Below are positions 1 to 19,092 of a stretch of DNA of 19,092 nucleotides, piece after piece. The DNA comes from Promethearchaeota archaeon (GTDB taxonomy: Archaea > Asgardarchaeota > Lokiarchaeia > Sigyniarchaeales > SOKP01). Each line of letters opens with the position of its first letter. Within the stretch, counting starts at the first letter, position 1. Position numbers and translations under genes: made by a program. Under the pieces are notes generated by a model that was not told the DNA's origin, did not search any database, and worked only from the letters and a program-made list of their open reading frames with translations. The stretch is from assembly GCA_048941265.1 (NCBI GenBank), contig JBHLNT010000036.1, positions 11,253 to 30,344 of the forward strand, in the 5' to 3' direction.

Positions 1-735
1 ATGTTGCCTCATCCATTGGTTTATATGCTGAAAAATAAACGGATTTCCACGTGCTGCCCTTCCGATCATGACAGCATCGCATCCCGTTGTTTTTAACATT
101 TGTTCCATTTTATGACCCGAATCAACATCTCCATTTCCAATAATAGGGATATTAGCCATTTCTTTAGCAAATTTAATTTGCGTCCAATCAGCACGACCTT
201 TAAATAATTGCTGTCTGGTTCTGGCATGAATTATGACGGCCGCAATACCCAAATTTTCTAACAATTTAACCGTTTTATCTACATTTATCTGATCATTACT
301 CCAACCAGTTCGAATCTTGACAGTTACAGGTTTTTGCGTAGATGAAATAACTGCATTTATGGCTCTTTCAAGCTGATTAAGATGCAATAGTAAAAAGGCA
401 CCAGATTTTTGACCGCATTCTTTTTTATGCGGACAGCTCGCATTAAAATCAATTATATCTGCATATTTATCTAAGATATTAACAGTTTCTTTTAACTCAT
501 CTGGTTTATTTCCCCCAACCTGTACACTGAGAGGATGATCTTGATCGGAAAATTCAAATTCTAATCTATTTTCCCAAATAGGGCGTTCCCAAGACCAAAA
601 TACCTGCGTGGATAATATTGACGCTCCATATTTCTTGCATAATATCCTAAATGAAGGACAATTTACTCCTCTCATAGGAGCTAATAAAGCTTTATTCTTT
701 TGGAAAAATTTTGTAATACTTGAAGAATTTTCCAT
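1..735 (-). CDS. dus: tRNA-dihydrouridine synthase (Dus family), 3' end runs off the window
   Basis: Not in the ORF track. Manual translation from ATG at 735 gives MENSSSITKFFQKNKALLAPMRGVN...DFNASCPHKKECGQKSGAFLL...VTVKIRTGW...IHARTRQQ...IGNGDV...GCDAVMIGRAARGNP, which are the typical Dus FMN TIM-barrel motifs including the catalytic Cys. Confidence 0.93.
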   Translation of the reverse strand, partial: MENSSSITKFFQKNKALLAPMRGVNCPSFRILCKKYGASILSTQVFWSWERPIWENRLEFEFSDQDHPLSVQVGGNKPDELKETVNILDKYADIIDFNASCPHKKECGQKSGAFLLLHLNQLERAINAVISSTQKPVTVKIRTGWSNDQINVDKTVKLLENLGIAAVIIHARTRQQLFKGRADWTQIKFAKEMANIPIIGNGDVDSGHKMEQMLKTTGCDAVMIGRAARGNPFIFQHINQWMRQH

Positions 736-826
736 TTGAGAAATCTAATTTTTACAAAAATTAATTTTTTACTCAAGAAAAATAAGAAAAAATATAATAA
801 AAAAGGATTAAAAAGATGTTAATTAT

Positions 827-2095
827 TTAAGTTCCTTCTTCGTATCCATGGATATAATTATATTGCTCCTCGGTTAACTTGTCAATCTCAACGCCCATGG
901 ATTGAAGCTTCAGGAAACCTACTTTATCATCAATCTCCACAGGAACATCGACCATACCAGGTTTTAATGTGTTCTTATTTTTGACAATATATTCAGACAT
1001 TAGAGATTGCAAACCAAATGACATATCCATAACTTCAGCAGGGTGACCTTCAGAAAGAACTAAATTCGCTAAACGACCTTTTGCTAAAAGATACACCTTT
1101 TTACCATCGGGAAATATTAATTCTTCAACATCTTGTCTAATCGGTTTAATTTCTTTGGCATATTCATATAACTGTTTGGTAGGAATTTCAATGTCAAAAT
1201 GTCCTAGATTGCCAAGTATGATCCCATCCTTCAATTTATCGAACATTTCTTTGGTTGGTTGGATCACGTGTTTGCATCCAGTAGCGGTTAAAATTATATC
1301 TGCATAAGGTAATGTCTTCTCGATTGGCATTATATTAAATCCTGCGAATTTTGCTTGTAAAGCTTTGATTGGATCAACTTCGGTCACTGTTACATTAGCA
1401 CCTAAACCTCTTGCTCTAAGTGCCATTCCTGAAGAACAATGACCATATCCAGCAATAACAACATTCTTACCAGCAAATAACACATGCATACCATAAATAG
1501 CTGCAACAACACCTTGACCGGTACCTAATTCATTATCAAATTGATTTTTACATCGGGCATCATTTACTGGAAATAAGGGGACTTTCAAGACACCATGCTT
1601 GTCCATTGCCTTGAATCGCTTTACACCCGTGGTAGTCTCTTCTTGACAGGCAATAATGGTCCCACTCTCAATCAATTCAGGAAATTCCTTATGAGCCGTT
1701 ACAATCATATCTGCGCCATCATCAATTAAGATATTTGGTTTGGCCTTTAAACACTCTCGAATACACCAGTAAAATTCCTCATCTGTGTTTCCATGCCATG
1801 CAAAAACATTTATTTCTTCTTTTACCAATGCTGCGGCGACATCATCTTGAGTTGATAATGGATTGCTTCCGCATAACCATACATCAGCACCTCCTGCTTT
1901 TAATGTACGCGCAAGATTGGCAGTTTCTTTAGTCACATGAAGACAACCCGCAATAGTGATCCCTTTTAAAGGTTTTTCTTTAGCGAATCGTTCTCGAATT
2001 ATGTTTGCGGTTACCGGCATTTTATTTTCTGCAATGTATATTGCTTCTTTACCCTTCTCAGCTAAGTTTTCGTCAGCAACTTTATATTTTACCAT
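827..2095 (-). CDS. ahcY: Adenosylhomocysteinase (SAH hydrolase), archaeal type
   Basis: Motifs CLHVTKET, SNPLSTQDDVAAAL, EETTTG, FDN, GHFDIEI, GRLANL, GHPAEVMDMSF and a C-terminal EGT. Confidence 0.97.
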   Translation of the reverse strand: MVKYKVADENLAEKGKEAIYIAENKMPVTANIIRERFAKEKPLKGITIAGCLHVTKETANLARTLKAGGADVWLCGSNPLSTQDDVAAALVKEEINVFAWHGNTDEEFYWCIRECLKAKPNILIDDGADMIVTAHKEFPELIESGTIIACQEETTTGVKRFKAMDKHGVLKVPLFPVNDARCKNQFDNELGTGQGVVAAIYGMHVLFAGKNVVIAGYGHCSSGMALRARGLGANVTVTEVDPIKALQAKFAGFNIMPIEKTLPYADIILTATGCKHVIQPTKEMFDKLKDGIILGNLGHFDIEIPTKQLYEYAKEIKPIRQDVEELIFPDGKKVYLLAKGRLANLVLSEGHPAEVMDMSFGLQSLMSEYIVKNKNTLKPGMVDVPVEIDDKVGFLKLQSMGVEIDKLTEEQYNYIHGYEEGT

Positions 2096-2245
2096 TTTCT
2101 ATATACCTTTTATATAATTTTGTAATGATTCTGTATCATTTAATTTTGATTCAAATTTAAAGATATTTTTAATTAATTGTAAGGAAAGGTTTTAATTCTT
2201 TAACAAATAATTAAAGATTAATTATAGCAAACAAATTATTTCAAT

Positions 2246-3232
2246 ATGAGTGATCCTAAACAAAGAAAAAAGAATCAAGCTCTTATAAAACGGTTAAATA
2301 ATAAAACTAAATTTAATATTTCAAGGATTTCACAAGCATTAGGGCTTTCTAGACAAACAATTCAAACCAAACTCAGCAATTTGAGGGATCAACAAATAAT
2401 TAAAAATTTTACAATCAATATTAATCCAAATATCCAACCAAATAATCTGAAATTTGTAATGCTTGAAATTAAGACAAACCCAAAAGAACCTGAATTAGTG
2501 GAAGAACTACTTAAATTACCTCAATTAAGAATGTTGGACGGAATTTTTGGAGAATTTTCTCTTATCGCTCTTTTTATTTTTAAATCTTCAGATGAATATT
2601 ATCAGATCTTAAATGAGATAGATAAAATCATGTCCCAATCATATTTTAAAAAATATCAGATAATTGAAACAATTAAAGTTTTTAAAACTAATGGAATTAA
2701 ATTAAAAAACTCCGGTTTCAATGAGCAATATGAATTGGATAAAATTGATGGTTTAATTTTAAAAATTTTACAAGAAAGACAAGGATTAAAACCCATCTCT
2801 ACCTATGATATAAAACATTTTATAAATGAAGAGTATAGGGATATCGCACAAAAACATTATAAAGACGGGATTTCTCAACCTACAGTCCATAATAAAATTA
2901 AGAAATTAGAACAGAATAATGTAATTTTAAATTATTCGGTGGATTTTTGTCCAAGAAAATTAGGTTTTAAGGGAAAATATATTGTCCGAATTAAACCTAA
3001 AGATCCGTCTAAATATGACATCCTTGCTAAAAGATTAATAGAAAAAAATCAAATAACTGATTTGTTTCGCATTGGTGAACAATATGGATTATTTGCAATC
3101 GTAAGAGTTAAAAAAATTGAAGATTACAGTAATTTTATAAAGGATCTCTACGATTCAGAGGAGATAGAAGATACATTTACCAATTTTGTATTAGATGAGC
3201 TCAGACCATTCACAAATTTCGTAATTTTTTGA
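2246..3232 (+). CDS. Lrp/AsnC-family transcriptional regulator with two tandem HTH+RAM units
   Basis: HTH 1 ISRISQALGLSRQTIQTKLSNL; second unit LDKIDGLILKILQE...ISQPTVHNKIKKLE...VILNYSV; each followed by a RAM-like domain (IFGEFSL, IGEQYGL). Divergent from ahcY. Confidence 0.85.
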   Translation: MSDPKQRKKNQALIKRLNNKTKFNISRISQALGLSRQTIQTKLSNLRDQQIIKNFTININPNIQPNNLKFVMLEIKTNPKEPELVEELLKLPQLRMLDGIFGEFSLIALFIFKSSDEYYQILNEIDKIMSQSYFKKYQIIETIKVFKTNGIKLKNSGFNEQYELDKIDGLILKILQERQGLKPISTYDIKHFINEEYRDIAQKHYKDGISQPTVHNKIKKLEQNNVILNYSVDFCPRKLGFKGKYIVRIKPKDPSKYDILAKRLIEKNQITDLFRIGEQYGLFAIVRVKKIEDYSNFIKDLYDSEEIEDTFTNFVLDELRPFTNFVIF

Positions 3233-3661
3233 AATCGATGGAATAAGGAGGTATATAGTTTTTTTACTGTCAATTGTTCCAATTTAGATTAATTTACATA
3301 ATTATAATAAATTTGATTTAACTTTAAAAATTAAAATTATTAATTTATGAATGACTATACCTCCAAATGTGAAATTCAATTTTAGCGATTTGTTTTTCTG
3401 TAATATGGAAATTGGCATGGACAACATTAAATTAGCTTAAAAACTATTGATATAATGGATATAAACTAAAAATGGATTTGAATTCTTTTGAGTTAGATAT
3501 ATAGCATCAATTAAAGGAAATTTTCTCTGAAAGTAAGTTCTGAGTAAATAAAGATTGCCAAAAGTATAAATATAGATTTAATTACTTTATTCTTGTCAAA
3601 AATAATTTACAATTAAATTCATTAAAATCAAAGATAAGCGAATTTTAAGGGATTTTCCTAA

Positions 3662-5209
3662 ATGATCTTCGAATCTGAAAATGATTCTGAATCAAAGAAA
3701 AAATCAAATCTGATGAAACGACTAATTTATGATACCCTATTCAAGATATTCCCTGATATTTTAATTGTATTGGATCCTGATGGAAAAGTTGTAGATATCT
3801 CAAAGAGCACCCTTCTTTTATTCGGACCAAACACGAAAAAAAATAAATTAATCGGTAGAAGTATTTTTGATTTAATAGCTCCAGATAATCTTAAGGAAAG
3901 TCAAAAATACCATCAAAAAGCTTTAAAGGAGGGATTTCTTAAAAATGAAACATATCAATTGATGTTAGATAAATCTACTATTTTATACGGAAAATTAAGT
4001 GCCACATTAATTAAGGATAATGATGGAACGCCTAGATTTTTTATCGTCATCCTAAAAGATATTACTCAAGAAAAAGAAGCAAAAACAGATTTAATTAAAA
4101 GTAAAGAAATGCTTCAGTTAGTTCTAGATAATATCCCTCAATTTATTTTTTGGAAAGATATTAATTCTGTATATCAAGGATGTAACCGTAATTTTGCTAG
4201 AGTAGCTGGTGTAGGAGAGCCAAAGAATATCGTAGAAAAAACAGATTACGATTTACCATGGGAACAATCACAAGCAGAATCTTTCTATGAAATAGATCGC
4301 CTTGTTATGGAGTCTAATAAACCAGAATCTCACATTATCGAACCTCAATTACAAGCAGACGGTAAGAAAGCGTGGTTGGACACAAATAAAATTCCATTGC
4401 ACAATTCTCAAGGGGAGGTTGTAGGACTTTTAGGTACATATGAAGATATAACAGAGAGAGTCCTTGCAAAAAAAGCATTAGAAAAATCAGAAAAAAAATA
4501 TCGTGAGTCATATAATCGTGCGAATTTTTTTAAAGATATTTTTTCCCATGATATTGGTAATATTCTTCAAAACGTCGGTTCCGCAAATGATCTCATCAAT
4601 ATGTTTTTAGAAATGCCTGATAAAATGAAAGAGTTAAAAGAAATTACCACAATTATTAAAGAACAAATATTGAGGGGGGCCAAATTAGTAGATAACATAC
4701 AAAAATTATCTCAAATAGAAGAATCTGAAAATCCTTTGAGAACAATTGAATTATGCGAAACGTTAAAAGAATCGATAACTTTCATACATAATTGGTTTCA
4801 AAAAAATAATTTGAATATACAAGTTGAGACGTTTAATAAAAAAGTAGAAGTTAAAGCAAATGAGCTTTTAGCTGATGTGTTTGAAAATTTGTTGATTAAT
4901 GCGGTAAAATATAATGATAATCCCAACATAGAAATTCTTATAAAAATATCTAAAGAACAGAAGAATAATAGTAATAACATAAGAATAGATTTTAAGGATA
5001 ATGGGATTGGTATAGAAGATGCTCGAAAAGACGAAATATTTTTAAGAGCATATAATAAGGATAAGAGCATTAGTGGATTAGGGTTAGGATTATCCTTAGT
5101 AAAGAAAATCATCGAAACATATGACGGACAGATCTGGGTCGAAGATCGTATAAATGGAGATCATTCAAAAGGAAGCAATTTTGTTATCATATTACAGGAA
5201 GCAGATTAA
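3662..5209 (+). CDS. Cytoplasmic PAS-PAS sensor histidine kinase
   Basis: Two PAS/PAC domains, H-box FSHDIGN, N-box [11 protein letters not shown]1 DNGIGI, G2 GLGLGL; no transmembrane segment evident. Confidence 0.93.
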
Positions 5210-5271
5210 TTAAATAAGGTATACTATATTTACTAAAAAAATTGTAGTTTTGTAATTTCTATTGGGAAACA

Positions 5272-7350
5272 ATGACTTTTTTTTTTGAAGTTCTAAAAAC
5301 AGAGATCGGTTTGGCTCGTACTGGAAGGATTTTAGTTTCAAAACAAAATAAACGATATCTCTATACTCCAAATGTTATTATTCCGCTGAATAGTATCTTA
5401 ATGAATCAAATTGATTTCAAAACTGAATTTGAAGACCATGTATTATTTAAAATATCAAAAGAAGGTATATTGAAAAGTGATATTTTAGAAAGAACATTCA
5501 ATTCTGCGAGTTTTTTATACATCAGCAATAGTACATTGGAAAAATTTCAAGAGATAATAGTAAGAAATAAAATTATCTTCATTGAAAAAGGCATTTTTGC
5601 GATAATTCCCTTCAATATACCAACTACTGCGATAAATAAGAATTTTGCAGTGAGAGAAATTGAAAACTATTTGAAAAAAGCTGAAATCATCCTTAAAAAT
5701 AATGCAGACATAAATCTTGGATTGACAGTAAAAATCTTTGATTTTTTAGAATTATCTGATATGTATCTTGAAGTAATTAGAAATAATAAAAATATTAAAA
5801 TATTAAATTTAGCTGATATCTTTGATAATATTTCTAATTTTAGGAAGATTATTGATTTTGTATTAAATTTAAAGCAGAAATTAGACAATAATATCATTTT
5901 AATAGCTTCTGGTAGAATTATTCCTAACTTTTATCCAATTTTAGTTTATTTAGGAATTGATCTAGTCGATAGCTCTTTCTTACTATATTTGTCTTCAGAG
6001 AATTTCTATAATTCTTTAGAATATTTATTACCAATTTATAAAATTAAATATTTACCATGTTCATGCAGAGCATGTAGAGGAGAATTGAAAAATTTACAAG
6101 AAGAAAAATATTCTTCGGAAAAAATAAGCTTGCTAAGCCTCCATAATCTAATTTCAGCAAAAACCTATATGAACAAAATCATACAATATCTAAATTATGA
6201 AGACTTCCGAGCCTTTGTTGAAAAATCCTCCTTAGACGATACTAATTTAATTTCTATGTTAAGAATTTTAGATAAAAAGTATTTTGATCTAATTAAGTAT
6301 GAAACTCCAATCACCCAAAAAAATAAAAAAGTGAATTGTCTTGGATCACTTTCATATCATAGACCAGACTTTCAGGTTTTTAGAGAGAGAACAATTATGG
6401 CATTTGAACCGGAACAACAAACTAGATTAATTATCTTATTTCCTTGTTCAGCAGGAAAACCTTATTCTGAATCTAAATCCCATAAAAAATTTTTGAGTAT
6501 ATTAAGAAAATATCCAGAATTTCCGGATTTTCAAGAAATAATATTAACATCTCCCCTTGGAGCAATTCCAAGGCAATTGGAAAATGTATATCCTGCTAAT
6601 TCATATGATATTTCAGTTACAGGGGATTGGAATGAAGAAGAAATAAAAATTTCTGCTGATATGCTCATTAAATTGCTTGAAAAATATGATCCAGACATTC
6701 CGATTATCTGTCACCTCGAAGGAGAATATCTCGAAATTCTGAACAGAGTAAAAAAAGAACTAAAACATAAGTTTTATTTTACAGAAATTTCTCAAAGTTT
6801 AACTACTAAAGAGTCATTGCAATCATTAAAATCTCTGGTTGATTCTAAAATAAAAGATTTTAGCCCAGATGAAAGCATTTCTAAAAAACTATATTTATCA
6901 AAAACCTGGGATCGAAAATTCAATAAAATTTTAGATTATCAATATGGAAAGGGTTCAGGTATAAAAATCCTTAGTAATGGGATAAAAATAAGAAAAGGTA
7001 AACCTCATACTCATATTGAGATATTAGCTTCTAAAACCAATAATTCTTTAGGTGTTTTCAATTATAGTACGGGACAAATAGATCTATCCATAAAGGGGGC
7101 ATCTTTATTGGCACCATCTTCAGAAACTGCAAAAATAATTGTATTTAACGGAAAGAAAATGAGTGGCAATACTTTATTCCGTCCAGGGGTATTAGAATTT
7201 AGTCAAAACCTCGTACCTTATGATAATGTAATAATTTTGGATGAACAGAAAGAAAATATTGTTGGAATGGGACATATTATTATTGGTTCTAATGTTTTAA
7301 GAAATACAAAAACAGGCAGAGTGGCTATAATATATGAAAGTGCTAAATGA
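5272..7350 (+). CDS. arcS: Archaeosine synthase subunit alpha (ArcS/TgtA2): degenerate TGT domain, DUF5591 catalytic domain and PUA domain
   Basis: N-terminal ARTGRI..TP, Zn site CSCRAC...LHN, PCSAGKPYSESKSH, TSPLGAIPRQLE..YP...YDISVTGDW and a C-terminal PUA-like region. Confidence 0.9.
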   Translation: MTFFFEVLKTEIGLARTGRILVSKQNKRYLYTPNVIIPLNSILMNQIDFKTEFEDHVLFKISKEGILKSDILERTFNSASFLYISNSTLEKFQEIIVRNKIIFIEKGIFAIIPFNIPTTAINKNFAVREIENYLKKAEIILKNNADINLGLTVKIFDFLELSDMYLEVIRNNKNIKILNLADIFDNISNFRKIIDFVLNLKQKLDNNIILIASGRIIPNFYPILVYLGIDLVDSSFLLYLSSENFYNSLEYLLPIYKIKYLPCSCRACRGELKNLQEEKYSSEKISLLSLHNLISAKTYMNKIIQYLNYEDFRAFVEKSSLDDTNLISMLRILDKKYFDLIKYETPITQKNKKVNCLGSLSYHRPDFQVFRERTIMAFEPEQQTRLIILFPCSAGKPYSESKSHKKFLSILRKYPEFPDFQEIILTSPLGAIPRQLENVYPANSYDISVTGDWNEEEIKISADMLIKLLEKYDPDIPIICHLEGEYLEILNRVKKELKHKFYFTEISQSLTTKESLQSLKSLVDSKIKDFSPDESISKKLYLSKTWDRKFNKILDYQYGKGSGIKILSNGIKIRKGKPHTHIEILASKTNNSLGVFNYSTGQIDLSIKGASLLAPSSETAKIIVFNGKKMSGNTLFRPGVLEFSQNLVPYDNVIILDEQKENIVGMGHIIIGSNVLRNTKTGRVAIIYESAK

Positions 7351-8422
7351 AAATCATCAGAATCCATTGGCAGAATTTATATGTTCCTTAAGAAAAAGAG
7401 CAATAGCAAAAAAAAGAAAATTTACAAATGAACAGTTAGAAAAACCGGTAAGTTTTTGGACAAAAAATGACAGACTTATAGATGAAATTGGCAAGGAATT
7501 TACGGTGATATTGAGAACTAAGGGATGTAGCTGGGCTTTGGGTGATTTTGGAGGATGTTCGATGTGTGGATACATTCAAGATGCAAATATAAAGGATGTT
7601 CCATCAGATTACCTTATTAAACAATTTGACTATGCACTAAAACGAAAAATGAATGAAATAAATGAACAACAATATAATTATGTGCTTAAAATATTTAATT
7701 CGGGCAGCTTTTTTGACAATTCAGAACTCAATGAAGAGGTTCGCATGCACATTTACCAGAAAATTTCCGAAATTAAAAATATTAAAGAGTTTGTAATTGA
7801 ATCCAGGGTTGAATATTTAACCGCAGACCGCCTTTTAAAACTTAAAAACAAGCTTAAGAATAAATATATCGAAATAGGGATAGGTCTTGAAACGGTTAAC
7901 GATTATATAAGAAACAATTATATTAATAAAAGTTTAATTTATGAGGATTTTCTTGAAGCTGTTAATTTATGTAAGAAATATGATATAGGAGTGAAAGTAT
8001 ATTTGTTGTTTAAACCACCCTTTCTAAATGAACAGGGAGCTATTGATGATTGCATAGAATCAATCAAAATGCTGATGAATTTAAAAGTAAATACTATTTC
8101 AATAAATCCTCTAAATATTCAAAAAGGTTCATTAGCAGAATATTTATGGTATCAAAATCGATATAGACCTCCCTGGTTTTACTCTCTTTTCAAATGCCTG
8201 AAAAAAGCAATAAAACAAGAAGATCTAAAAAATTTTAGAATATTATCCGACCCTTCAGGCGCGGGAACTAGAAGAGGAATTCATAATTGCTTAAAATGTG
8301 ATGAAAAAATGATAAGCTTGTTGAAAGAATTTGTTTTAAATCAGGATATAAGTATTTTACATCAAAATGAAATAGATTGCGATTGTAAAATAAAATACCA
8401 TCTTCAACATGATTATCATTGA
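7334..8422 (+). CDS. raSEA: Archaeosine biosynthesis radical SAM enzyme RaSEA
   Basis: ILRTKGCSWALGDFGGCSMCGY (extended Cys motif), KIFNSGSFFD, ESRVE, IGLET, LFKPPFL, YRPPW, RGIHNCLKCD; overlaps arcS by 17 nt. Confidence 0.92.
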   Translation: MKVLNENHQNPLAEFICSLRKRAIAKKRKFTNEQLEKPVSFWTKNDRLIDEIGKEFTVILRTKGCSWALGDFGGCSMCGYIQDANIKDVPSDYLIKQFDYALKRKMNEINEQQYNYVLKIFNSGSFFDNSELNEEVRMHIYQKISEIKNIKEFVIESRVEYLTADRLLKLKNKLKNKYIEIGIGLETVNDYIRNNYINKSLIYEDFLEAVNLCKKYDIGVKVYLLFKPPFLNEQGAIDDCIESIKMLMNLKVNTISINPLNIQKGSLAEYLWYQNRYRPPWFYSLFKCLKKAIKQEDLKNFRILSDPSGAGTRRGIHNCLKCDEKMISLLKEFVLNQDISILHQNEIDCDCKIKYHLQHDYH

Positions 8423-8658
8423 TAATTTTTTGATCCAAAATAAGATAATCGCATAAAAATTTGTGAATTTTTATGTATTTTGGAATAAAAAATTCTTCTT
8501 TTTACCCTTGATATTTACGAAATTTGAAAAAAAAACAAAATATGTGAGTAAAAATCCATTCTACTTTTTTGTACGGGGAAGTTTGAAAATTAATTAACTT
8601 TAAATAGAAAAGATCAATTATTTTAGTTTATATTTCAATAACCAAAGATGGTAAAATA

Positions 8659-8904
8659 TTGAAAGGTTGGGTTAAACTAAGTCTATTCTACATAGGGAAA
8701 TCTAAAAAGCATCAAATATTTAGAGTAAAACGATGGAATAGAAACTTTGAAAAAATTTACCGTAAACCTGTTTTTAATATGAATTATGAGGAAATAGGGT
8801 ATATTAAAGAAATATTTGGACCAATAAGCTTACCATTTATTTCCATTAAAACTCTACTGAATAAAGAATTTAGCCCATATAATGAACTTTATGTGAAAGT
8901 CTGA
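8659..8904 (+). CDS. gar1: H/ACA RNP protein Gar1 (archaeal type, no Gly-Arg repeats)
   Basis: VFN...IGYIKEIFGPISLPFISIK matches the Gar1/Naf1 core motif; lies directly upstream of tfb, a common archaeal arrangement. TTG start. Confidence 0.8.
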   Translation: MKGWVKLSLFYIGKSKKHQIFRVKRWNRNFEKIYRKPVFNMNYEEIGYIKEIFGPISLPFISIKTLLNKEFSPYNELYVKV

Positions 8905-8943
8905 TAAGGCTTTTCAAGATTTTTAAAAAAAAATTCAAAATAA

Positions 8944-8948
8944 AGGTG
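8944..8948 (+). promoter_or_regulatory. Shine-Dalgarno-like AGGTG before the proposed ATT start of tfb
   Basis: AGGTG-taaatt-ATT. The same GGTG(A) motif precedes the ATG starts at 13611 and 18861. Confidence 0.55.
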
Positions 8949-8954
8949 TAAATT

Positions 8955-9926
8955 ATTTCAAGTTGGAATAATGTAAATATAACCCTAGAAGAACTTAATA
9001 AGGAATCTTTTAACACTGATGATAACTGTATTGAATGCGGAAATTCAATTTCTTTTGATGAAAATAGAGGTTTATTTGTTTGTGAAAACTGTGGATTAAT
9101 TGCCTCAGAACGCCATATTGATCAAGGTCCTGAATGGCGTGCCTTTGATGCAGACCAAAAAAAGAAGCGAACTAGAACCGGAGCACCAATGACTTACATG
9201 ATACATGATAAAGGACTTTCGACGATGATTGACTGGAAAAATCGCGATATTTTTGGAAAGGAAATTCCTGCAAAATTAAGAGCTCAGATCTACAGACTAA
9301 GGAAATGGCAAAGTCGTATAAGGGTATCAGATGCAACTGAAAGGAATTTGACATTTGCTTTATCTGAACTGGATCGAATGGCTTCCAACTTAGATATACA
9401 GAAAAATCTACGCGAATGTTCAGCAAAAATATATCGAGATGCTGTAGAAGCACATCTTATTCGTGGACGAAGTATTGAAGGAGTTGCAGCAGCTAGCCTA
9501 TACGCTGCGTGTAGAATGTATAAAGTTCCACGAACTTTAAATGAAATAGCAGAAGTCGCCCGGGTTGATAAAAAGGAAATTGGGCGCTCATTTCGATTTA
9601 TTTCCAAAGAATTGAGATTAAATTTAAATCCTACTAAACCAGTTGATTTTCTCACTCGATTTATTAGTGAATTAAATTTATCTCAAAAATGCCAACAAAT
9701 TTCAAAGAAAATCATAAAAATGGCCGAACAGAGGGGTTTAACCTCTGGAAGGGGGCCTACTGGTGTTTGTGCTGCATCAATATATGCAGCTTCAATCTTA
9801 TGTAATGAGCGTAGAACACAGAGAAAAATAGCCAAAATCTCGCAAGTTACTGAAGTCACGATTAGAAATAGATTTAGTGAGTTAATCGAGAATCTGAATC
9901 TGGGAATCTCACTAAAGAAAAAATAG
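8955..9926 (+). CDS. tfb: Transcription initiation factor IIB (TFB), full length about 323 aa, probable ATT start
   Basis: The frame is open upstream of the track's ATG (9189) back to TAA at 8949. It encodes the Zn ribbon CIECG...VCENCG and B-reader [10 protein letters not shown]...RTGAP, followed by two cyclin repeats and the HTH RTQRKIA...VTEVTIRNR. The exact start is uncertain (ATT 8952 or 8955). Confidence 0.93.
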
Positions 9927-10061
9927 TTTTAATTTATCTCCTCTTTTCTTTTTTTATTGCTATGTATTAAACACTTAAATTCATTTGTTAAAAAATGTTA
10001 TAATAAATGTTTATTTAAATTAGATATACAGATAAAATTAAATATTAAATGGAAATGTAAT

Positions 10062-11300
10062 ATGGAGAGCATATTTTCAAATTTAACAGAAGAAGAGTTG
10101 AATTGGAAGGCTGAAATTGATGAATATTTAAAAAACAACTTAGCACCTTATATAAATGATATAGAACAAGGTAAAACGGATATTTGGGATGTGATAAGGC
10201 CCTTTGGAAAAAGAGGACTTATTGGTATATCTTTCCCGAAGCGTTTTGGTGGATTAAGTGGTTCATATATGCAGGAATTACTTTTTTCAGAACAAGTTTG
10301 TTATTATAGCCTTCCAGTCGATATGAGTCGCCTTTCCAGCACATATCCTGCTAATTTGATAAGGATTTTTGGAAAAACAAGAACCTTAAAGCAATATATA
10401 AGTCCACTTATGAAAGGAGAAAAAATTGGGTGTTTTTGTTTTACCGAACCCGATGCAGGAAGTGACTTATCAAGAATGAAAACTGTTGCAAAATATGATG
10501 CGGTTAATGAAGAATATATTTTAAACGGCGAAAAGAGGTTTATAACAAATGGAAGCGTTGCTGATATTCTTGTGGTATATGCCAGGAACGGTGGTTTTAT
10601 TGTGCAGTCTGATTGGGAGGGATTTGAAGTTATTGAAGAATATAAAATGATGGGACTTCATGGGCTACATTTAGGACATATAAAATTTAACGATGTTAGA
10701 GTTCCTACGGAAAATTCGCTCTTCTACAAAGAAATAAGAGAGGAGCCTGGCGAGAGGAGATTGGGAAAAACCGCAGCAATAGCAAGCCTTCAAAACTTTT
10801 TAGGACCTGAAAGAGCTATATTAGCTGCCCAAGCGTTAGGAGTGGCTAAAAGAGCATTAGAAGTCGCCATTCAATATACGCAAGAGAGAGTACAATTTAA
10901 AAAACCAATTTCTGAGTTCGAGGGGATAAGCTTTAAAATTGCTGAAATGATGACCTATTATGAAGCGGGAAGAGCCTTGGTTGAGAGGTCAGTAAAAAAT
11001 ATTGAAGATGGTCATTTTGCCGCGATGGCAAAATTATTTGCCTGTCAAGCAGCCTATAAAATATGTGATGATGCACTTCAATGTTTAGGAGGAATTGGTT
11101 ACACTAATAAATATCCAGTAGAAAGATGTCTAAGAGATGTTCGTCTTTTACGTATAGGGGGCGGGACTGATGAAATTATGAAATATGTCATTCAAAAAGG
11201 TATTTATCGAAAATCTGAAACATTTCAACAAGCAGTCTCAGATATGCCAAAATCTGCTTTTTTTAGTGCTTCTGATGAATCCCAGGAATTAGAGGATTAA
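10062..11300 (+). CDS. Acyl-CoA dehydrogenase
   Basis: FCFTEPDAGSD, LNGEKRFITNG, RVQFKKPI, LGGIGY, RDVRLLRIGGGTDEI. Start moved to ATG 10062 because the upstream 35 codons look like AT-rich intergenic sequence. Confidence 0.93.
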   Translation: MESIFSNLTEEELNWKAEIDEYLKNNLAPYINDIEQGKTDIWDVIRPFGKRGLIGISFPKRFGGLSGSYMQELLFSEQVCYYSLPVDMSRLSSTYPANLIRIFGKTRTLKQYISPLMKGEKIGCFCFTEPDAGSDLSRMKTVAKYDAVNEEYILNGEKRFITNGSVADILVVYARNGGFIVQSDWEGFEVIEEYKMMGLHGLHLGHIKFNDVRVPTENSLFYKEIREEPGERRLGKTAAIASLQNFLGPERAILAAQALGVAKRALEVAIQYTQERVQFKKPISEFEGISFKIAEMMTYYEAGRALVERSVKNIEDGHFAAMAKLFACQAAYKICDDALQCLGGIGYTNKYPVERCLRDVRLLRIGGGTDEIMKYVIQKGIYRKSETFQQAVSDMPKSAFFSASDESQELED

Positions 11301-11380
11301 TATTAAATTCAATACTATTTTCATTTTCTTAATATAATTACTAGATTTTTTTAAATATCCCAATTGAGAAATATATAATA

Positions 11381-11974
11381 ATGAATAAAAATTCTAATGG
11401 AGAAGAAAAACCAAGATTGCCCCCCGGGCAACATTTAACCGATCGCTTTCCAGTTCTTCAAAAGGGGAAAAAACCTCATATAGAGAGAGAAAATTATGTC
11501 TTAACAATTGAAGGGGAAATACAAAATCCTAAAAAATTTACACTTCAAGAGCTTATTAATCTCCAAGATAATGAAATAATTGTTGATATTCACTGTGTTA
11601 CCTCTTGGAGTAAATATGACACAAAATGGGGAGGAATTTCTTTTAAAAAACTTTTTGAGATTATTAAACCTAAGGAAACCGCAAAATATGTCGAATTCTT
11701 ATGTGCAGATGATAATTTCACAACCACCGTCCCTATAGAAAGATTAAAAGAATATAATACCATATTAGCATTAACTTATGAAGGCAGTCCCATTAATGAT
11801 GATCATGGCGGTCCAGTGCGACCCATTATTCCAAATTTATACTTCTACAAATCTGCAAAATGGGTACAAACAATAACCTTCCTTAAAGAGGATAAATTAG
11901 GGTATTGGGAAAGAGCAGGGTATTCAAATAAAGCGGATCCTTGGAAAGAACAAAGATATAGCTACCATGATTAA
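11381..11974 (+). CDS. Sulfite oxidase-like molybdopterin-dependent oxidoreductase (YuiH-like)
   Basis: RLPPGQ, DIHCVTSWS (Mo-ligating Cys), HGGPVR, YFYKSAKWV, GYWERAGY, DPWKEQRY. Confidence 0.9.
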   Translation: MNKNSNGEEKPRLPPGQHLTDRFPVLQKGKKPHIERENYVLTIEGEIQNPKKFTLQELINLQDNEIIVDIHCVTSWSKYDTKWGGISFKKLFEIIKPKETAKYVEFLCADDNFTTTVPIERLKEYNTILALTYEGSPINDDHGGPVRPIIPNLYFYKSAKWVQTITFLKEDKLGYWERAGYSNKADPWKEQRYSYHD

Positions 11975-12118
11975 AATTTATTTCATAAAATATATAATTA
12001 TATTAATTCTTTAATATTCATCCTTATTTTGATATTATCTTCATATTATTACATTTAATGAGTGGTTTTGTTATACCTTTACTTATTAGAATAATCACTA
12101 AAATTATGTGAATTTTAA

Positions 12119-12454
12119 TTGGAAAAGTTAATTAAACAGTCGGATGTTAATTATTTTCTCTCCGAGATAGAGCAGATTTTTCCTAATTTTGTTGCCGGCG
12201 TGCTATGTGATCATCATGGATTCCCAATCGCATCTAGAATTCCTCAAAATTTTCATATTCAAGAAAATGTATTAGCATTATCGGCTATTTCAAATAAAAG
12301 AGACTTTATTAAAGAGAAAAGTTATTTAAAAATTAAAAGCGACATAGATACATCAAAAGATATAAAATTGCTTTTATTATTGGAAAAACCTAATAATAAT
12401 ATGAATTGTTACAAAAGATTAAAGAAATTTATCAAAACTCAGAGTCTTTTTTGA
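12119..12454 (+). CDS. Small hypothetical protein, probable divergent Roadblock/longin-like fold
   Basis: Helix followed by FVAGVLCDHHGFPIAS, resembling the Roadblock/MglB beta-hairpin. TTG start; adjacent to a clearer Roadblock gene. Confidence 0.55.
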   Translation: MEKLIKQSDVNYFLSEIEQIFPNFVAGVLCDHHGFPIASRIPQNFHIQENVLALSAISNKRDFIKEKSYLKIKSDIDTSKDIKLLLLLEKPNNNMNCYKRLKKFIKTQSLF

Positions 12455-12648
12455 GCTATAATAAATTTATGGTCAAAAAATCGAATTTTTTTTTCGCGTC
12501 ATTCAAATGAAAAAGAAGGGAAGATTGTGGATTTATAAACTATTACTTTATTTATATAAATAATATATTATTTATAGGAATAACAATTAAAAATTTCTCC
12601 CAATAATAAAAAATATAATCGAAAAACAGTAATTAGGTTGACAGTATT

Positions 12649-13119
12649 TTGAACTATTCTCAAGATGAGGCTATTTTAAAGAAAATACTCACAAATATCA
12701 TAAATAGTACGGCGGGATTAAAACACGCAATTATTATTGATGATACTGGTCTAACCATCTTAAGTCAATCTAAATTTAGTTTTTCTGCAGATCAAGACAT
12801 TTCTGTTGAAAAAATTGGAGCTATAGGGGGAGCTGTGTTTACTGCCGGAGAAGAGCAAGGATTAATTTTAGGATATGGAAATATTAAAACTCAAATTACG
12901 GAATATGATAAAGGTTTAATATTTTCTGTGAAAACTGGCAATGGTGTACTATGTTTAGCAACTGATCTAAACGTCCAAATCGGTTTTGTGCGTGCTCTCA
13001 TAAAGAAATGGGCTCCAAAAATCGCAACCGTTTTAGAAAGATATTTAAAAAGCAGCGATCAAGAAGCAATTAGCGATGAGCTAAAAGAACTATTTAGCCC
13101 AGATACAATTGGCTACTAA
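12649..13119 (+). CDS. Roadblock/LC7 (MglB/LAMTOR-like) domain protein
   Basis: GLKHAIIIDDTGLTILS, EKIGAIGGAVFTAGE, ITEYDKGLIF, NVQIGFVR; TTG start. Confidence 0.8.
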   Translation: MNYSQDEAILKKILTNIINSTAGLKHAIIIDDTGLTILSQSKFSFSADQDISVEKIGAIGGAVFTAGEEQGLILGYGNIKTQITEYDKGLIFSVKTGNGVLCLATDLNVQIGFVRALIKKWAPKIATVLERYLKSSDQEAISDELKELFSPDTIGY

Positions 13120-13154
13120 AATTATTAATAATAAAGATTAATAAAATTCAGCAT

Positions 13155-13464
13155 TATTGTTGCCTAAAGCACTAACTCTTTCTTCTCATTTTAAGGAAGT
13201 TCCGTTAAGATCGAATAAGTTCTCTCGTGTTAGGCGTTAATTTCATGCCTTTTTGGGAACATAATCATATCTGCGCCCTGGGTACTGGCTTCCACTTCAT
13301 CGCTATGATATTTATCATCACTTAGTTAAGAGCCCATTTTATGCGCAGTTTTTTACTTGCTGATTATTAAACTCTGGATGTTTGCGCTGCTTTGCACACA
13401 TACTCATCTTCGATCATATATGCCCTCGAAGCGCAGTTATTCCATCATCATTTTCCCAATAATG
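13155..13464 (-). ncRNA. Putative three-hairpin box H/ACA pseudouridylation guide RNA
   Basis: Hairpin 1 13435-13383 then aACA; hairpin 2 13348-13271 then AUAUGA; hairpin 3 13235-13162 then aACA. Each has a perfect 6-bp basal stem, an internal pocket and apical GA/GA K-turn or K-loop candidates. G-U pairs work only on the minus strand. Ends are approximate. Confidence 0.75.
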
Positions 13465-13496
13465 AGTATAGAAAAAGAATGTAAAAAATTTTGTGA

Positions 13497-13512
13497 TTTT
13501 ATAATTTTTGTT
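13497..13512 (-). promoter_or_regulatory. Candidate BRE/TATA promoter for the ncRNA
   Basis: Minus strand aacaaaaa-TTATAAAA would put a start site near 13470, just 5' of the structured region. The AT-rich background weakens this. Confidence 0.4.
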
Positions 13513-13610
13513 TGTTATTATGAATTAATTTTAAATAAATAACTATCCTTTTTTTATTTTAATGTAAATCCAATATAATGTAAAGTAATTTAAAAAAAGG
13601 TGATATATTC

Positions 13611-14702
13611 ATGTCCGAAAAAATATGGTCTAAGCTGATACAACTAATTGGAAAGGCAGGACTAACTTTACCTGTTAGCGATACTCTCATTGAAATATTA
13701 CAAACTATAATAACTGAGGAACAAGCAAAGTTTCTTCAAGTTTTTAAGAAACCCTCCCTAACTATTGATCGAATAAAACAAAAAACAGACTTGGACGGAC
13801 CAGTATTAGAAAATATGCTAAAAGATCTGATGCATGAAGGTATTATTGCTAATTTTCTCAATGAAAACACTGGAATCATGGAATATAACCTTATGCCCTT
13901 TATGCCGGGAATATTTGAGCATGTATTAATGCGCGGTGGTACAAGTGAAAAAGAGAAAAAGTTAGCAAGATTATTCGAGAAATTATTTGATGAATTGAAG
14001 GATTTAATTCAAAATAATTATGATATCTTTATACCCCAATTTAAAAACGCTTCACCCGGAACTCATATTGTCCCCGTTGAGGAACAAGTTGAGGTACAAC
14101 AACAAGTAGTCTTACCTTACGAAGAAATAACGAAAATTTTAGAAAAATATGATACATTCGGTCTTGCAATATGTTATTGTAGACATAAACAGGATCTTAT
14201 TAATAATCCTTGTAAATTAGATGCTCCAAAAGAAAATTGCGTAATTGTTGGTAGTTATGCTAAATTTCTAATAGAACAAGAGTTCATTAAGCCGATCTCA
14301 AAAGAAGAGGCATTAAAAACTCTCAAAGAAGCTGAGGAATTTGGACTTGTTCACACAGCATTTCACCAAACTGATGATCCAGAATATAACGAACTTGGTA
14401 TCTGCAGTTGCTGTAAATGTTGCTGTGGTACATTAGAATTGTATCATCGCGGATTAGCGGCAATGAACACATTAACTTCCTATTTAGCAAAAGTGAATGA
14501 AGAGACGTGCGTAGGATGCGGTACATGTGTTGAAAAATGTCCGATGGAAGCGATTGAATTAAATAACATTGCCATTGTAAATGAAGATAGATGCATTGGA
14601 TGCGGAATTTGTGCCCATCACTGCCCCGAAGAATCAATGACATTAAACAGAACAGGTCTTAGAAAGGTTTTTGTCCCGCCACCACGACTAATAAGTGTAT
14701 AA
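13611..14702 (+). CDS. Cys-rich 4Fe-4S dicluster-domain protein
   Basis: N-terminal wHTH-like region, CYCR, ICSCCKCCCG and a C-terminal ferredoxin CVGCGTCVEKCP / CIGCGICAHHCP; GGTGA Shine-Dalgarno at 13599-13603. Confidence 0.88.
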   Translation: MSEKIWSKLIQLIGKAGLTLPVSDTLIEILQTIITEEQAKFLQVFKKPSLTIDRIKQKTDLDGPVLENMLKDLMHEGIIANFLNENTGIMEYNLMPFMPGIFEHVLMRGGTSEKEKKLARLFEKLFDELKDLIQNNYDIFIPQFKNASPGTHIVPVEEQVEVQQQVVLPYEEITKILEKYDTFGLAICYCRHKQDLINNPCKLDAPKENCVIVGSYAKFLIEQEFIKPISKEEALKTLKEAEEFGLVHTAFHQTDDPEYNELGICSCCKCCCGTLELYHRGLAAMNTLTSYLAKVNEETCVGCGTCVEKCPMEAIELNNIAIVNEDRCIGCGICAHHCPEESMTLNRTGLRKVFVPPPRLISV

Positions 14703-14809
14703 ATTTAAATGTAATTCTAAATCTATCTATATTTTTTTTAATAATATTTAAAAAAGCAAAAGCAAATTGAAGATATAAATCTTTTTTATTTCTATTTAAG
14801 CAAATTTTT

Positions 14810-15586
14810 TCAGAAGATCAATTGTTTCTGGATATGATTATGATTTTGAATTAAATCCCTAATCTCATCATAGGACCCCATAAGTTCTTTAATATTAGGA
14901 CGATTCAATCCCTCTTTAGGATTTCCTTCAAATATTCCCCTTCCTTCGTTTAAAACTAGCATTTTATCAGCCCAATGTTCCACAAAGAATAAATTGTGAG
15001 AAGTGAATAAAATTGTCATATGTTCTTCTTTTCGTAATCTTTCTATTATCTCGAGATGATTAATAATTGATTTAAAATCAAGATTAGCGAAGGGTTCATC
15101 CAATATCAATAATTTTGGCTTCATAACAAGCAATCCTGCCAAACAAGCTCTTTTTTTTTGGCCCCATGAAAGATTAAAGGGAGAGAAATCTTTAAACTCT
15201 ACCAAGTCCACTGCTTCTAATGCCCATTTAACACGTCTTCTCACTTCTTCTTGATCAAGTTTTAGATTCCTTGCTCCAAAACCCACATCTTCTTCGATGG
15301 TTGGTGCAAAAAGTTGATCATCAGGATTTTGAAATAAAAATCCGATATTTTGTCTGATTTGCCACAAGTCTTTCTTTTTTCTGGTAAGAGTGTTATCAAA
15401 GATTTTAATTTTACCAGATTTAGGTTTTAATAAACCAACCAATAATCTTAATAATGTGGTTTTACCAGCCCCATTATTTCCGGTTAAGGCATATTTAGAA
15501 TTCTCTTCAATAGTGAAAGATAAATCTTCAATACTAAACTTAGAATTGTATTGAAAATTTAAATCCTTTACTTCTACAGCAAAAAT
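14810..15586 (-). CDS. ecfA: ECF transporter ATPase (EcfA/CbiO), probable ATT start
   Basis: Walker A LTGNNGAGKTT lies in frame upstream of the track's TTG (15442); Q-loop FQNPDDQLFAPT, signature LSWGQKKR, Walker B LLILDEP. GGAGGT at 15601-15596 precedes ATT ATT (15589, 15586). Confidence 0.9.
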   Translation of the reverse strand: MFAVEVKDLNFQYNSKFSIEDLSFTIEENSKYALTGNNGAGKTTLLRLLVGLLKPKSGKIKIFDNTLTRKKKDLWQIRQNIGFLFQNPDDQLFAPTIEEDVGFGARNLKLDQEEVRRRVKWALEAVDLVEFKDFSPFNLSWGQKKRACLAGLLVMKPKLLILDEPFANLDFKSIINHLEIIERLRKEEHMTILFTSHNLFFVEHWADKMLVLNEGRGIFEGNPKEGLNRPNIKELMGSYDEIRDLIQNHNHIQKQLIF

Positions 15587-16377
15587 AATTTGAAAACCTC
15601 CATATAAATATGTTCTAAATTCAAAAAATAAATGATATATACACTAATGAGTATGAATATCAACAAAATTATGAAGTCATAAACTTTTATCTTTCTCGGT
15701 GCAAAGGTTAATTCCCCCGAAAAACCCCTCATTTTCAGACTCTCATATAAATGTTCACTGCGTTCCATATTTGTCACTAAACTCTTTCCCATGATAAATG
15801 CATGTACTTTTAATCTTTGCCAATAACTTGTTATCTTTTTTCCCCGCAATTCTTGAGCCTCAAGTATCTTTTTATTTGACGTGGCAATTATTGGTATATA
15901 ATGTAACATAATAATGAAACTCCCCACAAAAAATATTGGTAGTTTTAACGAAGTAAGCGCCTCAATAAATTCTGAATATGTTAAAGATGAAAAAAATGAC
16001 ATAAAGATAAAAGTAGCACTAAAAATTCTCACAAAAAGGAAAAAGGCTCTGAAAAGTCCCTCTTCATAGATATTTATTGTTAATCCTATGTTAATCTGAT
16101 AAATAATGTTTTCTCCTATATACAAAGGTAAAAAAATAGTTATTATCAATATAAAAGGAATAACATTTTTTAGCCTCTTTAAAATCCTTAAGAGATTTAA
16201 GCGAGTAATTAAAATAAATAGTAATGTCAGCAAGAAATAGCTATAAATTAGAAAAATATTTTCAATAAGGAGAAATGGAACGACGAAAATGAAGGGTAAT
16301 CCTAATCTGACTACAGGATGGATTTTATTCAATAAAGTTTTTTCATCCTCATGCCTAAAAGGCAAAATTGACTCCAA
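15574..16377 (-). CDS. ecfT: ECF transporter transmembrane subunit (EcfT/CbiQ)
   Basis: Hydrophobic; LLNKIHP, and conserved Arg motifs AQELRG and SLKMRGF. TTG start; overlaps the ecfA start. Confidence 0.88.
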   Translation of the reverse strand: MESILPFRHEDEKTLLNKIHPVVRLGLPFIFVVPFLLIENIFLIYSYFLLTLLFILITRLNLLRILKRLKNVIPFILIITIFLPLYIGENIIYQINIGLTINIYEEGLFRAFFLFVRIFSATFIFMSFFSSLTYSEFIEALTSLKLPIFFVGSFIIMLHYIPIIATSNKKILEAQELRGKKITSYWQRLKVHAFIMGKSLVTNMERSEHLYESLKMRGFSGELTFAPRKIKVYDFIILLIFILISVYIIYFLNLEHIYMEVFKLFLL

Positions 16378-16691
16378 CTTGCTATTTCTCTAAATATTTG
16401 TAAGATTTTTGAATTTTAATAGTTTGTATAAAATTATAACATAAAGTAATACTCGTATCTAAAATAATAATATTAGAATCATTTAAATTATTTTCATTTA
16501 TAAAATAAAGTTCTAATACTAATTCTGAAGAAAATAATGAATTGGTTCAAACAAATTACATAATTTTTAACGAGTTCCATAGTATTAATTTTATCTTAAC
16601 CTATTCGTACCTAAGACTTAAGCTTAAATAAAAAAAAAATAAAAAAATTAGTAATTAGAAATAAAAAAGATTTTGATTAATTTTAAATTAT

Positions 16692-17519
16692 TTACTCTAC
16701 AATGGCATAAGCATTTCCTAGGACTACGGTGTTATCCTTTCGAACTTGAATTATATAACGTCCGTTATCTTTCCAGCCTTCAGTGATAAGGGTCTCTCCA
16801 GGAAATACGACTCCTTGAAATCTTGCGCTAAATTCTTTAAAACGAGAAACATCCCCATCACATAGCCCATATACAATAGCACGTGTAGCAATCCCGTACG
16901 TACACAATCCATGAAGAATTGGTTTTGGTTGACCTGCCATTTTAGCAAATTTCGGATCGATATGTAGTGGATTAAAATCTCCATTAAGTCTATAAAAAGC
17001 TGCTTGATTTTTATTGGTCTGAAAAGAAATGCTAAAATCTGGTTCTATACCCTCAGGAGGAATAATAGGCACGGTTTTGGGTCCTGGGTCTCCTCCGAAA
17101 CCTCCTGAGCCACCAACGAAAAAGACATATTTTGTATCAAATATCTGCTCATCTTTTGACGAATATCCAGATATTTTCGTATGTATAACGGCGGCTTTAC
17201 CTTTATCGTATATATGTTCTATAACACCTTTAGTTTTTATTGTACCCTTTGGTTTAAAAGGTTCATAAAGACGGATTAATTGCTCCCCGTGTAATAATCG
17301 GACAAAATCAGTTCCTTTTGGGAAAAGCAGTCCGCTACCCGCTACGATCGTGGCGAAACTCGGAAATACTTTCATACCCCCTTGTACATTTTCATATACA
17401 AAGGGTAAATCTTCTGCTTGGGCACCAATTCCTAAATTATATAAGGCACACGTTTTCCAATCATATTTAAATGTTCCTTCTCTTGTATCTCCTACTGAAT
17501 TTATATCTATTGGCGACAT
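16692..17519 (-). CDS. Double-hotdog (R)-specific enoyl-CoA hydratase (MaoC / MFE-2 hydratase-like)
   Basis: LYNLGIGA, LLHGEQ, hydratase-2 motif YRLNGDFNPLHIDP, ILHGLCTYG, VFPGETL. ATG 17519 preferred over TTG 17528. Confidence 0.9.
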   Translation of the reverse strand: MSPIDINSVGDTREGTFKYDWKTCALYNLGIGAQAEDLPFVYENVQGGMKVFPSFATIVAGSGLLFPKGTDFVRLLHGEQLIRLYEPFKPKGTIKTKGVIEHIYDKGKAAVIHTKISGYSSKDEQIFDTKYVFFVGGSGGFGGDPGPKTVPIIPPEGIEPDFSISFQTNKNQAAFYRLNGDFNPLHIDPKFAKMAGQPKPILHGLCTYGIATRAIVYGLCDGDVSRFKEFSARFQGVVFPGETLITEGWKDNGRYIIQVRKDNTVVLGNAYAIVE

Positions 17520-17662
17520 TATAATCAACTTATTTTTTTTATAATAAAAGACGAATACTCTTTTTAGAATTTAATATAATAAATTATATTCTATTCAATA
17601 AAAAAATATCATCATTATGATAAGATTTTTGCATTCTAAACCTTTTTAATACCAAGAGCTTT

Positions 17663-18670
17663 TTAAGCTTCCCAAGTTTGTACTCCTTTAAAGTTTAATT
17701 TCGCTGGAAGTATAGTTAAACCATTCTCAATCAATCTCTTTTTTATAAGATATTCATTACCTATTCCCGCTAATATAGTTAAAGATCCCCCTCCTCCCGC
17801 TCCATTACATTTAAATCCAATTGCACCATTTTCTTTTGCAATTTTTTCTGTTTTTTCTATTATAGGATTAACCATTGATGGATGCAACTTTTTCTGGGCT
17901 TCCCAATTTAAATTCATAATTTCTCCTATTTCTCTTATATTAGATGAATTAATAGCATTTTTCATTTTATAAGCACAGTTTTTCATGATTTCAAAAGCAT
18001 GTATAGTATCTTTTAGACCATTTTCATAATTTTCTATAACAGCTTTATGCATTTTGCTTGAGCTTCTTGAACTTAAATATACAAGAATTAATTGGCTTTC
18101 TAATTCACAGATCCTACTCTCATTAACATTAATACTTGAAATGTTCACTAAGGGATATGCAATTTCCATAAAGTTTATTCCTCCATATGCTGCTGTGAAT
18201 TGATCTTGAACCCCACTTTCCAAATTCAATTCATCAGTCTCCAGTTTATGAGCCAACTGCGCAATTTCACGAGGGGATATTGTTTTATTAGTATAATGTG
18301 ATAAAGCAGCAATTAACGCTACTGCTACACTTGCACTTGTACCAGTACCGCCTCCAGGAGGTGCTTCAGCTCGAACAAAAATATCTAATCCTGTTTTTAT
18401 GTCCATTCTTTTAACCGCTGCTTTTAGTAAGTCTAATGTTCCATCATACTCAATTTTATTATAATTTCTTATTTCTGTAGATAAATCTAGGTTTTCTGAA
18501 ACAATATTAATTCTTTCAGTGCTATTTTCTATAATCCTTACATAACTATATAGATCAACAGCAAAATTAAAGACCGCTCCTTTCTTATAAAACCAGGTAT
18601 CTGTCCATCCACCAATATCATTTATCCTGACGGGTGCCCTAGAAAATATTGTTCTAGCGAATAATCTCAC
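17663..18670 (-). CDS. GHMP-family sugar kinase (HddA / heptose-7-phosphate kinase-like)
   Basis: SRAPVRINDIGGWTD, ATP loop PPGGGTGTSA, SGVQDQ, NGAGGGG; GTG start. Confidence 0.85.
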   Translation of the reverse strand: MRLFARTIFSRAPVRINDIGGWTDTWFYKKGAVFNFAVDLYSYVRIIENSTERINIVSENLDLSTEIRNYNKIEYDGTLDLLKAAVKRMDIKTGLDIFVRAEAPPGGGTGTSASVAVALIAALSHYTNKTISPREIAQLAHKLETDELNLESGVQDQFTAAYGGINFMEIAYPLVNISSINVNESRICELESQLILVYLSSRSSSKMHKAVIENYENGLKDTIHAFEIMKNCAYKMKNAINSSNIREIGEIMNLNWEAQKKLHPSMVNPIIEKTEKIAKENGAIGFKCNGAGGGGSLTILAGIGNEYLIKKRLIENGLTILPAKLNFKGVQTWEA

Positions 18671-18860
18671 CTTTTCCTTAATAGTATATTTTATACTATA
18701 TCTAATAAGTTAATATACTTTCATAATGTTTTAATTGAAATATTTCCAAATATGATTTTTTTGGAGTTTTCATGAAATATTACGAAAGACAGACATTTTT
18801 ATATATTTATCTTACTTACTAAATTTTACTAAAAAGTCATTTTTAGTAGGTGAAATTTAA

Positions 18861-19092
18861 ATGGTAATAATTATTCAACGTTTAGTTCAAAGAGTATATA
18901 ATGGGAAATGGGATGAACTTGAAGCTATAGATAAAAAATTCACAGAAATCGAGAATCAAATAGGATATCCTCCTAAAAAGCGTTATCGATACTTAACTGG
19001 CACCCATGATACTAATACAATCGTTATCGAACACCAATGGGAAAGTTTAGCTAAAATGGAAAAAATAATGACAAAAGCTTTTTTAGATCCAG
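18861..19092 (+). CDS. Hypothetical protein, NIPSNAP-like dimeric alpha+beta barrel, 3' end runs off the window
   Basis: AGGTGA at 18848-18853, then an open frame MVIIIQRLVQRVYNGKWDELEAIDKKF...GYPPKKRYRYLTGTHDTNTIVIEHQWESLAKMEK. Fold assigned by pattern only. Confidence 0.7.
   Translation, partial: MVIIIQRLVQRVYNGKWDELEAIDKKFTEIENQIGYPPKKRYRYLTGTHDTNTIVIEHQWESLAKMEKIMTKAFLDP

Follow-up and report, generated by a model that had tools for sequence, protein, structure and literature searches.

The window, by which we mean the whole 19,092-nt stretch of DNA analysed, carries on its minus strand a putative intergenic RNA gene flanked by two plus-strand genes. The gene stands out as a GC-rich island, with a GC content of 0.37–0.43 as compared with 0.12–0.16 in the flanking spacers. 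The elements proposed for it (HP, hairpin; Kt-0, fourth K-turn) are listed below.

13481–13491, minus strand: promoter, a BRE-like AAA and then a TATA box, lying 24–34 nt upstream of the conserved GGG as measured to its first G
13143–13458, minus strand: predicted transcript, about 316 nt
13454–13459, minus strand: 5′ strand of the outer helix (UUGGGA), pairing with 13253–13258 and enclosing HP1 and HP2
13441–13453, minus strand: bulged strand of Kt-0 (C-stem AAAU, bulge GAU, GA, U, NC-stem GGA), box C-like
13383–13435, minus strand: HP1, with lower stem 13435–13430/13388–13383 and upper stem 13423–13416/13403–13396
13429–13424 and 13395–13389, minus strand: 5′ and 3′ guides of the HP1 pocket, with the capping K-loop (GA...GA) at 13415–13404
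13379–13381, minus strand: ACA box of HP1
13369–13378, minus strand: non-bulged strand of Kt-0 (UCC, A, GA, GUUU), box D-like where the variable base is U
13362–13366, minus strand: 5′ strand of the HP2 clamp (UAAUC), pairing with 13262–13266
13271–13348, minus strand: HP2, with lower stem 13348–13343/13276–13271 and guide core 13337–13331 in the conserved 5′ block
13327–13324/13296–13293, minus strand: NC stem of the HP2 K-turn, with AA at 13323–13322 and C-stem 13321–13320/13303–13302
13301–13299 and 13298–13297, minus strand: 3′ side of the HP2 K-turn, bulge GAU and GA
13292–13284 and 13283–13277, minus strand: HP2 spacer and 3′ guide
13268–13270, minus strand: ANA box of HP2, here AUA, directly after the lower stem
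13253–13266, minus strand: 3′ strands of the HP2 clamp (13262–13266) and the outer helix (13253–13258)
13245–13249, minus strand: 5′ strand of the HP3 clamp (GGCAU), pairing with 13150–13154
13162–13235, minus strand: HP3, with lower stem 13235–13230/13167–13162 and a 2-nt bulge at 13169–13168
13229–13227/13172–13170, minus strand: HP3 CAC/GUG
13226–13220 and 13177–13173, minus strand: 5′ and 3′ strands of the HP3 pocket
13219–13213/13185–13178, minus strand: HP3 upper stem
13212–13211, 13190–13188 and 13187–13186, minus strand: GA, bulge AAU and GA of the HP3 K-turn
13158–13160, minus strand: ACA box of HP3, one A after the lower stem
13143–13154, minus strand: 3′ tail with the 3′ strand of the HP3 clamp (13154–13150), CUGA-like letters and a U-run (13146–13143)

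The initial annotation had assigned a three-hairpin guide RNA to 13155–13464. The region was right, and the three minus-strand hairpins were present where they had been placed, but the borders shifted: the RNA appears to start about 6 nt inside the end coordinate and to extend about 12 nt past the start. Its predicted 5′ end follows from the promoter spacing and its predicted 3′ end from the U-run. The TATA box of archaeal promoters is centred approximately 26–27 nt upstream of the transcription start, and oligo-U runs end archaeal transcripts. Here, positions −34 to −24 formed the best-conserved upstream block in an anchored profile of 92 family homologs, with A at −33 in 88 of them and U at −29 and −28 in 86, while the U-run is a likely terminator. 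TATA-like letters also occur 8–12 nt upstream of the GGG, as if transcription started inside the RNA, near the K-turn GGA. We rejected this start, since the BRE/TATA at −34 to −24 is stronger; it would leave the outer helix outside the RNA. The weaker block may possibly be a proximal element. Metatranscriptome contigs from four runs of four studies covered only 13196–13443 within the examined 12500–14100. These short contigs hint at expression, but they do not show the strand and could come from DNA contamination of the RNA libraries, and the stretches of 12500–14100 that they do not cover do not indicate silence.

BLAST found full-length homologs in a further 22 family genomes, with an identity of 71–91% across approximately 300 nt. 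Moreover, a search model built from HP1 alone, not from the whole RNA, matched 93 of 101 family genomes, nearly always in one copy per genome, and gave weaker matches in other families (8 besides the family of the window, f1, in the phylum sample). Across the 60 proposed pairs, 95.0% of cells were paired, as compared with 33.5–41.2% with slid partners, and double-sided changes occurred at 23 of the 60; the observed values were reached by none of 500 shuffles. Repeating the pairing analysis with 97 homologs gave the same outcome, and RNAalifold found the stems independently. The stems and ANA boxes, whose loss in relatives had been named as a reason to abandon the proposal, are kept. A K-loop or K-turn caps each of the three hairpins and, as had been claimed for every basal stem, ACA, AUA or AAA follows in 96 of 96 parsed copies each of HP1, HP2 and HP3. 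Four guide blocks are nearly invariant: NCGAGG (97/97), GCAA/GCAU (95/96), AYGGGCU (96/97) and GUUAGUG (95/97). The suggested single-sequence fold of the region gave z = −1.80 for the minus strand, which is modest alone, and −0.27 for the plus strand; as spurious long-range pairs are interspersed with the hairpins in this fold, it was left out of the structure.

An open reading frame of 61 aa on the plus strand (13357–13542) overlaps the RNA region, as might be seen if the locus were a decayed protein gene or the cis-regulatory leader of a neighbour instead of an RNA gene. The substitutions in the stems, however, are compensatory and not codon-like, the gene lies behind a conserved promoter of its own, on the other strand from its two neighbours, and it is maintained as a single copy of approximately 300 nt across genera. 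We regard this explanation as next to impossible, and the following is based on the RNA gene.

In the 97 homologs, double-sided changes were found at 6/6 pairs of the HP1 lower stem and 5/6 pairs of its upper stem, and the HP1 box is ACA in 79, AUA in 12 and AAA in 5 of 96 parsed copies. The distance of exactly 14 nt between the upper stem and ACA, pointed out previously, was confirmed: counted from the first base of the 3′ guide to ANA, 93 of 95 copies have 14 nt. The GA stem, taken from its closing pair up to the second G.A, has 10 layers. The rules for archaeal H/ACA RNAs place ANA 14–16 nt from the upper stem and give the GA stem 10 layers (PMC2377435; PMC4652768). At the sequence level, HP1 has every defining feature of a canonical H/ACA hairpin.

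The sequences that flank HP1 pair with each other to form a fourth, box C/D-like K-turn, Kt-0, which was absent from the initial annotation. It could be parsed in 91 of 97 homologs. The GA of the bulged strand is present in 91/91 of these copies, next to a bulge of GAU in 48 and AAU in 38, and the GA of the non-bulged strand in 88/91. The NC-stem pairs are kept in 91/91, 91/91 and 77/91 copies, and the C-stem pair adjoining the bulge is paired in 91/91, as any of three types (CG 42, UA 28, UG 21). By eye, Kt-0 was also seen in the fetched copies of six of the seven other families examined.

Since the bulged strand resembles box C, and the opposite strand is CUGA in those copies where 3b.3n is U.U (37 of 91), one could propose a composite C/D and H/ACA RNA, in which Kt-0 recruits Nop5–fibrillarin and the RNA also guides 2′-O-methylation. 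A precedent is Pyrococcus Pab21, which shares its transcript with a C/D motif (PMC2377435; PMC4652768). Against such a composite, the RNA has no C′/D′ boxes, the D-like U is not conserved, and no free 10–12 nt guide adjoins the D-like box, as the interval between the two boxes is taken up by HP1; it seems to us extremely improbable. A C/D pairing of the RNA ends (5′ RUGAUGA with the 3′ CUGA of the window copy) was rejected as well: the 3′ CUGA is not conserved, and the sequence that the 5′ motif actually pairs with follows HP1.

HP2 and HP3, which like HP1 belong to the proposed H/ACA guide, are capped by K-turns with a 3-nt bulge (GAU/AAU), a GA and a covarying C-stem. In HP2, double-sided changes affected 6/6 lower-stem, 4/4 NC-stem and 2/2 C-stem pairs of the 97 homologs. 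Adjacent to the stem, the K-turn pair reads A.A in the window copy, and some relatives have G.A there. The box of HP2 is ACA in 73, AUA in 20 and AAA in 3 of 96 copies, and 86 of 88 have 13 nt from the A of ACCC to ANA. ANA is 13 nt from the first guide base that is paired, or 14 nt including one variable base, where the published range is 14–16. The upper stems of HP2 and HP3 had been described as imperfect. That of HP2 is indeed irregular, with 6–9 nt extra on its 3′ strand, but the upper part of this hairpin is a true K-turn. The register AACU/AGUU that had been given for the HP3 upper stem did not stand: it is paired in 82.1%, in contrast to 94.2%, with double-sided changes, two positions further in. 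The box of HP3 is ACA in 81, AAA in 14 and AUA in 1 of 96 copies. The conserved 3′ block, counted from its G, is 16 nt from ANA in 66 copies, 17 nt in 21 and 26 nt in 5, the last in five genomes with a 10-nt insertion between the pocket and ANA. This spacing departs from the Pyrococcus rule.

Each hairpin appears to be clamped by a short helix, another element absent from the initial annotation. The outer helix is paired in 84.1% (97 homologs), with a nearly invariant GGG/CCC core and a flanking pair that changes from U-A to A-U in a few copies, which gives it moderate support. The HP2 clamp is paired in 99.6% in the 97 homologs, yet is nearly invariant; in a distant family (L145), it is replaced, by eye, by a different 7-bp helix. 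The HP3 clamp is 90.8% paired. Both its strands are lost together in 3 of 23 copies, and in other families longer helices of other sequence, noted by eye, stand in its place. The promoter, Kt-0, the clamp helices and the corrected register of the HP3 upper stem are new with respect to the initial annotation.

The genome encodes partner proteins expected of such an RNA: a Cbf5 DKCLD domain (77.5 bits), Nop10 (52 bits) and two L7Ae-family genes (81.5 and 48.7 bits). The Gar1 candidate is weak (24.2 bits, below the cut-off of 29.3). The earlier proposal of a functional guide acting with Cbf5, L7Ae, Nop10 and Gar1 is supported, fully as regards the sequence features of HP1 and largely as regards those of HP2 and HP3.

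Neither LSU nor SSU rRNA was found in the genome assembly of the window itself, and five relatives provided an LSU fragment in one and SSU in none, so the targets were read on a congener (G006) with LSU and partial SSU. Among the 1141 U of the LSU and SSU of the congener, HP1 had a single site that passed the strict bipartite test; shuffled guides equalled it in 2% of 200 and 1% of 300. This site aligns to E. coli LSU 2496, and the prediction that HP1 guides U2496 (E. coli numbering), near the peptidyl-transferase centre, is well supported. It coincides with 2588, the verified target of Pab40 motif 1, given the offset of 92 implied by the statement on RluB/C/E in the Pab40 paper.

This match bears on whether the RNA is an H/ACA guide at all. 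With four K-turn signatures, clamp helices of a kind that is not known from H/ACA sRNAs, and no match in Rfam, the RNA could be an L7Ae-binding structured RNA with another role (a scaffold, regulator or processing factor), in which the H/ACA features are incidental. We consider this very unlikely. ANA follows every lower stem at fixed distances in all parsed copies, and the HP1 pocket uniquely matches a verified H/ACA target. The RNase P RNA and SRP RNA models of Rfam had no match in the window, and both RNAs are located elsewhere in the genome (C190, 121.6 bits, and C271, 69.4 bits, below the cut-off of 96.5, respectively). In our assessment, the gene is very probably that of a box H/ACA guide sRNA of approximately 316 nt, transcribed from its own BRE/TATA promoter on the minus strand.

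HP3 is predicted to target the helix 69 loop at U1915 and/or U1917, in an atypical manner with several unpaired bases. This prediction is moderately supported: complementarity alone is not significant (shuffled blocks equal it in 51% of trials of the strict test) and the helix 69 site ranks first in one of four settings, while in a distant family (f9) a compensatory change links guide and target, the rRNA strand changing from CUCUC to GUCUC and the HP3 guide from GAGAG to GAGAC. For HP2, we propose U2585/2586, a weakly supported prediction with an alternative site near position 1000; neither site is significant. HP2 forms six Watson–Crick pairs with CUGGGU at the 2585 site, and a U-to-C variant of the 5′ guide (14/97 copies) turns a wobble there into a Watson–Crick pair. 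The 2585 site fails the contiguity criterion of the strict test, however, and shuffled HP2 blocks equal it in 73% of trials; without constraints, a scan returned several rRNA sites of the same quality, and the HP2 guide boundaries in one target scan were derived from the match itself.

As the HP2 and HP3 matches are not significant alone, HP1 might be the only catalytic hairpin, with HP2 and/or HP3 serving as structural, assembly or rRNA-folding modules, the last pairing like a chaperone with no isomerisation, or addressing other targets (LSU ~1000, congener SSU 591). The extra 3′ stretch of 6–9 nt in the irregular upper stem of HP2 would fit this, as would the tolerance of HP3 for 10 nt inserted before ANA in five genomes. 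Moreover, the HP2 guide is altered in two copies of a sister family (f2), and HP2 is missing from one genome of family f28. Conversely, no letters of the RNA are better conserved than the HP2 and HP3 pocket strands, and their ANA distances are fixed (13 nt in 86/88 for HP2, 16–17 nt in 87/96 for HP3). The compensatory change between HP3 and helix 69 likewise speaks for guiding. Furthermore, the sites predicted for HP2 and HP3 are known H/ACA targets in other archaea (PMC2377435; PMC7075261). A single catalytic hairpin thus seems unlikely to us, and most likely the RNA would direct pseudouridine formation at three conserved LSU rRNA sites.

The closest parallel is the Pab40/Pf7/Pho40/Afu4 group, an H/ACA sRNA of Thermococcales and Archaeoglobus with three motifs (PMC2377435), which in Rfam is HgcG according to PMC4652768. 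In this group, motif 1 guides P. abyssi 23S 2588 (E. coli 2496), the site expected for motif 2 of Afu4 and Pf7 is P. abyssi 2678 (E. coli 2586), and motif 3 guides a helix 69 pseudouridine (PMC2377435). The window RNA shares with this group three H/ACA motifs per RNA, the 5′-to-3′ order of the predicted targets, and an irregular second motif, helix 2 of the Pab40 group being poorly stable and accompanied by an extra stem-loop (PMC2377435). Because the predicted targets and their order are the same as in Pab40/Pf7/Afu4, the window RNA is best read as the Asgard counterpart of HgcG. Nevertheless, it has no detectable sequence or covariance-model similarity to HgcG. A scan of the window with Rfam at the gathering score returned no family, and a scan of 13050–13680 at E ≤ 10 returned none, HgcG included, except for a chance match to StyR-143. 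The kinship rests on predicted targets, not on sequence. Differences include the spacing between pocket and ACA in HP3 (16–17 nt), which is longer than in the Pab40 group, and the fourth K-turn around motif 1 and the clamp helices, which are not known from the euryarchaeal RNAs.

The second parallel is sR-h45 of Haloferax volcanii, a double stem-loop H/ACA RNA. Its stem-loop 1 guides Psi2605. Both pseudouridines of helix 69 depend on stem-loop 2 as their guide, which leaves several target bases unpaired and lies with its ACA at distances of 17 and 19 from the targets (PMC7075261). By the statement on halophiles in PMC2377435 and our own arithmetic, Psi2605 corresponds to E. coli 2586. The two stem-loops match HP2 and HP3 in order, and the 16–17 nt spacing of HP3 resembles the distance of 17. 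In contrast to the window RNA, sR-h45 has two hairpins and no 2496 guide, and a large spacer, which may form a pseudoknot, takes the place of a K-turn and clamps.

By analogy with the known RNP, L7Ae would bind HP1 at its K-loop and the other two hairpins at their K-turns, and every lower stem, together with the ANA box that follows, would receive one Cbf5–Nop10–Gar1 unit. The strands of the internal loops would pair with pre-23S rRNA, so that the unpaired uridine at the top of the pocket is isomerised to pseudouridine. Kt-0 and the clamp helices might give the RNA a compact fold and stabilise it or help it to assemble. Going further, and tentatively, Asgard archaea could package guides for 2496, the helix 69 pair and possibly 2585/6, the pseudouridines that eukaryotes share most widely, into one compact 'super-guide' with a functional L7Ae site at Kt-0, which would enclose the first H/ACA unit, and with a helix clamping every unit. 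Were this so, Kt-0 may nucleate folding or protect the RNA ends, and a C/D-type terminal K-turn would be joined to H/ACA guides in one RNP. Such an architecture would be new for H/ACA RNAs, and the layout would be older than the split of several Asgard families, because matches to the HP1 model occur in 8 families besides f1 and Kt-0 in six of seven examined. Kt-0 and the clamps also pose a small structural question of their own.

An H/ACA guide is expected, not surprising, where Cbf5, Nop10 and L7Ae are encoded. Sequence searches do not easily detect such guides, which Asgard genome annotations lack, and the window RNA is not in Rfam. They had been said to be little characterised in Asgard archaea, and our full-text literature searches indeed found no description of one. 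The alignment and model provide a means to find the family across the phylum. The window RNA also predicts modified rRNA uridines in the archaeal lineage closest to eukaryotes; as eukaryotes modify those sites with snoRNAs too, the conservation of modifications and guides is directly testable. In yeast, snR46 guides the equivalent of 2496. For helix 69, the yeast guide is snR191, as named in PMC7075261. Eukaryotic H/ACA snoRNAs share with the window RNA the RNP chemistry and the conserved rRNA positions, but they consist of two hairpins bearing H and ACA boxes, lack a K-turn and are encoded by a separate gene per site, whereas the window RNA combines three guides, each with a predicted L7Ae site, in one molecule.

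Folding of the single sequence, as proposed in the initial annotation, gave only mild support for a structured RNA on the minus strand (z = −1.80 against shuffles, compared with −0.27 for the other strand), and the case therefore rests on comparison with relatives. The Rfam scan gave no match to the RNA at curated thresholds and no strong match to another RNA family; only a chance match appeared at E ≤ 10. BLAST searches of 40 relatives found full-length matches (about 300–335 nt, 71–91% identity) in 22 of the 24 other genomes of the same family, whereas the 16 genomes searched from three other families of the order gave none. Given an alignment of 23 sequences, RNAalifold arrived independently at the three lower stems together with the upper stems and a number of long-range helices, with 22 of its 52 pairs changing on both sides. 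The proposed 60-pair structure was 95.0% paired, as compared with 33.5–41.2% when the partners were slid by 1–3 columns; 23 of its pairs changed on both sides, and in 500 shuffles not one of the five measures was equalled.

A covariance model built from the first hairpin (HP1) and its enclosing helix matched 93 of 101 family genomes, nearly always once per genome. In a sister family it matched 3 of 14 genomes, and in two other families none of 5. The model was also applied to 150 further genomes sampled from the phylum, of which 126 lay outside the family; 20 of these 126, in 8 families, were matched at E ≤ 0.05. The same helices hold in 97 compiled family homologs. Both-side changes affected 6/6 pairs of the lower stem and 5/6 of the upper stem of HP1, and 6/6 pairs of the lower stem, 4/4 of the K-turn NC stem, and 2/2 of the C-stem of HP2. 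Conservation of the stems and ANA boxes in relatives, named initially as a check, was borne out, with an ANA box in every parsed copy of all three hairpins. In one family genome (G069) the HP1 model matched twice, on contigs C124 and C465, with one match lying at a contig end; gene duplication, strain heterogeneity, and an assembly artefact are possible explanations.

The three hairpins described for the minus strand were confirmed, each having a basal stem of 6 bp with ACA or AUA no more than one base beyond it. By the published rules, an archaeal H/ACA motif combines a lower stem of 7–9 bp with a K-turn or K-loop and a 10-layer GA stem, has 14–16 nt (14–15 in Pyrococcus) between the ANA box and the pocket-closing pair, and relies most on its 3' guide duplex (PMC2377435, PMC4652768). 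The hairpins compare with these rules as follows:

HP1, minus strand: exact fit, with 10 layers from the closing pair to the second G·A, and the 14-nt spacing to ACA first noticed in the window present in 93 of 95 homologs.
HP2, minus strand: true K-turn, consisting of a 3-nt GAU/AAU bulge, GA, and a C-stem of two covarying pairs that carries a small hairpin on top; the segment between K-turn and pocket is irregular, and the conserved 3' guide begins 13 nt from ANA in 86 of 88 copies.
HP3, minus strand: K-turn present; the distance from ACA to the start of the conserved 3' block is 16 nt in 66 copies and 17 nt in another 21.

The upper-stem register first drawn for HP3 (AACU/AGUU) did not hold: it was 82.1% paired, as against 94.2%, with covariation, for the register two positions further in, and the pocket is therefore smaller than drawn. 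The HP3 spacing is 26 nt in five genomes of one clade within the window's genus (loci L005–L009), owing to a 10-nt insertion in the 3' strand between GUG and the basal stem (columns 351–360 of the homolog alignment A1). Either this insertion bulges from the lower stem, or HP3 works differently there.

With every defining sequence-level feature found in HP1, the RNA is predicted to work like a box H/ACA guide sRNA, as initially proposed. Such a guide is expected in an organism having H/ACA proteins, and the genome encodes Cbf5 (DKCLD domain, 77.5 bits), Nop10 (52 bits), and two L7Ae-family proteins. Its only Gar1-like match (24.2 bits, below the cut-off of 29.3) is an 81-aa ORF inside the window (8659–8904, plus strand), 4.2 kb from the guide RNA. 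The neighbours of this ORF are a TGT/DUF5591/PUA ORF (5272–7350), whose combination of domains is reminiscent of archaeosine tRNA modification, a radical SAM ORF (7334–8422), and TFIIB (9189–9926).

The spacer that holds the RNA is 490 nt long and is flanked by two plus-strand ORFs. The window is AT-rich, and GC content is 0.37–0.43 in 13150–13450 versus 0.12–0.16 in the spacer on either side. The features of the locus are:

12649–13119, plus strand: Roadblock/LC7-like ORF (weak MAPKK1_Int match, 20 bits), convergent with the RNA's 3' end.
13357–13542, plus strand: 61-aa ORF with a TTG start, overlapping the RNA gene and promoter on the opposite strand.
13491–13481, minus strand: conserved block read as BRE and TATA box.
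13611–14702, plus strand: ORF with ferredoxin-type 4Fe-4S domains.

In 92 homologs anchored on an invariant GGG, the promoter block AAA-N-UUUWUAA is conserved at −34 to −24, which places the start of the RNA at about 13458/13457; the U-run at 13146–13143 probably ends it. A second, weaker conserved block (UAUUA, 13469–13465, minus strand) lies 8–12 nt upstream of GGG, between the TATA box and the start, possibly as a proximal promoter element. In L084 and L085, from two further genomes of the family, the RNA was seen by eye to be followed by the complement of a gene end resembling that of the Roadblock/LC7-like ORF, and this pairing may be syntenic. A reading of the region as a protein gene, the 61-aa ORF, is disfavoured: the substitution pattern is that of a paired RNA, and the ORF is probably spurious. 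RNase P RNA and SRP RNA were both located at other places in the genome.

At least part of the stretch was present in 20 RNA-library runs. Contigs of four runs from four studies (151–259 nt) cover only 13196–13443 of the 1601 bases compared, and one of these contigs, 213 nt long, is identical to the window. Such contigs show neither strand, ends, nor absence, and DNA can occur in RNA libraries; their coverage hints at an abundant small RNA but does not prove it.

The leader and the linker after HP1 form a fourth K-turn, parsed in 91 of 97 homologs, which consists of a 4-bp C-stem, a GAU/AAU bulge, tandem G·A pairs, and a GGA/UCC helix as the NC stem. Its GA were found in 91/91 and 88/91 copies, and the C-stem pair beside the bulge is paired in 91/91, with three pair types. 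This element looks like a box C/D K-turn, as it would in a composite C/D–H/ACA guide, but the RNA has no C'/D' boxes and no free guide there, which makes a composite guide unlikely. HP2 and HP3 are held by short clamp helices, and the 5' end is linked by an outer helix to the stretch after HP2; these helices are nearly invariant within the family. By eye, copies from other families have quite different helix sequences in the same clamp places, several keep the fourth K-turn with a different C-stem, and three hairpins with similar guide blocks are seen in 8 of the 10 copies that were retrieved from the phylum's other families. Locus L151 (genome G222, family f28) has a two-hairpin form, HP1 and HP3 only, in which a long helix encloses HP3, and L154 (G149, f7) a plain tandem form, with no K-turn around HP1 and a different third hairpin. 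The fold is unusual; the annotation is solid and useful, and carries testable predictions.

No rRNA was found in the window's own assembly, and targets were searched in the complete LSU and partial SSU of a congener (G006) that also carries the RNA, with a pattern of duplex, unpaired U plus 1–2 bases, and duplex. The best site of HP1 scored 26 and the next 16, and only the best passed a stricter test requiring contiguous duplexes. Shuffled HP1 guides equalled it in 1% of 300 trials and 2% of 200, and its context is identical in all 10 family LSU sequences covering it. The site aligns to position 2495 of the 2903-nt annotated E. coli 23S gene record. We take this to be 2496 in the usual numbering, a shift of +1 presumed from helix 69 pseudouridines at 1911, 1915, and 1917.

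For HP3, the helix 69 loop came top in one of four boundary settings and tied for top in the strict test. Shuffled guides did as well in 29% and 51% of trials, and therefore the complementarity alone proves little. The assignment is helped by a genome of family f9, in which the rRNA strand predicted to pair with the 5' guide is GUCUC, not CUCUC, and the genome's own guide is GAGAC, not GAGAG; read from the sequences, the two changes compensate each other in just the register that was predicted. With CAC/GUG closed, the 3' guide pairs with the four bases preceding U1915 and is 16 nt from ACA. This geometry is as reported for stem-loop 2 of Haloferax sR-h45, which produces both pseudouridines of helix 69, the unpaired bases being UNUN and the distances 17 and 19 (PMC7075261).

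In HP2, the 3' guide forms six Watson–Crick pairs with the bases just before UUU 2584–2586, and the 5' guide six pairs, with one mismatch, immediately beyond it. The score of a site near E. coli position ~1000 equals or exceeds that of 2585, and neither is significant. In 14 of 97 homologs the 5' guide carries a U-to-C variant, which would convert a wobble to a Watson–Crick pair at the 2585 site and, on the pairing as read here, would not help the ~1000 site.

We take the positions of RluE, RluB, and RluC in E. coli to be 2457, 2605, and 2580, which, with the statement on Pab35 in Muller et al., gives an offset of 92; P. abyssi 2588 and 2678 thus correspond to E. coli 2496 and 2586. According to that source, Pab35 makes the pseudouridines that these three enzymes make in E. 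coli; motif 1 of the three-motif P. abyssi sRNA Pab40 targets 23S Ψ2588, and motif 3 the helix 69 pseudouridine at 2016; Pf7, Pho40, and Afu4 are counterparts of Pab40; and motif 2 of Afu4 and Pf7 is expected to act at the equivalent of P. abyssi 2678, a pseudouridine in halophiles (PMC2377435). By predicted targets, the RNA is a counterpart of HgcG/Pab40/Pf7/Afu4 and a partial counterpart of sR-h45; having no match to the Rfam model, it is not filed in the HgcG family. The three predicted targets match those of the euryarchaeal RNA and come in the same order. The matches at helix 69 and 2585 were present before the literature comparison but were singled out afterwards, and the HP2 boundaries in the pattern search were derived from the 2585 match itself, so this agreement is suggestive and not a clean test. 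HP2 and HP3 are candidate catalytic guides for the named sites, with more doubt on HP2. Full-text literature searches found no paper on H/ACA guides in Asgard or Lokiarchaeal genomes, consistent with the scarcity of such work remarked on initially.

Between the sites 2496 and 2585, the congener LSU (L041) is about 39 bases longer than that of most family members, and the LSU of G047 about 31, the spacing of the sites being 128 and 115 versus 84. In L041, and also in L039, the extra bases are placed just after the E. coli 2585–2598 region; they could represent an expansion segment or else a small intron close to helix 93. In two LSU loci of one genus (L037 of G042 and L043 of G055), helix 69 sequence gives way, immediately on the upstream side of the conserved AAGGUAGCC, to an unrelated self-complementary stretch, which suggests an insertion or intron directly beside the predicted HP3 target.

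Follow-up and report, generated by a model that had tools for sequence, protein, structure and literature searches.

What does the minus strand at positions 13379-13435 of this stretch from an Asgard (Promethearchaeota, Lokiarchaeia-type) genome encode, and on which nucleotide would it act? The window, that is, the whole stretch of 19,092 nt that was analysed, had given rise to an original prediction in which exactly these positions form a hairpin with the two pocket strands UCGAGG and GCAAAGC of a pseudouridylation guide. The sequence bears out the hairpin and both pocket strands, whereas the 15-nt target that had been deduced from them did not stand. The interval is the first hairpin of an archaeal box H/ACA small RNA. 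Most likely this RNA is an ordinary archaeal box H/ACA guide for a site that carries a known pseudouridine in other archaea, in yeast and in humans, and we put the probability that hairpin 1 guides a pseudouridine at the U of the peptidyl-transferase center (PTC) of 23S rRNA that aligns with E. coli 2496 at roughly two in three (0.68).

The box H/ACA sRNA is ~315 nt long and hairpin 1 is the first of its three hairpins. It extends over approximately 13143..13457 on the minus strand, the ends being inferred, and 23 homologues could be aligned over the full length. The 5′ start corresponds to the conserved GGGAAAAUGAUGAUGG, with an A/T-rich TATA-like box before it, and the 3′ end to a run of U. 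A C-box-like AUGAUGA is also found at the 5′ end of the sRNA. In the alignment and the consensus fold, each of the three hairpins has a K-loop or K-turn-like motif and an ANA box of its own. Among the 80 loci that were found via hairpin 3, 65 had hairpin 1 at ~215 nt upstream of the core of hairpin 3. A search of the locus against Rfam returned zero families at the gathering thresholds, and when the search was relaxed to E <= 10 the sole match was an insignificant one to a C/D-box family, with zero matches to H/ACA families.

Hairpin 1 with its ACA box (13379..13435, minus strand, as are all features below) was delimited from the sequence, the fold, the covariation in both stems and a covariance model. 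The lower stem is formed by UGCGCU (13430..13435) and AGCGCA (13383..13388), the latter being followed by one A and then the ACA box (13379..13381). The pocket is built from the 5′ strand UCGAGG (13424..13429) and the 3′ strand GCAAAGC (13389..13395). Above the pocket, GCAUAUA (13417..13423) and UAUGUGU (13396..13402) were read from the sequence as the two strands of the upper stem, and UGA, an 8-nt loop and GAG as the K-loop (13403..13416). Together, the upper stem and K-loop (13396..13423) comprise 7 bp, which carry compensatory changes, and an 8-nt apical loop. Read from the sequence, the layers of the K-loop are U.G (U.U in most relatives), a sheared G.A and an A.G, the sheared pairs being predicted from the motif. 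Counted from the pair that closes the pocket up to the second G.A, the stacked layers number 10 (7 bp, U.G, G.A and A.G), and the ACA box is 14 nt downstream of the closing pair of the upper stem. Productive archaeal H/ACA motifs follow a 10-layer "GA stem" rule (PMC4652768), and their ANA box is reported to be positioned 14-15 nt from the pocket-closing pair (PMC2377435, PMC4652768); the geometry of hairpin 1 agrees with both rules. The lower stem of 6 bp, with a spacer of 1-2 nt to the ACA, is one pair below the reported range. Canonical motifs have a lower stem of 7-9 bp with the ANA box directly after it, and compensations for deviations are known (PMC4652768). Because such compensations have been reported, a length of 7-9 bp was not taken as defining. 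In hairpin 1, extra unpaired length in the 3′ pocket strand keeps the total at 14 nt.

Both stems are supported by covariation. Among the 23 homologues, 96.7% of the cells in the two stems were paired and compensatory changes occurred at 7 of the 12 stem pairs; the observed covariation score was reached by 0 of 500 shuffles, and pairing fell to 10-56% of cells when the partners were slid. In the upper stem the compensatory changes were C-G/U-A, A-U/G-C and A-U/U-A. The lower stem showed them at four of five counted pairs, one of which was A-U in 10 homologues, G-C in nine, G-U in three and U-A in one. The UGA of the K-loop and (A/G)UGA(U/G) were kept among the homologues. The closing pair of the upper stem is a weak G.U that was unpaired in 3 of the 23 homologues. 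The consensus fold concurs with an architecture of stem, internal loop, stem and apical loop. An alternative register of the upper stem, in which the MFE fold pairs the GC of the 3′ pocket strand with the GC of the upper stem, was rejected, as this slide by +2 columns left 55.8% of cells paired versus 96.7%. When 131 genomes of the same family were searched with the covariance model, 119 had one copy each.

The statistics for the pocket and the box were collected from 80 parsed distinct homologues, with 11 further sequences left unparsed. The distance to the ACA was 14 nt in 77 of the parsed homologues and 15 nt in the remaining three, and 9 of the 11 unparsed sequences carried another ANA box (AAA in eight, AUA in one). 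In the 5′ pocket strand CGAG was present in 80/80, the last G in 79/80 and the first U in 71/80. In the 3′ pocket strand GCA was present in 80/80 and the A at the fourth position in 71/80, the fifth letter was A in 61 and G in 17, a G that would pair with a C of the 23S rRNA, and letters 6-9 drifted freely. A weakly matching locus titled Sifarchaeum had CGAGG and GCAAG in its pocket. The conserved letters of the pocket (GCAA and CGAGG) are those complementary to an invariant stretch of the 23S rRNA, and the non-complementary letters vary.

Hairpin 2 (13268..13348) was defined by the consensus fold and has a lower stem of CUGCGC and GCGCAG with compensatory changes, a K-turn-like internal loop and a box that is AUA here and ACA in most relatives. 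Hairpin 3 (13158..13235), defined by the alignment and the consensus fold, has a lower stem of GCCUAA and UUAGGC, an ACA box and the conserved ACACGAGAGAAC and GUUAGUG; its core pattern was present also in contigs titled Bathyarchaeota. When hairpins 2 and 3 were scanned for targets at several boundary offsets, scattered matches of 10-12 bp resulted that were inconsistent between the two relatives. A weak exception was UAGC-UG-GUUCUC in the 23S rRNA, a candidate site for hairpin 3 that we regard only as a lead. Pairing between ACCCAG in the 3′ strand of hairpin 2 and CUGGGU of the 23S rRNA (~E. coli 2579-2584) was rejected, as the 16 nt to the box and the distance to the K-turn break the rules. 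Each unit also has an apparent closing helix with its ACA box (GGA/UCC, UAAUC/GAUUA and GCAU/AUGC). In these helices 95.3% of cells pair, yet there is little variation, with changes on both sides in four cells, and 35 of 500 shuffles reached the covariation score.

The assembly itself contains neither 23S nor 16S rRNA, and the pairing described here is with the 23S rRNA of relatives. The stretch is present in 11 23S loci of relatives, and in every one of them it reads GGCUUGC-UU-CCUCGAUGUCGG; all carry CCUCGA, and GGCUUGCUUCCUCGAUGUCGG is identical throughout. One genome of the same genus has both the sRNA and a matching 23S rRNA. The contiguous pairing is 4+6 bp around an unpaired UU, with GCAA, that is, only the first four letters of the 3′ pocket strand, pairing with UUGC (E. 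coli 2492-2495), and UCGAGG with CCUCGA (E. coli 2498-2503). A pairing of 6+6 bp is reached only when one A of the guide is bulged, and is unconserved in the relatives. The original prediction had called for 7+6 bp with GCUUUGC-U-N-CCUCGA, a target that was present in none of the readable 23S loci; a search of the own assembly gave zero copies with no or one mismatch, and 14 copies with two mismatches versus 10 for a reversed-pattern control. The 23S sequence that had been assumed for this target was correct in the U at the target position and in CCUCGA, had one upstream U too many, and gave an N where the loci have a U.

We scanned the 23S and a partial 16S rRNA from the same genus and the 23S and 16S rRNA from the same family. 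When 8 or more contiguous bp were required, with no fewer than 3 bp per side, the PTC site was the unique one to qualify, in accordance with the earlier claim of an H/ACA pseudouridylation pocket with a target in the PTC, and it was the only good match in the relatives' 16S and 23S rRNA. All 10 bp of this match are Watson-Crick pairs. When shuffled pockets were scored with Watson-Crick pairs only, 10 bp were obtained in 14 of 5000 trials, and when G-U pairs were allowed, in 191 of 3000 trials. Since ~6% of the shuffled pockets thus equal the match when G-U is allowed, the match of a single sequence is not decisive by itself. With its 23S partner, the 3′ pocket strand forms only 4 bp in a row, or 3 bp in nine of the 80 homologues; ViennaRNA rated this helix at -1.8 to -4.0 kcal/mol and that of the 5′ strand at -8.0. 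In P. abyssi, the duplex of the 3′ pocket strand is reported to be the more important of the two, and a 4-bp 3′-guide duplex with two G.U pairs to be inactive (PMC2377435). In a scan of the own genome the core pattern TTGCTNCCTCG had two copies versus ~10 expected by chance, and neither was in or near a predicted tRNA, a result of low weight with only 10 tRNAs parsed.

The position was numbered by alignment to the 2904-nt rrlH of E. coli K-12. In the relatives' 23S rRNA, the base at the modification position is a U, as had been foreseen, and aligns with E. coli 2496, where E. coli has C2496; CCUCGA aligns with 2498-2503. The corresponding pseudouridine in yeast 25S rRNA would be Ψ2865, which is reported to be assigned to snR46 (PMC5699541, PMC8307265), and which one of these tables marks as conserved in human and located in the PTC (PMC8307265). 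The equivalence of yeast 2826 and E. coli 2457 given for another site (PMC11077068) implies an offset of 369, and by this numbering the link to Ψ2865 and snR46 agrees with the published tables. In archaea, P. abyssi Ψ2588 is reported to be guided by motif 1 of Pab40 (Pf7 in P. furiosus), to be CMCT-positive and to have been reconstituted in vitro, and its conservation with eukaryotes was noted as early as 2008 (PMC2377435). In T. kodakarensis, Ψ2592 is reported to disappear when cbf5, nop10 or gar1 is deleted (PMC6138745). The spacings of 39 and 15 nt are identical between P. abyssi 2549/2588/2603, E. coli 2457/2496/2511 and yeast 2826/2865/2880, and P. abyssi 2588 was equated with E. coli 2496 by arithmetic alone, from an offset of 92 and from matching distances to two further sites in common. 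By published numbers and spacings, the target U matches P. abyssi Ψ2588, T. kodakarensis Ψ2592 and yeast Ψ2865. The suggestion of a special link between Asgard archaea and eukaryotes does not survive this comparison, as the site is modified in P. abyssi and T. kodakarensis as well (PMC2377435, PMC6138745). The site is common to archaea generally and eukaryotes, rather than to Asgard archaea alone, and calls for no new mechanism.

The genome has the protein genes for such a guide. Cbf5 (434 bits) and Nop10 (52 bits) scored above the cut-off, L7Ae scored 81.5 bits, and a Gar1-like ORF scored 24 bits, below the cut-off. We infer that the RNA would be assembled with these proteins, with L7Ae on the K-loop and Cbf5, together with Nop10 and Gar1, on the ACA box and the lower stem. 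Each single strand of the internal loop would then pair with the 23S rRNA on one side of the unpaired UU, GCAA with UUGC and UCGAGG with CCUCGA, so that the PTC site becomes the substrate and the 5′ U of the UU is placed in the active site of Cbf5 and converted to pseudouridine. Contigs of three metatranscriptome runs from three studies covered 13205-13445, with the flanks excluded, and one RNA-library contig was identical to the window across 213 nt. In a DNA run all 1001 bases of the surrounding stretch were covered. The RNA-library contigs carry no information on ends, strand or level, bare flanks prove nothing alone, and the conserved stretch may derive from related organisms; the contigs cannot prove transcription and give a weak hint of it. 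The positions near 13223-13231 and 13436-13443 at which contigs end are not RNA termini.

Three other readings were weighed against this one. The complete set of H/ACA hallmarks, conserved in more than 100 genomes, and substitutions that follow paired RNA stems rather than codons make it barely credible that the locus is no H/ACA RNA at all, that is, another structured element or a small coding gene, such as the 61-codon frame at 13357-13542 on the plus strand. That open frame does overlap the locus, but it begins with TTG and enters an A/T-rich spacer that is unaligned among relatives. The C-box-like AUGAUGA at the 5′ end and the Rfam result, with its lack of a gathering-level match and its insignificant C/D-box hit, are the other points in favor of this reading. 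A genuine H/ACA unit with another substrate, such as a tRNA, a small RNA, a pre-rRNA spacer or an mRNA, or with no substrate, and with a fortuitous match to the PTC, is unlikely. The search for substrates covered only the relatives' 16S and 23S rRNA and, by a crude pattern match, the own genome, tRNA and crRNA sites are also reported among the targets of archaeal H/ACA RNAs (PMC11077068), and the shortness of the more important duplex and the frequency of equal matches among shuffled pockets with G-U allowed would both fit such a reading. A fortuitous match is difficult to reconcile with conserved pocket letters that agree exactly with the invariant 23S stretch while the rest drift, with a match that has no second instance in the scanned rRNAs and is seldom equalled by shuffled pockets under Watson-Crick pairing alone, and with the dependence of the equivalent site on a guide in Thermococcales (PMC2377435, PMC6138745); the two copies of the core pattern outside predicted tRNAs weakly point the same way.

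The remaining reading concerns which base would be modified. Both unpaired bases are U in 11 of 11 relatives' 23S loci, and the weak closing G.U of the upper stem, if opened, would shift the register, so the modified base could be the neighboring U (equivalent to E. coli 2497) or both. Precedents from P. abyssi, where an unpaired UNN and one motif acting on adjacent sites are reported (PMC2377435), add to this. Yet canonically it is the first (5′) of the two unpaired bases that is modified, the spacing of 14 nt to the ACA and the 10-layer GA stem conform to canonical geometry without any shift, and it is 2496 that the known pseudouridines of P. abyssi, T. kodakarensis and yeast match by numbering, which leaves modification at the neighboring U, alone or together with the first, very unlikely. 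The preferred reading is still a guide for the U aligned with E. coli 2496.

If so, the Asgard lineage gains a concrete, predicted H/ACA guide RNA, and the known range of one PTC pseudouridine, Thermococcales and eukaryotes, would come to include the archaea most closely related to eukaryotes. This agrees with the suggestion made in 2008 that conserved Ψ sites of the large subunit are of early origin. Our literature search, which covered few subscription journals, found no published account of Asgard H/ACA guides, and the covariance model and alignments can be used for annotating the sRNA in Promethearchaeota genomes. A more far-reaching proposal is that the euryarchaeal three-motif family Afu4/Pf7/Pab40 has its Asgard orthologue in this sRNA, that hairpin 1 shares descent with snR46, and that the closing helices and the AUGAUGA serve as a lineage-specific means of holding several units together. 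We find this combination rather doubtful. Guide letters can converge because the target dictates them. Were orthology and descent with snR46 true, this guide-target pair of the PTC would have been inherited vertically from an archaeal ancestor to eukaryotes rather than re-invented.

A comparison with known systems places the sRNA among archaeal guides. Like sR435 of Sulfolobus islandicus and other "classic" crenarchaeal H/ACA RNAs, it has the hairpin-pocket-hairpin design of guides for pseudouridines in domain V of the rRNA, an example being S. islandicus 23S U2597, which is given as yeast 2826 and E. coli 2457 (PMC11077068). Short, imperfect duplexes of 8-11 bp are reported to be tolerated by the S. 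islandicus guides; their target positions are others, and an equivalent of 2496 is absent from the modified sites in the main table of that report (PMC11077068). Motif 1 of Pab40 is closer. Both are archaeal box H/ACA hairpins in which a K-loop or K-turn is combined with a 10-layer GA stem and the ANA box lies at a distance of 14-15 nt; both are the first motif within a three-motif sRNA, and by numbering both would point to the identical 23S position. They also share a short, weak duplex 5′ of the target, which for Pab40 has -6.2 kcal/mol against a cut-off of -6.0 (PMC4652768). They differ in lineage (Thermococcales versus the Asgard phylum), in the lower stem (8-9 bp versus 6 bp in hairpin 1) and in standing, as Pab40 is experimentally validated and hairpin 1 is a predicted guide; the RNAs were compared by description. 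With yeast snR46 and its human counterpart, hairpin 1 would share a Cbf5-family synthase with a bipartite guide pocket and, equated through the published offset, the PTC position in the rRNA (PMC5699541, PMC8307265). Eukaryotic H/ACA snoRNAs differ in having two hairpins with H and ACA boxes, no K-turn, and Nhp2 in place of L7Ae. The architecture of the snR46 type (two hairpins, a hinge H box ANANNA, a 3′ ACA and no K-turn) is not that of the Asgard sRNA. By numbering, the Asgard sRNA would be a functional match to snR46 at one site, yet it stands outside the snR46 family, as a guide of the archaeal type.

Hairpin 1, the first of three hairpins in a box H/ACA sRNA, was located at 13379–13435 on the minus strand, and both pocket strands read as originally proposed. 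In 5′ to 3′ order on that strand, the sequence gave a lower-stem strand UGCGCU (13435–13430), the single-stranded 5′ pocket strand UCGAGG (13429–13424), an upper-stem strand GCAUAUA (13423–13417), a K-loop made of UGA, an 8-nt loop and GAG (13416–13403), the opposite upper-stem strand UAUGUGU (13402–13396), the single-stranded 3′ pocket strand GCAAAGC (13395–13389), the lower-stem strand AGCGCA (13388–13383), one A, and the ACA box (13381–13379). Folding of the single sequence gave a modest gain over shuffles (z = −2.4), and the minimum-free-energy structure placed the upper stem in a slightly different register. In an alignment of 23 sequences, 96.7% of the cells in the stems (5 lower and 7 upper pairs) were paired, both sides had changed at 7 of the 12 pairs (31 cells), and the covariation score was reached by none of 500 shuffles. 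Sliding the partners by 1–3 columns left only 10–56% pairing, which also ruled out the register chosen by the single-sequence fold. In the register used, seven upper pairs are followed by U·G (U·U in most relatives) and then by tandem G·A and A·G, with 10 stacked layers from the pocket to the second G·A and 14 nt from the closing pair to ACA. Productivity of archaeal H/ACA motifs is reported to depend on both values, a distance of 14 or 15 nt to the ANA box (PMC2377435) and a 10-layer 'GA stem', present in all crystal structures (PMC4652768). The lower stem has 6 bp plus a spacer of 1–2 nt, one pair short of the 7–9 bp given for the canonical type; a longer single-stranded 3′ strand keeps the total at 14 nt. 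We have very little doubt that hairpin 1 is genuine and well formed as an archaeal H/ACA unit.

No 23S or 16S rRNA was found in the genome's own assembly (361 contigs, 91% complete); large-subunit rRNA matches were present in 16 of 41 related genomes. Twelve 23S loci were fetched from these relatives. The target stretch read GGCUUGCUUCCUCGAUGUCGG in all 11 loci that hold it; the twelfth lacks a copy, and its 2255-base match reached the end of the stored locus. The sequence GCUUUGC-U-N-CCUCGA, which the original prediction had placed in the peptidyl-transferase loop, was thus absent from all 11. The pairing found with the relatives' 23S consists of 4 bp (GCAA with UUGC) and 6 bp (UCGAGG with CCUCGA) around an unpaired UU. 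Every U was scanned in a 23S and a partial 16S of the same genus and in a 23S and a 16S of the same family; no site other than this peptidyl-transferase-centre stretch reached 8 contiguous bp with 3 or more on each side. With G-U pairs allowed, 191 of 3000 shuffled pockets found a 10-bp match somewhere, against 14 of 5000 when only Watson-Crick pairs were counted, as in the observed match. Taken on one sequence alone, the match between pocket and 23S is suggestive rather than decisive.

The weak point of the target assignment is the 4-bp duplex on the 3′ guide strand, for which ViennaRNA gave −1.8 to −4.0 kcal/mol (four Watson-Crick pairs) versus −8.0 for the other duplex. Yeast guides need about 8 bp in total. 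In P. abyssi, the duplex on the 3′ guide strand is reported to count more, and a 4-bp 3′-guide duplex with two G·U pairs was inactive (PMC2377435). Guides of S. islandicus are reported to function with 8–11 bp plus mismatches (PMC11077068).

The pooled matches aligned to R1, a covariance model of hairpin 1, comprised 91 distinct sequences, 80 of which were parsed automatically. All 11 unparsed sequences keep CGAGG and GCA, and nine of them have a different ANA box (eight AAA, one AUA). In the 5′ pocket strand, all 80 parsed sequences had CGAG, 79 kept the last G and 71 kept the U before CGAG. The first three letters of the 3′ pocket strand, GCA, did not vary in the 80, and the fourth A was kept in 71; the fifth position held A (n = 61) or G (n = 17) in most, where G would add a pair with the 23S C, and letters 6 to 9 varied freely. 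The AGC from which a 7-bp side had been expected is not conserved among the homologues. Counted as base pairs on the 3′-strand side plus those on the 5′-strand side, the latter capped at 6, the pairing classes were 4+6 (n = 54), 3+6 (n = 9), 5+6 (n = 7), 4+5 (n = 6), 5+5 (n = 2), 6+5 (n = 1) and a parse artefact, 5+0 (n = 1). This pattern of fixed and variable letters indicates that selection acts on the pocket letters complementary to the invariant 23S stretch. Such conservation weighs more for the target than the single-sequence match. We consider it probable that hairpin 1 guides pseudouridine formation at the E. coli 2496 equivalent, with the neighbouring U allowed for.

In E. coli K-12 rrlH (2904 nt), CCUCGA occupies 2498–2503. 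The relatives' 23S aligned to it with no gaps in 2457–2505 and with the Asgard UU opposite C2496 and A2497, which makes the target U the 2496 equivalent, as had been proposed. The further equation with yeast 25S Psi2865 also fits, by published numbers and an offset of 369 only. Psi2865 is assigned to snR46 in yeast tables (PMC5699541, PMC8307265) and is described as conserved in human and within the peptidyl-transferase centre (PMC8307265). Table 1 of PMC11077068 equates yeast 2826 with E. coli 2457, which gives the offset of 369, and yeast Um2921 and m5C2870 are marked as common to E. coli (PMC8307265). Subtracting 369 from 2865 gives 2496. The E. coli counterparts of the other two nucleotides, which we take to be 2552 (Um2921) and 2501 (m5C2870), both fit the same offset. 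Two same-genus 23S loci, L017 (genome G006) and L015 (genome G003), differ from E. coli and from the same-family genome G016 by an insertion of ~35–40 nt at about E. coli 2530, shortly downstream of the target region; this could be an intron or an expansion segment. The alignment of both loci to E. coli ends after ~2598.

When 23 homologues were aligned with longer flanks, the whole sRNA measured ~315 nt (about 13457 to 13143, minus strand), its conservation starting at a 5′ GGGAAAAUGAUGAUGG and ending in a run of U at the 3′ side; a TATA-like, A/T-rich box lies ~25–30 nt upstream of GGGAAAAUGAUGAUGG. The alignment and consensus fold gave three hairpins with an ANA box after each one; archaeal H/ACA sRNAs are described as normally multi-hairpin, with one to three motifs (PMC2377435). 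Short outer helices seem to enclose each hairpin with its box, namely GGA/UCC (hairpin 1), UAAUC/GAUUA (hairpin 2) and GCAU/AUGC (hairpin 3), in segments at 13441–13457, 13361–13376, 13261–13266, 13151–13154 and 13246–13249 (minus strand). In these helices 95% of the cells were paired with hardly any variation, and covariation gives support neither for nor against them. The 5′ end contains a GGG that could pair with a CCC 3′ of hairpin 2, and a C-box-like AUGAUGA. Hairpin 2 (13268–13348, minus strand) is followed by AUA in its own genome and three relatives and by ACA in most. Pairing would be possible between the conserved ACCCAG of its 3′ strand and 23S CUGGGU (~E. coli 2579–2584), adjoining U2585/U2586; its stem and box distances look non-canonical (~16 nt). 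Hairpin 3 (13158–13235, minus strand) has the core GCCU..C..GAGAGA.C ... GUUAGUG, then a lower stem and ACA; a weak target candidate, 23S UAGC-UG-GUUCUC, has ACA-box distances that, as we read them, break the 14–15 nt rule.

BLAST with the 201-nt region as query, run on 40 related genomes, recovered clear homologues (E < 1e-8) from 8 of the 9 genomes in the genus and from 14 of 15 others in the family; the 16 genomes outside the family had none. Of the 151 genomes in the order, own genome included, 122 had a single R1 match: 119/131 in the same family (f1), 2/14 in f2 (weak), 0/1 in f3 and 0/4 in f4. The 12 same-family genomes without a match include G016, listed as 100% complete with both rRNAs present; the missing matches may reflect sensitivity rather than loss, as the large search ran under stricter filters. 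The hairpin 3 core pattern occurred in at least 112 stretches of the genome collection, 80 of which were taken as loci. Among the matches listed, titles were mostly Promethearchaeota/Promethearchaeia, with some Hermod-, Hod-, Odin- and Sifarchaeum; six contigs were titled Bathyarchaeota and a small number were bacterial. R1 placed hairpin 1 ~215 nt upstream of this core in 65 of the 80 listed loci, and in none of the six Bathyarchaeota loci listed (L110, L146, L159, L171, L175 and L187), where the core stands as a single hairpin. Its occurrence in these contigs suggests that the target it guides to is widely shared. The titles make the host an Asgard archaeon, as had been assumed. The sRNA is characteristic of the family; a contig titled Sifarchaeum supplied a weak outlier.

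Genes for Cbf5 (434 bits), Nop10 (52 bits) and L7Ae (81.5 bits) are present in the genome, each scoring over its cut-off. The sole Gar1-like match in the assembly, an 81-codon ORF at 8659–8904 (plus strand; 24 bits, under the cut-off of 29.3), lies just upstream of the TFIIB gene (9189–9926, plus strand), ~4.5 kb from the sRNA. Three metatranscriptome runs from three studies gave contigs of 213–225 nt over 13205–13445 with the flanks uncovered, one of them with 213 nt of complete identity to the window; a DNA run, by contrast, spanned all of the 1001-base stretch compared. For expression of the sRNA, these contigs are no more than a weak hint. The adjoining ORF at 12649–13119 (plus strand) has a weak, sub-threshold match to MAPKK1_Int (MP1/Roadblock-like fold; 20 bits, cut-off 25). 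MP1/Roadblock-like proteins are often counted among Asgard 'eukaryotic signature' proteins.

A full-text literature search, with most subscription journals outside its coverage, returned no description of Asgard H/ACA guide RNAs. In P. abyssi, prediction assigns 23S Psi2588 to motif 1 of Pab40 (P. furiosus Pf7); the modification was detected by CMCT mapping and formed in high yield in vitro, and positions 2549, 2588 and 2603 are described as highly conserved in eukaryotic large rRNAs (PMC2377435). Spacings of 39 and 15 nt are common to 2549-2588-2603 in P. abyssi, 2457-2496-2511 in E. coli and 2826-2865-2880 in yeast, and yeast has pseudouridine at all three of its positions; by this numbering, P. 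abyssi 2588 would be the same site. The T. kodakarensis counterpart, Psi2592, was lost on deletion of cbf5, nop10 or gar1 (PMC6138745). A link between Asgard archaea and eukaryotes had been proposed for this modification. By numbering, the site is modified in eukaryotes, but it is not Asgard-specific, and with the P. abyssi and T. kodakarensis pseudouridines known, the link is archaea-wide as well as eukaryotic and has been described since 2008. By numbering, Pab40 motif 1 has the same target position as hairpin 1, and the 3′-guide duplex there is itself reported as borderline, the validated pair at 2588 having −6.2 kcal/mol on that side against a cut-off of −6.0 in a different program (PMC4652768).
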